DNA of 64,000 bases from a virus, in IMG/VR virus record IMGVR_UViG_3300045051_001056, positions 1 through 64,000 of that record. One strand, 5' to 3'. Position numbers and translations under genes: made by a program. Under the pieces are notes generated by a model. The model did not search any database. It saw only the letters and a list, made by a program, of their open reading frames with translations, and had not been told where the DNA came from. Below, piece by piece: positions 1-64,000 of the stretch (position 1 is its first letter; the number at the start of each line of letters is the position of its first letter).

Positions 1-86
1 GCGAGAAATTCGTTTGTCTGATCCGCGTCATCGCTCATAATTCGAAATTCCTCTCGTATAGAATATATGATTTCCTTAAGAGTCAT
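1..86 (-). CDS. 5' end of a structural (ring/tail) protein, truncated by the window edge
   Basis: Hand translation from ATG at 86 gives MTLKEIIYSIREEFRIMSDDADQTNEFL; it lies directly downstream of a -7 promoter box and resembles N-termini of crAss-like ring proteins. Confidence 0.5.
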   Translation of the reverse strand, partial: MTLKEIIYSIREEFRIMSDDADQTNEFL

Positions 87-101
87 TGTATAAAATTTTT
101 G

Positions 102-165
102 CAAATATAATAAAAATTTTCAGAATAAAAAAGGGTGTACGATGACACCCCTTATTATAGCTAAA
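102..165 (-). promoter_or_regulatory. Bacteroidota-type promoter (-7 box TATATTTG) with upstream TTTAGCNATAA motif
   Basis: TAnnTTTG at 109..102; conserved motif at 165..155. Confidence 0.55.
127..151 (-). terminator. intrinsic terminator after the auxiliary capsid gene
   Basis: GGGTGT/ACACCC stem (133-138/145-150) followed by a 6-T run on the minus strand. Confidence 0.65.
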
Positions 166-193
166 TGCTGCAAAATTTCTATTCTCGATAGAA

Positions 194-1183
194 TTAGGCA
201 GGATGGTAGTCGCCAGCTGCATCGGTCCACGTAAGAACCTGATTGTTAGTAGCGGCAGTTGTGAGGTCAATGACCTGACGAACCTTGGCAATAGCAGCAT
301 CAAATGCTGCAACATTAGCAGCCGGAACTGCAACGGTAAGTTGCCTTGGAGATTTTTGCACAGCATGATTAAACTCATCGCCATCATAGAAGCCAAATTC
401 GTAGAGCGTATAGACGGTTAAGTCCACAACGTCCGAGAACAAAGCAAAATCGTACGGATATGCTAATCCGCGCAGAGAATCTGCAAATGCTCCATGTGTC
501 TGATACTCCAAGTCTTTGATATAATTGACGGAGCAGGGATTAGGAACATACTCGGTGTAAGCAACGGTAACATCAGTCAAAGCCAGTGTCGAGGGATTTA
601 CCTGACGGGCCTGAATGTTGAAATCAATTGCGCGACCATCTTTTTTGCCTGTGACAAACGGAAGCTTGATAGATTGGAAAGTGATGGTATTAGTACTGGG
701 AGTGATGGTAAAATACGACTGACCCATTCGAGTCTGAGATGCAGAAACAGCTGCAGCAAGTGCAGTTGCGATAGTCGTAGTCGTATCTCCACTAACGGCC
801 TGATATGAACCATTAAGGAAAATTACATTATCCCTACTAAGAGATCCATCATTCCAAATTCTAATAACTATTTCGTACAAGTCACCAGCAGTTGCTGTGC
901 CGACAGTTACTACTGCGCTCGGCAACACCTCTGATACGGGAGCCTGTTTCTTGTAATAGGTCAGTTTATCTGGATCAATAACATCAGATTTACGAACCCT
1001 TCCGTCAAGATGTTTGACGTAGAAGCAGAACTTTTCTTTACCAGTGATAGCAGCGCCAAACTGATTCAGGATTTGTCCCTCACCGGCCGAAGCGCTAGCA
1101 ACAAAAGTGGCGGCAGTTGTTTCGGAAGCTATCCCATTGAATACAACGAGATCGCGTTCGTTTCTAATTGAAAAAAGTGCCAT
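194..1183 (-). CDS. virion structural protein, probably auxiliary capsid protein
   Basis: 329 aa, T/A/V-rich, in the conserved crAss-like order MCP - unknown - ring - ring - auxiliary capsid. Confidence 0.6.
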   Translation of the reverse strand: MALFSIRNERDLVVFNGIASETTAATFVASASAGEGQILNQFGAAITGKEKFCFYVKHLDGRVRKSDVIDPDKLTYYKKQAPVSEVLPSAVVTVGTATAGDLYEIVIRIWNDGSLSRDNVIFLNGSYQAVSGDTTTTIATALAAAVSASQTRMGQSYFTITPSTNTITFQSIKLPFVTGKKDGRAIDFNIQARQVNPSTLALTDVTVAYTEYVPNPCSVNYIKDLEYQTHGAFADSLRGLAYPYDFALFSDVVDLTVYTLYEFGFYDGDEFNHAVQKSPRQLTVAVPAANVAAFDAAIAKVRQVIDLTTAATNNQVLTWTDAAGDYHPA

Positions 1184-1223
1184 AAATTAAAATTTAGAAT
1201 AATTGTTTTTTATTTATATTTTC

Positions 1224-1955
1224 TTAACTGTTTATGGAAATTTGTGACGCAGTCGTTTTTGCATTTGGGTCATCACTTTTTGACATGTACCCAAGAACTA
1301 TTGCTAGATCGAGAATTTTCTCATGCAACGGGTCTAGTGGCGCCTGTGCGTCTAAATCCGAATTCGTCGAAACTCCCTCTATACTAGCATCTTCCAAATC
1401 ATTAGTAATAATGAATGGGGGAATCTTTTTGATATATTTTAAATAGTACCGAGGGTTGGTCGCAACCAGCACATCTGTCACTATCTCTGAATATTTCTTT
1501 GTTACCCCGCCATCCACAAATGTAATACTATCTCTCCACGCATAACCTCTAGTAGAGGCTCTAAATGGATTATCAAACGAATAGAAGGCCTCATCGTCCT
1601 TTAAAGGCTTTATTTTCCGCAGAATGTTATTACTACTATCCCTTATTGATTCGGCTACAACATACAACACGTCAGATGGAAGTTCATATACTATACTATC
1701 CTTCCTTAATTTTAATGATGCATCTGCATTGTACACTGAACTTATCTGTGCCGACTTAGTTATCGATATTAACTGTTTCTTAATCTTCTCGTTCCTATCA
1801 TAAAGTGGCATCATTTGTTTTACAATCTCATTTGCCGCCTTAGTTAGAAATAGTGATTTCTCGTATTCGTCAAATATGAGAAGACTAACATTTTTTGTTT
1901 GCGCATATCGATTAGATAGCACATCCATTGCGTCTGATAGCTCGTTGTATGTCAT
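1224..1955 (-). CDS. tail ring protein (crAss-like)
   Basis: 243 aa paralogue of 1952..2680 (EKSLFLTKA vs EKSMYLTMA; LHEKILDLAI vs IHDEILDRAI). Confidence 0.7.
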   Translation of the reverse strand: MTYNELSDAMDVLSNRYAQTKNVSLLIFDEYEKSLFLTKAANEIVKQMMPLYDRNEKIKKQLISITKSAQISSVYNADASLKLRKDSIVYELPSDVLYVVAESIRDSSNNILRKIKPLKDDEAFYSFDNPFRASTRGYAWRDSITFVDGGVTKKYSEIVTDVLVATNPRYYLKYIKKIPPFIITNDLEDASIEGVSTNSDLDAQAPLDPLHEKILDLAIVLGYMSKSDDPNAKTTASQISINS

Positions 1956-2680
1956 TCGTTTCTCTGATCAATTTGGATTTGGCCACTGGTGTCCCCAATA
2001 TAGTCAATCCTGCAAATTTCAATAGCCCTGTCTAATATTTCATCATGAATTTCTGGTGGCAATGTGCATTCTGTAGTTGTGTTTAACCCTCCAATTGACA
2101 ACGGAGACAGCGATCCAGTTATGATTGGGGTAGGCCTTTTAACGTACCTAACGGAGTATGCAAAATCTTTGGTTTTATCTATATTTGATTTTGGTATAAT
2201 TTCTACTATAACATTACCAGAAGTATTGCCGCCCTTCATGATCCTCCAAGACTGTCTCTTGGGAGGACTTTTATACGGCTTTGACACAACTCTCTGAAAA
2301 TCCTTATATTCAATAGGAAATACAGATGTTTTGAAGTCATTGCTTCCAGAATCCTTGTAATTAAATCTCTCGTTCAATATAAATAAAACATCATCGTTAA
2401 TTCTAAATATAAGTCCATAATCACTAAAGGGAGTGCCGCCATCCTCTGATGATAAAGTGGCGGCTGTTATCACGGAGGAAAAATCTATATGCCTCTTTTC
2501 AGACATGTCAAATCCCTCAGCATATTTATTGCCCTTTGGATTAAAATAATTACTAAGAATTTGCTCTTGCGCCATGGTTAAATACATTGACTTCTCAAAA
2601 TCGTTAACGCTGAACGCCAGATTACTATTAATCAAATTAAACCTTACATCAAATCTATTCGAAAATTCGGCAGCTGTCAT
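1952..2680 (-). CDS. tail ring protein (crAss-like)
   Basis: 242 aa, MTAAEFSNRFDV...YVKRPTPII...IHDEILDRA pattern typical of crAss ring proteins; synteny. Confidence 0.75.
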   Translation of the reverse strand: MTAAEFSNRFDVRFNLINSNLAFSVNDFEKSMYLTMAQEQILSNYFNPKGNKYAEGFDMSEKRHIDFSSVITAATLSSEDGGTPFSDYGLIFRINDDVLFILNERFNYKDSGSNDFKTSVFPIEYKDFQRVVSKPYKSPPKRQSWRIMKGGNTSGNVIVEIIPKSNIDKTKDFAYSVRYVKRPTPIITGSLSPLSIGGLNTTTECTLPPEIHDEILDRAIEICRIDYIGDTSGQIQIDQRNE

Positions 2681-3558
2681 TGCTTAGCTATTTCTACTCT
2701 ATTTTCAATCTTAAGTCTTATAGGTTGATTTATTGGCAGATCAAGATATGCAGCCGCAACCGCTAACGACGCCCTACCATCATTGCATAATGGCTTTCCA
2801 TCGTCTGTAAAATATTCTCCGTCAATAATTCTAAGTGCACCACATTTGACTCCGCCATCTATAAGCATTTTAGTTCTCAATTGCTTATCCGATATAACCT
2901 GCAGAAATTCTCTGGTTTTATTTTCTAAGATATCTCCAACCCATCCTTGAATAGTGGCTAGTTTCGTGTTTGCAGTAACATTGGAGCCATTGACGACCTT
3001 GCAAATATATGCCAACACATCTCTATCCTCCTCATATCTTCCATACAATTTGTATGCTTCAGATTTGGCCGTAAGTTTTCGATGACTTTCCTGCTCGCGC
3101 TCGCCATCCCTAATCACATAAAATTGATACGTAACCTTATTATTGACCTCATCTATAGAAGGGGCGACAATATTCTCATTAGACAATGCTATCTTGGCTT
3201 TGATAAAGTCTTCTGGCGACGAGAGATCGAAAAAGTTTTCACCCTTCTCCAATTTAACTCTAGCATTATCCCAATAATTATTTTCCTTCTTGTATACACT
3301 AAGACCGTCTTCCCCGAGACCCATAAACCTCTCTAAAAAGGTTTTTTCATCTTTGGTTAATACGTTCTTATAGTCACCATTTCTTAATAGGGGAGTGGTT
3401 AAGATTTTCACAGCACCCTCCATCATACCGCCATATACAATATGTTTTGGATCCTTTACGAATCCCTTCACGCGCGGATAAAATTTAATAACCAGTCTCT
3501 TATTTTCCAAACAATTTGGAATAATTTCTTGTTCTTCCTTAATATCAGTCTTTGCCAT
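2677..3558 (-). CDS. conserved crAss-like protein immediately downstream of MCP
   Basis: 293 aa ORF; position in the capsid module. Confidence 0.6.
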   Translation of the reverse strand: MAKTDIKEEQEIIPNCLENKRLVIKFYPRVKGFVKDPKHIVYGGMMEGAVKILTTPLLRNGDYKNVLTKDEKTFLERFMGLGEDGLSVYKKENNYWDNARVKLEKGENFFDLSSPEDFIKAKIALSNENIVAPSIDEVNNKVTYQFYVIRDGEREQESHRKLTAKSEAYKLYGRYEEDRDVLAYICKVVNGSNVTANTKLATIQGWVGDILENKTREFLQVISDKQLRTKMLIDGGVKCGALRIIDGEYFTDDGKPLCNDGRASLAVAAAYLDLPINQPIRLKIENRVEIAKQ

Positions 3559-3620
3559 CTGATTTTGTTTTTTAAAAGTTTGGAGGGCCAGTCTCCCGAC
3601 CCTCCCTAATTAAATCTATA

Positions 3621-5135
3621 TTATGCTAATTCGCTAGGAATTAACGTTGCCGTACGAGACGGATCCAGAACAATTGCTCCAAGGGTACACTGTTTATGAA
3701 TAACAGCCTTATCCTCATCAAAGCTCATGTTATCATTATTTATGGCTCCAGTAAATGGATTTCTAAAGCCCCACTGATAGCCACGAATTTCTTCTTGGCC
3801 TTTGATTTTTGCAATCTGAATATTCGGCTCGTCCATAGTACCAATGTAGAGGATATCATAACGATAAGACTCTGCGGGTATAATGACGGAACCACGAAAA
3901 TCAGAAGCATAAACTTTGTTACGTACCGGGTCGTCGTAGAACGGGTCTACCTCAACACTTACTATAACACCATTGGGAGCGCGCCATTCTACAAACTGGA
4001 ATCCAACAGACAGCGCATTGTCATGTAATTGAGAAGACACTTTCTTAATAGACTCACCATTGTAAAAGCGAGAACCAGTCTGAACGCTACCAAGCCATCC
4101 GGTTGCAATGTCAGTCACTGCTTTATGGAACTGAGCAGCTCCACCTTCGCCTGTTCGCAACATGAACCTACGCTCTCCCATACCCAATTTGGCATGAGAC
4201 AAGCTATAAAGCATATCTTCAATCAATTTGATTGAGAATTTGCCATAATACTGAGTATTTGACACCTCCATTTGCTCACGAATACCCGACCCCATTTTGA
4301 TAACGTTACCAGACTTACCAATGTTATGGTATTCTCCGGCAGAGTCGCGATTGGTGCGAGAATAGATTATTGCATGATTCTTCTCTTCTGAGAATTCCTC
4401 CTCAAGCTTGAAGTCTACATAATGCATCCATCCATTCATGACAGTCTTATTTCCAGCTTTGTCAACAATAGGAATACCCATTTGGATTTTCATATCATCA
4501 ATATTGCCAGGAACTTCGTGTTTAATACGCAAAGTTGTCCACTCATTACGCATAGATGTTGGAGAAGTAAAGTGGATATCGCCAACTTGGCGAGACATCT
4601 TCTCCTCAACGGGCGAGAAGTCTTTCGAGAATTTTTTCCCCGCAAGCAATTCAGTTCCAGGCATACCGCCAGTAACATTGCCTAGCAACTCAACCGTATA
4701 CACAGTATAAATACCCTCAGGACGGCCATCTCCAATAACCCTTAAGGGGTATAACTCATTCTTTTCACCAACAATTTGATTGCCATCTGCAAACCAATCT
4801 TCCTCAAATACAACCTCAAAGCGAGTGTTAGCAGCGCCTACTCCAGTGGTATTGCTGTCTACATCGACACCATTTACAACGGCCTTAACGAGCTTAATGT
4901 TGCGCCTGGAAGAACCAATTAATTGCCATACGAATTCATCGGATGTGTCAAAATACTTGGTTGGGAATTGCGAAAGATAAGCCTCCAATGATTTACCACG
5001 ATTATAGGCCAAGAGATTGATCATGTTGCGAGCCGCGGCCTGCGGTTGCCCATGGAAGATGGCCCTAACGTGGTTTTTGTCGGTAAGTCCCTGCCACGCT
5101 TTGGGGGCAGTCATTTGAAATTTACCTAAACTCAT
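3621..5135 (-). CDS. major capsid protein
   Basis: 504 aa, WQGLTDKNH...GSGIREQ...TGEGGAAQFH...DPSRT motifs typical of crAss-like MCP; followed by a GGAGGG/CCCTCC hairpin (3582-3605). Confidence 0.9.
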   Translation of the reverse strand: MSLGKFQMTAPKAWQGLTDKNHVRAIFHGQPQAAARNMINLLAYNRGKSLEAYLSQFPTKYFDTSDEFVWQLIGSSRRNIKLVKAVVNGVDVDSNTTGVGAANTRFEVVFEEDWFADGNQIVGEKNELYPLRVIGDGRPEGIYTVYTVELLGNVTGGMPGTELLAGKKFSKDFSPVEEKMSRQVGDIHFTSPTSMRNEWTTLRIKHEVPGNIDDMKIQMGIPIVDKAGNKTVMNGWMHYVDFKLEEEFSEEKNHAIIYSRTNRDSAGEYHNIGKSGNVIKMGSGIREQMEVSNTQYYGKFSIKLIEDMLYSLSHAKLGMGERRFMLRTGEGGAAQFHKAVTDIATGWLGSVQTGSRFYNGESIKKVSSQLHDNALSVGFQFVEWRAPNGVIVSVEVDPFYDDPVRNKVYASDFRGSVIIPAESYRYDILYIGTMDEPNIQIAKIKGQEEIRGYQWGFRNPFTGAINNDNMSFDEDKAVIHKQCTLGAIVLDPSRTATLIPSELA

Positions 5136-5160
5136 AGTTAACTAATTAAAATTAATAAAA

Positions 5161-6294
5161 TTATATAGCCTCCTCGTCATCAAACTTATAATCTCGAAGC
5201 CCATAAACTGCTGCGTCATCATGCTCAGGGGAGGAGACATTCCCCATCTTATCAAAGTTTGTTGAATTTAACACCGACTCTAGTTCCATAGTAGCTTTAG
5301 TCCTCGCCTTTTTTGTCACGAAATCGTCAAATTTCTTGAAACCATCTGTTATCGAGTAAAGCCATGCCACCTTGTGCTGGTAATCAATTGGATTCTCTAT
5401 CTGATATTTTGTAAGTTCGTTAACTAGTGTTCCGTCTTCTGTGCGAGCGACTGGCTTGGTCATTAACTTAAACATCTGATCTTTCAGCTGTCTTGGAATC
5501 TCAAAAGTCTCACCTAATTTATCGGTGTTATAAAAAGCATTTTTTAAATCTTCTTCGTATTGTCTTTGTTCATTTATTTGTTGTTCCCTGAGAGACTTCT
5601 GATATTCAAACTCTCTCTGATTTTCAGCCTCAATCATGGCCTTAATTTCATCCCTAGCCGTCTTTGCCTCAACCAGGTCTTCCGCTAAATCGAAGTGCAT
5701 TTGCGCCATTTTCTCAGCCTTTTCAGGAGCAATGCCTTTTGCCAAATAAGAATCGATAATAATCTGCTTCCTTAAATTCTCGTCAGACGCTAAAAGTTCG
5801 TCAGTGATGCCATCTAAATTGACTTCCCCCCTTTTTGCCTGAACGAATGTTTCTGCAGGAATCCCTTGGCTCAATGCTTGTAAGTACTCTTTCTGTAAAT
5901 CATTAAGCTCATTAACTCCATCCAAACTAAATCCGAGGGCCGATTCGATATTCTTCGAATTAGCTTTTCGAATTTCTTCGCCCAATTTATCGAAACTATC
6001 GATCTCATCATATTTGAGGTCGGAAAGGAATCCTTCTTCTCCAAGGGCTTTGGCTAAGGAAGAATATAGATTCGGCAAAGATTGACTTCCATCCTTGGAA
6101 GACCCCTTTCCATCGACCTCTCCTTCGCCAGCTACGCTCTCCGAGCCTTCGCCCTCACTAGCACTATCTTCTTTTGGTTTGGAACCAGAAGGACCATCAT
6201 CGTCCCTTGGCTCAATATCATCAACATCTTGATCTACAATAAAATACTCATCGTCTAAGATGTTCAAATCTAAATCTCCTAAATTGTTACTCAT
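5161..6294 (-). CDS. putative capsid scaffolding protein
   Basis: 377 aa, very acidic N-terminus, coiled-coil centre, directly upstream of MCP. Confidence 0.6.
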   Translation of the reverse strand: MSNNLGDLDLNILDDEYFIVDQDVDDIEPRDDDGPSGSKPKEDSASEGEGSESVAGEGEVDGKGSSKDGSQSLPNLYSSLAKALGEEGFLSDLKYDEIDSFDKLGEEIRKANSKNIESALGFSLDGVNELNDLQKEYLQALSQGIPAETFVQAKRGEVNLDGITDELLASDENLRKQIIIDSYLAKGIAPEKAEKMAQMHFDLAEDLVEAKTARDEIKAMIEAENQREFEYQKSLREQQINEQRQYEEDLKNAFYNTDKLGETFEIPRQLKDQMFKLMTKPVARTEDGTLVNELTKYQIENPIDYQHKVAWLYSITDGFKKFDDFVTKKARTKATMELESVLNSTNFDKMGNVSSPEHDDAAVYGLRDYKFDDEEAI

Positions 6295-6316
6295 TGCCGA
6301 ATTCTTAAATTTGTTA

Positions 6317-6382
6317 CAAAATTAATAATTTTTATAATATACTGTATATATTTTATTGCATATACAGACATTTATTGCTAAA
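6317..6382 (-). promoter_or_regulatory. promoter of the scaffold/MCP operon
   Basis: -7 box TAATTTTG (6324..6317) plus TTTAGCAATAA (6382..6372). Confidence 0.55.
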
Positions 6383-6384
6383 AT

Positions 6385-6966
6385 CTATTTTCCTATTAAT
6401 TTAGCCAAAATATTGATAGGATTAAATATATTTAATTTTTTTAGCAAAAGTAATATTAGCAAGACGACCTGCCCTAAAATAATTCCAAAACACCATTTAT
6501 ATAATTTGGGAATAAATCTAACTGGAATAACTTTGTCGACAGTAGTTTCCCTAATCGCTCCCGGGATCTTGATTGTGTCCATTCTGGCGATTAGCAAGCT
6601 TGGCCTATTAATCCAAGCCCTTACGTCTAGTTGATTATTTAGTATGAAAGCATTTGCAGTTATTATCCCAAATGTTTTGGTGATTGGCTTCATGTTAGCA
6701 ACTCCGCTATCAATAGAAATGACGCCATTTATATGTATTGAATCTGCAGGCAATTTAACTTTTATAGTGTCATGTATGTAGATCGTTGTATCCTTTCTCA
6801 CAATTGTAGTAGTGGCAACATCTCCACAAACTCTTGCGAACCTATCGCAATTGTGGGCAATTTTAGACTCAGTTAGGCAACTATTCATTCCTAGTAGCAT
6901 TACTATGCCACAAATGGCCGAAAGTGCCTTAAATCGCGTAAAAACGCCCTTAAAATTGATTTTCAT
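6385..6966 (-). CDS. putative unimolecular spanin
   Basis: Lipobox-like LGMNSC after a hydrophobic segment, and a C-terminal TM helix (FGIILGQVVLLILLLL), next to holin and endolysin. Confidence 0.6.
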   Translation of the reverse strand: MKINFKGVFTRFKALSAICGIVMLLGMNSCLTESKIAHNCDRFARVCGDVATTTIVRKDTTIYIHDTIKVKLPADSIHINGVISIDSGVANMKPITKTFGIITANAFILNNQLDVRAWINRPSLLIARMDTIKIPGAIRETTVDKVIPVRFIPKLYKWCFGIILGQVVLLILLLLKKLNIFNPINILAKLIGK

Positions 6967-6967
6967 A

Positions 6968-7177
6968 TTATTCTTCTAATTTTTTTTGCGCTAAAGTCAT
7001 TGCGGAAGATCCAAGAATCAGTCCAGACAATACGTATAGCAATTCAGGTGGAATCTGCTTTCCAATAATTATCGAAGTTTCCGCGACCACCAAAAGAATA
7101 AGCCCAACCAAGGCAGTAAACCTCTTACTACTAACGGTAGAACTATTGCTAAGCAGATTCGCAAAAAACTTCTTCAT
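6968..7177 (-). CDS. putative holin (2 TM)
   Basis: Likely start MKKFFANLL at 7177; SSKRF motif then two hydrophobic helices and a charged tail. Confidence 0.55.
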   Translation of the reverse strand: MKKFFANLLSNSSTVSSKRFTALVGLILLVVAETSIIIGKQIPPELLYVLSGLILGSSAMTLAQKKLEE

Positions 7178-7178
7178 A

Positions 7179-7652
7179 TTATACTGTCGGTAAAACGGCA
7201 AACAATGCATATATCTTAATATTGCCAGCAGTCCAGTCTTGAAGATTTTCTGAGCCAAGAGTTACCCTAATGGTAATATCATCTAAGAGTCCATTAGGAA
7301 TAGTTGCATTTAATGCACTTATATCTACTGGGACAGTATTTGCTATTTGAGCCACAGAGGAAACTGAATTCTCGGTATATCCATAAGTGTAACTAGCAAA
7401 AGCTTCCGTATTTTTATATATCAATTGAAATATATATTTACCGGCTGGTTTCGCATTTGAAAACACTACATCAACAGTGGTAACCCCTGCGGTAGCGCTA
7501 TTTAAATCTGAATAATTTATATCGCCAATTTCAACTGGAACGCCTCCATCGATCAATATAGATTCATCGATTATTGTATTGATTGTATCTACCAGCTTGT
7601 TGACGAAATATTGTCCAGAAATCTCACTAACATTGACTTGAATTTTGTCCAT
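7179..7652 (-). CDS. putative virion protein, paralogue of 10532..10963
   Basis: Shared motifs IGxIxYxDLN, KxAGKYI, DWTAGxIxxYA. Confidence 0.55.
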   Translation of the reverse strand: MDKIQVNVSEISGQYFVNKLVDTINTIIDESILIDGGVPVEIGDINYSDLNSATAGVTTVDVVFSNAKPAGKYIFQLIYKNTEAFASYTYGYTENSVSSVAQIANTVPVDISALNATIPNGLLDDITIRVTLGSENLQDWTAGNIKIYALFAVLPTV

Positions 7653-7673
7653 AATAAAGAATTATATAATTGT

Positions 7674-8207
7674 TTAACACAGGGGATTATATTCCATCGC
7701 CCTATCTAAGTATTTTTTTCTATCGGTTATTCCATTTGTTCCACCATTTATTCGTTTCGTTATTGAAACAAACTTGTCCAAATCGGCTAGCGGATTTAAT
7801 CCAAAAGCCCACCAAAACCAACATGCACTCCTAGAGGCATATTCTGGAGTTGAGAGAAGTTTTGGATTTTCCATCAAGTTAACGCCCAGAGCCTTTCCGC
7901 ACTTATAATAATTGTTTGCCCCAGTTAATTGTATTAATCCTCTGCCCTTATATTTTCTGCCATCACCATCCACTTGGGGAGTATTTCCCAAATCAGTTCT
8001 GGCATCATAACTATCACCACTTGCGAGTTCCTCCATGTATTTAAATTCTCCGCTTTCGTGAGCAACTTGGGCAATGAAATGATTTTCTCTCAGTGGAGTA
8101 TTTATCTCATAATCATTCATTCCCTTAATCAAAAAGGGGAATATTAGGTCCACTCTCCGCTCGCTAGCATTTGGCATTACCTTATATAGAAAATCTTTCG
8201 TTATCAT
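7674..8207 (-). CDS. endolysin, glycoside hydrolase family 19 (chitinase-like)
   Basis: FIAQVAHESG, KYKGRGLIQLTG, SACWFW, ITKRINGG motifs. Confidence 0.9.
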   Translation of the reverse strand: MITKDFLYKVMPNASERRVDLIFPFLIKGMNDYEINTPLRENHFIAQVAHESGEFKYMEELASGDSYDARTDLGNTPQVDGDGRKYKGRGLIQLTGANNYYKCGKALGVNLMENPKLLSTPEYASRSACWFWWAFGLNPLADLDKFVSITKRINGGTNGITDRKKYLDRAMEYNPLC

Positions 8208-8575
8208 TACTTGCCATCTCTTCGTATTAGCAAATCCATCACCCTGTCCACCTTATTTTCAACCCTCTGAATTGTTGATATTACCATGTCCACCTTCGAA
8301 TCATCAGCCTTATTGCTTTCGACTCTCTTAATATAATCTAATATAAACTCGATTCTTTCTGCGGTACTAGATCTTTGCCCATTTATAAGTGAGGCTATAT
8401 CACTCTTGAGAGACACCATTTCTGTCGCATGTGATTCTATGTGACTATTTAATTTCTCGTCAATATTTCTAGTCCTCTCTTCCATAGTGGCTTCGGTCTT
8501 TTTAGTTGCTATGAGAGAGCTCGCAAGAGCTAATAATATTGTAACAACCCCTACCAAGATTTCTATCCAGTTCAT
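8207..8575 (-). CDS. membrane-anchored coiled-coil protein (holin/antiholin-like)
   Basis: N-terminal TM then coiled coil, abutting the endolysin. Confidence 0.45.
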   Translation of the reverse strand: MNWIEILVGVVTILLALASSLIATKKTEATMEERTRNIDEKLNSHIESHATEMVSLKSDIASLINGQRSSTAERIEFILDYIKRVESNKADDSKVDMVISTIQRVENKVDRVMDLLIRRDGK

Positions 8576-8605
8576 ATTTTGCTATTTTATGGTAAATCAT
8601 TTTGG

Positions 8606-9007
8606 TTATTCTCCTAAAAGTATTAATTGTAATATATTGGACGCATCATATCCTAACTCAATCTTAGACAGGGATTCGAGTGGCACCTTAACTGTGAAAA
8701 AATCGAAATTAGTTTTAGTTTCTAAGAATTTGTTAATCTCTTTATTATATTCTGCCTGCAATTCATTTTTTCTTGACAGGTTTTCTTCAGATAGTTCTCC
8801 CTCAGTCTCATTAAGTTCTCTGAGTTCTTTAGGCATGAATTCGTTTATCTCTTGTCTAAATCCATGACAGGTTTCGGAAACATTTTTTAGGTTCCTGGCC
8901 ACCATAGTGTTTAACACTAAACTCTTGTACTCAGATTTTCTCAGCTCGTCCACTGCCAAACGTAAACCATTTTCTACTACAAATAATTCTCCATTCGTCA
9001 ATTCCAT
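8606..9007 (-). CDS. hypothetical protein, possible fibre assembly chaperone
   Basis: 133 aa helical acidic ORF with its own -7 box (9045..9038). Confidence 0.35.
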   Translation of the reverse strand: MELTNGELFVVENGLRLAVDELRKSEYKSLVLNTMVARNLKNVSETCHGFRQEINEFMPKELRELNETEGELSEENLSRKNELQAEYNKEINKFLETKTNFDFFTVKVPLESLSKIELGYDASNILQLILLGE

Positions 9008-9056
9008 AGTTTCTAATTTTTTATTGTTTATAATTTACAAATATAATATTAAAATT

Positions 9057-10532
9057 TTAATTGGCCAAATTTAAACTTCTCTTAACAATCCTACAGCTCT
9101 TATTGCTGAAATTTTTTTCTATTACGGTTCTCGTAAATGTATTGGTTGGATTTATATCGATTTTAGGATTGTACTCTAAGTATTCCTTGTCTGTTGAATA
9201 GTGTCTACAAACTGCAGATGGAATCATCCACAATCTTCCTCCGCTTTGTTTTAAAGCCTTTCCCCACGCCCAATCATGTGCCTGTATGCCATCGCAGTAT
9301 GGTTTAAATGTTGGACATAAATCTTTCCAGAATATTAAGAATCCAGTTCCAGTATAATCTATTACAAATGGATCTAATGTTGGGACGTTTTCGAGATCTA
9401 CGGTTGATCTTGGATTCTCATCGTTATAAAATCCACCCACTATCTTTTGCCAATCTGGATTTCTATTGAGATATATTCCAGCAACAGCCTCTTTAACAGG
9501 ATTACCATTTGTAATATACTCGTATATGGATCTGAAACTATTTTCATTTGGAATAATATCATCCTCTCTCAGATGAACAAGTTCTCCATTGGCATTTTCA
9601 AGTATTCTATTGTACTGATCAGAAAGCAATTCACACACCTCATTTCTCCTATCTCGCTCGTCTTTCCAGTGAATTTTCTTGCCAGTTATAATTTTAATTT
9701 CAGAAAAGTGGTATCCATATTTTTCAACGACCTCTCCCAAATTTTCATCAGAATTATTTATAATAATTAATTGAGGCTTTTGCGCAACTACGCCTAAATC
9801 TTTGACAAGGATCTCCATCCATTTGTTAATAAATCCAGGAATTCTTCCAGAATAGATCAGCCCAATGGTCATGTTTACCATGTCTCTTCTTATCCTCTCA
9901 CTAAGACTTAGTAATTGCCCCTCAGATTTTTCTCTGCCTAAACTCCAACTTCCAGAATGTTGTCGATAATTGAGTACTGCCGAAGATTTTCTTGGCCTAC
10001 CAAGTCTTGACAGCCTAAGTGCTAGAGACCAATCCCACATGGTATTCACGCAAGTTTCCTGCCAGCATCCAACCTTATAAAACGCATCTCTCCAAATCAA
10101 TGCAGATGTGTTGACAAAGTTTCTATTCCAAAGAAATGACGTTCCCCAACTTTTAACTGGCCACCATGTTTCGAAATCCCCAAATGCATTGCACGGTCCA
10201 TACACGAATGGGGTGGATCTATCAAATACTTGTAAATGCCTCTCTATGTAGTCATTCGTGAGAATGTCATCTCCATCGAGAAATATAATTGCATCAGAAG
10301 TAGCATACGAAGCTCCGTCGTTCCTGGCGGCAACAACCCCCAAATGCTTATCATGTGGAACTACGATAACTTCCGGATATTTGCATGCTACATTAATGGA
10401 ACTATCATCTGAGAAATCATCTGAATAAATTATCTCCAGAGGTTTCACGGTTTGCCTAATGCAGCTCTCAATGGCTTCTGGCAAGTATTTTCCGTAATTT
10501 CTTGCAGTAATAATTACTGATACACTTATCAT
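9057..10532 (-). CDS. glycosyltransferase family 2, two GT-A-like domains
   Basis: SVIITARN, SDDFSDD and FLDGDDIL in domain 1; HLREDDIIP, YTGTGFL and HDWAW in domain 2. Confidence 0.8.
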   Translation of the reverse strand: MISVSVIITARNYGKYLPEAIESCIRQTVKPLEIIYSDDFSDDSSINVACKYPEVIVVPHDKHLGVVAARNDGASYATSDAIIFLDGDDILTNDYIERHLQVFDRSTPFVYGPCNAFGDFETWWPVKSWGTSFLWNRNFVNTSALIWRDAFYKVGCWQETCVNTMWDWSLALRLSRLGRPRKSSAVLNYRQHSGSWSLGREKSEGQLLSLSERIRRDMVNMTIGLIYSGRIPGFINKWMEILVKDLGVVAQKPQLIIINNSDENLGEVVEKYGYHFSEIKIITGKKIHWKDERDRRNEVCELLSDQYNRILENANGELVHLREDDIIPNENSFRSIYEYITNGNPVKEAVAGIYLNRNPDWQKIVGGFYNDENPRSTVDLENVPTLDPFVIDYTGTGFLIFWKDLCPTFKPYCDGIQAHDWAWGKALKQSGGRLWMIPSAVCRHYSTDKEYLEYNPKIDINPTNTFTRTVIEKNFSNKSCRIVKRSLNLAN

Positions 10533-10963
10533 TAAATGTTCGGATAATCAATGAATGTTGCGTAAACTTCTATTTCTCCCGCAGTCCAATCTTTCGGATT
10601 GGTTTCAGACAACGTAACCTTAACCGACAAATCATCCATCACTTTGGCTGGATAATATTGACCAATAGTTGTTACTCCCAATAAAACAGAATTATCTATT
10701 AACTCTATTTTGTCTATAGTTGCACTAGTAGAATAACTTACAAATGTAGCAGTATTCTTGCAGAATATATTTGCAATATATTTGCCGGCCTGCTTGCCAT
10801 CAGTATATGTAAAATCCACGGATAACGCCGATGCGCCATCATTTAAATCACCATAAGTAATGGTTCCTATCAGAATTGGATTTCCCTGGATTCTCGTAGT
10901 CAATTCGTTGATTGATCTGGATATCTGGGAACCCCTATTAGAATCTAGATAATTTAGTGGCAT
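10532..10963 (-). CDS. putative virion protein, paralogue of 7179..7652
   Basis: See paralogue motifs; has its own promoter at 10980-11043. Confidence 0.55.
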   Translation of the reverse strand: MPLNYLDSNRGSQISRSINELTTRIQGNPILIGTITYGDLNDGASALSVDFTYTDGKQAGKYIANIFCKNTATFVSYSTSATIDKIELIDNSVLLGVTTIGQYYPAKVMDDLSVKVTLSETNPKDWTAGEIEVYATFIDYPNI

Positions 10964-10979
10964 ATAAATAAAGTTTTGT

Positions 10980-11043
10980 CAAAAGTATAATTTTTTATCC
11001 ATATACGCAATAGTAGAAAAATTTTTGTCCTATTATTGCTAAA
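10980..11043 (-). promoter_or_regulatory. promoter with -7 box TACTTTTG and TTTAGCAATAA motif
   Basis: Boxes at 10987..10980 and 11043..11033. Confidence 0.55.
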
Positions 11044-11045
11044 AT

Positions 11046-14000
11046 TTATTTTGGAATTTTTGATTCAGCAATATTTAACCTACTCTCCAATTCTGCGACT
11101 TTTGCGATTAGTAGATCTATATAATTTATTACTTTGATTCCATTTTTTATCTTAACCAACTCTGGCGCATAGATCTCTACTTCCTGAGCCATCGCTCCAT
11201 ATCTTGGAACCCCTGGATTGTTTTTGAAATTAAATGAGTAGAATTTTATGTCTTTAAACTTTGATGAATTCATCTCAACTATATTCTCCTTTAACGTCAT
11301 ATCCGAAGGATAGACTGTGCTACTAAAAACTCCATCTCCGTTTACGGATGTTATATCTCCGGAGCAAGTTATTTTCCCAGTACTAGAGTTATAATCCCCA
11401 ACCTGAACAATGTCCCCGCCAAGATATGTATTGCCATTAACCATTAGTCTATTGCCGCTTCCGGGATCTACATTATAATTAATCATTGCATATCCAAGCT
11501 TACCAGTAGATGTTGTGTAACTTGAAACCGAAAGACCATTTGTTGAATCGTGAAAAAGTAGGCCAGAGCCGAATCCATTAAATTTTATGTACGGAGTTCT
11601 TGGAGTACCATTGCCCGCAGACGTAGCATCATTAGCGGTGTCATAAATATCACTATTGCCAACTATTATATCCGTTATAAATGAACTTCTACCTATCCTT
11701 AAGCCATAAGCGTTTGGGGTTCCACTAGTACTACTTAATCCAGTTATGTCTGGCCTATTGTTATTGCCACTAGAAAACGCACTCCTAGTGCATGTTAGGG
11801 AATAAAATAGCGATCCAATAGTAGATGATCCCTGAACCTTCTGATCCCAGCTTAGCCCAAGGGCAGAAATGGTCGACATGTTAATTGCATTTGCTCCAAT
11901 ATTTATATCACCCGCAAAAGTTGCATTGCCTGCTTGTGTAATTTTTAGAGCATTGATAGGCGTACCACCATTATATGTGTCTAAATTAAAAGCATTATCT
12001 GTTGACTGTCTTAATCCCCAATATCCAGAATACGAGACAAAACTATAATTTGAATTTGTATTGCCAACCGATATTGAATTAGAAGGAGAATTTGATGAGT
12101 ATAACCAAGGCGACGTAACGCTTCCTGCAAAAGTTGCGTTACCACCAACAGCTATTTTAAATCTGGAAGCACCTTGTTCAAGGATTTCCATTCCATAATC
12201 TGAATTGCCTACACCGATGCGCCAATATTCAGTATCATTGCTGGATTTCCATATAATATTCCCATCAGCATGGGTTGCGTCATTAGTGCGTTTTAAAATT
12301 ACATTACCACCAGAAGGAACATTGAGATTAACGTTGCCAGCAAAAGTTGCGTTACCTGTTGAATAATTAAGTCTAAATGGATATGTACTACTACCGTAAG
12401 AATAGACATAATAATCGCTTGTTCCATTTTCTTTACCAAATTCCCATTTTGCGGTTGCCCCTTCTCTAAGATAAAAACCAGCGACTTGAGAACTTGACGC
12501 AGCCCTAATATCAATAAAATTATGAGTTGTGCTTGTTATAGTTAATGGAGTGGTTGACGTACCTGTCAAGGTTGCGTTACCTGCACTTGTAACCGTGAAA
12601 ACATCAGAACCACCATCTAAGCCAGAAGTATTAACCCTGAATTTACCATTGCTTCCTTCTGAAATTCCAATAGCTACATCACCAGGTTTTGAAGCATGTG
12701 AATGCCCATAAAGATTTATTGCACCACCATATCCACCAGAACCACCACCTGCTTGAATAATGTATTTTCCTGCATAAGTGTTATCCGAATTGACTATATT
12801 ATAAAGCGCATTAGTTCCATTTGGAGTTATGAGATATTGTGAAACCGTTACACTCCCGGCAAAAGTTGCATTACCTAAACCATCAAGCGTCATTTTATCC
12901 CCATCATGATACCAATGCAAAATATCTGTTCCACTAAACAATCCATGATACCAATAATGTCCCCCGCCTGTACCTAATGAAATTCCAGTTTCAGATGTAT
13001 TATCCGGTCGATTTAAATATAAATATGAATTAGCTTTTGAAATATATAAATCACCTGTTAAAGTTCCTCCTGCAAGTGGTAAATGCCCTACCTGAGAATA
13101 GGAGTAGGCGGTGTTCCATTGAGTGCTATTACCTCCTGCTGCGGATATAGTAGAAACAAAACTCATAGATTTATCACTTGCTATTGTTCCAGCCAAATCA
13201 TAGCCATTAACATAAAACCTTAAATCTTTAGTACCTACACCTCCGGCAATAGAAGATTGAACCGTAACTCCATTATAAAAATCTATTTCACCTCCTCTAC
13301 TATTCCCTTTGAGATTAAGCAAGGCATAAGTATTAGAAGCAGATGGAACTATATTTAAATCTCCTGTCAAAGTACCACCGCTTAAAGGTAAATGCCCAAC
13401 CTGACTGTAAGTGTAAGCGGAGTTCCAGTTTGTGGAATTACCACCGCTTGCAGTAACAGTGCTTCCAAATTGGCCAGTACCATTAATCCACATAGAAGCA
13501 GTTTGTGCTCCTACTGATTGGTTTTGTATATATCCAGTTCCACCAGTGGCTGGAGATGCCCCTACGTCAGAATACAATAACCCATGTGCCGCGAATCCAT
13601 ATGTAGTAGGCGACAATGCTTTCATAAAATGCCCAGTAGTCAACCCAGATACTGGATGATTAGTGGTATCTACAAGATTGTGAATAGTTGGAGATACTCC
13701 AGTAAGCGCGTGAGTATGAGTATTTGTAGTTACTGAGTTTGTTGTGGCTAATGTAATAGTACTCGGCGTTCCCATATTAAGCACCTGCGTAGAAATCTGC
13801 AATCCGCTATTGGTTGCCAGAGTTACGGCATTATGCATTACTCCATAAGCCGAATTCCAATTCGCCTCCTCTGTGGTTGTAGGTATTACATACCCAGAAG
13901 TCAAACTAAATACCCCAGTAGTATTTGTATATGTCAATCCAGTGGCAGATGAACTTAATGATGTAAGATTTATCTTTCCATTGAACGTATTCCAATCTGT

Positions 14001-15821
14001 AGACGTCAAATATCCACTAAGTGAAGATGTTGCGGCCTGGGTGGCAATTGTATATTGCGCCGATGATAAATGATAATACTCCCCAAGAATACCGCCCTGA
14101 AGGCCACTCAAGGTATTGTGGGAAAATCCAACAGCAGTGCCAGAAGATTGAATAAGATTAGTACTCACTCTCTTAGGATCTGCAACCAACTTGCAGTTAC
14201 CAGTCCCTCCAGCTGCTTGATTTGTCCAGGTTAGCTGATATGCAATTACGAGTTCTGTGGAGATAAAGCCATCCAAGTTAAATGTTGCAGGATCCTCTGC
14301 TTGAGCTTGTACTAATGTGGCGAATTCAGCTCTACCTGGAATTATAAATATTGCCCACGATCCCTGAACGTTTGCAAAACACACATAGGTATTGACTAAT
14401 CTATTGTTCGTAGCGTCAGTCATTGTGCCCCCATTATCATATTGTATGGCATTATTGGCATTACCAACATTATATACAAAGGGCATATTACTTGTTTTCC
14501 AATTTCTCGTGGTCGCACCAGTTCTATATATTACATTATAGGCTAGTGTTATGCCATTTGGATCGGGGATTCCAGGGATACTATGAATAATATCTTCATC
14601 ATTTATTATAGAATTCGCTATTGCAAATGTCTTGCCTGTGTCGACACTGGAATTTAGGGTGTATCCGGTTATGGCGCCAAGGATCTGCATTTTCGTACCC
14701 TCATTAAAATGCTCATAATAGTGCATCCTTTCGTCAATAAGGACAGTATGTCTCTCTTCTCCCAAAAAATATTTCGGAGTTTGCGTATTATTCCAGAATA
14801 ATGTGGCAACAGGAATCTTGTCATCCAACAAATCCCAAGAGATTGTTGATGATATTAACGTTCCATCATTTGCATCTATATAGATAAAATACATTGTATT
14901 ATCCACCATGGGAGAGGCCACGGTTACGGTCTTACTACCAGTGATGGTTCGCCTAAATCCTTGTCGCCAATATGACCAAGTTGTGGCTGTTGGGGCTATT
15001 GTGAATAAATTAACCCCATCAAATGATATGGTGCTATCATATGGGGAAGTAAAGCCTAATCTATGTATATCTGTTGCAAAATATTGCGGAAGAAAATATG
15101 TAGAATCAAGCCCATCAAGTAAATCTGCATTCAGATTATTGACTAATGTTGTAGATCCTACGGTAAATGGCTTAGTTCCAGTTGTTGCCGTAAATGTTGG
15201 ATCCTGAACTCTAGCAAAAACTCCAGTTCCGCTACCAGTATATTCGGCAGACGTTAAATGATAATATTGTCCAGAAGATCCTCCCTGCAATCCAGACAGA
15301 CCATTGTGAAGTACTGTATCGGCATAGACCTTATCAACTAATTCATGCGGCAAATCTATGACTCTCCCGGCCTCCAAAAGAGGAATTCCATTGACAATTG
15401 TTTGAGTAGATGTTTGATCTAGGTTTAACAAGTTCTTCCATATTACATCTAACTCAACCTCGCGACTCATATCCAATGCAGACAAGTCCAGTCTTCTGTG
15501 CCTTATTGGCGCCAAAAATGGAGAACGCCCATCTCCTACAGATTTGTATATATATCCGAATTGACCTGTCTGGGGCCCATATCCAACCCCAAGACTGTCT
15601 GTTACTTCTATGTGATTAGGATTTCCCCCAACATTAATCGCTGTTATATTGTATGATACTCCTATGTAGTCTTTTAGATAATACCCAACTTGAAGGTCCA
15701 TTACTGGAGCTCCAGGCTCATTTATATCTAGTGGGGATACGGTAACCCTATATGTAGTTGGTGTTAATAATACTACATCGTTGACTATCGTAGTCCACGC
15801 AACGGTTGGAAGATATGACAT
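11046..15821 (-). CDS. long tail fibre / receptor-binding protein with C-terminal intramolecular chaperone (peptidase S74)
   Basis: 1591 aa, G/T/S-rich; LNADLLDG, LPLSGGTLTGDL and repeated GNATFAG; C-terminal SDMTLKENI...YGAMAQEVE...coiled coil. Confidence 0.85.
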   Translation of the reverse strand: MSYLPTVAWTTIVNDVVLLTPTTYRVTVSPLDINEPGAPVMDLQVGYYLKDYIGVSYNITAINVGGNPNHIEVTDSLGVGYGPQTGQFGYIYKSVGDGRSPFLAPIRHRRLDLSALDMSREVELDVIWKNLLNLDQTSTQTIVNGIPLLEAGRVIDLPHELVDKVYADTVLHNGLSGLQGGSSGQYYHLTSAEYTGSGTGVFARVQDPTFTATTGTKPFTVGSTTLVNNLNADLLDGLDSTYFLPQYFATDIHRLGFTSPYDSTISFDGVNLFTIAPTATTWSYWRQGFRRTITGSKTVTVASPMVDNTMYFIYIDANDGTLISSTISWDLLDDKIPVATLFWNNTQTPKYFLGEERHTVLIDERMHYYEHFNEGTKMQILGAITGYTLNSSVDTGKTFAIANSIINDEDIIHSIPGIPDPNGITLAYNVIYRTGATTRNWKTSNMPFVYNVGNANNAIQYDNGGTMTDATNNRLVNTYVCFANVQGSWAIFIIPGRAEFATLVQAQAEDPATFNLDGFISTELVIAYQLTWTNQAAGGTGNCKLVADPKRVSTNLIQSSGTAVGFSHNTLSGLQGGILGEYYHLSSAQYTIATQAATSSLSGYLTSTDWNTFNGKINLTSLSSSATGLTYTNTTGVFSLTSGYVIPTTTEEANWNSAYGVMHNAVTLATNSGLQISTQVLNMGTPSTITLATTNSVTTNTHTHALTGVSPTIHNLVDTTNHPVSGLTTGHFMKALSPTTYGFAAHGLLYSDVGASPATGGTGYIQNQSVGAQTASMWINGTGQFGSTVTASGGNSTNWNSAYTYSQVGHLPLSGGTLTGDLNIVPSASNTYALLNLKGNSRGGEIDFYNGVTVQSSIAGGVGTKDLRFYVNGYDLAGTIASDKSMSFVSTISAAGGNSTQWNTAYSYSQVGHLPLAGGTLTGDLYISKANSYLYLNRPDNTSETGISLGTGGGHYWYHGLFSGTDILHWYHDGDKMTLDGLGNATFAGSVTVSQYLITPNGTNALYNIVNSDNTYAGKYIIQAGGGSGGYGGAINLYGHSHASKPGDVAIGISEGSNGKFRVNTSGLDGGSDVFTVTSAGNATLTGTSTTPLTITSTTHNFIDIRAASSSQVAGFYLREGATAKWEFGKENGTSDYYVYSYGSSTYPFRLNYSTGNATFAGNVNLNVPSGGNVILKRTNDATHADGNIIWKSSNDTEYWRIGVGNSDYGMEILEQGASRFKIAVGGNATFAGSVTSPWLYSSNSPSNSISVGNTNSNYSFVSYSGYWGLRQSTDNAFNLDTYNGGTPINALKITQAGNATFAGDINIGANAINMSTISALGLSWDQKVQGSSTIGSLFYSLTCTRSAFSSGNNNRPDITGLSSTSGTPNAYGLRIGRSSFITDIIVGNSDIYDTANDATSAGNGTPRTPYIKFNGFGSGLLFHDSTNGLSVSSYTTSTGKLGYAMINYNVDPGSGNRLMVNGNTYLGGDIVQVGDYNSSTGKITCSGDITSVNGDGVFSSTVYPSDMTLKENIVEMNSSKFKDIKFYSFNFKNNPGVPRYGAMAQEVEIYAPELVKIKNGIKVINYIDLLIAKVAELESRLNIAESKIPK

Positions 15822-15824
15822 ATA

Positions 15825-17813
15825 TTAATCGAATACTAAATGAATTACTATTGGTTTTGACACAGTTGCGAGTGCCTCAATCCTCATATTACTTTGCGTT
15901 GGAGCGACTATCCCAGAATATGCAGCATTATTAAATAATTGCCTTTCCTCGGTTGCGCCATTCAATTCAAAAATTGTGACAAAAGATATCCTTCTAGACA
16001 AATTGTGCGTTATCTCTAAATCATTGGGATTTAACCCGTAAGCATTAAGAGTCCATCCTGCCGGATAATCCACTCCAGACGTAGCTCCCGCCACCCTGAG
16101 AGCAACTGAACCAGCATTTGGGAGGGTTATCGTATAAACAGTTTGCCTAAAGTTGTTTGCAGAAATATTACCATATACAGTAAGACTTCCGTCGCCATCT
16201 ATTGTCATCTGCTTGGTCAGTGATCCTCCCCTCATTAACCACCAATCAAATCTGCAATATTCATTATCCTGAGTGATGTCTGTCCATACGCAGTTAAATC
16301 GTCCAGATACTTTTTCTGAAAGAAGGGGGTCCACCCATCCCAATACTGGCATCAGAAAGTCTGTGGTTAGCCCGTATTCATCTGCGCCAACGGTATGAGC
16401 AGAATCTCCTCGCAAAGACAAAACAGTCCTTAGACCGGATGAAGTTGTGGTTAAATTCGCTCCCTGTATTGGTATGTTCGGAGAAAATCCAACGATCCCA
16501 TATCCGCTAACAGAATCGCTTCCTATGCCGAGAACTCCCACCCCCTGAGAATCCCCAGTTATACATACGCCCAAAGTACCATTAACAGCACTAATTGCAT
16601 CAGTTGTTAATAGTTGGGTAAATGTTTTTGCTCCGGTAACAGTTTCGGTCCCAGCTATATGCACTAAGTCTGCTGTGTCCAATCCAATATCCGATGGAGA
16701 TAATGTTCTTGTTGTATATGCTGTGGTGTGCCCAAGGGTGTTAACTATTAGAGAGGCCAACACGCTTGCCCCTGTTAGCGATAATGATATTGCCGACTGC
16801 GTTGGATGAGTGTAGGCTGCAGCTGGTGGATCGTTATAAACCACAAAGCCACTACCATCTATTGAGAGCCATTTCGATGGCGTACCCTTGGTCAGCTTTA
16901 TATTGGTCATATTAATCTCAAACAATCTATTGTTGTCATCGATCTTTATATATTCATTGTTTTGGCCGCCAGTTCCGACTATGGAACCTACCGTTATAGG
17001 AGTAGATGACGATGCGGTAAATGCTGATAATGTTGAGGATAGTGCATTGGTAAACCATTGAACAGTATTGCCAGCATCCGCCAAGGTATAGTCTCCAGTA
17101 TAACTTATAGTACTATATGTTGAAGATGAGAGCCTTGCGTTAAACGACGTGGCATTTATACCTCCATCAAGAGTTATAATATTATTTTGATAAGATGGAT
17201 ATCCTCCATTTAGACCATTGTAAAAATATGGATAGCTAGGATCTGACAATTTTTTTGTTGCATATGGAGCATACTTGGTTCCATCCCAATCAAAAGTATA
17301 ATCTAGTGGTGATGACAGTGTGGTGCTTAATATTCCACCACCATCTATTGACAGCCCATTACCAACCTTTATTCCACCCAAATTGCTACCAGAGGCGATT
17401 GGCAGGACATATGCCGCTGGAAACGTTACAGATATGGTGCCGTCGAGCGTAACATCTATATTGCTTCCAATTTTTACTCCTCCTAGCGCAAGTGTAGTAG
17501 CAGGCGCCAATGTGTATGAATATGGTGATGCGTATGTCCATTTCCCATCAGCGCCCATAACAAACAAGTCGCCGGTAGCAGCATCATCGACAGCATCATC
17601 CACATCAAGAAGGGATGGGATATTCGTATTTGCAATATATGAATTGAATATTTGTATCACCTGCTCTATCGTAACAGCAAGGCCTCCACCAGAACCGAGA
17701 GACTCAGAAGCATCTTTTGCTAAAAATATTAGCGTTGGCGGTATCTGAGAGTCCAGTTTGGTTGAGGCGTCACTATTAGGAGCAAAATCTGGAGTACTTT
17801 GACCTAACTTCAT
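15825..17813 (-). CDS. tail fibre-like protein
   Basis: 662 aa; tandem LGGxKxGxxxxIxxxGxxS fibre repeats; VHIAGTETVTGAKTF motif. Confidence 0.7.
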   Translation of the reverse strand: MKLGQSTPDFAPNSDASTKLDSQIPPTLIFLAKDASESLGSGGGLAVTIEQVIQIFNSYIANTNIPSLLDVDDAVDDAATGDLFVMGADGKWTYASPYSYTLAPATTLALGGVKIGSNIDVTLDGTISVTFPAAYVLPIASGSNLGGIKVGNGLSIDGGGILSTTLSSPLDYTFDWDGTKYAPYATKKLSDPSYPYFYNGLNGGYPSYQNNIITLDGGINATSFNARLSSSTYSTISYTGDYTLADAGNTVQWFTNALSSTLSAFTASSSTPITVGSIVGTGGQNNEYIKIDDNNRLFEINMTNIKLTKGTPSKWLSIDGSGFVVYNDPPAAAYTHPTQSAISLSLTGASVLASLIVNTLGHTTAYTTRTLSPSDIGLDTADLVHIAGTETVTGAKTFTQLLTTDAISAVNGTLGVCITGDSQGVGVLGIGSDSVSGYGIVGFSPNIPIQGANLTTTSSGLRTVLSLRGDSAHTVGADEYGLTTDFLMPVLGWVDPLLSEKVSGRFNCVWTDITQDNEYCRFDWWLMRGGSLTKQMTIDGDGSLTVYGNISANNFRQTVYTITLPNAGSVALRVAGATSGVDYPAGWTLNAYGLNPNDLEITHNLSRRISFVTIFELNGATEERQLFNNAAYSGIVAPTQSNMRIEALATVSKPIVIHLVFD

Positions 17814-17823
17814 TATTAAAAAT

Positions 17824-18087
17824 TTAAGATGCAGTCCAGATGTCTGGGACCCTCTGGTATGTCAATCTATTAAACGTATATATTAATGCCCTAACCTTAT
17901 TAACGTCTAAAGGAAAATAATCATCTTCAGGCAAAACTTCTTGCAATGTTTCTATAATCATACCGATGTAGCCATCCTTGAAGTGATCATTTGAAAGATA
18001 TTGCCCTCCCTTCATTAACAATTCCCTATCTGCCACATAGTTAGAGGTTGCCTCGTCTAAAAAGGCCTGTAATTCTGTCCAAGTCAT
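17824..18087 (-). CDS. hypothetical virion protein
   Basis: 87 aa ORF coupled to neighbours in the structural operon. Confidence 0.45.
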   Translation of the reverse strand: MTWTELQAFLDEATSNYVADRELLMKGGQYLSNDHFKDGYIGMIIETLQEVLPEDDYFPLDVNKVRALIYTFNRLTYQRVPDIWTAS

Positions 18088-18620
18088 ACTAATTGTGCCT
18101 CAAGTCTTGTAAACATATTAATCTTGTTATATATCCCAGTGGTATTTCCACTAGCTATATCCGCGATGAGTCCTAAATACAGAATGTTTACCATACATGC
18201 AAATTTAACCTCAAGCGTATTTATTTTAAACGAATCGTTTACTGTGTTGAAACAGATTTGAGTTTTATATGCCCATGCATTATAATAAAATACCTCATCG
18301 GTAGAGTAATCCAGTGCGGTGGTGCCGGTAGTAAGTATTCTTATTGTGAGAATATCATCATCTATAATTCTGTCGGCCCCATACAAATCAGTTGCTGTAA
18401 TATCTATATACCAGTCTCCTTCTAAATCTGCCCCAACCAAGGATTTAGTGTAGGTGTCTAGCGTGCCTACGAAATTCAAATCCCCATCCTTAGTCTTGAT
18501 TGTGAGGGTGCCAGACGTTCCTGCTGCAACATATTCACTCCAATTGAGGGATGTATTATATATTCTTATTGCATGCCCAGCTAAGACGGGTGTGGTTGAA
18601 AAACTAAAAGTAATTGCCAT
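18084..18620 (-). CDS. hypothetical virion protein downstream of portal
   Basis: 178 aa beta-rich ORF, starts 2 nt after the portal stop. Confidence 0.5.
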   Translation of the reverse strand: MAITFSFSTTPVLAGHAIRIYNTSLNWSEYVAAGTSGTLTIKTKDGDLNFVGTLDTYTKSLVGADLEGDWYIDITATDLYGADRIIDDDILTIRILTTGTTALDYSTDEVFYYNAWAYKTQICFNTVNDSFKINTLEVKFACMVNILYLGLIADIASGNTTGIYNKINMFTRLEAQLV

Positions 18621-18621
18621 A

Positions 18622-21021
18622 TTATGCAGTTTTTGCGGTTGTTTTCTTTATTTTGGAAATAGACTCCTTGGCCCTATTAGATCTTTTCGACTCCTCATGC
18701 TGAGCCTTTGCCAATTCCATCTGGTCCCCGTGCTTCTCTCGCTCGAGCTCAATTGCAGAATCCTTTAAGCTATTAGCTGTCGCATTCTTTTCAATGCTCT
18801 CTGAGGATTTCATTCCTCCCAACTTAAGCTTTGTCTCATTATCGCGAATATTGTTTCTTTCAAGCATTTCAATTTTATCTCGCTCTAATTGTTCTTTTGC
18901 GGCCTCCAGCTCTCTCTGTGCATCGATCTGTTGTTTCTGTAATTCCTGCGCATTTTTTCCTTCTTGGGCATTTCGTTCTATCATAGACTTTTCATCACGC
19001 TCAATCATTCTCATATTCTCTGCGAGAGAGGAAGATGTAAACAACTTCATTATTGTTGAGAATGAGAGTGTTTGATTTTGCAATGCAGCATGCGCTAACT
19101 GCTCGATTTTGCTATCGAGATTAGCTATTGACACAGAATTATCCACTACGATTCCATAATCAGCTTCAGCAAATTCTGCACCACCTATCTCATACATTGT
19201 AATACTATAATCGTCAGATATATTCTGAAACTTCTTCTTATTATTTTTTAGGGCAATCTTGGCAGTTTCAAGCAGGCATTCTAGGCAACGTTTTTTAACA
19301 TTATCGTGAACCACGAAAATCTCCTCGGTAATATTTGCGGATGCATTTACAGCCCTTTCTATGCCCCCAACCGTTTCTGACGCCTGAATCTGCCCCTGCC
19401 GCTGCTCAGATATTCCAGCAATAGCAAACATCTCTCTCTTAATCCACATCAAAAAATTAAGATGGAAATCGATTGATTTGGAATTATCTAAATCGTGAAC
19501 CCTTCCTGTGGCATTATTGATATTCATTGCCAATTTGCCCGTAGCGGCACCTTTATTGCCCTCCTTAAATGAGTCTACAACAGACATTCCGTCTTGACGC
19601 AGAAAGTGCAAATATGTCTCTATTTGCCATCCATCTGGTATCTTTGCCAAATCCAATTCTAGGACTTGACCGTACGATCGCATCAGCGCCTTATTAAGCC
19701 TATCTGAAACTATTGTATATAGGTATGCATATGGCTTCATTCTATCCACCAAAGAGATAGGTTTTGCATGATTGGTATTATACATTTGACCTATTACCCC
19801 CAGATGGCATTGAGACGGATTGCTAATCCTATTATATTGAATCTTTCGTGGACGCATATTAACATAAATGTCTTTACCAATCTTAACGCCCTCCCATGCC
19901 TCATTTATCCAATATTCTTTAACCTCTTCTCCCTTAGTTTTATCGGGAATATAATCTTCTGTTACAAATGTAAACTCCTCCTCACCAGTCTCTTCATTGT
20001 AATATTTTAATCTCTGAACCTTTCTAAGAGATTTCCATCTAACACGAAGAACTCTTATATTTCCATTGCCATCATAATAATTGGAGAACGTTCTGCCCAT
20101 GGCGCCAGCAAAATAGATCATTTGATCTATCGAGTTGGCCTCATCTCCAACGGATGGGGTATATATCATTGACGCACGTTCATCTATATTATCCATTGCA
20201 TCGACCTTGCTAATGGAATTGGTGCGCTGAATTTGATCTACATCTTCTTCTGTGAGCTCCTGATAATATGTGTCAATTATTCTACCGGGCGACCAATAGT
20301 CGTAAAGTATTATTAAATCTGCATCCTCTGCTCTAGACGAGAACCCATTTCTAAGTATAAATGTTTTTCTTGGATTAAGCCTCTCCATAGTTGGTTCGCC
20401 GCTAACTATATCGAAATCATATAGTTCCTCTCCAGCTATTGCAACATCTTTGAAGCCCTGATTCCATTTGAGCTTCATATCGAGCTCCTTGATATAATGA
20501 TTTATGAGAAAATTAGCAGATTTCTCCCTAGAGTCTTGCCAGGTATATGCAAAATAGTCAGAATTTTCCTGTAGCTTTTGCTCAAAGTCATTATCATTCA
20601 TTGACTCGTTCTTAATCAATGACATCATTGTTGCATTAAGTTCCTGTGACTTCTCCTTTTCTTTCTCGGAGATGGCATTATAGTTTGACACTATTGCCCT
20701 AAATTCAAAACGACGCTTTGCTTCTTCTCCAATTACAACATTGATTGGAGAGTTTATTATGGAATAATACTGGATACTCTCTGGTATAAGTCCCTCTGAG
20801 TCAGCCCCAAATGGATTTAACACCTCTTTCATGTCTGATATATGAAGCTTTCCGTCGAATAAGTCGTAATTAATCTTCTTATGGCGAAGGGATTGCCTTA
20901 CGTTGTTGTCGTAGAGCATACTAGACATATCACTCCAGTCCAGCATTTCCTTCCTCCACTTTTTATTCTTCTGGGAGTTCTTTAGTTTCTGCTGAGGGAA
21001 GCCAGTGGGGAAATTATACAT
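18622..21021 (-). CDS. portal protein
   Basis: 799 aa, FPQQKL...WINEAWEG...SLVDRMKPY...GISEQRQG motifs of crAss-like portals; next to TerL. Confidence 0.9.
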   Translation of the reverse strand: MYNFPTGFPQQKLKNSQKNKKWRKEMLDWSDMSSMLYDNNVRQSLRHKKINYDLFDGKLHISDMKEVLNPFGADSEGLIPESIQYYSIINSPINVVIGEEAKRRFEFRAIVSNYNAISEKEKEKSQELNATMMSLIKNESMNDNDFEQKLQENSDYFAYTWQDSREKSANFLINHYIKELDMKLKWNQGFKDVAIAGEELYDFDIVSGEPTMERLNPRKTFILRNGFSSRAEDADLIILYDYWSPGRIIDTYYQELTEEDVDQIQRTNSISKVDAMDNIDERASMIYTPSVGDEANSIDQMIYFAGAMGRTFSNYYDGNGNIRVLRVRWKSLRKVQRLKYYNEETGEEEFTFVTEDYIPDKTKGEEVKEYWINEAWEGVKIGKDIYVNMRPRKIQYNRISNPSQCHLGVIGQMYNTNHAKPISLVDRMKPYAYLYTIVSDRLNKALMRSYGQVLELDLAKIPDGWQIETYLHFLRQDGMSVVDSFKEGNKGAATGKLAMNINNATGRVHDLDNSKSIDFHLNFLMWIKREMFAIAGISEQRQGQIQASETVGGIERAVNASANITEEIFVVHDNVKKRCLECLLETAKIALKNNKKKFQNISDDYSITMYEIGGAEFAEADYGIVVDNSVSIANLDSKIEQLAHAALQNQTLSFSTIMKLFTSSSLAENMRMIERDEKSMIERNAQEGKNAQELQKQQIDAQRELEAAKEQLERDKIEMLERNNIRDNETKLKLGGMKSSESIEKNATANSLKDSAIELEREKHGDQMELAKAQHEESKRSNRAKESISKIKKTTAKTA

Positions 21022-21047
21022 AGTCCAAACTATTTACTAAATTTTTA

Positions 21048-21111
21048 CAAAAATAACTAAATTAATTGAGATACAAAATAGACACTCGTTTACTGTACAT
21101 TTATCGCTAAA
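21048..21111 (-). promoter_or_regulatory. portal operon promoter
   Basis: -7 box TATTTTTG (21055..21048), TTTG at 21077..21074, TTTAGCGATAA at 21111..21101. Confidence 0.55.
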
Positions 21112-21115
21112 ATAT

Positions 21116-23335
21116 TTAAGCATCTTCGAAATAATTTTTAATGTTTAATGTACCCTTAGAATTTCTAACAAAATATTTATCAAATTGTAAACCAACGGTA
21201 ATACCCTTATCACGATTCATTGCATTTTCTATATACTTTTGACGGTCTTCTCTGAGTAACATTAACATACCGGCCGCAGATACTCGGTCAAAGTTTCCAT
21301 CTATACTCCACTTCATAGCTTCTAACAAAAGAGCTATCGATCTTATCTTGTGCAAATTAAGAATGTTAGAACCGTCTTCTTGGATCCCGTATGCCGGTGT
21401 TAGCATCCAGTCTGCAAACAATCGTCTAGCTCTGGCATTAATAAATTTACCTGAGTTCGTGCCTTTACTTTTATTTCCGTACATATTGCCCCTAATCATC
21501 TCCACATCCTTTAGTGACTGCAACGTATCGCTCAACAGATATAGGGAATTTTTCCTATCAAAATACTGAAACAAACCTTTTTTATCATTTTCGTAATTAG
21601 CCACTGCATTATAATAGAGCAATAGCCTTCTGCACATCTCATAAAAATCATTGGCAAATTTCGGCCTGCCAGTATATTCGGCCACAATCCTATCTGTAAA
21701 TAAATCTAAAATAAGAATAGAGCCTAATGACACAGTCGTGCTCTCATCGTCATCATATGGGTCTATACCAGCGATATATCTTCCCCGCTGGGCTTCTCCA
21801 TTAACTAGAAATGGCTTTTCAAATATCTCTATGCACCCCTCGTATTTATTATCCTTTAATGGAAACTCTCTAATAGGTTTTGCAAACCCATTGAGGCGCC
21901 ATTCTACCTGACCACTTGGATTAAATACCAAATCACCAATATAATGTGGGCCAACAAATTCATCTAATCTAGGCATCACTTTTTCAAGATATTCTCGTAT
22001 ATCTGCCACAGGGAATAGTGTTCCCTCGAATTTCATCATGGAGTCTTGCGGCGTTATCGGAAACTCAGCCTTTCTGTGAGTAATTGTCCTTGGATCAGAC
22101 GAACTCTTTTTTATTCTAAATAGCTCTACAAATAATTCCTTCAGCGCCTTGGTAACATCTGGCATTCCATTCTCATCATAGCAATTGGCCCTATTAAGAT
22201 ACGCTCCCCAGAAAAATCCACACTCGCCCTGACCATTAGTGTTTCTATCATATACATTTTTAAGAGGCATAATATTATATGATTTTGGAGCATAAAACAT
22301 ATCTTCAGCACCCTCAAAATCAGACCCCTCTGTTCCGCCAGTACCACCTGCAATCAATTGTGCGAACACATTTTCCCCATCCTCAACAGAAGCTCTACTT
22401 AATTGCCAGGCTTTCTTTATGTGTGGATAAGAGCCGTACTCCTCAAATATAATATCGCCACGTTTACCCCTTATCTTATCTGGATCATCCTTTGTGGATA
22501 TGCCCATTATATCAGATTTCATTCCTCTCTCTGTTCCAGTTCTGGTATCTATATATCCAATACGTTTCTCAAGATTGGAATTCTTGGTTCTTAATCTAGG
22601 AAAAGGGGTATGTTCTGCTAGGAAGTCTAAATAGTCCCACGCCTTAGTGATTACACCATCCTTTGTAAGATATTGCATATCATGAGCCACATAGAATGTA
22701 TGCGACTTCTCTTTAAATAAAGCATTTCGTGGACCTATCGATGCCATCTTAAAAGAGTTTCCAATACCACGCACCTTTAATAATTCTGCATGCTCACCCC
22801 TATCCTTTGCCTGCTCTATATAATGCCAAAATAGATAATCTCCTAGAAAGATATTTCCAAAATCCTGAACCCTCTCAGAACGCTTTCCCTTTCCAAGTCT
22901 AACAGTCTTTGCTATTGGACAATAATTCCAATACCAATATAATGAACCTGGTATCCATTCACCATCTTCACGCACAAGACCCTCCCTTATCCTACGCTTT
23001 TCCTCTCTCCAAAATACTGCATAAGAAGATTTTGGATGTCTATTGGCTGGAAAATCTGTATACTTCCCAGACTTTCTATAATTATCTGCAGCCTGTGTAA
23101 AGAACCTCATATTTTCTAGCCGGTGAGGATTCGTTATATCCACTATTATTCTACCAAGATCATCCTTCTCTAAATCCGAAACACTTGGTATGTTTGGAGA
23201 AATCAGTCTTTGAATAAATACTATTTCATCTATTGCAGAATTTATTTCTTCTACAATTTCCTTATTTAAACCCTCATAATAACGATCATTAAGAGGAGTA
23301 TTGTAATCATTAGTTTGTCTGAATTGTTCTATCAT
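21116..23335 (-). CDS. terL: terminase large subunit
   Basis: 739 aa; LKVRGIGNSFK (Walker A variant), IFEEYG (Walker B), GGTGG, AGIDPYD nuclease motif, FDRVSA. Confidence 0.92.
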   Translation of the reverse strand: MIEQFRQTNDYNTPLNDRYYEGLNKEIVEEINSAIDEIVFIQRLISPNIPSVSDLEKDDLGRIIVDITNPHRLENMRFFTQAADNYRKSGKYTDFPANRHPKSSYAVFWREEKRRIREGLVREDGEWIPGSLYWYWNYCPIAKTVRLGKGKRSERVQDFGNIFLGDYLFWHYIEQAKDRGEHAELLKVRGIGNSFKMASIGPRNALFKEKSHTFYVAHDMQYLTKDGVITKAWDYLDFLAEHTPFPRLRTKNSNLEKRIGYIDTRTGTERGMKSDIMGISTKDDPDKIRGKRGDIIFEEYGSYPHIKKAWQLSRASVEDGENVFAQLIAGGTGGTEGSDFEGAEDMFYAPKSYNIMPLKNVYDRNTNGQGECGFFWGAYLNRANCYDENGMPDVTKALKELFVELFRIKKSSSDPRTITHRKAEFPITPQDSMMKFEGTLFPVADIREYLEKVMPRLDEFVGPHYIGDLVFNPSGQVEWRLNGFAKPIREFPLKDNKYEGCIEIFEKPFLVNGEAQRGRYIAGIDPYDDDESTTVSLGSILILDLFTDRIVAEYTGRPKFANDFYEMCRRLLLYYNAVANYENDKKGLFQYFDRKNSLYLLSDTLQSLKDVEMIRGNMYGNKSKGTNSGKFINARARRLFADWMLTPAYGIQEDGSNILNLHKIRSIALLLEAMKWSIDGNFDRVSAAGMLMLLREDRQKYIENAMNRDKGITVGLQFDKYFVRNSKGTLNIKNYFEDA

Positions 23336-23907
23336 AACTCGCCATCTTCAAATAATGCCTTCTGCTGTGAGCCACGGTGTGAATCTCGCATGTCTTTTTC
23401 ACGAAGTACGCGTTCTTCTAGCTCCTGTAACGTGGTAATCATTTTTGGCAAGTTTGTTATAAATGATTGAACCTTAGTCATATCATATTTTGGCTTATCT
23501 CCAAACTTAGTCTCTATAACCGCATCTAATTCCTCAGATGCCTTCTTAGACCATTTGCTCATATTGTCTATGATGGTTCTTGCATCCTCTAACATTCTAA
23601 CTGCTACAGAATATGAGTTCTTCTTATAAGTGTCGATAGCTCTTAGTACGGCACCATCAGGCTTCCAACCCTTTGGCAGTCCATCTAGTACCTCTATAAT
23701 AGCGGCCATTCTCTCTTCCTCATCTATGATCTGCACAAAATCAGAACTCCAATCGCAGAAGAACCATACAAATGCCAACTCAGCCATAGCAACTGGCTTT
23801 CCTTTTATTTTGTCTCTCCTAATCAAAGAAGAAAAGTCCTTAATAAGCAAAACCTCCGGCTCAAAGTCAAGCACAAAGGTGTCTAAATCCATATTAAATA
23901 TCTTCAT
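23332..23907 (-). CDS. putative terminase small subunit
   Basis: 191 aa helical protein overlapping the TerL start; RGSQQKALFED tail. Confidence 0.55.
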   Translation of the reverse strand: MKIFNMDLDTFVLDFEPEVLLIKDFSSLIRRDKIKGKPVAMAELAFVWFFCDWSSDFVQIIDEEERMAAIIEVLDGLPKGWKPDGAVLRAIDTYKKNSYSVAVRMLEDARTIIDNMSKWSKKASEELDAVIETKFGDKPKYDMTKVQSFITNLPKMITTLQELEERVLREKDMRDSHRGSQQKALFEDGEL

Positions 23908-23944
23908 ACATAAAGTTTAAAGGGGGAATTTCTTCCCCCATTGC

Positions 23945-24433
23945 TTAAACAGACTCCCCTCCGGGTTTACCACTCGATTTTGTTTTCGTATCGAAAACGC
24001 TTTCATCCCACCAATATTCTACGTCGCCCTGGTCTATCTCAAGATATTCCTCGCCACCGAATTCTACAAGTGGAATGTAATATTCTAATTTAGTCTCATC
24101 AAACTGACTGCCGTCCTTTAGTGATTTGTAATTCTTTGGCCTTACAAATCTAGACAAATTAATCTTTACCCAATCGCCCACGCCAAAACCGACTTTCTCT
24201 AACTGAGCTTCTGCGGGAATAATGGTTGTGCTATTATATCGGATATCTGTGGCCCTAATTTTCCTTTCATACGTCTTGACGTACGGACCCATGGCAACAA
24301 CTTTCTGTATATCACTCATTTCGTATTGACCTGGAAGGATCAACGATGACTCTTTCTGCTTCTTCAGTGTTGTCACTAACATTAACCCCTTCGTCATGTT
24401 GGGAACTTTTTTTAATAATTGCTTTTCGTGCAT
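23945..24433 (-). CDS. GroES-like co-chaperonin
   Basis: SSLILPG, KVVAMGP, GVGDWV and EEYLEIDQGDV resemble the Cpn10 pattern. Confidence 0.55.
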   Translation of the reverse strand: MHEKQLLKKVPNMTKGLMLVTTLKKQKESSLILPGQYEMSDIQKVVAMGPYVKTYERKIRATDIRYNSTTIIPAEAQLEKVGFGVGDWVKINLSRFVRPKNYKSLKDGSQFDETKLEYYIPLVEFGGEEYLEIDQGDVEYWWDESVFDTKTKSSGKPGGESV

Positions 24434-24659
24434 AGTCTATTCTACTTAATGTTGTATATAATTTAAAAATTCTTGGTATATTGAAATTTACTTTCGCCTC
24501 CCTAAGATCGTCCTCTGTGTTTAAAATGCTGAAATCTTTGCCCTCCAAGGTTTTTCTTATAAATTTAAACATGTCAGTGTAGATTAACTCGGCCGTGCGA
24601 ACATCCACGCCATTTTCTCGAGCAATATCTTCTATGATCTTAGAGATAATTCTATCCAT
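24312..24659 (-). CDS. HU/IHF-like DNA-binding protein
   Basis: IIEDIARENGV...MFKFIRKTL...FNIPRIFKLY pattern. Confidence 0.5.
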   Translation of the reverse strand: MDRIISKIIEDIARENGVDVRTAELIYTDMFKFIRKTLEGKDFSILNTEDDLREAKVNFNIPRIFKLYTTLSRIDYARKAIIKKSSQHDEGVNVSDNTEEAERVIVDPSRSIRNE

Positions 24660-25029
24660 TAATTATAAAGTTAAATATTAACTTAAAATTGTCCGAGCCT
24701 ATCTCATAATTTGGTATCATCTTCTCATTCAACCTATTATCTAGTATAACTCCTTTGGCTCTCATTGAGCTGAGATAGTTTTGGAATGAACCCATTTTAC
24801 ACCCAACCTCATCCATAATTTCCTTCCTAGTTTCCGTAGAAAACAAGAGCTTATCAACTATATCTTCATCTTTTATGTGTATCATATATTGATATCTCTT
24901 CTTAAGAAACTTAAGAAATATCACCGATTCAGCTTCTGTCAACTTGTGTAGTGGCTTGGTGACAGCAACCCAATAGTCAAATAATTTATCCTCACTGGTT
25001 TTAATTGTCGCCACATTTGCATTCTTCAT
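24652..25029 (-). CDS. putative HTH DNA-binding protein
   Basis: RKEIMDEVGCKMGSFQNYLSSMRAKGVI helix-turn-helix-like segment. Confidence 0.5.
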   Translation of the reverse strand: MKNANVATIKTSEDKLFDYWVAVTKPLHKLTEAESVIFLKFLKKRYQYMIHIKDEDIVDKLLFSTETRKEIMDEVGCKMGSFQNYLSSMRAKGVILDNRLNEKMIPNYEIGSDNFKLIFNFIING

Positions 25030-25249
25030 CTTCTCTTTTGATTAAGAAATCTTTACCGTATTTTTCTCGGTATAATTGCCGCCATATATCTATATCCGTC
25101 CTTCCTATGGAAACGCTCCCGCAATCGTCGCAATAGGATCCAAGTCCGTCTCCTTCATTTATAATTTTTATCCCGAAGCACGTCTTACAATAATACATTG
25201 GAACATGGTTAAACTCCTCCTTGTTTTTTGGTATATTATTCTCCTTCAT
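25001..25249 (-). CDS. small zinc-ribbon protein
   Basis: CKTC...CDDC. Confidence 0.5.
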   Translation of the reverse strand: MKENNIPKNKEEFNHVPMYYCKTCFGIKIINEGDGLGSYCDDCGSVSIGRTDIDIWRQLYREKYGKDFLIKREDEECKCGDN

Positions 25250-25457
25250 ATGATTGAGCTATTTCATTTACATTCCAACCCAGAGACTCTCGCATCTCCC
25301 TTAGCGCCTTAGATAGATTTGATAATGCAGACATTTCCACCTCTGACCTAGCCTCAGACATTTCTTTTAAGCCAGAAACTGATCTTAATGTTTCATTTGC
25401 ACTATCAGTGATAAGCTTGAGGCGATCTAAATTCATGTAGTATTGCTTGGATGTCAT
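25236..25457 (-). CDS. hypothetical protein
   Basis: 73 aa, coupled overlaps on both sides. Confidence 0.45.
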   Translation of the reverse strand: MTSKQYYMNLDRLKLITDSANETLRSVSGLKEMSEARSEVEMSALSNLSKALREMRESLGWNVNEIAQSYEGE

Positions 25458-25915
25458 AATATGATATTTTTAATGGTCAATTTATCAGAATCCGTCAAAT
25501 TAATATATAGTTCCAGAACTCCATTTTCAAATATATTCTCAAAACCTTGAATTATTTTTCCACTAATATTAAACTTAATCTTGAATGGAGCCTTTGCATC
25601 CTTATTTGCCCTTATGGCATCCCTACACAGTTCAACCGACAAAAAGTTATCACTCCACTCTATGGACGTGAATCCCTTGGGAACATTCTGCATGCCAATT
25701 TTTGTGATGAAAACAAATTGATTCTCTTTATATTCTCTAATTTCAGCCCAGAGTAGATTTGGATAACCGTATACACAATCTACTCTCACGTCTGGTTTAT
25801 CTCCACCTTTTTGCTCTTTTTTATTAAGCCCTTTTGCCAACTCATTTTGTAGAAATAATATAGATCCCTCAATCTCTTTAAGTTTTTTCCCTAAAATTTC
25901 TAATTTGTCTGTCAT
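25454..25915 (-). CDS. hypothetical protein, possibly Hsp20/alpha-crystallin-like
   Basis: C-terminal FENGVLELYI resembles the Hsp20 xxNGvLxi motif. Confidence 0.35.
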   Translation of the reverse strand: MTDKLEILGKKLKEIEGSILFLQNELAKGLNKKEQKGGDKPDVRVDCVYGYPNLLWAEIREYKENQFVFITKIGMQNVPKGFTSIEWSDNFLSVELCRDAIRANKDAKAPFKIKFNISGKIIQGFENIFENGVLELYINLTDSDKLTIKNIIL

Positions 25916-25930
25916 AATTTAATAATTTTA

Positions 25931-26227
25931 CTATTTATAGTTTTCATAAATTCCGATTCTCATACAGCAGTTCTTATATTTAACTGGAATCATCGATTTA
26001 TTATACCAAAGGGCTTCATCCCTCTTTTTCGAAAATTCCTCAAAATCCCCGCACTCTCCAAGATCTATTTCTTTTTCAATAAATTTTCCACATGGACAAG
26101 GATCATTCCTGCCTATTTTTGGATATTCCCTAATCAAAGGAAAAATTGTCGGGGGTAGCATAACTCCAATATTGTGAGAATCAATACCAGCCTTCTTGGC
26201 TATAAGTTTTCTTTCTCGTCTATTCAT
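25931..26227 (-). CDS. SEC-C motif protein with split motif
   Basis: KIGRNDPCPCGK ... KYKNCC. Confidence 0.6.
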   Translation of the reverse strand: MNRRERKLIAKKAGIDSHNIGVMLPPTIFPLIREYPKIGRNDPCPCGKFIEKEIDLGECGDFEEFSKKRDEALWYNKSMIPVKYKNCCMRIGIYENYK

Positions 26228-26229
26228 TA

Positions 26230-26427
26230 TTAATAGGTTAACTTCTTGAATATCATTATAGCATCTTCGCCCTCAAAAATAAACTCCTCCTTCTGTTTGT
26301 CTACATTCTTGGTGTCCATTTTTATAACACATTTGCGATTCTCCTTACTCCAGATTATTTCGTCAATATGACTGTTAAAAAATGATTCATTAATCTGTTT
26401 TAAAATGTTCCTACTTTGTTCTGTCAT
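26230..26427 (-). CDS. hypothetical protein
   Basis: 65 aa coupled ORF. Confidence 0.4.
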   Translation of the reverse strand: MTEQSRNILKQINESFFNSHIDEIIWSKENRKCVIKMDTKNVDKQKEEFIFEGEDAIMIFKKLTY

Positions 26428-26657
26428 CTTTCTATATAAGCCTTAATATAGTCTTCAATCTCTTCAAATCCAATCCTAAATAACAACTTCTTTACTGGAC
26501 CCTCCTCGCCAACTCTAATACAAATAAATTCTTCCGAAGATGGATCCTCGTCTATTACTACATATTCTATCACACGATCCTCTCGGTCTATGAGGATATC
26601 GCCTGGGGCAACATCCTCTGGCTCCACCGCATTAGAATATTTCAATCTAATTGTCAT
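26424..26657 (-). CDS. hypothetical protein
   Basis: 77 aa coupled ORF. Confidence 0.45.
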   Translation of the reverse strand: MTIRLKYSNAVEPEDVAPGDILIDREDRVIEYVVIDEDPSSEEFICIRVGEEGPVKKLLFRIGFEEIEDYIKAYIER

Positions 26658-26812
26658 TTTATCTCCTTCAATTTTTCATAAATATCGTGGTCGGCTATCA
26701 TGCATGCCTCGCAATTCTTGCATTTATAGAACCACTTTTTACCATCGCTACATTCTCCTGTGCGACTAAATATCCAACTGTGTAATCCGAGGAAACATAA
26801 CAATTTTTTCAT
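26654..26812 (-). CDS. small Cys/His protein (DUF1660-like), not in the ORF track
   Basis: Hand translation MKKLLCFLGLHSW...YKCKNC...; start and stop overlap both neighbours. Confidence 0.5.
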   Translation of the reverse strand: MKKLLCFLGLHSWIFSRTGECSDGKKWFYKCKNCEACMIADHDIYEKLKEIK

Positions 26813-27762
26813 TATCGTGCCACACTTATTATAAGATTTTTCCTTTCGTCTTTCCCTAAATCGCTGGACCTAGACCTAGATACCGCACCACACTTACATC
26901 TGTAAGTCGCATATCTTCCCGCTGGAGTGTAATAGAAGTTGCCATCTGGCTCAACTTCCTCGCCGCCACAGTTAGGACATATCGTTTTTTCACCTTCGCC
27001 ATATAGGGCAATATTCGCATGAGACTTAATCCATGGCCTAAGTCTAAGATAAACCTCTTCAAGCACAATTACATCATTAACATTATAGTCTTGCATCTTC
27101 TGCAAAGCCTCATCACTACCAGCAAGAGAGTCTACCCATAATTGATATGGAGCATATGACTTACCATTCATTCCAAATAACTTAGCAAGACCGTCAAGCT
27201 TATTAGAACTGAAGCCAAACTGTTTCTGTGCAATAAGTTTTGTGTCAACCTGCTGATATGGTGATGTAGGAGGTAGTCCCCACTTAATCATCCTTGCATT
27301 TATCTTGGGTATATCAAATGAATTTCCATTATGCGCAATAACGATATCTGCCCTATTAAGTACATCCCACAGAGACCTTACGATTCTTTCATCATTCTCC
27401 TCAAGGGCTTCTCTTCCAGTAATCTTTTCAGACATAACTTCTGCTGAAAACAGCCATTTAGCACTCCATGTAAGCATAAACCAATCGCAAACTATAGAAT
27501 CAATGCTAATATCTTGCTTCCACAATCTCCATACATATGCCTTGATGGGCGCAGTTTCAATATCGAGAATTAAAATATTGGGAAGCTTCGGCAATTCCTT
27601 CGACATTTCCTCTCCGCGGATAGTTGCTCTAGCTATCTTCCTGGCTTCAACTATTTCCTCCGGGGTACATCTAAACCAGCGGCTCAATCTCCCTGCCCCC
27701 ATTTCAATTATATAGGGCCTCGCAATCATCTTGCCAACAACATAGTCAATTTTTTTAGACAT
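26812..27762 (-). CDS. DEDD(y) 3'-5' exonuclease (RNase H-like fold) with C-terminal Zn ribbon
   Basis: LDIETAP, AHNGNSFDIP, YNVNDV; CPNCG...CKCG. Confidence 0.85.
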   Translation of the reverse strand: MSKKIDYVVGKMIARPYIIEMGAGRLSRWFRCTPEEIVEARKIARATIRGEEMSKELPKLPNILILDIETAPIKAYVWRLWKQDISIDSIVCDWFMLTWSAKWLFSAEVMSEKITGREALEENDERIVRSLWDVLNRADIVIAHNGNSFDIPKINARMIKWGLPPTSPYQQVDTKLIAQKQFGFSSNKLDGLAKLFGMNGKSYAPYQLWVDSLAGSDEALQKMQDYNVNDVIVLEEVYLRLRPWIKSHANIALYGEGEKTICPNCGGEEVEPDGNFYYTPAGRYATYRCKCGAVSRSRSSDLGKDERKNLIISVAR

Positions 27763-27792
27763 TCAATAAATGTTTAGTTTTTTAAAACAATA

Positions 27793-27824
27793 CAAATATA
27801 ATACACTTTAGCCGAATCTCCAAA
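27793..27824 (-). promoter_or_regulatory. canonical Bacteroidota sigma70 promoter
   Basis: TTTG-N20-TATATTTG upstream of the exonuclease. Confidence 0.7.
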
Positions 27825-27859
27825 GAAATTGTTAATTATTTTCTATCATTTAACATTAT

Positions 27860-28171
27860 TTAACAATAGAGGTCGATATTCTTTCTGATCTCATCGTTTA
27901 GCGTGATTAGATATAGTCCTGAGTTAGCCTTCTCCATTTCTATCTGACCCATTAAGCGCAATTCCTCTAATGTTTTTAGTAAGATTTCTGGCGGAATCTT
28001 TAATTTAATCGCATCCTTTTCTAGGTATAACGTGTATCTCTCTTCTCGCCTACTGTTGAAATGATGTATCCTAATCAAAAGCATAATAAGCCATAGGGGT
28101 ACATCTTCCTTAAAATAAGCAAGCGCCCCCTCAGTGACGACGCTATACGGTACGTTTGTCTTTGTCTTCAT
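27860..28171 (-). CDS. putative winged-helix protein
   Basis: DAIKLKIPPEILLKTLEELRLMGQIE wHTH-like segment. Confidence 0.4.
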   Translation of the reverse strand: MKTKTNVPYSVVTEGALAYFKEDVPLWLIMLLIRIHHFNSRREERYTLYLEKDAIKLKIPPEILLKTLEELRLMGQIEMEKANSGLYLITLNDEIRKNIDLYC

Positions 28172-28173
28172 AA

Positions 28174-28371
28174 TTAATTCTTTTTAAATTGTCTTTTTAT
28201 GCATTTTAAGCACTTCAAAATCTTTTCATCTAAATTAACTCCTGCGACCTCATGAAGGAACCGAACATACTCGACATCTTTAGCCATAATATGTACAAAT
28301 TTTTCCCCCCTGTATTTGCCAAAAGGAATCTCATCTTCAAATTTATAAACTATTTTTGTTGTGAATTTCAT
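28174..28371 (-). CDS. small protein with PFGKY motif
   Basis: IPFGKYRGEKF (exonuclease X C-terminal / DUF3820-like motif). Confidence 0.5.
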   Translation of the reverse strand: MKFTTKIVYKFEDEIPFGKYRGEKFVHIMAKDVEYVRFLHEVAGVNLDEKILKCLKCIKRQFKKN

Positions 28372-28457
28372 TCTTCGTAATTTAAAATAAACATTTGACT
28401 ATGCCTAATCCAAATAGATAACTACACCAATGCCTTTCAAATGTCGGATCATGGTTA

Positions 28458-28733
28458 CTAGCCATGATGATGCTTCTTTTCTGAAATATTTGAAAACGTT
28501 TTACCATCGCTGGTCATAACATAATAAGACGAATCCCTATACAATGGTATGATCGATTCTGAGTCCTCAAAACAAACCAAGCCGTACACGTTGTCTAATT
28601 TGGCATCATCCCATAATTCAACCCTAAAATCAAATTCGTCTTTGTTTTCCTCCCTTAAAACTAACACATATTCAATTCCCAAAGCTGTGTTAATTTCCAA
28701 TTTTTCATCTGCAATTCTTCTTAAGATAAACAT
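28458..28733 (-). CDS. hypothetical protein
   Basis: 91 aa, YYVMTSDGKTF; first gene after the leftward promoter. Confidence 0.55.
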   Translation of the reverse strand: MFILRRIADEKLEINTALGIEYVLVLREENKDEFDFRVELWDDAKLDNVYGLVCFEDSESIIPLYRDSSYYVMTSDGKTFSNISEKKHHHG

Positions 28734-28794
28734 GTCTGTGTGTATTTATATGTTTTGATCTACTTTTGGCGAGATCAATTTGCCGCTTATTCTG

Positions 28795-28825
28795 CAAATA
28801 TAATACAAATAAATTGAAAAACAAA
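28795..28825 (-). promoter_or_regulatory. canonical Bacteroidota sigma70 promoter starting the leftward arm
   Basis: TTTG-N19-TATATTTG. Confidence 0.7.
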
Positions 28826-28962
28826 ATCCTAAAAAAAATTTCTGAAAATTTTCTGCATATCTGTAAAAGAGGGGACCATCCTCTCGTTAGACCCGCACTT
28901 AGCTTTGCGAGGTTGCCATACCCGCCATGTTTGCGCCGTTGCAACATGAATTTATTTTTATT

Positions 28963-29343
28963 ATGAAGCAGACATTTAATTTTCAGGGATTCGTTGCGTT
29001 TGTAACAGAGAAAGCGTTATTGCTACCTGGACGCAGTGAGTTGTTAGCGAAATTCGGCATTCTGAGTGTTGATAGTACGCATGTGACCGGCAAGTTCAGC
29101 AGAGCATTTGAGCAAACTGATGGCACGCAAGTAACATTACAGAGCATTGGGCTGTTCACTGGCATCGACACAGCGCCTGTATTTGCACGCATTCCGAGTG
29201 GCACAGCGAAGAACTGCAAGTATTTTGACATCGCCGCATTTGCCACCAGGAGCGACTACACTGTACCGAGCACTGGCAAGGTGATCCCAGCAGGGCACGT
29301 GTATTTCACAGCAACACCGGTTGTAGACGAGACTGAGGAGTAA
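28963..29343 (+). CDS. hypothetical protein, first gene of the rightward arm
   Basis: MKQTFNF... start after an AT-rich leader; visibly higher GC than neighbours. Confidence 0.65.
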   Translation: MKQTFNFQGFVAFVTEKALLLPGRSELLAKFGILSVDSTHVTGKFSRAFEQTDGTQVTLQSIGLFTGIDTAPVFARIPSGTAKNCKYFDIAAFATRSDYTVPSTGKVIPAGHVYFTATPVVDETEE

Positions 29344-29369
29344 TTAGAAATCTTTAAAAATCCAGAGCC

Positions 29370-29507
29370 ATGAGTGATGATAAGTATATAGTAGAAACAT
29401 TCCACATTCGTAGCAGGGAGGACCTGGAGAGTGCAATCGAGCAAATGAAAGACATGCTTGATCAATGGAAGAATGGAATGAGCCTTGAGGAATTTGAGGC
29501 CCATTAG
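29370..29507 (+). CDS. 45-aa hypothetical protein, not in the ORF track
   Basis: MSDDKYIVETFHIRSREDLESAIEQMKDMLDQWKNGMSLEEFEAH, followed by hairpin AAGGG-TGTAACAG-CCCTT. Confidence 0.5.
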   Translation: MSDDKYIVETFHIRSREDLESAIEQMKDMLDQWKNGMSLEEFEAH

Positions 29508-29636
29508 TACGAAGGGTGTAACAGCCCTTTGAATCACACATGCTCGGATACTGCTGTAATAGATTGACGAACTGTCGTCAGGGTCCTGGAGATTATTTAA
29601 TGATAATGGGTGGATAGGATAATAGTCCACCCTTTT

Positions 29637-29723
29637 TAAGAAAGAGAAAAAGAAGAGAAAGAAAAGAAGAAAAGAAAGTACCAAAGAAAAGAAGAATAGA
29701 AAGAGAAGAAAAAGAGAAAGAAT
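29637..29723. repeat. polypurine mirror repeat (H-DNA type)
   Basis: 41-nt arms 29637-29677 and 29683-29723 read identically outward from the GTACC centre, with one mismatch. Confidence 0.9.
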
Positions 29724-30072
29724 CCGTGGACAAAAATTTGTCTATTTTCACTTCCCCCCTTCAGGGGGGTTAGGGGGGTGGACAGTCAACTGTTTGGGTT
29801 TATTGCAACAGCCTACGGCGTTCCCAATCAAAAGGAAAATGAGGGGCTTTATTTTCTCTGGGATAATTCTTCTTTGATTTGGAAGAGTGTTAACATGATG
29901 TAGTTTTAAATTGATTGAGCTTTATGGGTGAGAGATGTGTCTGATTATTAGAGAGATAAACGAGATATTTATTGTAAAGAAAGTGATGATATGTTCTCTC
30001 ACCCTTGTTTTAACAGCATTTATCAACTTGCATTTTTATCAATTATTTTATTTATCGCTAAATTATTATATT

Positions 30073-30138
30073 ATGTGTTGGATTCCTAGACCGGCTGGTC
30101 GCCCATTGGGCAGCAAGAACAGGCCGAAAAAAAAGTAG
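30073..30138 (+). CDS. 21-aa AT-hook-like micropeptide
   Basis: MCWIPRPAGRPLGSKNRPKKK after an AT-rich leader. Confidence 0.35.
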   Translation: MCWIPRPAGRPLGSKNRPKKK

Positions 30139-30583
30139 ATTATTAAAAATAAATGAGATTGCATAGAAGCCTAAATGAGCCTGGTTGAAAGAGAGCATAT
30201 GTCTTTGGATTTGCAACCAAAGTTTCAACGAATGTTGAATTAAAACATGCCTTATGCTGTGATGCGAAGAATCCTGCTCTATTGTGCACAATATCAGGTG
30301 AGCTTAAGTAACTCAATAAAATTCGACGATAATCTCATTTATTAATAGCGCTTAGTTTAATTGAAAAACACCAAAAAGGCAATATCAAAAATCAGCTTAT
30401 TATGAGATATTGTTCTTCGGGAAACCATAGTCGTAATATGGTAGCGCTACCAAGTTTTATATAAAAAGTTTAACCTTAAAAAAATAACCATGAAAATACT
30501 TTATTTCACTCTCATGCACAAGAGACAGATGATATATATGTCCAATATATAAAGTTAAAATCACAAACTTTAAAGAAACAATT

Positions 30584-30691
30584 ATGAGCACTGAATCAAT
30601 TATAACAATCGCAACTGTAATAATAATTGGCGTGGTCGCATTTGCTGCCGTTATATTGGCCATTAATGATTATATTAAAAAAGATCAATAA
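30584..30691 (+). CDS. single-TM microprotein
   Basis: MSTESIITIATVIIIGVVAFAAVILAINDYIKKDQ. Confidence 0.5.
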   Translation: MSTESIITIATVIIIGVVAFAAVILAINDYIKKDQ

Positions 30692-30692
30692 T

Positions 30693-30860
30693 ATGCATCG
30701 CACTATAACACGCTGGGAAATTATTACATGGCTTGTAGCAGGCTATGATAAAAGAGACGCTGAAATGGCGCATGGTTTATTTGCGAGGAAGCTTACAGAT
30801 GAATATTTGGCTAAACAATTTAAACTAATTATACTCAGAAAAGGCACATTCGCATACTAA
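30693..30860 (+). CDS. hypothetical protein
   Basis: MHRTITRWEII..., ATG right after the preceding stop. Confidence 0.45.
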   Translation: MHRTITRWEIITWLVAGYDKRDAEMAHGLFARKLTDEYLAKQFKLIILRKGTFAY

Positions 30861-31212
30861 TAAAATTGAAAATCATGAAAAAAAATGAACAAATTGTAGA
30901 AAAACTACGCGAATTAGAAACAGAATATTTATCTAAAGTTGTCAATAGCATTACACTATTCCCGTCCATTGAATCTTCGGAACAAATAATATTAAGAGCC
31001 AAAATTAGAACATTAAAATGGGTTCTCAATATCGATAACATTAATATTTAAGCTAAAGCCTTGTCAAGATGACTGATGGATTATATAGGGTGGAAACATC
31101 TTGGTTTACCGCAGGATTTGTCATTAAAGATGGGAGTGTTGTAAAATGCGCTCCCATACTTCGTGCAAAACTATACTATTGGAAAACTATTGCAATTAAA
31201 ATTAAATAAACC

Positions 31213-31413
31213 ATGAAAAAATATATTAAACTATTCATGATATCAATCTTTATTGCCTATATATCCGTATCCATCGTTGTAGGAGATTGTATAATGATAT
31301 TTACTGATATAAGAATATTTTCAATATTTGCAATAATATTTCTACTTGGTTTTGTATATTGCATATTATTTCTTAATCTAACAAGTACAAGAAAAATTAT
31401 TAAAGCTATTTAA
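31213..31413 (+). CDS. small 2-TM membrane protein
   Basis: Two hydrophobic segments. Confidence 0.5.
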   Translation: MKKYIKLFMISIFIAYISVSIVVGDCIMIFTDIRIFSIFAIIFLLGFVYCILFLNLTSTRKIIKAI

Positions 31414-31429
31414 ATTAATATCCATTAAA

Positions 31430-31717
31430 ATGAAAAAAGTATTTGTAATAAAAAATCGTGAATTTGGCAATCAATTTAGAGAAGAGATTAAGGTTAAATT
31501 CAAAAAATATAAGAATTATGGAATTAAGTGCATCCTTATCTCAAAAATATATGATAACGATAATTTGATAGAAGATATTAAAGATACTGTCTGTATTGAT
31601 AACGGTCTTAATAGAGAAGATTTAAAAGAATTGGCCCTTAGGACCACAATGGGCACCTCGTTTCATAAATATAGAGAAAAAATCGTTAAATTCTTTTTAA
31701 ACAAAAAATCAAAATGA
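31430..31717 (+). CDS. hypothetical protein
   Basis: 95 aa ORF. Confidence 0.5.
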   Translation: MKKVFVIKNREFGNQFREEIKVKFKKYKNYGIKCILISKIYDNDNLIEDIKDTVCIDNGLNREDLKELALRTTMGTSFHKYREKIVKFFLNKKSK

Positions 31718-32241
31718 AAAAACAAAATCTTTCATTGTCAATATCAATATTGGCATTAATTTTATCAATGATAGCATTGACATCATCATGTAGTAAAAGG
31801 TCAAGTATATTGAAGGAAAAGGATCCCATATTGAGAGAAGGGATCATTCCTGATACAACCAATGTAGCCGATTCTTCGTCAGTGCCAGACAGCATCAACA
31901 TATTGGTACAACCTAAAAAGGCTGACATATTTTACGAATGCTATATTGTTGAACAATGGGAATCACCTGACTATCCTTGGGATTGGGAATATGTTGATGG
32001 CAGTCCAAATAAGTCTGTTAAACAATATTTTGAAGATAAATATGGGCGACCAGATACAATACAAAAAGAAATAAAGGTCAATAGCTCAATATTAGAATTG
32101 ACAACATTCGAGCTGGAAAATACGCTCCCATTAACTGGTTATAAAACTGATTCAGCAGTATTTGTATCAAATAAAGCATATTCCATGCGAAAATATGAAT
32201 ACAGAAAGGTTAAGAAAGGCCAATATAAATTAAAAAAATAA
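31714..32241 (+). CDS. putative lipoprotein
   Basis: Signal peptide ending LTSSC. Confidence 0.6.
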   Translation: MKKQNLSLSISILALILSMIALTSSCSKRSSILKEKDPILREGIIPDTTNVADSSSVPDSINILVQPKKADIFYECYIVEQWESPDYPWDWEYVDGSPNKSVKQYFEDKYGRPDTIQKEIKVNSSILELTTFELENTLPLTGYKTDSAVFVSNKAYSMRKYEYRKVKKGQYKLKK

Positions 32242-32298
32242 AATTAAATCAAAATGAAATATTACTATTAGAAAATAATAAATAATTAATTTTAAGAT

Positions 32299-32636
32299 TT
32301 CCCCGTGACACAAATTTAAGCAGGGGATAAGTTCATCACTACTTAATATTACAAGTGGAGAGACGGCGGTGACGGAACCGTATATATAAATAAATTAGGT
32401 TAAAATTAAAGAAAAGTAAGTGCAAGCCAAAAGGCCCAGGCTAGCCTTAATTTACATAAATGGGCACTAAAAGAAGACCGGCCAGCAAAAATAAGCTCAG
32501 TATATCAGTATACACCCGGTCATGAAGAGGGTACGAGTCGTTCGCCTTCGTAAATTCATATAAAAGTTAACTTAAAACGACTCAAATGCGCGCAAACAAG
32601 GTGGTGAATCCGTTATACAGGTAGTAGCCACCTTTT
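32299..32636 (+). ncRNA. candidate structured non-coding RNA
   Basis: ORF-free 420-nt gap with several GC-rich stems (see findings). Confidence 0.4.
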
Positions 32637-32662
32637 AAATTTGAAAATTATTTAAACTAGAT

Positions 32663-33247
32663 ATGGATCAAATAGAGTTTCATTTAAATAAGCTTCCCGA
32701 CGGGCATCGGGAAAAAGCATTGTTTTATTATAATAGGGAGGTAATGTGTGGAGGTACAATGCCGCTGTTAGAATGTAACAGTGTGTCAAATGCGCTAACA
32801 CATGCCTTTGATTGGGACAAAACAGAAGAGGGTGCTATATGTTGGGCGCAAATAAGAAAAGCATATGATGCATTTGAAACTAAAGGTATAAATATACCTA
32901 AATTGCCGCCGATATTACAAAAACCCCATGGTTTTATGAATGGGCGATATGGCCCAATTGAAATTAAACTGGTAACAGATAGACAAGCTTTTGAACTTTT
33001 TAATATATTGGAAGAATATTCTTTCGAAGGAATAGCTGGATTTAGAAAAAATATAGAAAGTGTACCACATTATTATACTGGTTGCCATGTAATATTTCAT
33101 GAACATAAAAGAATAAATTTTAGAACAGTTCCCACCCTTAATGATATAAATATACTTCTCAGATACAGGACAATAATAGTGCCATTCGAAAAATTTAAAA
33201 TTTATAAGGATATATATTTTTACAATTATTTAAATTATTCATTTTAA
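32663..33247 (+). CDS. hypothetical protein (W-x2-T/S-x-EG-x3-W family plus second domain)
   Basis: 194 aa; internal paralogy to 33261, 42440 and 33898. Confidence 0.6.
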   Translation: MDQIEFHLNKLPDGHREKALFYYNREVMCGGTMPLLECNSVSNALTHAFDWDKTEEGAICWAQIRKAYDAFETKGINIPKLPPILQKPHGFMNGRYGPIEIKLVTDRQAFELFNILEEYSFEGIAGFRKNIESVPHYYTGCHVIFHEHKRINFRTVPTLNDINILLRYRTIIVPFEKFKIYKDIYFYNYLNYSF

Positions 33248-33260
33248 AATCAATATTATA

Positions 33261-33713
33261 ATGATCATATGTTCGATTGGCATGGCTGAAGGCATATTCA
33301 TTTCGATAACAATAGTGGCAGCTACTTTTGCGATATGTCAACTTTTTGGACTGGCCATAGACAAAATTTCTGATAAGATACATGACCACAATCTAAAAAA
33401 ATATTCTAAAGATTGCTTCACACCAACAATAGTTGTTGATTGGTTAAGAACAATGCCAGAAGAATATGCGCAAAGGGCAATAAATAATATGTATAATCCT
33501 TATAATTTCTTAAATAAAAATGCATATAAAAACTGCTCTTCGGTTAGCGAAGCATTACGTTCATCATTTTTATGGATTCCTTCACCAGAAGGAATTATAT
33601 TTTGGCTAAAAGTGGCAGAATATTACACTGACCTAGAAACAAATGGAAAAACTTTACTAAAATTGCCTAAAATTCCCAAGAAAAATATCAAATATACATT
33701 GTCTCGCCATTAA
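33261..33713 (+). CDS. membrane-anchored hypothetical protein (same family)
   Basis: N-terminal TM; FLWIPSPEGIIFWLKV. Confidence 0.6.
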   Translation: MIICSIGMAEGIFISITIVAATFAICQLFGLAIDKISDKIHDHNLKKYSKDCFTPTIVVDWLRTMPEEYAQRAINNMYNPYNFLNKNAYKNCSSVSEALRSSFLWIPSPEGIIFWLKVAEYYTDLETNGKTLLKLPKIPKKNIKYTLSRH

Positions 33714-33897
33714 ATCAAGGAAGTAATTCATATAACGCTTTTCATAAACCAGAATTTTAATATAATTTTAGTTTTCTCAGCTGGTTATGCATGTTAACGA
33801 TAACGATCAAGTTTGAATCTGTTGATTATTTTAAGGAATAATCTTAATAATATGTTTTAATAAATGAATTGCTTCCTTTTAAATATAATTTAAAATT

Positions 33898-34179
33898 ATG
33901 ATAAAGATATGTGTAAACAATAAAGAAGAATTTGATAAAATAGTGGAAATATGGACAGAGGAGGGATGTGTTAAAAATTTTATGATTAATCATTTTTCTA
34001 GATGTTTCGACTTATATAGGAAAACAAATATATTCTTAATAAAGCAAACCTTAGAATTTGGCATAAAACAAATAACTGCTTCCACGAATCGTACTTTTCC
34101 AAACCCAAAAGAACGGGAACAAGGAGTAATCTCTTCGGACAAATATTTATTATATAAAGATATCTATAAGCTTGAATAA
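33898..34179 (+). CDS. hypothetical protein
   Basis: 93 aa ORF. Confidence 0.5.
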   Translation: MIKICVNNKEEFDKIVEIWTEEGCVKNFMINHFSRCFDLYRKTNIFLIKQTLEFGIKQITASTNRTFPNPKEREQGVISSDKYLLYKDIYKLE

Positions 34180-34187
34180 TAGTGGAA

Positions 34188-34267
34188 GTGATTGGTGTCA
34201 AGTGGTAACACGTCAAAGATTTCATCAGCGAAAGCACTGGAAGATGAGAGTTCGAACCTCTCATCAC
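34188..34267 (+). pseudogene. tRNA-like element with aberrant anticodon region
   Basis: D arm GTGT-CAAGTGGTA-ACAC, T arm GAGAG-TTCGAAC-CTCTC, 5-bp acceptor GTGAT/ATCAC; no canonical anticodon arm. Confidence 0.5.
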
Positions 34268-34548
34268 AACTGCTATTAATTTAAAAACAAATTTAAAAAA
34301 TAATTACATTATGGACCCACTGCCTTTCATTATATTAGGACTCTTATTATTATATTGGATGATTAAGAGTATGAATTCTGGAGGAAATAATAATTGTTGT
34401 ACAAGATAACAATAACCCCCCTCCTTAAGGTTCCCCCCCAAAAACAAAAAACCCTACCGCTTACCATAAACCTTCCAACTTTATTAGGTGGTCTTAGTTT
34501 TGCCATTCTTTATCCTTACTCAGGCGTGGCTACATTCTATATTTAATG

Positions 34549-34580
34549 CAAAGATAATACAAAATTTTTCAATTTCCAAA
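34549..34580 (-). promoter_or_regulatory. canonical Bacteroidota promoter firing antisense to the surrounding genes
   Basis: TTTG-N20-TATCTTTG on the minus strand. Confidence 0.65.
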
Positions 34581-34609
34581 TATTGTTTAAAAATTTAACA
34601 TTATTTAAC

Positions 34610-34858
34610 ATGTCACTTATTGCTAAAATAATTATTGTCATCTTAATAATGGCAATTTGGTTCATTTGGGCAAGATATCTTCGATACAAATACTATCGAA
34701 GAAAAATCTGGAATTTTATTAACCTATCGTGGTTGGAAAAAAACTTATTGATAATAGAAATTATTCTAAATTGGATAATAATTATATCTACCTTTTTGAT
34801 ATTATGTTGGTTAATGTTTTCAATAGGTCTTTCGATCTGGATATTAATATTACATTAA
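34610..34858 (+). CDS. 2-TM membrane protein
   Basis: MSLIAKIIIVILIMAIWFIW... two hydrophobic helices. Confidence 0.5.
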   Translation: MSLIAKIIIVILIMAIWFIWARYLRYKYYRRKIWNFINLSWLEKNLLIIEIILNWIIIISTFLILCWLMFSIGLSIWILILH

Positions 34859-34859
34859 A

Positions 34860-35420
34860 ATGAAAAAAAATCAATTACCATTATCATGGTATATAGAAAA
34901 TGATAAAAGTCAATTATTTAAAGATACAGTAATCTCATACCTTAATACCAAGTATGGTGGAAATTATGCTGGAACTGATAAATATTATGGAATGACCGGG
35001 AAATATCATGTCAGTTCATTAAGTAATGCAGCTTTTCGAGCAAATAATTACACACGTCTTACGTTGCAGGATTTTATTGATCTCAGCGCAATCAAAATAA
35101 AGGCTGTAAAAGAAAAAAAATATGAATTAACCAGGTCCACCATATTAGAAATGGCCTCTCGTAATCCTGCAGTAAAAATGGCTTTAAGAGGTGCATTTCC
35201 TGATGCATTCGAACCAGAAGACAAATCTGTAAATATACCACTTGCATCCAATATGAAAACTGAGGGGTTCCAAATAATTAGAGATAGTAATCAAGTACGC
35301 TTAGCAGAACCTATACAATATGGTGAATATTTCGGAAAGGCACTTTTTCTTAATACATCATTCAATTGGGAGCTAAGGTTGGGTGAAACACAAAGCATTT
35401 TAATACCAACAAAAAAATGA
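34860..35420 (+). CDS. hypothetical protein
   Basis: 186 aa ORF. Confidence 0.6.
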   Translation: MKKNQLPLSWYIENDKSQLFKDTVISYLNTKYGGNYAGTDKYYGMTGKYHVSSLSNAAFRANNYTRLTLQDFIDLSAIKIKAVKEKKYELTRSTILEMASRNPAVKMALRGAFPDAFEPEDKSVNIPLASNMKTEGFQIIRDSNQVRLAEPIQYGEYFGKALFLNTSFNWELRLGETQSILIPTKK

Positions 35421-35881
35421 AAATAATATTATATATTGTAATAATTTTCGCAACAATAAGTTGTGCCGAAAAGAAAAATCCAATTTGTTTGGAATTCCAA
35501 GGAAAATGTGAATTGCGCAAATTCAAGTGTGAAAGCGAAAAAAACAAAACTTCTAGCGGATATTGGGTTATTGCTGGTGGAAGCTATTCTTCTCAAGAGA
35601 CCACTAAAAAATGGATAACTTTTTATTGTAAAAACAATAACGGGGAATACTGTAAGTTTGATGTTATGCCTAACAAAATTAGGATCTCTATTAATGATAC
35701 GATAAGTAGGCCATATGTCATATTTCACACAAAATATGATTTCTATAATGATATTTATTTTTGCCTTTACACCGAAGGGTGGAGTCGTGGGCCCACTTCA
35801 CACACATTCGATGGGCAATATGTCACAATATTTTGCAACAATGAGGATTTTCCAGAAAGTTTAAACATTGATCAATTATAA
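35417..35881 (+). CDS. putative lipoprotein
   Basis: MKIILYIVIIFATISC lipobox-like signal. Confidence 0.6.
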   Translation: MKIILYIVIIFATISCAEKKNPICLEFQGKCELRKFKCESEKNKTSSGYWVIAGGSYSSQETTKKWITFYCKNNNGEYCKFDVMPNKIRISINDTISRPYVIFHTKYDFYNDIYFCLYTEGWSRGPTSHTFDGQYVTIFCNNEDFPESLNIDQL

Positions 35882-35891
35882 ATAAAAACAT

Positions 35892-36260
35892 TAACATTCG
35901 TTGAGATTGCTAGTAAAATTCGTTTGGACCGGGGTTTGATTCCCCGCACCTCCACATGCAGGAGTCGGTATTGGACATTTCTTATATACCGTTAGATTTG
36001 TATAGGATAATATCGACTCCCCTTTCTACAACGTAATCGCCAATTACGACACCTCGGAGGAAGCAGGTGTATTTCGTCTGCTTAAGAAAGATGTGGCACG
36101 TCGAGGTTAAATTTTATGGGGGTGATCGAGTTTGACAGCGAAAGAATAGGGTAATTGAGAGTGTTAGTAAGCGCAAACGGCAATCAGTTTGAAATTGGTT
36201 TTCAGTCATCAAGGATGGCTGCTTAATCACGCCTAGCCCCAGCGAAATGGGGCTTTTTCT
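35892..36260 (+). ncRNA. ssrA: circularly permuted (two-piece) tmRNA
   Basis: Acceptor piece 35892-35954 (T arm CGGGG-TTTGATT-CCCCG, CACCTCC-A) precedes the coding piece starting GGGGGTGATCGAGTTTGAC at 36118; G3:U70 pair; tag ORF 36173-36226 ANGNQFEIGFQSSRMAA*. Confidence 0.9.
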
Positions 36261-36264
36261 TTTT
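36235..36264 (+). terminator. intrinsic terminator closing the tmRNA transcript
   Basis: AGCCCCA-GCGAAA-TGGGGCT followed by a T-rich run. Confidence 0.8.
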
Positions 36265-36426
36265 ATTAACAAAACATTTATAATGGAAGAAGAAGATAAC
36301 GGATTCCTAGATAATATATCTTCTAATCCTAAGATAGTATGGGCAATGTCTATTATATATCTCTTGCTTTTTATTTTATATATATTTATCAGTGTAATTA
36401 TTTTAAATCTTTAAAAAACAAGCAAA

Positions 36427-36690
36427 ATGAAAAGAATTGAAACGCCTGCAGGAAACACAGTTTTACAATTTACTGGAGAGTATTACCGTCACAGTAGGCC
36501 TCAGAGAACAAAGAACACTCAGGTGACCGAGAATTCCATCTCATTAGATCAAAAATTGTCAGTAAAAAAATCTTTTGGGGTAGACATGTCTACAAAAACA
36601 ACAGAAAAGGCGGCTGCCGCTACATTAAAACATCTTACCAACAAGACATTCAAAGGGGAAACCATTTGGAGGTCACAACTTGCAAGATAA
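36427..36690 (+). CDS. hypothetical protein
   Basis: 87 aa ORF. Confidence 0.5.
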   Translation: MKRIETPAGNTVLQFTGEYYRHSRPQRTKNTQVTENSISLDQKLSVKKSFGVDMSTKTTEKAAAATLKHLTNKTFKGETIWRSQLAR

Positions 36691-36961
36691 TATGGACTGG
36701 CTGTCAATAATCTATTTGATTGGGATTATATTGGCTCCAGCCATGTTTGCTATTATGGATTCGTTCGAAGAAAAAAACCGAACAAGAATTATTGACGATG
36801 AGAATTGGGGATGGGGAGCTATTTTATGCTTCTTTTCCCTATTATGGCCATTAGTGATAATGGTATATATTTTTCGTCATTTTTTTAAAATCTTTAGCTA
36901 TATTTATTGTAAAACAGAATCTATTATTCTTAACCTTAAGAATAAAAATAAAATTGGCTGA
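36680..36961 (+). CDS. small 2-TM membrane protein
   Basis: Hydrophobic helices, SLLWPL motif. Confidence 0.5.
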   Translation: MQDNMDWLSIIYLIGIILAPAMFAIMDSFEEKNRTRIIDDENWGWGAILCFFSLLWPLVIMVYIFRHFFKIFSYIYCKTESIILNLKNKNKIG

Positions 36962-36979
36962 TAATTTAAAATAAATCTT

Positions 36980-37219
36980 ATGAACACAATATTACTTATT
37001 TTTTTATTAGGAATAATATTCATTCCATTAATTACATTGATCCTGATCAAAGACGAAGATGTTGAAAACTGGGAGCCTGGGGATTGGGTAGCATTTTTCA
37101 TTGTATTCGGCTTGGGATGGATTGCGATTGCAATATATACCCTGATATGGGCGCTTTTCGTTATTTTATTAAAATTGTCAGATAAATTAATTTTAATCTT
37201 TAAAAAAACAAACAAATGA
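36980..37219 (+). CDS. small 2-TM membrane protein
   Basis: Two hydrophobic helices. Confidence 0.5.
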   Translation: MNTILLIFLLGIIFIPLITLILIKDEDVENWEPGDWVAFFIVFGLGWIAIAIYTLIWALFVILLKLSDKLILIFKKTNK

Positions 37220-37539
37220 AAGTACTTTTATCAGTAGATGGGTCTAGGGCAAGCTTTGCCTATATTCGATGGAATCATTCGATTCACCATGTGTCAAATG
37301 TTATAAAGACGGATATTGACAATACAATTCCATTGAGTAAAACTAGTTGTAAAATTGATTTTTTTGATTCGAAAGGAAACGCGCTAGGTCATGTTGAAGG
37401 TAGCTCAAAAGTATCTCCAAGAGATTTTTATAACAAAGAACTTGGTAGAAAATTGACCCTTAAACGTGCCATGAAAGATATAGAAAAGCCGATTAGAACA
37501 GCTTTATGGGAAGCGTATCTCAATCGTAAAAGCAGATAA
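37216..37539 (+). CDS. conserved phage hypothetical protein
   Basis: DFYNKELGRKLTLKRA motif. Confidence 0.55.
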   Translation: MKVLLSVDGSRASFAYIRWNHSIHHVSNVIKTDIDNTIPLSKTSCKIDFFDSKGNALGHVEGSSKVSPRDFYNKELGRKLTLKRAMKDIEKPIRTALWEAYLNRKSR

Positions 37540-37549
37540 AGCTTTCAAT

Positions 37550-38224
37550 ATGCGTAATCAAAAAAAATATCCATTTGAGGGAATTATGCACATTAAGTCC
37601 CATATAGAAATGATATTTTATGGCATGGCCCGTAAAGCAATGTTAGGAAGAAGAGATTTTGAAATAACTATTGTTTCTGGGCCTGCCATTTGTAGACATT
37701 GTAATGCTGCAAGATCAATTGGGGCAAAATTCATAAATATCTACGAAATTTCAAAAGAAGTTTATGAGAAAATTCTTGAGAGTGGAAAAAGCTTAAAAGG
37801 AGTAAAAATCCATTGTGCATCAGTTGAAAAAAGCAACGACCCATTCATAGACTGCGATTTAACTGGTATAAGCGAAATTCCATCGATAAAGAATACATTG
37901 AGAAATCAATCTTCAATACCTGGAAAAAAAGCTTTTATATGGACCGTAGCAGAGGATAGGAGAGAAAAATCTAAAAAAATTGATAACATCAATATAATAA
38001 AATCAATTTTAGATACTATAAGCGCAGGAGATGTTAAGATCGTCAACAAAATTAGATTAAAAACTCCTAGATTAGGATTAAAAGACAGCCTTGGAAGAGA
38101 GAGACATGGCTACATTGATCAAATAGATCTGGAAACTTCTAATAAAAATATCTTATCGCTCTTGTGCTTCAAATATAACTCTGGTGGCGGGAATATGTTA
38201 ACTTGTTATATAGAATATATTTAG
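37550..38224 (+). CDS. hypothetical protein
   Basis: 224 aa ORF. Confidence 0.6.
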   Translation: MRNQKKYPFEGIMHIKSHIEMIFYGMARKAMLGRRDFEITIVSGPAICRHCNAARSIGAKFINIYEISKEVYEKILESGKSLKGVKIHCASVEKSNDPFIDCDLTGISEIPSIKNTLRNQSSIPGKKAFIWTVAEDRREKSKKIDNINIIKSILDTISAGDVKIVNKIRLKTPRLGLKDSLGRERHGYIDQIDLETSNKNILSLLCFKYNSGGGNMLTCYIEYI

Positions 38225-38859
38225 TATGGAAATTAAACTTTCAATGGCAACATGGGTAATTATAGCGTTACTTACTTTAGTAATTATAGTAATCCAGCAT
38301 CTTTTAAATTGGTGGTACCGTCATGAGATAAAATATGGAGCTTTTTATAATGATGCATGGCTATCAATTGCCGTAGGAATTTCAGTTTTTATCCTATATT
38401 GCATATTACTTTGTTGCATACTTTAAAAATAATCAAAATGCCAAAATCAAAATTACGAAAAAATAGAAAAACCGTAATACAAACCATCATGTCTGCACCA
38501 GTAAGAATTCTTATCATGGTGAAAAAAGGGAAAAAAGAAATTCCATTAATTAAAACTACTAAAAGTGGCGACAAAAAAAAGGTTTACAAAAACAACCCGG
38601 ATTCGAAAGTTGTTAAGCAAATCAAACATTTTAGACCGCATGCCTAAAACATTATTTACTGTACACAAAATTGCCACAGCCCTGGAATTCCTAAGAAATA
38701 TCGAACTGCAAGAAGGTGTTAATGACGGAGAAATAAATCAACAAACTCAAAGTGACATAGAGACTTGCAAAGGAATCCTAGAAAATTCCATGAAAAACGA
38801 AGGATATGTAATTGTTTATGGCGAAACAGGTAATATGATGATTAAAAAAATAGTAGAAA

Positions 38860-39111
38860 ATGTTTAAAAAAATTGGAGCATTAATTAAAATTCAAGGAGC
38901 AAAATCTAGGCCTAAAATTACTAAAACATATCCAATATTAGGAATATGGGAAGACGGTACAATCGCAATATTTGTATCTCGCGGCGAAGGCTATGTTGTG
39001 CAGAGGGGGGAAAAAACATCTGAGTGGGATTTTCTCGAAAATGTTGACGAAAGTGGTTTTTCCTTTCCAGCTGGATTAAGCTATTCGATTGAAAATGTAG
39101 ATATAAAATGA
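38860..39111 (+). CDS. hypothetical protein, similar to 47143..47382
   Basis: YPILG...GTIAIF...GEGYVV vs FPILA...GIIVLF...SGMVI. Confidence 0.5.
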   Translation: MFKKIGALIKIQGAKSRPKITKTYPILGIWEDGTIAIFVSRGEGYVVQRGEKTSEWDFLENVDESGFSFPAGLSYSIENVDIK

Positions 39112-39290
39112 GATACATCATTGTCCCATTAACAGCTATTCTATATTTTTGGTGGACCATTAAATCTATCAAGAACTTAATTGATAATTGGAGGAGTGGA
39201 TATGACTTAGAAGGACACACACTCTTGTGGTGTTTTTTACATATAATCATTTTCATATTCTTTTCGTTTCTTTATTGGTAGATAAAATTT

Positions 39291-39362
39291 TGCGGGGTAG
39301 AGCAGTGGTAGCTCGTGAGTTTCATAATCTCAAGGTCATAGGTTCGAATCCTATTCCCGCTT
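39291..39362 (+). tRNA. tRNA-Met(CAT), initiator-derived, with atypical anticodon stem
   Basis: Full cloverleaf; anticodon CAT at 39323-39325; 1:72 mismatch and A11:U24; CCA not fully encoded. Confidence 0.85.
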
Positions 39363-39426
39363 CAAAAGAAAATTGAAAATCAGACTATAATATCTGAACA
39401 ATTATTATTAACTAAAAATTTGTACT

Positions 39427-39984
39427 ATGTTCTACAGATTAGACAAAAAAGGATTAGAATATGTTAGAATTAAAATGTTTTGGTTTATAATCCTTTTACT
39501 ATCAGTGATTTTATTTATTGTAATAATCTTAAGTTTTTTTAACACTATAGAAGAAAAGATTATTGAACAAAAGGTTATTGTTGTAATGAATCAGCAAAAT
39601 AAATTTGAGGAATCTAAATTTATTAAAAAAATAAAAGAATTAAATTTTCAATTTCCTCACATTGTTTATGCACAATCAATATTAGAAACGGACAGCTTCA
39701 GATCTAATATTTTTAAAGAGAATAATAATCTTTTTGGTATGAAACAGGCCGTGATTAGAGTAAATCTTGCCAAAGGAGTTCAATATAATCATGCATATTA
39801 CGATAATTGGACGGATTCCCTGCTTGATTATGCCCTATATTATTCTACATATTTATCACAATTAAAAACAGAAGACGATTACTTTAACTATCTGTCTCAA
39901 TTTTATGCAGAAGATAAAGAATATGTGAATAAATTAAAAACATTAATCAATAAATTATCATTAAGAGAAATTTTTAACAAATGA
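39427..39984 (+). CDS. membrane-anchored glucosaminidase (GH73-like peptidoglycan hydrolase)
   Basis: N-terminal TM; AQSILET...ENNNLFGMK...YAED motifs. Confidence 0.75.
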   Translation: MFYRLDKKGLEYVRIKMFWFIILLLSVILFIVIILSFFNTIEEKIIEQKVIVVMNQQNKFEESKFIKKIKELNFQFPHIVYAQSILETDSFRSNIFKENNNLFGMKQAVIRVNLAKGVQYNHAYYDNWTDSLLDYALYYSTYLSQLKTEDDYFNYLSQFYAEDKEYVNKLKTLINKLSLREIFNK

Positions 39985-40003
39985 AAACGTAAAAATTAAA
40001 GCT

Positions 40004-40294
40004 ATGAAAACACCAGAAAGATATGCAGAATTGATTTTAAACAGTACAAAAGCCCATCTTCTTGTATTGATCGAAGAAATTCAATCCGAAGCCTACGCAG
40101 AGGGCTACAACTCAGGGGTACACGACACTGTTATTGCGTGTGCAGAAAATGCGAAGCTTAAAGTTGAGCGTATGAACGGAAAAGTGCATACCGAATTTAA
40201 GAATTATGTAAAAGGTGATTACATTACAGTTGACAAAGAAAGCATTATGAGTGTTGAGCAAACTTTAAAAAATAAACTATCCAAAATAGTATAA
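40004..40294 (+). CDS. hypothetical protein
   Basis: 96 aa ORF. Confidence 0.5.
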   Translation: MKTPERYAELILNSTKAHLLVLIEEIQSEAYAEGYNSGVHDTVIACAENAKLKVERMNGKVHTEFKNYVKGDYITVDKESIMSVEQTLKNKLSKIV

Positions 40295-40481
40295 TCTATA
40301 ATTAGAAAGAATTAAATGAAAAAAATAAAATCCGTATATATTATAGTTCGATGGAAACCCTTAAATTCCAAAGATCAACTGTTGGATGAGAAAATAGATT
40401 CTATATCTGAAGATTTTAGGGAATCTGTTCTTAAACATGTTAGCAAATTGCCAAAAGTTTCAGTTATTAAAATAGAAAAAA

Positions 40482-40721
40482 ATGGCTGATATATCAATGT
40501 GTAACAATGAAAATTGTCCACACAAAGAAAAATGTTATCGTTATACGGCACCAAAAGGAGAATTCCAATACTATGGCACTCATCTTTTGAAAGAAGATAA
40601 TACTTGCGAAGATTTCTGGCCTAACGATGGGCATATGAAGGGAATGGAATTTTTAAAAATAATTGGCAAATTGTCAAGAACAAAAGAATATTTACAAATA
40701 TTAAATCAGACAATTTTTTAG
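40482..40721 (+). CDS. small Cys-rich phage protein
   Basis: DISMCNNENCPHKEKCYRY...CEDFW. Confidence 0.55.
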   Translation: MADISMCNNENCPHKEKCYRYTAPKGEFQYYGTHLLKEDNTCEDFWPNDGHMKGMEFLKIIGKLSRTKEYLQILNQTIF

Positions 40722-40935
40722 GCCATGTTGTTTGTTTTTAGGTATGAGGCGAGAGCAGTATTGCCCGCTCTTTGCTTCTAAAAATTAAAATTATGGAATC
40801 TGATTATAACAGTATCGGACCAATACTTGACCCATCAGATCAATATACTGAATTTTAAAAATCTAAAATAACGCCCAAATCAAAGAAGTAATTTTACTAG
40901 GCTATTGAGAGATAACCCTTTAATTTTTATTTCTT

Positions 40936-41196
40936 ATGGTTAATTATGTGACGACAGACGGTATTGTTAGGGAATTCTCTGACATTGACATCGTAGCAAT
41001 GAAAAATGGTTCTGCTCAGCTTATTCAGCATGTTGCCAGTGGTAAGTATGACGAAAATCCTGAAAGGGAAATCCGTCGGGCAGTAATTAATGTTGCTGAT
41101 GATGAGACAAAAGAATCTCTTTGGGAAAAACTCAATGATGAGGAAACAATCATCAATGGCAAAGGTAATATTGCTAAGATAAAATACGCTGTCTAA
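40936..41196 (+). CDS. hypothetical protein
   Basis: 86 aa ORF followed by a terminator. Confidence 0.6.
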   Translation: MVNYVTTDGIVREFSDIDIVAMKNGSAQLIQHVASGKYDENPEREIRRAVINVADDETKESLWEKLNDEETIINGKGNIAKIKYAV

Positions 41197-41208
41197 GTAA
41201 GGGTGTTT

Positions 41209-41239
41209 AAGGGGGGAGAAATCTCCCCTTTATCCTTTT
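41209..41239 (+). terminator. intrinsic terminator
   Basis: GGGGAGA-AA-TCTCCCC hairpin then T-rich tail. Confidence 0.65.
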
Positions 41240-41259
41240 AATCAATTAAAGTAAAAGAA

Positions 41260-41757
41260 ATGAATACATTCGGAATCATAATAATTGCAACTGTAATATT
41301 TATAGGAATCATATGGGTTACATATGATATGTTTTTCATGATTCCACGATGGGAGAAATATTATGCAGATTTAGATAGATTAAGCCAGGCTGAGCTGAAA
41401 CTACAATTTTCGCAAATACGTTCAAATAAAAAGAGCTACAAGATGGAAAATAAATATTACAAAATTAATCACAATGACATTCTCGTAAAAAGCAAAGGGG
41501 AAAATAAAGGGAAAGTTAAAATGACGGGCGAAGGTGTTAAGCCTTATGAAATAGGAGATATTGTTCATTATAATAAAGATGACGTTAAAAATATTGAAAT
41601 AAATAAAAAACAATATTTGCTAATATCTATGGACAAAATTCTCTTTGCAAAAAGCAAGACCAAACATTATGAGCATCCACGTGGATGTCCACTTAAAATG
41701 GTAGATGGGTGGCTGCAATCATGGCCATATGACGATGGATTAGATGATTGTATTTAA
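41260..41757 (+). CDS. TM protein with GroES-like C-terminal half (may be two genes; internal start MENK at ~41442)
   Basis: NDILVK...GKVKMTGEGVKPYEIGDIVHY...YLLISMDKIL. Confidence 0.45.
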   Translation: MNTFGIIIIATVIFIGIIWVTYDMFFMIPRWEKYYADLDRLSQAELKLQFSQIRSNKKSYKMENKYYKINHNDILVKSKGENKGKVKMTGEGVKPYEIGDIVHYNKDDVKNIEINKKQYLLISMDKILFAKSKTKHYEHPRGCPLKMVDGWLQSWPYDDGLDDCI

Positions 41758-41889
41758 ATTTAAAACGAACAATATGACAAAAGAAGAAGCTAAAGAAGTC
41801 CTAACGAAGAAGTTTCACATAACCGAAATGACGAAATTTCACTCTTACGAATACTTATATAAAGTAATGATAAAACTAATGGAATCGCT

Positions 41890-42201
41890 ATGACAAGAAT
41901 TCTTGCATTTACAATTAATTCATTAATAGGACTTTCGGCGATCGTCGAGAAGAAGAAAAGTGAAATCATATTTTTCTCAATAGGTTTTGGACAGATATTG
42001 GTTATGGCTATAAATACATATTTCATTAGTCATACTAATTGGGCTGGCATGATATTAAGTCAATTTGCTACATCATATATATGGGCAATAAATGTGAATA
42101 AAATATTTTCTAGTGGCAAAAAAGTTAAAATATTATATGCAACTGGGGCAGCCGTTGGCTGCATAATAGGGGTTTTAATAGCAAAAAACTTAACAAAATG
42201 A
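41890..42201 (+). CDS. small membrane protein
   Basis: Three hydrophobic segments; YATGAAVGCIIG. Confidence 0.5.
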   Translation: MTRILAFTINSLIGLSAIVEKKKSEIIFFSIGFGQILVMAINTYFISHTNWAGMILSQFATSYIWAINVNKIFSSGKKVKILYATGAAVGCIIGVLIAKNLTK

Positions 42202-42439
42202 AAAATAATTTTATTGATACAGAAGATGGCAGACTTAAGCTAGAGCAAATTTTTGATTCATTTAAGGCATGGTTGCTGAAGGATGAAGATCTTGACCTTG
42301 AAGTAATAAGACAAAAAACCGTCTTTTACAAAGCATGGTGCTGGTTTCTTTTTCGTCATACAGAAAATCCAACTGATGATAGTAGGTGTAAGCGTTGTGG
42401 AAAAAAGGCCAAAAAATATTCTATTAAACCATATACTGT

Positions 42440-42847
42440 ATGAATACGCAAGAGGAAGACCAAGATGAAAAATTCGCAAAAATCACTCAAGAACTAGATT
42501 GTCTGAAAGCTGGTATTGGGGAAGAATTTATAGCAATGCTCCCATTGAGCGTTAGGGCAAGGCTGATGAAAAATTACCAAAAAATATATAATAAAAATCA
42601 AATTTATCATATTAATACTGGACTGATATTAGATATATCGGTATTGATGAATGGTTTTTTGCCATGGTCTGACACCGAGGAAGGTGGATCATACTGGTTA
42701 AAGGTTTATTCTCACTATAACAACAGGGTATGGCGAATGCATACTATTGTCAATAAGTATAGGAGAATAAAGGGTGAGCCAATTTATATAGAAAGGGGTA
42801 ATTTTATTGATGCAGTTAAATTAGGTGAAATTGAATATACGGATTAG
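42440..42847 (+). CDS. hypothetical protein (W-x2-T-x-EG-x3-W family)
   Basis: FLPWSDTEEGGSYWLKV. Confidence 0.55.
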   Translation: MNTQEEDQDEKFAKITQELDCLKAGIGEEFIAMLPLSVRARLMKNYQKIYNKNQIYHINTGLILDISVLMNGFLPWSDTEEGGSYWLKVYSHYNNRVWRMHTIVNKYRRIKGEPIYIERGNFIDAVKLGEIEYTD

Positions 42848-42850
42848 ATA

Positions 42851-43396
42851 ATGGCAATAGAAATATATACAGATGGCGCCTGTAGCGGAAATCCTGGTTA
42901 TGGAGGTTGGGCTTACCTTATATTAGACCACAACTTAGAGATCATGGTGGCAGATAAAGGTTTTATTCACCAATTTCCAACAACTAATAATTATGCAGAA
43001 TTATCGGCGGTCTTAGAAGCCCTAGGGCGGGTGCTGGGAACATCTATACACAGTCTAGAAAAATATAAAATTTTTAGAGATAACGGGATTGTTCTATATT
43101 CAGATTCTCAATATGCCATTCATGGTATTAATGAATGGATGCAAAATTGGAAGAAAAATGGTTGGAAAAATTCCGATAATATAGAAATTGCAAATAGGAG
43201 TTTGTGGGTATCGATTTACTATATGATAGTAAACTTAGAAAGTCGAGACATTAGGGTAGAATTTGAATATGTTCCAGCTCATACAGGGAATAAATTCAAT
43301 GAGAAAGTAGATAGAGCTGCAAAAATTGCAGTTAAAAATTTTAAACAACATATAATTAAATTAAAAAATATAAGAGCACCTCAATCATCATCGTAA
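42851..43396 (+). CDS. rnhA: ribonuclease HI
   Basis: IYTDGACSGNPG, TNNYAEL, SDSQY, WKKNGWK, AHTGNKFNEKVD. Confidence 0.92.
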   Translation: MAIEIYTDGACSGNPGYGGWAYLILDHNLEIMVADKGFIHQFPTTNNYAELSAVLEALGRVLGTSIHSLEKYKIFRDNGIVLYSDSQYAIHGINEWMQNWKKNGWKNSDNIEIANRSLWVSIYYMIVNLESRDIRVEFEYVPAHTGNKFNEKVDRAAKIAVKNFKQHIIKLKNIRAPQSSS

Positions 43397-43399
43397 ATT

Positions 43400-44395
43400 A
43401 TGAAAATAGTAAGAAATAAATTCCTGACAAAGATTGAGAGGGGAAAGGGTCTCGAATTAAGAATACCAACTAAAAAATTCGATGATCTAATAGGAACTTC
43501 CGATGAAGGATTTCCTAAGCCTACTGGAAGAATGCAAGAGGAAGAGGAAGGGGGGCAGAAGAAGCAAGGCAAATCAAAAGAATTAATATATTATAATGGA
43601 ATGGAAATATCCATTAAAGATATGTGCGAATTCTCAGATATGTCCGAAAAAACATTTCACAAATCCATAGAAAATGCATCAACAGAATATGTTTCTCTAA
43701 ATAAATTATTTTTGGTTCCCCAGATAAAAATTTATAAAATACTAAGATCAATATGTTTCATAAATTTTAGTAAAAGATTTGCATTCGAAAACTCGGCGGA
43801 TATTGATATCATTAATGCCATTATTCACGCAGATTGCGGAATCGATCTTGCAGCAGAAATAAAGCAAGAATATTTTTCGACAATTTCTAGATCATCTTCA
43901 GACTTTGATTTTGCCAGGGGAATCATTGTCAGAACATCAATACCAGATATTTCATCCACTACAGCCATAGAAGATTTGCGAGGCAGATACAATGATGCTT
44001 TTTCTGAACTTCGCCTTTTTGATTTGTATTTCAATGAATATCGAGTTCCTGAAATTACTACAGAAAAATTAACTGAAGCTCTTAAGAAAGTACATCAATC
44101 TACTTTTCAAAATAAGGACAGAAATATTAATTTTATATTAACTCCGGCATCTTACTCTTATTTAAGTACAATATTGAAACTGTCAACATGGAAAAATTGC
44201 GTATTTTCAAACATAGTACTACAGCAGAGGAAAAATGGACAAATTGTTCAAATGGATTGTCGAAAACTAATTTCGGAAGAAACTCTTCCAATATTTCAGA
44301 AAATGAAATCGGTTTTGCAGGAAAATCAGATGATTCCAATAAAAACTTTACAAGAAATTTTAATGAATTTTTATCAGAAGAAGACTTCGAATTAG
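43400..44395 (+). CDS. hypothetical protein
   Basis: 331 aa ORF. Confidence 0.55.
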   Translation: MKIVRNKFLTKIERGKGLELRIPTKKFDDLIGTSDEGFPKPTGRMQEEEEGGQKKQGKSKELIYYNGMEISIKDMCEFSDMSEKTFHKSIENASTEYVSLNKLFLVPQIKIYKILRSICFINFSKRFAFENSADIDIINAIIHADCGIDLAAEIKQEYFSTISRSSSDFDFARGIIVRTSIPDISSTTAIEDLRGRYNDAFSELRLFDLYFNEYRVPEITTEKLTEALKKVHQSTFQNKDRNINFILTPASYSYLSTILKLSTWKNCVFSNIVLQQRKNGQIVQMDCRKLISEETLPIFQKMKSVLQENQMIPIKTLQEILMNFYQKKTSN

Positions 44396-44449
44396 AGTCC
44401 AGAATGATGTCTAATGAATTTAAAAATTATTCACAAATAATAAAAGAGC

Positions 44450-45577
44450 ATGAAAGAATATATGAAATTTTGGCTGGGACCAACATTAGGGCTTGATAAG
44501 GTTATCAATCTAAATGCAGTGTTGGACAACATTAGAAGAATAGTAGGCAAATCAGATTGGATCGTGGAAGATTTTATTGTATTTAAAAAGTCTTTTAACG
44601 AATACGATGTGACCGGACAATTGGATATTGCTTCAAAAATGAGCGATTTGTTTGTAAGTATTGACAAGCAGGCAAAAAGAATTCGATTTTCCAAAACTGC
44701 CAGACGTGGATATATCCTAATGTCTCCATATCTGTCTAAAGAGATATTAATTGAAATTGGCAGTACTGGAGAAAGAAAGTCGGAAGCATACGCTGTGATT
44801 AATAGATTTCTCAATAGCGAAAAAAATTCTAAATCTTTCTTTGATGAAGGGATAGTCATAAGAAATAATTTTCTAAAAGAATGTTTAAGTAAAACTAGAA
44901 GTTTTGATAGTCTTGGGGAAGTAACTCTAGGAAATCTTTCTGGTAAATTAGGGTCATTAAGAGCTCAAAATTCTATTGATATGAAATCTTTGGCCAAGAT
45001 TGTAGATAAAAATACATATAGCATAATATCCTTTATGGACCATTTTGTTCAAAGAACTGCTAAATACAATTCTATATACCGAATTATTCCAGACTCTATT
45101 TTCTTAGAAATATTTGGATGTGTTCCCGAGGAACTGCTTGACGCTTGTAAGGAAAAATCTTCTAATTTCACAAAACATGAATCCATAATCAATCCCGAGA
45201 AAAAGAAGAGAGTATTTTCTCCGCAGATCATTCCTAATGTTTTTCAGCTAAATGGCTTCAGAATTCATAATTCAGACTATTTAGAGGTTGCTGATTGCTC
45301 GTTTAATGTATTAATAAAAAACATGGATAATGCAGTTGATGCAGAAGGCAACACTGCTATTATGAAAATACATTTTCTATCTTTTTTTAATGATAATAAT
45401 GATAAAACGTTTTTTGTATCATATCTACCGGGGAAAAAGATAATAAAAGATGATTATAGTGAGTTGGGTAATCTCATCTATTTCTCGATTCAGAATGGTT
45501 CTGAAATAAATTTTAGGCCAAATATTGAGATTAAAAAATTAATAATGACAAATAATTTTGAACTAGATTTAATTTAA
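44450..45577 (+). CDS. hypothetical protein
   Basis: 375 aa ORF; start uncertain. Confidence 0.55.
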   Translation: MKEYMKFWLGPTLGLDKVINLNAVLDNIRRIVGKSDWIVEDFIVFKKSFNEYDVTGQLDIASKMSDLFVSIDKQAKRIRFSKTARRGYILMSPYLSKEILIEIGSTGERKSEAYAVINRFLNSEKNSKSFFDEGIVIRNNFLKECLSKTRSFDSLGEVTLGNLSGKLGSLRAQNSIDMKSLAKIVDKNTYSIISFMDHFVQRTAKYNSIYRIIPDSIFLEIFGCVPEELLDACKEKSSNFTKHESIINPEKKKRVFSPQIIPNVFQLNGFRIHNSDYLEVADCSFNVLIKNMDNAVDAEGNTAIMKIHFLSFFNDNNDKTFFVSYLPGKKIIKDDYSELGNLIYFSIQNGSEINFRPNIEIKKLIMTNNFELDLI

Positions 45578-45579
45578 TT

Positions 45580-46590
45580 ATGAAATGTATTTTTATTCTC
45601 AACGGATATAGCGCGATAAATGATATAGTTCGCCAAATATCAGGTTCCAGCAACATAACAATTAAGGTGAATCTATTAAGTTCATCTCCAGAAAATGCTT
45701 ATTGTATATATGATGAAGAATTGCAACAAATAAGTTTTTACAATAAGCTTAACAACGAAAAAGTTAAACAATATCCGGCAATCAAAATAGATGCATATCA
45801 CCGATTAGTATTCTCGATGATAACTGGAGCACTTCAAGGAAGATATTCCCTTATATTTGCAGACGAGATTTCATCATGTGAAAATCAAATTTATAATAAA
45901 ATCATTGGAATAAAGAAATATTCTAAAGATGAAAATCTTTTGGTTAAAATAAAGTCCAATGGGTATAATATAAATTCGCCATTTATGGCTGCACTCATGC
46001 TATCTCCCAATAGTAAAAAGTGGAACATCCCATTTGACTGTGAAAATATTCCAAAAAATAATCTCATTTACCTGGGGATAGTGCCTGAAAACTATAAAAA
46101 AAGCGACGCCTCCATAACGGCAAATAGTGGAGTCGTATCCTATCTAAATGTACCGATTGGGGATGAAGAAGGTTTGTTTGGATGTAAAATATCTGAATTC
46201 ATGAATTCTTCTAATGATATCGATATATCAAAAGACGTCCTGCATTTAATTAAAAACAATACACTTCCTAGCTCGTCCAAGTTATTTCTAAAGATTGCAA
46301 GGGGTGAGCCATACAACAGTGGAAAACCCCTATGGCTAGTATCTTTAAGGGAAATTAGTGGGAAAAAAAGAATACAAATATACACACAGGAAGATTTTTT
46401 GTCATCCATAGATTGTTCTAGGCGACTGCTAGTCAATACATTGACGTCCATGTCAGATATGCCAACATTTGCCACTATAGAAACTCATCCGTATAAAAGT
46501 ATTAGAAATAGTGGAATTATTGTTGATGTGGAAAATCTTATAAATTTTAAGCAATTTTCATATAATATATTAGATGGAACACTTAGTTGA
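45580..46590 (+). CDS. hypothetical protein
   Basis: 336 aa ORF. Confidence 0.6.
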   Translation: MKCIFILNGYSAINDIVRQISGSSNITIKVNLLSSSPENAYCIYDEELQQISFYNKLNNEKVKQYPAIKIDAYHRLVFSMITGALQGRYSLIFADEISSCENQIYNKIIGIKKYSKDENLLVKIKSNGYNINSPFMAALMLSPNSKKWNIPFDCENIPKNNLIYLGIVPENYKKSDASITANSGVVSYLNVPIGDEEGLFGCKISEFMNSSNDIDISKDVLHLIKNNTLPSSSKLFLKIARGEPYNSGKPLWLVSLREISGKKRIQIYTQEDFLSSIDCSRRLLVNTLTSMSDMPTFATIETHPYKSIRNSGIIVDVENLINFKQFSYNILDGTLS

Positions 46591-47146
46591 TTTCAATTTC
46601 ATTATATATAATGGAATTAAAAATGGTTTAACCATATTACAATCAATCTATTTGGCAAATATTGTTGGAATATTTAAAAAATTTTCTCCAGAACTTGTTC
46701 CGACCACAACAACTATTCGTGCTAAAGATTTAGAAGAAATGGGATTTGTGGTCATAGATGGCACAAATATAAGAGCCACCCCAAAAGGTCTTCGCGTTTT
46801 TAGGAATATTCGCAAAGATAATTCCAAATTGGCCTCTAGCCTTAGACTAATGTATCCTCCAGGAATGAAGGATGATAAATGGCCATGGAGGGGAACTATT
46901 CCATCTATTGCCAAGAAGCTAGATCAGTTTAATAAGTTATACCCAGATATTACTAATGAAGAAATTGCGGAAGCAACAAAAGAATATTTGGAAAAATTTA
47001 CCGACGATACTGGTAGGTCTTTATTGGCATATTTTATTTTAAAGGATATTGGAGGATTCGCAAAAAGTATTCTTGCCGAATGGGTATATGCTAGGAGAGA
47101 AAAAATCGATTCACAAAAGTCAAATAAAAATTACGAGCAATTATGA
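46574..47146 (+). CDS. putative DNA-binding / replication-initiation protein
   Basis: wHTH-like LEEMGFV...ATPKG, then LMYPPG...WRG; upstream of the helicase. Confidence 0.4.
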   Translation: MEHLVDFNFIIYNGIKNGLTILQSIYLANIVGIFKKFSPELVPTTTTIRAKDLEEMGFVVIDGTNIRATPKGLRVFRNIRKDNSKLASSLRLMYPPGMKDDKWPWRGTIPSIAKKLDQFNKLYPDITNEEIAEATKEYLEKFTDDTGRSLLAYFILKDIGGFAKSILAEWVYARREKIDSQKSNKNYEQL

Positions 47147-47543
47147 AAACAACGATAACGGACGGAAAAGTTAATATAAGACCAGCATTTCCCATACTTG
47201 CAAGAAGTATTAAAACGGGCATTATAGTATTATTTACTAATGAACGCAGTGGTATGGTTATCCATGCTCAAGAGGATGCCCCGAATTATATTGGGGAATA
47301 TAGTCGCACTTGGATATCTTGCTTCGACGGGAAGGTGTGGAAAATTATTGATAAGCCGATATCCATAAGATTTGAGCCATGAAAGCTTTTATTATAATGG
47401 GAATTAGCGTTTATGGAGGCATTGACCCAGATTCTATTAAAGTTAGTCTTTCGTCAAAAGGTGCCAAACGTGTAGAATCTAAAATTAAAAAGAAATACAT
47501 AAACGTTATGAGAATCGAAAGAACGTTAAAAAATGTTAAATAA

Positions 47544-47575
47544 TTTGGTAAGTTACTGAAAATCTTGTATCTTTG
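47544..47575 (+). promoter_or_regulatory. canonical Bacteroidota promoter of the replication operon
   Basis: TTTG-N20-TATCTTTG about 40 nt before the helicase ATG. Confidence 0.7.
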
Positions 47576-47615
47576 TATAGGGAAACGATAAGAGAGATAA
47601 TCCCAAATACAATAG

Positions 47616-48737
47616 ATGGAAGAAAAAAATCAGCAACTTTATGAACAGACATTAGAAAAATTAAAACTTAACAAATCGAGGAGACTTTCGGGGGAAATAA
47701 TCGCAATCCCTTGGAGTCTCCCCAGGTTAAGCAAAGCGCTACCCGGCATAGAACCAGAAAAAATAGTGGTTGTAACAGCCGGTCCCAAAGTTGGCAAATC
47801 TCAATTAGCCAACTTTCTTTATCTTTTTCAACCTATAGATTATTTATACGAACACCCTCACTGCAATTTAGACTTAAAGATCTTCTATTTTTCCCTAGAA
47901 GTGTCTAAAGAGGCAATTATGAGGCAAGCTATGGCGTATAGGTTGTATACGAAATATCAAATAATAGTTTCACAACAAAAGCTGCTGTCAGTTTTCAATG
48001 ATTATGTTTTAGATGATTATGTAGAGGAACTGATAGAAAAAGAAAGACCATGGTTCGAATTCTTTGAAAGTAAATTGGATGTTAATGATGAGATTCGACA
48101 TCCAACAGCTATGTTTAAATACATAAAAGAATGGTACGATACCAATGGGACTTGGAGTTATAAGAATCTCAAATTTGGCGATAAAATAGAGCGGGTGAGA
48201 GATAGGTATACTCCCAATAACCCTAATTTAATAGTGGAAGCAATTTTTGATCACTTGGGGTTACTCTCGACGGAGAAAGATCTTGATCAATGGCAAACTA
48301 TTGGCAGATTCTCATCAGAATATTGCTTAGAACTTCGAGATAAATACAAGGCGTTAATAGTTGAGGTGCAACAACAGGCCCTAGCTGGCAGTCAGCAACA
48401 GTATACAAATTCTGGAAAATCAATAATTGAGAAACTAAAACCAGAAGTTGGTAATCTCGGAAATAATAAGGAAGTTAGTAGAGATGTTAATCTTATGTTA
48501 GGATTATTTGCTCCATCAAAATATGGATTCTCTAGTTATAAGGAATATGATTTAGATCGTTTGAGGGACAACCACAGAGAATTAATTATAATGTTGAATA
48601 GGGACGGTGTATCTCAGCGCAATATTGACTTATATTTTGAAGGTGCTTGCAGTTATTTCAAAGAATTGCCAAGGCCAGAGGATATGGAGGAAAGGCATTA
48701 TGTCGCCATAGAACAGCTTAGAAATAAAATTATTTAA
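47616..48737 (+). CDS. dnaB: DnaB-like replicative helicase
   Basis: TAGPKVGKSQ (Walker A), YFSLEVS, IFDHL, VQQQ, LNRDG. Confidence 0.85.
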   Translation: MEEKNQQLYEQTLEKLKLNKSRRLSGEIIAIPWSLPRLSKALPGIEPEKIVVVTAGPKVGKSQLANFLYLFQPIDYLYEHPHCNLDLKIFYFSLEVSKEAIMRQAMAYRLYTKYQIIVSQQKLLSVFNDYVLDDYVEELIEKERPWFEFFESKLDVNDEIRHPTAMFKYIKEWYDTNGTWSYKNLKFGDKIERVRDRYTPNNPNLIVEAIFDHLGLLSTEKDLDQWQTIGRFSSEYCLELRDKYKALIVEVQQQALAGSQQQYTNSGKSIIEKLKPEVGNLGNNKEVSRDVNLMLGLFAPSKYGFSSYKEYDLDRLRDNHRELIIMLNRDGVSQRNIDLYFEGACSYFKELPRPEDMEERHYVAIEQLRNKII

Positions 48738-48738
48738 A

Positions 48739-49299
48739 ATGAGTCCACTAGAAGAAGTAAAAGAAAAGTACAGATTACTGGAAAGGGCTGGAGAATTAAG
48801 ATCTGTATATGAAGTATTAAGTGCAAACAATGAAATCACTGAAGATGAGTCGTACGAAATTCTTGATTGGTATATTGAAAAGCATGCATTGCTAACAGTT
48901 GCAGCAGAAGGATTTCGCGATTATGAAAAAAAGGGCGGTATGAATTTAATTTTTGGCTTAAGAATTAATGAGAATGCCGGTTCGGAGAGGGGCTTTAGGT
49001 ATCTTCGAGAATTTAATATTGAATTGGGAACATTTGGTAATGACAGCCCAGAATTTGATCCTAAATTCTTATTTGAAAAATATTTAAAAGCAGGAAATTC
49101 CAAAGAATCGGCATTATACATTGCCAATAAGGCTAAAAATAATATTTTCTATATAAAATATTTATATGAAAAACTCAATAAATTCAAAATTATTTCAATA
49201 GATTGGAACCCCTCAACACTTGATAACGAAAAATTGGTTAACAAGGTGCAAGATCTTGTCAAAGATTTTATAAATAAATTATCAATAAAACAATATTAA
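48739..49299 (+). CDS. hypothetical protein
   Basis: 186 aa ORF. Confidence 0.55.
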   Translation: MSPLEEVKEKYRLLERAGELRSVYEVLSANNEITEDESYEILDWYIEKHALLTVAAEGFRDYEKKGGMNLIFGLRINENAGSERGFRYLREFNIELGTFGNDSPEFDPKFLFEKYLKAGNSKESALYIANKAKNNIFYIKYLYEKLNKFKIISIDWNPSTLDNEKLVNKVQDLVKDFINKLSIKQY

Positions 49300-49306
49300 A
49301 AGTAAA

Positions 49307-49606
49307 ATGTCAAAAGTCGCAACAATTGGCCCCCCAATAGGAAGGGTTAACAATTTAGTATCCCCAGAGATGGAATTAATAAGAATAATCTCTCGATACC
49401 CAGACTGTACAAAATTTCTCTTGAGGTTTTATATTGGCAATAGGCCCAAGGATAAACTCAACACAATAAAGAATTTGTTAAACGAACACAAGATTTCGAG
49501 AGCATTCAATTATATGTATGAAATAATTCCTAATAAGGATACAAATATTGTTGAGATATATAGATCTCCAGAAGATTCAGGTGAAATAAATAAAAATAAT
49601 CATTAA
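49307..49606 (+). CDS. hypothetical protein
   Basis: 99 aa ORF. Confidence 0.5.
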   Translation: MSKVATIGPPIGRVNNLVSPEMELIRIISRYPDCTKFLLRFYIGNRPKDKLNTIKNLLNEHKISRAFNYMYEIIPNKDTNIVEIYRSPEDSGEINKNNH

Positions 49607-50361
49607 TGGAATTACCACAAGAAAAAATTAGTCCATTAGCCATAGATCCGGGTCTATTGATTATAGCTGGATTTCAAAAATCTGGCAAAACCACTGCAGT
49701 AGCTGCACTAGATGATAATCTTATTATTGATTTGGAAGGTGGGGCAAAGTATTTTAACGCAATGAGAGTTGATGTTAATAATTTAAAAAGCTTTTCCGAA
49801 TTGATTAGGGCGCTACAGGCTAGCACAAAGAGAATTGGTAACAGTGAATATCGATATAAATATGGGACAATAGATACTGGTTCTAAACTGGAAGATATTG
49901 CACTTGAATTAGCTGTTATTAATTATAGAAAAACCCCTATGGGCAAGCGATGGGATGGAGGGGTCAAAGATATCCTCTCTCTTCCCAATGGCGCTGGATA
50001 TGGATTTTTAAGAACCGCATATTTAGAGTTAATCGAATGGTTAAGGCCCTATTTTAAAACGCTAATATTGGTATGTCATATAAAAAATAGTTCTATCCAA
50101 AAAGATGGAGAAGAACTTGCAATTGTTGATATATCTTTAACTGGTCAATTAAAAACAATTATAGCTGCGCAGGCTGATGCCATTGGAATATTGTGGAGAA
50201 AGAAAAACCAATCCATTTTAACTTTCCGTGGAGGTGAATCTTTCATGGTTGAGGCTAGGCCAAAACATCTAGCTGGAAAAGAATTCGTTTTAATTGAATC
50301 AGATAAGGACAATAATCTGACAATTAATTGGAATAATATTTTTATTGAAGAAGGAATTTAA
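49606..50361 (+). CDS. AAA-family ATPase (Sak4/AAA_24-like)
   Basis: GFQKSGKTT, IIDLEGG, TIDT, LPNGAGY, ILVCH. Confidence 0.8.
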   Translation: MELPQEKISPLAIDPGLLIIAGFQKSGKTTAVAALDDNLIIDLEGGAKYFNAMRVDVNNLKSFSELIRALQASTKRIGNSEYRYKYGTIDTGSKLEDIALELAVINYRKTPMGKRWDGGVKDILSLPNGAGYGFLRTAYLELIEWLRPYFKTLILVCHIKNSSIQKDGEELAIVDISLTGQLKTIIAAQADAIGILWRKKNQSILTFRGGESFMVEARPKHLAGKEFVLIESDKDNNLTINWNNIFIEEGI

Positions 50362-50386
50362 TTGTAAACAAATAAAATAAATAAAT

Positions 50387-51103
50387 ATGTTTGGTACAAA
50401 AGGTGTTGAAACTGTCGAAGGCAGCAGTACGAGTAAGTATTTCTCTTATGGCGTGAATAAGGCAAAAATTGTTGATCTAAAATTGGTCAAATCTCCCAGT
50501 TCTCCTAATCAAAAGTTGGAAGTATGGTTGGAGGGCGAGCCAGTTACTGAAAAAGGTTTTGTAGGTGTCGATGGGGCTAGGGGAAAAGTCGGCAAACTCG
50601 TAACATATTGGTTACGCGAGGACAAACATTACCAGGATTTATTAAGACAAATCGGTATTATAGCTGATAAGCTTGGTGTACGTAAAGAAATTGATGAAAT
50701 CAGCGTTAATAGCGTTTCAGAATTTGGTCAATATCTTCAGAATATTAAGCCATATTTGTGTGGAAAATATCTTTGGTGGGTGATTGGTGCTGATTATTAC
50801 AGCGAAACTCGTTACAAACTTTTGTTAGTAAAATTCAATTTTGTTAAATCCCCTTCAGAAGTTGACGAAAGTTCTCTTGTTGTGGAGCGCGGTATTCCAG
50901 TTCAAATTAATTTGACAAGTGGAGGCCCTGCGCTATTCTTCAATAAGGATAATAGATATCACTTTCGCCCATTCGAAAAGGCTGATGCAGAAGAATCTGC
51001 GCCCTCAGCCAGTTCTTTCAAGGCATCCGGGCCAACCGAGAATCTTTTCAAAGAAATTGCTGATAGCAATATCGAAAAGAAGGAGGACAATCTACCATTT
51101 TAA
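50387..51103 (+). CDS. single-stranded DNA-binding protein (putative)
   Basis: Between ATPase and primase; acidic tail ending EDNLPF. Confidence 0.65.
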   Translation: MFGTKGVETVEGSSTSKYFSYGVNKAKIVDLKLVKSPSSPNQKLEVWLEGEPVTEKGFVGVDGARGKVGKLVTYWLREDKHYQDLLRQIGIIADKLGVRKEIDEISVNSVSEFGQYLQNIKPYLCGKYLWWVIGADYYSETRYKLLLVKFNFVKSPSEVDESSLVVERGIPVQINLTSGGPALFFNKDNRYHFRPFEKADAEESAPSASSFKASGPTENLFKEIADSNIEKKEDNLPF

Positions 51104-51106
51104 ATT

Positions 51107-52129
51107 ATGAAAATAACGACACGAAGTCCAGCGAGCAAGGAATTGCTCCTGGGCAAAGTGCCGGAATTAGCCATATTTAAATTATTTTGTTCAAATTTTA
51201 AATCAGTAGGTAAAAGATTTAAGTCTCCCATATCATTAAATGGGAAAATGAATACTGGCCAAGACGCAGCAATTGTCTTGCCAAACAAAAGAAAGGGTTT
51301 CGTATTATATGATTTTCGGATTGGCAGAGCTTTCTCTGCCATTAATTTTGCTATGTTGATGACTGGCTTAAATTTTCATGATACCATAAAATATCTTTGT
51401 GGAAAATTCAATGTATCAGAGATAGACCCAGAAATTACCATAAGGCAAATGGATGTAGAATTTAACGAAAATATTATTAGAGATCTTGCCTATCCGTGTA
51501 TCATAACAGTTAAATATGATGAATGGAGCCAAAAATCCATAGACTATTGGAAGCAATATGGCTGGGAACCTTTCATGCTTGATAAGGCTAAAATTCGTCC
51601 AATCCAAAAATTTTGGGTGGCATATGAAGAGGATAAAAGAATTGAATATAATAAACCGTTAATAGGAGACCTGTCTTTTACTTATGATTTTTTTAAGGTT
51701 GATGAGGTTTTTAGAAGAAAAATATATAACCCATTAGCTGAAAATAAAGCATTGAAATGGAAAACAAATACCAATAAGGGCATAATTCAGGCATTAAACA
51801 CTATTGAGGGCAAAGTTAAAACATTATACCTGGTATCCTCAATGAAAGACTGTGGACCATTTTGGAACGTATTAGGGCATCCATGCGCAATTGCGCCAAA
51901 TTCAGAAAGTACCATGTTATTCCCAGATCAAGTAAGATATTTAAAACAAATATCTGAACGTCAAGTTGTGTGGTATGATAATGATGAAACCGGTACTCAG
52001 AATGCATTAAAACACTCTAAAGCGTATGGTTTTGATGTCATGTGGAATCCAATTGGAACACCAAAAGATCAGAGTGATTATGTAAAAGAAAGAGGATTAA
52101 AAGAATTTAAAAAATTAATGATTCAATAA
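51107..52129 (+). CDS. DNA primase (TOPRIM)
   Basis: FKSP...YDF N-terminal domain; SSMKDC, APNSE, WYDNDETG, KDQSD. Confidence 0.8.
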   Translation: MKITTRSPASKELLLGKVPELAIFKLFCSNFKSVGKRFKSPISLNGKMNTGQDAAIVLPNKRKGFVLYDFRIGRAFSAINFAMLMTGLNFHDTIKYLCGKFNVSEIDPEITIRQMDVEFNENIIRDLAYPCIITVKYDEWSQKSIDYWKQYGWEPFMLDKAKIRPIQKFWVAYEEDKRIEYNKPLIGDLSFTYDFFKVDEVFRRKIYNPLAENKALKWKTNTNKGIIQALNTIEGKVKTLYLVSSMKDCGPFWNVLGHPCAIAPNSESTMLFPDQVRYLKQISERQVVWYDNDETGTQNALKHSKAYGFDVMWNPIGTPKDQSDYVKERGLKEFKKLMIQ

Positions 52130-52133
52130 AAAT

Positions 52134-52700
52134 ATGTCAGTTAAAAAATATTTCACAAGAGAGGAAAAAAGAATTGCGAATAATAATAGGGCAAGACAAA
52201 AGTATGCAAAAATGAAAGATGATCCCAATTTTCTAAAGCATGAAAGAGAGAAGGCAAAGAAATTAAGATTAGAGAAAAAAAATGGTGATCCTTTGATATG
52301 GAAGAAAATATTAGAAAGGGATAGATTGTATGCAGCAAAAAAAAGAATCTCGCAGGGGAAAATTTATATAAGTATTGAAGAAAGGCTCCTCATGAGAGCG
52401 GAAAGGGAATCATTAATTACATATTGGGTAAAGAAGTATCCCCTTAATATCAAATATGCATTTATGAAATGTGCAGAAGAACTTTCGACAACTAAAAATC
52501 CTATCTCGTGGAGGACAATACAGGGGGAATGGTATTCGAGAGTTAAGAATAAAACCATTATATTAACATGTGGATCACAGGTTGGATTTAGTAAAAATGT
52601 AAAAAATTTACTTGTAGATGAAAATGGTAATCTTCCCTCCTATAATTTTGTTGAATTCAACAATATAATTCAAGAATTAAATAGATTAATAATATTTTAA
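52134..52700 (+). CDS. basic hypothetical protein
   Basis: 188 aa, K/R-rich. Confidence 0.5.
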   Translation: MSVKKYFTREEKRIANNNRARQKYAKMKDDPNFLKHEREKAKKLRLEKKNGDPLIWKKILERDRLYAAKKRISQGKIYISIEERLLMRAERESLITYWVKKYPLNIKYAFMKCAEELSTTKNPISWRTIQGEWYSRVKNKTIILTCGSQVGFSKNVKNLLVDENGNLPSYNFVEFNNIIQELNRLIIF

Positions 52701-52703
52701 AAA

Positions 52704-52931
52704 ATGAGTAATATAAAAAAATTCTTAGAAGCGGTTGAAAACGCACAAAAACCAGGACGGACTACAACATTTACCATAATTGCTAGAAATAGCGATGTTG
52801 GCAACGGTTCTCACACAATAAATCTCGATGATGAAGACGTTAAACATCTTGAAAAAAAGTATAGATTATTATATAAAAAAGAAATCCAACAGGAAATCGA
52901 TCATTTACAAAAACAATTAAAGTCGTTATGA
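52704..52931 (+). CDS. hypothetical protein
   Basis: 75 aa ORF. Confidence 0.5.
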   Translation: MSNIKKFLEAVENAQKPGRTTTFTIIARNSDVGNGSHTINLDDEDVKHLEKKYRLLYKKEIQQEIDHLQKQLKSL

Positions 52932-53281
52932 GTGAATTAATTCTCTTATTGGTCCTCATCTTTCATTGGTTAGCAGATTTTGTATTCCAAAAAGAAGAAG
53001 ATCAAATTAATAAATCCCATAGTTTCCACCATTTGCTCAATCATGCCATATGGTATTCCCTGATAATGTGGACCCTATTCCTTATCATTCTTCCAGCAAA
53101 GACTCATGTTTACGCATGGGCAATAACCCTATTGTCTCATACTAGTATTGATTTCTTTTCGAGTAAATTAAATAAAAAATTATGGGACGCTGGTAGAATC
53201 CATTACTTTTTTGTCAATATGGGATTTGATCAGGTCTTACATTATATACAATTATATCTTACAGTTAAATATCTTTTATAA
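52928..53281 (+). CDS. DUF3307-like membrane protein
   Basis: HWLADFVFQ...HTSIDF...GFDQVLH. Confidence 0.75.
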   Translation: MSELILLLVLIFHWLADFVFQKEEDQINKSHSFHHLLNHAIWYSLIMWTLFLIILPAKTHVYAWAITLLSHTSIDFFSSKLNKKLWDAGRIHYFFVNMGFDQVLHYIQLYLTVKYLL

Positions 53282-53284
53282 AAA

Positions 53285-53692
53285 ATGAACAAGAAAATCG
53301 CAGTTTACGGAAGTTTGAGAGAGGGAATGGGAAATTATGGACTAATCGCCCATGCTATAAAATTATCAACAGAAGATGTTGAATTGCCATTTGCTATGGC
53401 TGATTTGGGGGGATTTCCGGGATTATACCCATCAGAAGAGAAACATAAAATTAAAATTGAAGTTTTTGAAGTTGATGAAAATACTTTTAAAAATGTTGAA
53501 CGCCTTGAAGGTTATCCTAATTTTTATGATAGGGCTAATATCGATACCAGTGTTGGTACCGCTGGTATATATTTTCTTCATAATACGCGGTATAGCAATG
53601 GCAGAATGGTTGAAAAATTTGATGGTGTATTTGACTGGACCAGGCACTATAATAAAAAAGTTGAAAATACGAGAAAAGAATATTATAGATAA
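53285..53692 (+). CDS. gamma-glutamylcyclotransferase (AIG2-like)
   Basis: IAVYGSLREG, GGFPG, ERLEGYP. Confidence 0.85.
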   Translation: MNKKIAVYGSLREGMGNYGLIAHAIKLSTEDVELPFAMADLGGFPGLYPSEEKHKIKIEVFEVDENTFKNVERLEGYPNFYDRANIDTSVGTAGIYFLHNTRYSNGRMVEKFDGVFDWTRHYNKKVENTRKEYYR

Positions 53693-53705
53693 GAAAGAGA
53701 GAAAA

Positions 53706-53951
53706 ATGAGAGTATCTATTAAATTTTTCGAAAAAGACCGAGGCGATATAACCGGTGGAACATATGTGCAAAAAGCCATTAGAACGATATTTGTAAAAAA
53801 TAATTCTTCCCTAGAGGAATATATCCTAGATCTTACAGATAGAACTGGGGGAAAATATCGCAAGATGGCGGATAAGAATGAGTATCAATATGAGTCAGAA
53901 TGGGGTACATTAAAAATAGAAACATTCAAACATTCAGGTGATGAATTATAG
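53706..53951 (+). CDS. hypothetical protein
   Basis: MRVSIKFFEK... (C-terminal part of track ORF 53376..53951). Confidence 0.45.
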   Translation: MRVSIKFFEKDRGDITGGTYVQKAIRTIFVKNNSSLEEYILDLTDRTGGKYRKMADKNEYQYESEWGTLKIETFKHSGDEL

Positions 53952-54714
53952 AGTTAAACTTCGTAGTAAAAATCCTTCTGCTTCTAAGTTGAGAAGTATG
54001 TTGAGGAGTATTAGGTGTAATAATCCTTTCCTTGTGAGGTTGGGAAGCAGAACGCCTCTTGCAGAAATTTTTCCCAGAAATAACTCTAGGGTAATAGAGT
54101 TAAATACAATAGAAGCTATTGAAAATAGTAGGAATAAGTTGAGAATGAAAGCCTGCTTCAATACGGAAGGTATTTCTCATGCAAAATGGTTTCCCAGAGA
54201 GCAATTCAATAATGATCCCCAACAGGCTAAATATCCAATTGTTGTAAAACAAATATTTGGATTTAAGGGACATGGAATGAGATTGGTTGAGAAGCTGGAA
54301 GATTTTAGGCCTATACCAGACGGCAGCTATGTTGAAGAATTCAAAAATTTCTCGAGAGAATATAGGATTCACTGCACAAGAGATGAATCGTTTTTAGCAT
54401 GGAGAAAACTTCGTCGTGAAGATGCAAAAGAGAGATGGTTTTTCAATTCCACAAATTGTAATTGGGTCAGCGAGGAACACGAAATGTTTCAAAAACCTAA
54501 AATCTGGAATCTCATGTGCGAACATGCCCAAAGAGCTATATCTGCTACTGGACTAACAATAGGTGCAGTTGATGTAAGATGCAAATCAGATGCTAAGTCA
54601 GAAAAGGATTTCATAATATTAGAAGTAAATTCCGCTCCAGAACTTGGAGAAGTTGGAACCGAATCATATTTTAAAGTAATTAAAAAAATAGTAGAAGATA
54701 ATGATACCAAATAG
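53938..54714 (+). CDS. ATP-grasp peptide ligase (RimK/YheCD-like)
   Basis: NKLRMK, PIVVK...GHGM, EYRIH, GAVDV, ILEVNSAP. Confidence 0.85.
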   Translation: MMNYRVKLRSKNPSASKLRSMLRSIRCNNPFLVRLGSRTPLAEIFPRNNSRVIELNTIEAIENSRNKLRMKACFNTEGISHAKWFPREQFNNDPQQAKYPIVVKQIFGFKGHGMRLVEKLEDFRPIPDGSYVEEFKNFSREYRIHCTRDESFLAWRKLRREDAKERWFFNSTNCNWVSEEHEMFQKPKIWNLMCEHAQRAISATGLTIGAVDVRCKSDAKSEKDFIILEVNSAPELGEVGTESYFKVIKKIVEDNDTK

Positions 54715-55843
54715 CGCAACTATTTCTATTTTCCGCAATAAGAATTATCAGTTTACTCAAACTGGGTGTACAGAATTTCCTTCCGGAGATCCAAATATAC
54801 ATGAACACATAAGTCTTGGAATATATACCCTCTTAGACCCCTCTGTCAAAAGAACAATAGAACCACAAGTAGGTAAATTATTTGGGAATGAGTATTCTAT
54901 CGATAAATATCTAGAAGATTACGTAGATCTTTTAATGGAGATTTTTGGAAAGTTAAATACTGACGGAAAGACTTTTTTCTCCAAATATACCATTCAAGAT
55001 CTTTGTACAGATGCACAAAAATGTGGTAGCGGGATCAGTAGCAATGTGGACGATAAAAATATGTTTATCTATATTTCTGGTTTTAATCCACTAAAAATTT
55101 CCAAAGATAGTGAACAAGTCATTGGCATAAGAATTAATTGTCATGAAATTCGAGCAAAAGTTTGGAAATCTGGGTATGCTAGATGTAGGAAGGTTCAGCT
55201 AGCACATACTGCTTTGCGATACATATATTCATCTGGGTATATGATTCCTATAATATCAGTAAAACTATGGAAAGATCATGGACTATCTGCTTGGGATGCA
55301 TTGTATTTTGGAACCCTAATCAAATACGGTCATCAGCCATATTACAATGATTTTGGAGATTTATATAATCATTCGAACATGAAATATGTTTCTGAAGAGG
55401 ATTTTCAAAAAAGATTTTTTGATGAAAAGCTCAATAATAGCGTTATGGAGCATTTCAAGCCAGAGGAAAATTATATTCGCAAACATCTTGACTTAGATGT
55501 GGAAGAAGAAAATCTTTCCTCGAAATTATTAGTTCGTAAAATGTATGAATCTATTGGCTTGACATATCGCAATTCGGACACATCGATGATATCATTATTG
55601 ACAAATAGTGCATTTGAAAAGTGTTTGTTGCAATTAATTGAGACGTCAAAGGCTAAGGAAGAAGATTTGCTTATAAAAAATAATTTTAAATTTATTAAAA
55701 AGTTATTTAAATCTGCAGTTGTTGGCGCGAAATATGAAGGATATGTCCTTAAGAAAAGTAGGCTAAAAAGAATCATCTTTAAAGACGAAAATGAAACGCC
55801 ATTATCAATTTTACCAACAAGTAAATATATTGAGATATTATGA
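54701..55843 (+). CDS. hypothetical protein within the ligase cluster
   Basis: 380 aa, overlapping the ATP-grasp gene. Confidence 0.6.
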   Translation: MIPNSATISIFRNKNYQFTQTGCTEFPSGDPNIHEHISLGIYTLLDPSVKRTIEPQVGKLFGNEYSIDKYLEDYVDLLMEIFGKLNTDGKTFFSKYTIQDLCTDAQKCGSGISSNVDDKNMFIYISGFNPLKISKDSEQVIGIRINCHEIRAKVWKSGYARCRKVQLAHTALRYIYSSGYMIPIISVKLWKDHGLSAWDALYFGTLIKYGHQPYYNDFGDLYNHSNMKYVSEEDFQKRFFDEKLNNSVMEHFKPEENYIRKHLDLDVEEENLSSKLLVRKMYESIGLTYRNSDTSMISLLTNSAFEKCLLQLIETSKAKEEDLLIKNNFKFIKKLFKSAVVGAKYEGYVLKKSRLKRIIFKDENETPLSILPTSKYIEIL

Positions 55844-55956
55844 TAATAAAAATAGATCCCAACGATAAGAGGCAGGTTCAATATGCTAATTATTGGATAG
55901 AATTTAGTAAGCGTCTTAAAAAAAATTAGTAAACAAATCCTCAAAAAACAAAAGAA

Positions 55957-56787
55957 ATGAAATTTACAATAGGTAGTGATCCAGAAGCATTCATAATTAA
56001 TGATTCATCCGGCAAGGTAGTTTCTGCAAAAAGATTTACCCTTGGCACAAAAGATGATCCAGAGGTTTTAGGTGGCGGATATGCTATTTTAAATGACAAT
56101 ATTCTAATCGAAGGGAATGTGCCTCCGGCTAATAATAAGGAAGAATTTGTGATTAACATGACAAATTTGTGGAATGTCATGAACGATAGGGCTAAAGAGA
56201 GAGAGGCCCATCTACATAATGCAGATTGCATGGAAATTACAGATGCACTTTTTAATACCCCAGAAGCCCAAGAATTTGGATGCTCATCATTTAGAGATGC
56301 ATGGAATGATATGATCGAAATATCGACTCCACAATTAGAAGGCCTTACGAGGCCAGCAGGTTGCCATATTCATATTGGATTTGAAAAAAATCTACTTGAA
56401 AAATATGGGCACCATTTTAGGCAAGCGGTAGTTAGATTATTTGACATGAATATTACCCTGCCGGCAATCAAGATTACTGGGAAAAATTATAGAACAAATA
56501 ATTTATATGGTCTTCTTGGCGCATGTAGAATAACTTCATATGGAGTTGAATGTAGGTCTCTTGGGGGAACATTTTTCGATCTAAAATATTTTGAATGGAT
56601 TTACGATAAGGTTGAAGGAGTGATTGAGACAATATATTGGGAAAATAATATTGAAAAGAATCTATCCTTCATATTAGGTCTTCCTAGTATTCATACCTAC
56701 AATCTAGATACTAGAATAAGAATGATTGAACAATCTAAATCATCTTTAATTAAAGGAATTTTTAAAAACTCTAAAATCATTGCTTAA
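55957..56787 (+). CDS. phiEco32-like COOH-NH2 ligase (type 2)
   Basis: TIGSDPE, DNILIE, FGC, RPAGCHIHIG, YGVECRSL. Confidence 0.85.
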   Translation: MKFTIGSDPEAFIINDSSGKVVSAKRFTLGTKDDPEVLGGGYAILNDNILIEGNVPPANNKEEFVINMTNLWNVMNDRAKEREAHLHNADCMEITDALFNTPEAQEFGCSSFRDAWNDMIEISTPQLEGLTRPAGCHIHIGFEKNLLEKYGHHFRQAVVRLFDMNITLPAIKITGKNYRTNNLYGLLGACRITSYGVECRSLGGTFFDLKYFEWIYDKVEGVIETIYWENNIEKNLSFILGLPSIHTYNLDTRIRMIEQSKSSLIKGIFKNSKIIA

Positions 56788-58706
56788 TGTGTAGCACTTA
56801 TATTGCGAATATAATCTTAATTTCACTTTTAATACACGGTATTCTATTTCTAATACTTAAACCAAAGCTCAACACATTAAATTGTGGCATTTGGGCGTGG
56901 TCTGCGAATACTAAAGAAGAATGGACCCCTTTGGAAAAATTTAAATTCATTATCCTCGGTATGGAAATGGATTCTAGGGGTGGTGATGGCTGTGGAATAG
57001 CCTATGATAATCTTATATGTAAAACTGAGGAAGTAAAAAAGTTTAATGACTTTTGGCGACAAGATCCAGTTCCCGACATATTAGATCAGCCTGTAATTAT
57101 GGGTCATGATAGGAGGGCTAGTGTAGGAGCAAAAACCTATAACAATACTCAGCCAATATTTTTCCCAGAAAGTGAGAGTGTTAAAATATGTTCAATTCTT
57201 TCTCATAATGGAACTTTGTATAATCATGAAGAATTGTTAAGAAAATACAAAGCACATATAGGATTCGAAAAGGAACTTGATAAAATGTCTGATAGTCAGA
57301 TGTTGGCGATATTAATAGAAAAAGTTGGCTGGAAAATTCTCGATGAATATATTGGATCTGCTTCAATTGTATATATGCATGCGTCTGAGCCGGGAGTAAT
57401 GTATGTTTATCATGGAAGATCCAAGAACACTAAATATGTTCAAACAGAATCCGAAGAAAGGCCACTATTTTATGGTGTCGACAATAATCAATTATGGTTT
57501 TGTAGCACAAAAGATGCATTGACGAAAATCATTTCCAATACTGAAGCTATTTGTGAACTTCCCTTTAACGCAGTTTTTAAAATTGTTGGAAACACAATGA
57601 CAAAAGTTTGTGATATAGATCGCAGTAATGCCTATCAACAATCCTTTGAGGTAAAAGTTTTCAACAGCAAGAGCTCATATTATTCAAATGATTCTGACGA
57701 AGAAAATTGGCACGGAAAGAAAAATGAACATTATTGGAGCAAATATGGTCATAAGGTTGAGAATAGGAAGTCTTTCACAGAAAATAAAGCTTCTAACGTT
57801 TCAAAAGCTGAAGACGAAGCCGTACAGTTATCTCTTTTGCCAACTCATTACAATAGGCTGACTGATTCCATATATTGGAAAAATGGAGTTTGGGTAGATC
57901 CCAATGACAAGCTTTTGCATGGCAGAGTTCTTATAACCACTGTGGGAAGAATATTTGAATCTGAAAATGCCAAAACATATTTAAAACTATATGCATTTTA
58001 TTTCTGGAGAGGAAATTTAATGCTGGGGAGAACTGAATATTTAGATTTATTAAGGGCCTCCATGAAGAATCCTGACATGAAGGGTTCTCATTTTTGGATT
58101 AACTATGCATGTAAGGGATTCGCTCAACCATACTATATCCCTTCTGAATATAATGGAAGTAACAACATATTATTTTGCAATAAAACTCATGAGCCTTTTA
58201 GTGGAGAATTTTGCCCAACCTTTTCCTCGAGAAAAATAACATTCAAAATGGGTAAGGTTGTTAAATCTCAAATGTCTGTATATAATCAACTTTCGGACAT
58301 CCTTGTTTATCATGATCCATTTCCATCTGATTATGATGATGAAATGAAAAAAATAATGGCAGAATTTCATGAAGACGAGAAACCCATAGAAGAAAAATTA
58401 GAATGTCCAAATTGCATGGGAATTACTTATGATGGATCATTGCCATGTTCTGTATGCGGAGGCGAAGGAATAATTAGCAAGGACGACTTGGATAAAGAAA
58501 TCGCCGATTTAGAGAATATTGGAAAAATGATTTCCTCCATGACCGACGAAGCTTTTATTGCTAGAGGAATGGTACACTTGGCAAATCGAGGAATTGAAAT
58601 ACTTGAAGAGCCAGAGGTTTCAGATTATAATAATGGAATTTGTAAACAATTAGAAAAAGTAAAAGAACTACTTGTAGATGGAAAGTACAATTGTAACGAC
58701 ATTTGA
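56787..58706 (+). CDS. class II (Ntn) glutamine amidotransferase with hydrophobic leader and C-terminal Zn finger
   Basis: CGIW at residue 33, SRGGDGCG, GHDRRAS, HNGTL, SDSQ, ERPLF; CPNC...CSVCGGEG. Confidence 0.85.
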   Translation: MCSTYIANIILISLLIHGILFLILKPKLNTLNCGIWAWSANTKEEWTPLEKFKFIILGMEMDSRGGDGCGIAYDNLICKTEEVKKFNDFWRQDPVPDILDQPVIMGHDRRASVGAKTYNNTQPIFFPESESVKICSILSHNGTLYNHEELLRKYKAHIGFEKELDKMSDSQMLAILIEKVGWKILDEYIGSASIVYMHASEPGVMYVYHGRSKNTKYVQTESEERPLFYGVDNNQLWFCSTKDALTKIISNTEAICELPFNAVFKIVGNTMTKVCDIDRSNAYQQSFEVKVFNSKSSYYSNDSDEENWHGKKNEHYWSKYGHKVENRKSFTENKASNVSKAEDEAVQLSLLPTHYNRLTDSIYWKNGVWVDPNDKLLHGRVLITTVGRIFESENAKTYLKLYAFYFWRGNLMLGRTEYLDLLRASMKNPDMKGSHFWINYACKGFAQPYYIPSEYNGSNNILFCNKTHEPFSGEFCPTFSSRKITFKMGKVVKSQMSVYNQLSDILVYHDPFPSDYDDEMKKIMAEFHEDEKPIEEKLECPNCMGITYDGSLPCSVCGGEGIISKDDLDKEIADLENIGKMISSMTDEAFIARGMVHLANRGIEILEEPEVSDYNNGICKQLEKVKELLVDGKYNCNDI

Positions 58707-60261
58707 CGGAAAGAAAGAGGATAAGAATGATTGCGTTTTTATAAGAGGAAAATATTATCACAAAAAACGAGATTGTTTTCTTCACGACGGAATATATTAT
58801 TCCCCATTTAGCAGATATCTTGTCTTTGATAATGAATCCGGCAAAAGAGTGCATAGGGCAGCAGTAAAATTAGTTTATGGGATAATTGGGTTTGACAAAT
58901 CAGGGTCTCCAGTATTGGGATATTATACTCCCAATATTTCTAAAAATGGTTTCATATATATCGCCGATAAAGAGGAGTCGGGCAGATTGAGTAAGCTTCT
59001 GAATGAAGCTTCTGATGATGGAATTGATTCTAGGACGCACGGAAGGACTACTTCTAGATACGCCGACCACAGAGATTCTTCTGAGAGAAGCACAGAAACG
59101 ACCACTACAGAGTTTAACGAATTACATGTGAATGCTCCAGGATTATTTCTGGTGCCAGTAATGAATATTCATCAAATATCTGGGAGTGGAATTATTCAGT
59201 GTAAAAATAATGATGTAGTTGCCAGAGAAGAGGAAGTTAAAATTTATGACAAACAGAGTAAAGTTTCTTTTAATAAAATTTCTGCTATTAATCCTTATAC
59301 TTTTGAGTTAAGCTATAATTGCGAAACAATGTTGAAAGAATTTTCCAATGTATTTAATCCCGAAAACTTCCAAATCGACGACAGAACAAAAGTGCTTGCC
59401 GAACATCTTCATGAATATTCTTTCGGAATAGAATATGAATCTTGGGATGGAAGAATTCCAACTTACACCGCTGCTCATAATGGGCTAATTCCGCTAAGAG
59501 ATGGCAGTTTGAGGCATGACAATGTTTGTGGATTTGAATATGCAACTGTCGTTTTAAACGGAGCGCATGGATTATCTGCAATCAAGTCTCAATGCAAAGC
59601 ACTGTCGGAATATACTGAATTCAATGAACGATGCTCTATGCATATTCATGTTGGTAATATTCCTAGGACAAAAGAAAATTTATGTAATATCTATAAGGGG
59701 ATCATAAGTATTCAAGATTCCTTATATAAATTATTCCCATCCTGCCTCTCTAGGACTTCTGCTTATAAGCAGAAAGACTATTGCTCTCCATTGCCCAAAA
59801 TTAGCTGTAATGAAAATTCTATTGTCGGATTTCTTAGTGATGGCAATGAGGCATTCGATAAATTTGGAAGACATCATCCCAAGGATAGGAATATGCAGAA
59901 TAAGTGGCATGTTAATTCTAGGTACCATATCGTAAATTTAAATAATTTTTACTATACGAATAGGGGAACTATTGAACTTAGAATATCTACGCCAACATAT
60001 AATCACAATAAAATATCTGCATTACTTCTATTATTCGCTGAGATCATTAATGAATCTATTAATGGGAGGTTCTATACTGACGTATTCAAATTAATAAAGG
60101 AGAGGTTTGCTGGAGATATTCAAGAATGGATGGAGCAATATTTCCAATTCAGAGAAAAAGAATTATCTCAATGGACCACTGATAAAAATAATGGAGCTGT
60201 AAAGTATTATGAAACAATGAAAAATGACAAAGAAATTGGATGTAAAAGAGCCCTCTATTAA
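58678..60261 (+). CDS. putative amidoligase (COOH-NH2 ligase)
   Basis: FGIEYE, RDGSL, FEYAT, CSMHIHVG, SRYHIVN, GTIELR. Confidence 0.85.
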   Translation: MESTIVTTFDGKKEDKNDCVFIRGKYYHKKRDCFLHDGIYYSPFSRYLVFDNESGKRVHRAAVKLVYGIIGFDKSGSPVLGYYTPNISKNGFIYIADKEESGRLSKLLNEASDDGIDSRTHGRTTSRYADHRDSSERSTETTTTEFNELHVNAPGLFLVPVMNIHQISGSGIIQCKNNDVVAREEEVKIYDKQSKVSFNKISAINPYTFELSYNCETMLKEFSNVFNPENFQIDDRTKVLAEHLHEYSFGIEYESWDGRIPTYTAAHNGLIPLRDGSLRHDNVCGFEYATVVLNGAHGLSAIKSQCKALSEYTEFNERCSMHIHVGNIPRTKENLCNIYKGIISIQDSLYKLFPSCLSRTSAYKQKDYCSPLPKISCNENSIVGFLSDGNEAFDKFGRHHPKDRNMQNKWHVNSRYHIVNLNNFYYTNRGTIELRISTPTYNHNKISALLLLFAEIINESINGRFYTDVFKLIKERFAGDIQEWMEQYFQFREKELSQWTTDKNNGAVKYYETMKNDKEIGCKRALY

Positions 60262-60982
60262 AGTCAGAAGTTCTTATATCGATCAGACGACATTCTACAA
60301 TTTTTCCCAAGCAAACAATGTCTCCGGAGAAATACTCAGTCAGATGATATCGTCTGTCGAATGTAAGGATTCTTTTAGATACATAAACACAATTGCCCTA
60401 AAGGAGCAGATGTATCCCAAAAAGGCTTTTAATGCCCTATCATATTGTGATTTGGCTAATATTAGGTGTATAATTTTAGGGGGGATGCCGCAGCAATCTA
60501 GAATAGAATCGTGGACCGGAAGTGCATTTTCCTACAATAGTGGTGACAATATTTCTCAAGGAACAATATTCACAGATAAATTACAGGAAGATTTGGGCAA
60601 AGTTTCCACATATTCCAATATAATATCAGATAATTGTCAATTACAAGAATCTGGAATATTGTTAATGCATGATGTGCTGTCTGTAACAAGATCACAAGAG
60701 AATATATTAAAAGTGTTATGGAGGCCCATTATAGGATATCTATTAAGCTATCTATTATACAACGATCCAGAAATTCCTGTTGTCTTCACGAACATGTCCT
60801 CCATGGTCAATCATGAATTCTCTTCCATAAGTGCAAAAAATAAATTTTGCCTAAACGGAGGAGGATCTAATCATGCTTTTCCAGCCTCACCAAGCATATT
60901 TGACGTAGTTGAGGCTATATGCAATAGAGGTGTTCTTCATATGGCAGACAGGATTAGTTTTATTGATTTAATTTCGAAATAA
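60224..60982 (+). CDS. uracil-DNA glycosylase-like protein, catalytic motifs degenerate
   Basis: YPKKAFNALSYCDLANIRCIILGGMP aligns with the UNG YP..vFnA....l.dvkVvIlGQDP segment; QESGILLM also matches. Confidence 0.6.
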   Translation: MTKKLDVKEPSIKVRSSYIDQTTFYNFSQANNVSGEILSQMISSVECKDSFRYINTIALKEQMYPKKAFNALSYCDLANIRCIILGGMPQQSRIESWTGSAFSYNSGDNISQGTIFTDKLQEDLGKVSTYSNIISDNCQLQESGILLMHDVLSVTRSQENILKVLWRPIIGYLLSYLLYNDPEIPVVFTNMSSMVNHEFSSISAKNKFCLNGGGSNHAFPASPSIFDVVEAICNRGVLHMADRISFIDLISK

Positions 60983-62023
60983 ATGACAAAAGATGAAATT
61001 TTAAGATTACAATCTTTTAACACAGAGGGGGAGTATCGGGCTTCCCCCTCTTTAAACTATTCTTTATTAAAGGAGATTCCTAATGGTCCGAAATGCCTCG
61101 CAGAGGATTCTGCTAAAGATTTATCTGGTTCCGCAATAACTGTTGGTGGATATGTGGACTCATTTTTTACTAATAGGGAACATTTGGGAGAATTATACTA
61201 CACGGAGACCTCTAAGCCAAAATTAACTGAATCAATAGATTTGTTATTCCAAGTTTTTGCGGCAGAGGGAAATTACGAGCCCACATTGGATGAATGCGTC
61301 AAGAAGTGTAGGGAATATAAAATATATAGTTCCATCACAAAAGACGATAAGCTAAAGAAAAGAATTCCAGAAGACTTGTTTAATAGGCTGTCAATGGAAA
61401 AAGCGGCCAGGGGAAAGACAATTTTAACTCAGGAACAATTATTTCAAAGTACTTGTGCCATTGAGAATATACTATCATTTCAGCCAGCAGTAAAATTGAT
61501 TAATGGGGAAGAGGATGAGATAGTGATTTATCAATTTAAATATGAGTTTGTCTTAAAAATGAACGATGGCAAATATCGAAGCTTTAAGGTTATGTATGAT
61601 ATCATAAGATTCAACCTAACCAAAAAAACCATATCTGCATCTGACATTAAGACGGGCACAATTCCAACACATGAGTTTGGAGGCCAAATTTTTAAGTATA
61701 GATATGACATTCAGGGGATTTTATATTTTTTCGGATTGTTATCTTTACATAAAAGATATTTCCCAGAATGGAATCAACCTATGCCAGGTGATTTTCAGTT
61801 TATTTATTCTAGAAAAATTCCTAACTGTCTTCCAATTATAGTACGACTCTCTGAAAGATTTATGAATAGCTGTGCAGAAAATTTTGAATATAAAGGAGAA
61901 AGATGCCAGGGATTGTGGAGGATAATGGAGGATGCGCACTGGTATCTAGAAAATAAAGAATTCTCTCAACACAGGATAATTGCAGAAAATTCTAATATTA
62001 TATCAATAAATCAATTATTATAA
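60983..62023 (+). CDS. PD-(D/E)XK exonuclease (RecE/ExoVIII-like)
   Basis: LNYSLLK; KVMYDII...DIKTG; YRYDIQGILY. Confidence 0.75.
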   Translation: MTKDEILRLQSFNTEGEYRASPSLNYSLLKEIPNGPKCLAEDSAKDLSGSAITVGGYVDSFFTNREHLGELYYTETSKPKLTESIDLLFQVFAAEGNYEPTLDECVKKCREYKIYSSITKDDKLKKRIPEDLFNRLSMEKAARGKTILTQEQLFQSTCAIENILSFQPAVKLINGEEDEIVIYQFKYEFVLKMNDGKYRSFKVMYDIIRFNLTKKTISASDIKTGTIPTHEFGGQIFKYRYDIQGILYFFGLLSLHKRYFPEWNQPMPGDFQFIYSRKIPNCLPIIVRLSERFMNSCAENFEYKGERCQGLWRIMEDAHWYLENKEFSQHRIIAENSNIISINQLL

Positions 62024-63234
62024 TGAATGTATCTCTAGCAATACAATTATTTTCTTTATTTAAAAATATAGTAGAATGTGAAGACAATTTAGCGCTTGGA
62101 GGATTCCCAGCATTAGTAGCTCAGGGCATATTGCCCGAAGGAGACAGGAAAACTAACGATTTAGATATTTCACTGTTTACAGACAATATAAATGATAGCG
62201 AACAATTTATACAAATTTGCAATAGGCTTCATCGATATAGGGATATAATTAACATGCATCTGGAGAGCCTACGAGTTAATAGAAGGATGTCCGTGATAAT
62301 AAAAACTTTTTCTAAATCTGGTGGAACCTTCAATCCAGATGGAGGCCTTGAAAACGTTATTGATATACAGGCTATAGCAGAACAGTCTAGAGCACTAAAG
62401 AGTAATGTTGGGGTAGATTCATCATATAGTATTATGATATCCTTTTCTCCGCATAGAGAATTTGAATATTTTCCGTTATCTACATTCTCTGATATGGTTG
62501 ACTCGTTTAATCATCGCCTTTCACGGACTTATGAACGAGAGATACTAAAATCTCTTACCATTTCTCCGGGTAAATGGTATGCAAATAGTCTAGAACATAT
62601 TAATATTGTGTGTAGTAATATATCTAACATTGCCAGTCCTTTATTTTTTAATATAGAAATGAAGAAATCGGTGGAAAATTTTATTGTAGAAAAAATGAAT
62701 TTTCTTTCTGAAAGATTTTCCTTGATTGACACACTCTTTCTAAATAATATTAATGAATTGAAAGTTGATTTGTTTGTTATAGGAAAAAGGAGCCGGGAAA
62801 AATTTACTAAAACTATAGATGGCACCACATTCGTTAGGCCATATCCAATTTTAAAAGCAAAATATGAATACTGTAGGAACATAAATTCATCAGATGATGC
62901 ATTCTTAAAGCATATAAATGATTTGAAGAGTTCGTATTCTATTATAAAAATGAAGGGAATAAATGATCCTCCTACGATAGATAAATTGTCTTTAGCAAGA
63001 GATGCTCAAAAGGAATCTTTAGAAATTAAAAAATTGACAAAACAAAATAACGAAGAAATTAAAATTCAGAACATCTCACCTTCGTATTCCATATCTTCAG
63101 ATTTATACGATAGGCTTAATGTGATATGGTCACACTCTTTCACCGAACACCCTTCAGCACATGGAATACTTTCACAAATTAGAAGTAATTCCCCAGCAAG
63201 TGCAGGGCGTGGTAATGTAAACATAAATGAATAA
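62023..63234 (+). CDS. putative nucleotidyltransferase (Pol-beta superfamily)
   Basis: LALGGFPAL...RKTNDLDI; KVDLF; ILKAK...KHINDL. Confidence 0.55.
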   Translation: MNVSLAIQLFSLFKNIVECEDNLALGGFPALVAQGILPEGDRKTNDLDISLFTDNINDSEQFIQICNRLHRYRDIINMHLESLRVNRRMSVIIKTFSKSGGTFNPDGGLENVIDIQAIAEQSRALKSNVGVDSSYSIMISFSPHREFEYFPLSTFSDMVDSFNHRLSRTYEREILKSLTISPGKWYANSLEHINIVCSNISNIASPLFFNIEMKKSVENFIVEKMNFLSERFSLIDTLFLNNINELKVDLFVIGKRSREKFTKTIDGTTFVRPYPILKAKYEYCRNINSSDDAFLKHINDLKSSYSIIKMKGINDPPTIDKLSLARDAQKESLEIKKLTKQNNEEIKIQNISPSYSISSDLYDRLNVIWSHSFTEHPSAHGILSQIRSNSPASAGRGNVNINE

Positions 63235-63694
63235 ATCTATGCTATACATACTTCCACTAATAAGTGGATGGTCTCCGGACGCAGATTTGCCAATTAATTG
63301 TTTTGCTTTTTCTAATGTATCGGACGGCCTGGTTCTCCTATATCCAAAGGCCAGCCACGAAGAAGTTAAAGTGCATCCAAATTACATAAATAAGAAGGAA
63401 TTAGAAAATTTCACATATTACGTATACAATATTGAAGAAAAATATTTGGATGATTATCGATTATTATTAAAGGGCAAATTTAGTAAAATAAAAGAATCTA
63501 CCAAAACGTTGATATTATCAAGAACGAGACGACAGGAGGATTATGATAAAATAGATGAGATATTATACAAATCATCTTCTGCAAGGAAGAGGTACGAAAG
63601 AATGTTGGAAATACCTGACATTGATAATTTAGTTGACGAATACGAGAGTAAATTTGGAGAAGAAGAAATATTAATATTAGGAGAAAATGAGTGA
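63227..63694 (+). CDS. conserved phage hypothetical protein
   Basis: 155 aa; DYRLLLKGKFSKI. Confidence 0.55.
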   Translation: MNKSMLYILPLISGWSPDADLPINCFAFSNVSDGLVLLYPKASHEEVKVHPNYINKKELENFTYYVYNIEEKYLDDYRLLLKGKFSKIKESTKTLILSRTRRQEDYDKIDEILYKSSSARKRYERMLEIPDIDNLVDEYESKFGEEEILILGENE

Positions 63695-64000
63695 AATAAG
63701 CACGCCGAAGGCCCTCAGATTTAATGAGGGAAAATTAGACTGGACATTGTTAGACTTTGATTCGGTAGAGCCCTTGGTTAAAGCAATGACCTATGGGATG
63801 AAAAGATACAGTAGAGAAAATTGGAAATTGCCCTGCGATAATCCAAGACAACACTTACAGAGCGCAATTAGACACCTTCTTGCCATTGTCAAGGGAGAAG
63901 AAATTGACCCTGAGAGTGGAGAACGCCATAGTGGACATGTTATGGCTAATATGATGATGTATAATTTTCATACAAAAGATGTAAAAAATGAACATGCTGA
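63687..64000 (+). CDS. dATP/dGTP diphosphohydrolase domain protein (DUF5664-like), runs off the window
   Basis: Hand translation RFNEGKLDWTLL...YGMKRYSRENW...RHL...DPESGERHSGHVMAN. Confidence 0.8.
   Translation, partial: MSEISTPKALRFNEGKLDWTLLDFDSVEPLVKAMTYGMKRYSRENWKLPCDNPRQHLQSAIRHLLAIVKGEEIDPESGERHSGHVMANMMMYNFHTKDVKNEHA

Follow-up and report, generated by a model that had tools for sequence, protein, structure and literature searches.

A divergent miniature tmRNA gene of probable two-piece design in a Steigviridae-like phage, departing from the described two-piece lineages

The window analyzed here, by which we mean the whole 64-kb stretch of DNA, covers the opening 64 kb of an IMG/VR record that is 97,745 bp long and has direct terminal repeats, and in the middle of that genome lies a locus with the parts of a tmRNA gene in permuted order, the 3' half coming first and the 5' half and tag reading frame following it (Table 1). 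When the sequence from 35700 to 36500 was re-read, all of the tmRNA elements listed by an earlier sequence-only reading of this DNA were present where it had placed them, including an acceptor stem that pairs in seven of seven positions with G3:U70 among them. The preceding open reading frame stops 8 nt upstream of helix 2c. Scans for sigma-70 promoters and for the Bacteroidota -7 box gave only background, so no promoter was assigned. At the other end, the intrinsic terminator would fix the 3' end of the coding piece. The intervening sequence, folded alone and within the whole precursor, is predicted to form a long self-hairpin (~35961-36020) and two smaller hairpins. In the tag region, the last letters of the Rfam alignment are GCTGCTTAA, and the stop codon starts 3 nt past the helix-5-like stem.

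Table 1. Features of the permuted tmRNA locus, with positions counted from the first letter of the window.
Feature	Position	Strand	Basis or remark
tmRNA acceptor piece (3' half, first in the gene)	35890..35954	+	Rfam alignment, cofold, family pair counts
Helix 2c strand in acceptor piece, ATTAACATTC	35890-35899	+	
Conserved loop motif CGTTGA, acceptor piece	35899-35904	+	
Helix 2b strand in acceptor piece, GATTGCT	35905-35911	+	
Helix 2a strand in acceptor piece, TTCGTT	35919-35924	+	
GGAC	35926-35929	+	Just before the T arm
T arm CGGGG/TTTGATT/CCCCG	35930-35946	+	T loop TTTGATT
Acceptor 3' strand CACCTCC	35947-35953	+	
Discriminator A	35954	+	CAT next
Intervening sequence, 163 nt	35955..36117	+	Expected to be removed; fold of spacer alone and of whole precursor
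5' part of coding piece	36118..36172	+	Acceptor 5' strand, D-loop analogue, helix 2a/2b/2c 5' strands, linker
Acceptor 5' strand GGGGGTG	36118-36124	+	G3 pairs with U70
D-loop analogue ATCGAGTTTGAC	in 36118..36172	+	GA in place of the GG of other tmRNAs
Helix 2a 5' strand AGCGAA	36137-36142	+	Partner TTCGTT, 35919-35924
Helix 2b 5' strand GGTAATT	36150-36156	+	Partner GATTGCT, 35905-35911
Helix 2c 5' strand GAGTGTTAGT	36159-36168	+	Partner ATTAACATTC, 35890-35899
Linker AAGC, 4 nt			Helix 2c to resume codon; U at -5 and A at -4 from the codon
Tag reading frame, GCA resume codon, 17 codons, peptide ANGNQFEIGFQSSRMAA	36173..36226	+	Stop TAA 36224-36226
Helix-5-like hairpin CAGTCATC / GATGGCTG, 8 bp	36203..36221	+	Predicted, minimum-energy fold; over last tag codons
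Intrinsic terminator, AGCCCC / GGGGCT stem then TTTTTCTTTTT	36235..36264	+	Terminator scan and fold; hairpin 36235-36254 plus T run

When the whole window was searched with Rfam RF04321, the general permuted-tmRNA model that Williams and colleagues made for Rfam 15 (PMC11915505), the model matched 35905-36226 on the plus strand with 56.1 bits (E = 3e-8), covering model positions 1-213 at a gathering cut-off of 47 bits, and every tRNA-domain helix is formed in the alignment. The score is just 9 bits over the cut-off. Default ARAGORN missed the tmRNA in the window and reported a tRNA-Met alone, and with the relaxed threshold (-ps) it called a permuted tmRNA with a tag identical to ANGNQFEIGFQSSRMAA, choosing the 5' acceptor strand wrongly. 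Both programs had been proposed as checks by the sequence-only reading, and its GCA resume codon, tag frame, TAA and terminator were recovered by this ARAGORN call and by the agreement of the terminator scan with the fold. We also saw a weak RF00023 match to the tag region within the spacer (36034-36096, E = 4.1), which we took as chance. Among the Rfam matches listed for the locus, none was to a lineage-specific model (alpha, beta or cyano). We are highly confident that the locus genuinely belongs to the permuted tmRNA family.

The minimum-energy structure given by RNAcofold for the two proposed pieces is the model that the sequence-only reading had drawn, in which the acceptor stem has 7 bp and is joined by the T arm, helices 2a and 2b (the latter GGUAAUU/GAUUGCU), an 8-bp helix-5-like hairpin and the terminator. 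The three blocks claimed for helix 2 all formed, but the third is a 10-bp helix, GAGUGUUAGU with AUUAACAUUC, which shortens the linker before the resume codon from the 6 nt first described to 4 nt. Compared with shuffled sequences the fold is modest, with z scores of -3.6 and -2.8 in two runs. With these dimensions, the resume codon follows helix 2c after 4 nt and the terminator stem follows the stop codon after 8 nt, which supports the earlier claim that there is no room for PK1 or for PK2-4. Although pseudoknots are typical of tmRNA, activity is possible without them (PMC3968760). In E. coli, PK2-4 are dispensable and PK1 can be replaced by a stable hairpin (summarised in PMC3968760), so a pseudoknot-free tmRNA is plausible. 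The long helix 2c ending 4 nt before the resume codon probably acts as a stabiliser in place of PK1.

Phages that integrate at ssrA commonly carry the 3' end of that gene. Such ssrA 3'-end fragments in phages are mentioned in PMC9004378, and the 3' half seen here could in principle be an attP-like fragment of a host ssrA, with the 5'-like half downstream arising by coincidence or by misassembly. We regard this as extremely improbable, given that the 5' strand that pairs in seven of seven positions, the three helix 2 blocks, the tag frame and the terminator all lie downstream, that the genome has no tyrosine integrase, that the gene sits mid-genome in a record with terminal repeats, and that independent contigs and RefSeq genomes show this arrangement too. 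We take both readings, the attP fragment and the misassembly, as effectively excluded.

Matches to crAss-type PHROGs were obtained for the major head protein, the portal and the large terminase, and the head protein is 57-58% identical to those of crAssphage cr111_1 and cr108_1 (Steigviridae, Asinivirinae), so that, judged by its capsid protein, the phage is crAss-like and Steigviridae-like. Together with the RF04321 match, this bears out the claim that a crAss-like phage carries a tmRNA gene in circularly permuted form. We searched the whole 97.7-kb genome and found neither a tyrosine integrase nor smpB, which extends the earlier statement on smpB beyond the window. No CCA is encoded after 35954, as had been noted; the sequence there reads CAT, and the CCA must be added after transcription. 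The only tRNA gene of the genome, the tRNA-Met at 39291-39363, is also without an encoded CCA, indicating that the phage is already reliant on CCA addition by the host. Among Bacteroidales tmRNA genes, the CCA is absent from 87 of 92 and encoded in the other 5.

The sequence-only reading had supposed one independent permutation event in this phage. This was not supported in that form, as the same miniature design is found in eight other phage or metagenome sequences besides the window, including a distant crAss-like phage, metagenome contigs and RefSeq Suoliviridae, so we consider the permutation a feature of a phage gene family. The design consists of the permuted order, a three-segment helix 2, an acceptor piece with a CGTTGA-like loop motif, a resume codon that lies 55-64 nt from the 5' end and at most ~15 nt from helix 2, and only a 3' end signal beyond the tag. 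The window has all of these features in common with L030/L025, L047, L357, L368, L374, L387 and cr7_1, while L384 is a longer member whose resume codon lies 104 nt from the 5' end. The spacers in the eight other members are 43-111 nt long and unrelated in sequence. G004 (with G005) is crAss-like and complete at 96 kb; its head protein is only 30% identical to that of the window, and its tag is GKTISISNAPVRQAA. On viral or metagenome contigs, L047, L357 and its copies, L368, L374, L387 and L384 all score over the RF04321 cut-off. The RefSeq record of crAssphage cr7_1 (Suoliviridae, NC_055895.1) is already annotated with a tmRNA, which scores 66.4 bits with RF04321, and BLAST with the cr7_1 gene found homologues annotated as tmRNA in cr124_1 (NC_055899.1), cr130_1, cr131_1 and cr273_1. 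The family is already labelled in RefSeq and caught by the general Rfam model, and two-piece tmRNAs in phages are known as well, chiefly from marine phages (PMC9004378). Our literature search turned up no discussion of tmRNA in crAss-like phages, the mentions being confined to methods sections.

The distribution of the gene is patchy. With the window locus as query, BLAST against the phages in GenBank found nothing at E 1e-5, and at E 10 it found T-arm matches alone, to Caulobacter and other phages. The three closest relatives, whose head proteins are 86-92% identical, lack any form of tmRNA. At the syntenic position they gave no RF04321 match above the cut-off and no DNA match over 6.5 kb, and they have almost none of the small genes of the window at 28-42 kb in common. 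In 46 further crAss-like records (head protein 54-58% identical) there was no permuted tmRNA above the RF04321 cut-off, and the weak matches in those records proved to be clusters of tRNA genes or one-piece tmRNAs. In at least 5 of the 46, a one-piece tmRNA of full length (~383 nt), with the tag GNTSYRVAA, stands next to tRNA genes. A capsid-protein search of 50 other tmRNA-bearing viral records found none that were crAss-like. Genes for tmRNA of either form thus come and go among crAss-like genomes, and the copy in the window stands in a fast-changing region. Its absence from the closest relatives means that the gene is dispensable for this type of phage, and it could be a recent acquisition that has not yet been purged.

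The last point raises the possibility that the window carries a recently captured mini-tmRNA copy that is decaying or neutral and does not work, with its odd T loop and short D-loop analogue being damage. Besides the missing gene in the closest relatives, this would account for the failure of default ARAGORN to find it, for the Rfam score near the cut-off, and for a T loop with U where C is nearly universal. We nevertheless judge decay to be quite improbable, since the helices, G3:U70, the reading frame, the AA-stop ending and the terminator are all intact, and for two further reasons: the altered T-loop base has its partner change in the D-loop analogue, a pairing that about 40 other tmRNAs also carry, and the distal strands of helix 2 fit each other better than they fit those of any other member.

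The elbow of the tRNA-like domain in the window has U as the third T-loop base, changing UUC to UUU, and GA for GG in the D-loop analogue. We collected 116 viral tmRNAs with the same T-arm pattern as the window, and the third T-loop base is C in every one of them (116/116), as it is in 89/89 Bacteroidales tmRNAs; the U is absent from both sets. The D-loop analogue has GG in all 86 unique Bacteroidales 5' ends and in the alpha-type and cyano-type sets. However, tmRNA 3' ends with the UUU loop do occur elsewhere, 7 of them in IMG/VR and 36 in the metagenome collection, making 43 others, and in 34 of these 43, namely those for which the 5' half was located, the D-loop analogue has GA. The UUU and GA combination is present in both one-piece and permuted genes and in several sequence backgrounds. 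In tRNA the elbow pair is G19:C56, and the contact between D loop and T loop is known from the structures of tRNA and tmRNA. By comparison, the UUU/GA state of the window points to a compensating change from G:C to A:U in a tertiary pair of the G19:C56 type. With the elbow pair compensated in this way, the deviation in the T loop is not damage, and this pair of changes, together with the covariation described next, indicates that the RNA is under structural selection.

A covariation analysis among close kin was impossible because the three closest relatives lack the gene and gave no DNA match over 6.5 kb, and we aligned the nine family members instead (window, L030, L047, L357, L368, L374, L384, L387 and cr7_1). 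In tests covering the acceptor stem, T arm, helix 2a and elbow pair, standard pairs make up 93.5% of cells, compared with 78.8 +/- 1.8 after shuffling, a level reached by 0 of 500 shuffles. The covariation score of this alignment is 0.401 versus 0.116, with slid controls far lower, and nine pairs have changes on both sides. G3:U70 is present in 9/9 members and all cells of the 5-bp T stem are paired (100%), while the elbow pair covaries within the family, being U:A in six members and C:G in three. In helix 2a, where covariation had been suggested as a test, 4/6 pairs vary on both sides.

As MAFFT cannot align blocks b and c, we used a cross-pairing control for the distal part of helix 2, in which the distal segment of each member's acceptor piece was cofolded with the distal segment of every member's coding piece. 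Across the nine members, own pairs have a mean of -7.8 kcal/mol and mixed pairs -4.2 kcal/mol (permutation p ~0.0007). The window's own pair, at -13.5 kcal/mol, is the best in its row and column, whereas its distal strands combined with a strand of another member give +0.3 to -6.6 kcal/mol. Pairing in helix 2b and 2c is specific to each sequence's own partner.

For the host and origin of this RNA, we scanned one genome per species in 185,579 species with the 5' core motif of the window, GGGGNTGANNNNNTTTGACAGCG, and obtained at least 120 matches. Among the matches listed, about 74 of the 80 with names are Bacteroidota, mostly Bacteroidales in the GTDB sense. ARAGORN calls a tmRNA at 90 of the at least 120 matched loci, and the called tmRNAs among the matches listed are one-piece, ~395 nt long, and mostly have the tag GENNYALAA or a near variant. 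The window tag ends in MAA and the host tag in ALAA. In Bacteroidales tmRNAs, TCGTTT is the commonest sequence before GGAC, as in the window, and a C follows the discriminator. That the 5' core is almost confined to Bacteroidota indicates a core fitted to the translation apparatus of Bacteroidales. On these sequence grounds the host of the phage is probably in the Bacteroidales, and the Bacteroidales-type core favours an origin apart from the three described two-piece lineages.

Outside the core, in local alignments of the distal helix 2 regions against the Bacteroidales, alpha-like and cyano-like sets, similarity was at chance (highest z 2.7, median score), and we discarded the likeness of AGAA..GGTA..GTAAGC to Bacteroidales tmRNA as evidence of descent, this similarity also being at chance level. 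The nhmmer comparison of the two halves is confounded, each set having been fished with a motif derived from the window, and from it we use only the finding that the 5' half has no profile match to the alpha-like or cyano-like sets.

An alternative origin would be descent from the alpha, beta or cyanobacterial two-piece lineage, with the pseudoknots lost later and the core adapted to a Bacteroidales host. The pattern of the T arm and acceptor 3' strand is identical to that of many alpha- and cyano-type phage tmRNAs, the start of the tag (GCA AAC G, thus AN) looks proteobacterial, the acceptor-piece motif CGTTGA(A/G) is common to alpha-type pieces, and the described two-piece lineages are common in marine phages. 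Against this, the 5' core motif is nearly exclusive to Bacteroidota among the matches listed, the 5' half has no profile match to the alpha or cyano sets, and other members of the mini family, together with one-piece tmRNAs of phages from the same metagenomes, share the A:U elbow and have Gly resume codons like Bacteroidota hosts. We consider such a descent rather unlikely. A more economical account would derive the gene from a one-piece tmRNA of Bacteroidota.

We believe that the best explanation of the locus, and a quite probable one, is that it is a genuine circularly permuted ssrA gene, whose two-piece RNA would rescue ribosomes and tag proteins by way of host SmpB, AlaRS and the CCA enzyme. 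The course of events proposed from the sequence, which we consider likely in its two-piece processing as well as in its rescue and tagging, would draw on host RNase P, a 3' enzyme, the CCA enzyme, AlaRS, SmpB and EF-Tu. A single transcript would end at the terminator (36235-36264). Host RNase P would cut before G36118, a host 3' tRNA-processing activity would trim after A35954, and the CCA-adding enzyme would append CCA, giving an acceptor piece of ~68 nt and a coding piece of ~145 nt that would be held together by the acceptor stem and the long three-segment helix 2. The complex would be charged with alanine by virtue of G3:U70, bind host SmpB and EF-Tu, and enter stalled ribosomes of the infected Bacteroidales cell, where translation would move to the GCA...TAA frame and add ANGNQFEIGFQSSRMAA. 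The outcome would be ribosomes freed for phage protein synthesis and truncated proteins that are marked.

The RNA could also be functional in another way, by vying for SmpB and stalled ribosomes with the tmRNA of the host and adding a tag that host proteases handle differently, so that host quality control is redirected or blunted, or by serving as a counter-defence against cleavage of host RNAs. Ending in R-M-A-A, the tag has twice the length of the host tag GENNYALAA, and tags of related phages often end in R-x-A-A (RQAA, RKAA, RLAA, RVAA). There is also a precedent in phage DS6A, whose tRNA-like tmRNA has no tag frame and, on expression in E. coli, inhibits the tmRNA of the host (cited in PMC11915505). 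However, the terminal AA and a preceding hydrophobic residue are kept in the window tag, which by E. coli rules fits a ClpX-type signal (PMC3968760), and we think it unlikely that competition of this kind is the role of the RNA.

Returning to ribosome rescue and tagging by the permuted gene, the field's working picture is that PK1 or a stable substitute is needed by the resume codon, and that permutation arose in three bacterial lineages. We tentatively suggest, at somewhat less than even odds, that the crAss-like mini tmRNAs represent a fourth origin of permutation, from a Bacteroidota-type one-piece tmRNA inside phages, and that they rescue and tag without a pseudoknot, with an extended helix 2 replacing PK1. 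If this is true, they would be the smallest complete trans-translation RNAs known, and they could let phages keep ribosomes running or re-label stalled products in Bacteroidales. Two-piece tmRNAs of ~210 nt with a full tag frame and no pseudoknot offer a natural minimal system for the requirements of trans-translation, and the recurrent swap of G:C to A:U at the elbow is a natural experiment on the contact between D loop and T loop. Their carriers include the most abundant gut phages as well as environmental relatives. For phage biology, it becomes testable whether crAss-like phages boost or rewire ribosome rescue during infection. What is new here is a divergent mini two-piece tmRNA in a Steigviridae-like phage, one that departs from the described two-piece lineages and is absent from the closest relatives of its carrier.

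The nearest known counterparts are the RefSeq tmRNAs of Suoliviridae, which have the same permuted order, a resume codon likewise very close to the 5' end (64 nt in cr7_1, 55 nt in the window), the same lack of room for PK1, a crAss-like genome and no encoded CCA. They differ in that cr7_1 ends in a tRNA-like element (annotated as tRNA-Cys) rather than an intrinsic terminator, and has the usual GG/UUC elbow, with the tag DNVNNIVDYTNVA, where the window has GA/UUU. Genes of the cr7_1 type show no detectable similarity to the window outside the tRNA-like core, and the phage family is different.

The alpha, beta and cyanobacterial two-piece tmRNAs (RF01849-RF01851, merged in RF04321) likewise have a permuted gene, two pieces that helix 2 and the acceptor stem hold together, a tag frame, reliance on tRNA-processing enzymes, and copies in marine phages, e.g. 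Melnitz (PMC9004378). These lineages typically retain PK1 and PK2 flanking the tag frame (review PMC3985003), whereas the RNA in the window has no pseudoknot and a total size of ~210 nt. Its core motif is TTTGAC-AGCG, of the Bacteroidales type, instead of TTCGAC-AGGG/GGGG.

With the Bacteroidales one-piece tmRNA (RF00023), the gene in the window shares the 5' core GGGGNTGA-NNNNN-TTTGACAGCG, the CGTTT before GGAC, the C after the discriminator and the unencoded CCA, and some members also have the GGGGGTG/CACCTCC stem. In contrast, the one-piece RNA has the standard order, four pseudoknots and a length of ~395 nt, almost twice that of the RNA in the window, and its tag has 9-10 residues with a Gly start and an ALAA end, in place of the MAA end seen here, alongside a GG/UUC elbow. 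Within crAss-like phages, five gut records from IMG/VR (G073, G077, G081, G091 and G094; tag GNTSYRVAA) carry one-piece tmRNAs that are likewise of Bacteroidota type and have the R-x-A-A tag end. These phages are Steigviridae-like, with a capsid protein 54-55% identical to that of the window, but their tmRNAs are ~383 nt long, have the standard order and pseudoknot regions, lie beside tRNAs, and are found by default ARAGORN.

Extreme reduction with loss of the pseudoknots has a parallel in the tmRNA-like RNAs of jakobid mitochondria and mycobacteriophage DS6A (PMC3985003, PMC11915505). Those RNAs are without a tag frame, whereas the RNA in the window retains a 17-codon frame that opens with a resume codon and is closed by a stop codon.

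At the elbow of the permuted tmRNA, where T-loop base 35937 would meet base 36129 of the D-loop analogue, the D-loop analogue reads GA, in place of the GG of other tmRNAs. The GA form recurs in 34 further tmRNAs, all with the T loop UUUGAUU; these are the tmRNAs with a located 5' half among 43 other UUUGAUU matches (loci L353-L395). They come from both phage and metagenome sources and include one-piece and permuted genes, and the combination looks like a natural swap of the tertiary pair from G:C to A:U. The variant seems to be commoner among phage-borne tmRNAs.

Full-length one-piece tmRNA genes of 381-386 nt, with TTTGAT or TTTGAC in the D-loop analogue, occur in five Steigviridae-like gut phages from IMG/VR crAss-like records (loci L343, L344, L345, L346 and L348, in genomes G077, G073, G094, G091 and G081, respectively). 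Their tags are GNTSYRVAA, DNTSYRVAA and GNTSYRAAA, and genes for tRNA-Arg and tRNA-Trp adjoin them. One permuted mini tmRNA, with the tag GNNYQMKAAA, was matched at two sites (L367 and L386) of the 97,089-bp metagenome contig JGI24146J20443_1000082, which suggests either a terminal-repeat copy or two gene copies.

Features in the window and in cr7_1, the RefSeq Suoliviridae crAssphage
Feature	Position	Strand	Detail
Glycosyltransferase-like gene	window 9057-10532	-	
tmRNA spacer between pieces	window 35955-36117		163 nt
tRNA-Met (CAT)	window 39291-39363	+	RF00005, 59 bits
Two adjoining large genes	window 56787-60261	+	weak PHROG matches
tRNA-Cys (annotated), cr7_1	L396 1438-1504 = NC_055895.1 20926-20992		

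The spacer is the longest in the nine-member family of mini permuted tmRNAs, the other members having 43-111 nt. It is predicted to fold into a hairpin of the 22-bp class directly 3' of the acceptor 3' end, followed by two small hairpins, and a 26-codon ATG frame begins within it at 35956. The weak match to the RF00023 tag region at 36034-36096 (E = 4.1) is probably due to chance.

Both GC skew and coding strand switch at about 28000, with large structural genes on the minus strand upstream and small plus-strand genes downstream, and those between 28 and 42 kb have almost no counterparts in phages with a ~90% identical head protein. The tRNA-Met, the sole tRNA of the 97.7-kb phage genome, has no equivalent in the three closest relatives; its gene does not encode CCA, the next bases being TCA. 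The adjoining large genes match PHROGs only weakly, one a glutamine-fructose-6-phosphate aminotransferase-like protein (E 3e-6) and the other an amidoligase (E 9e-22).

The loop of the terminator opens with AGCGAA (36241-36246), the same sequence as the 5' strand of helix 2a (36137-36142), and could compete for TTCGTT of the acceptor piece, or the repeat may be chance. In cr7_1, the tRNA-Cys annotation overlaps the 3' end of the tmRNA annotation; this tRNA-like element takes the place of the window's intrinsic terminator and may act as a signal for processing of the coding piece.
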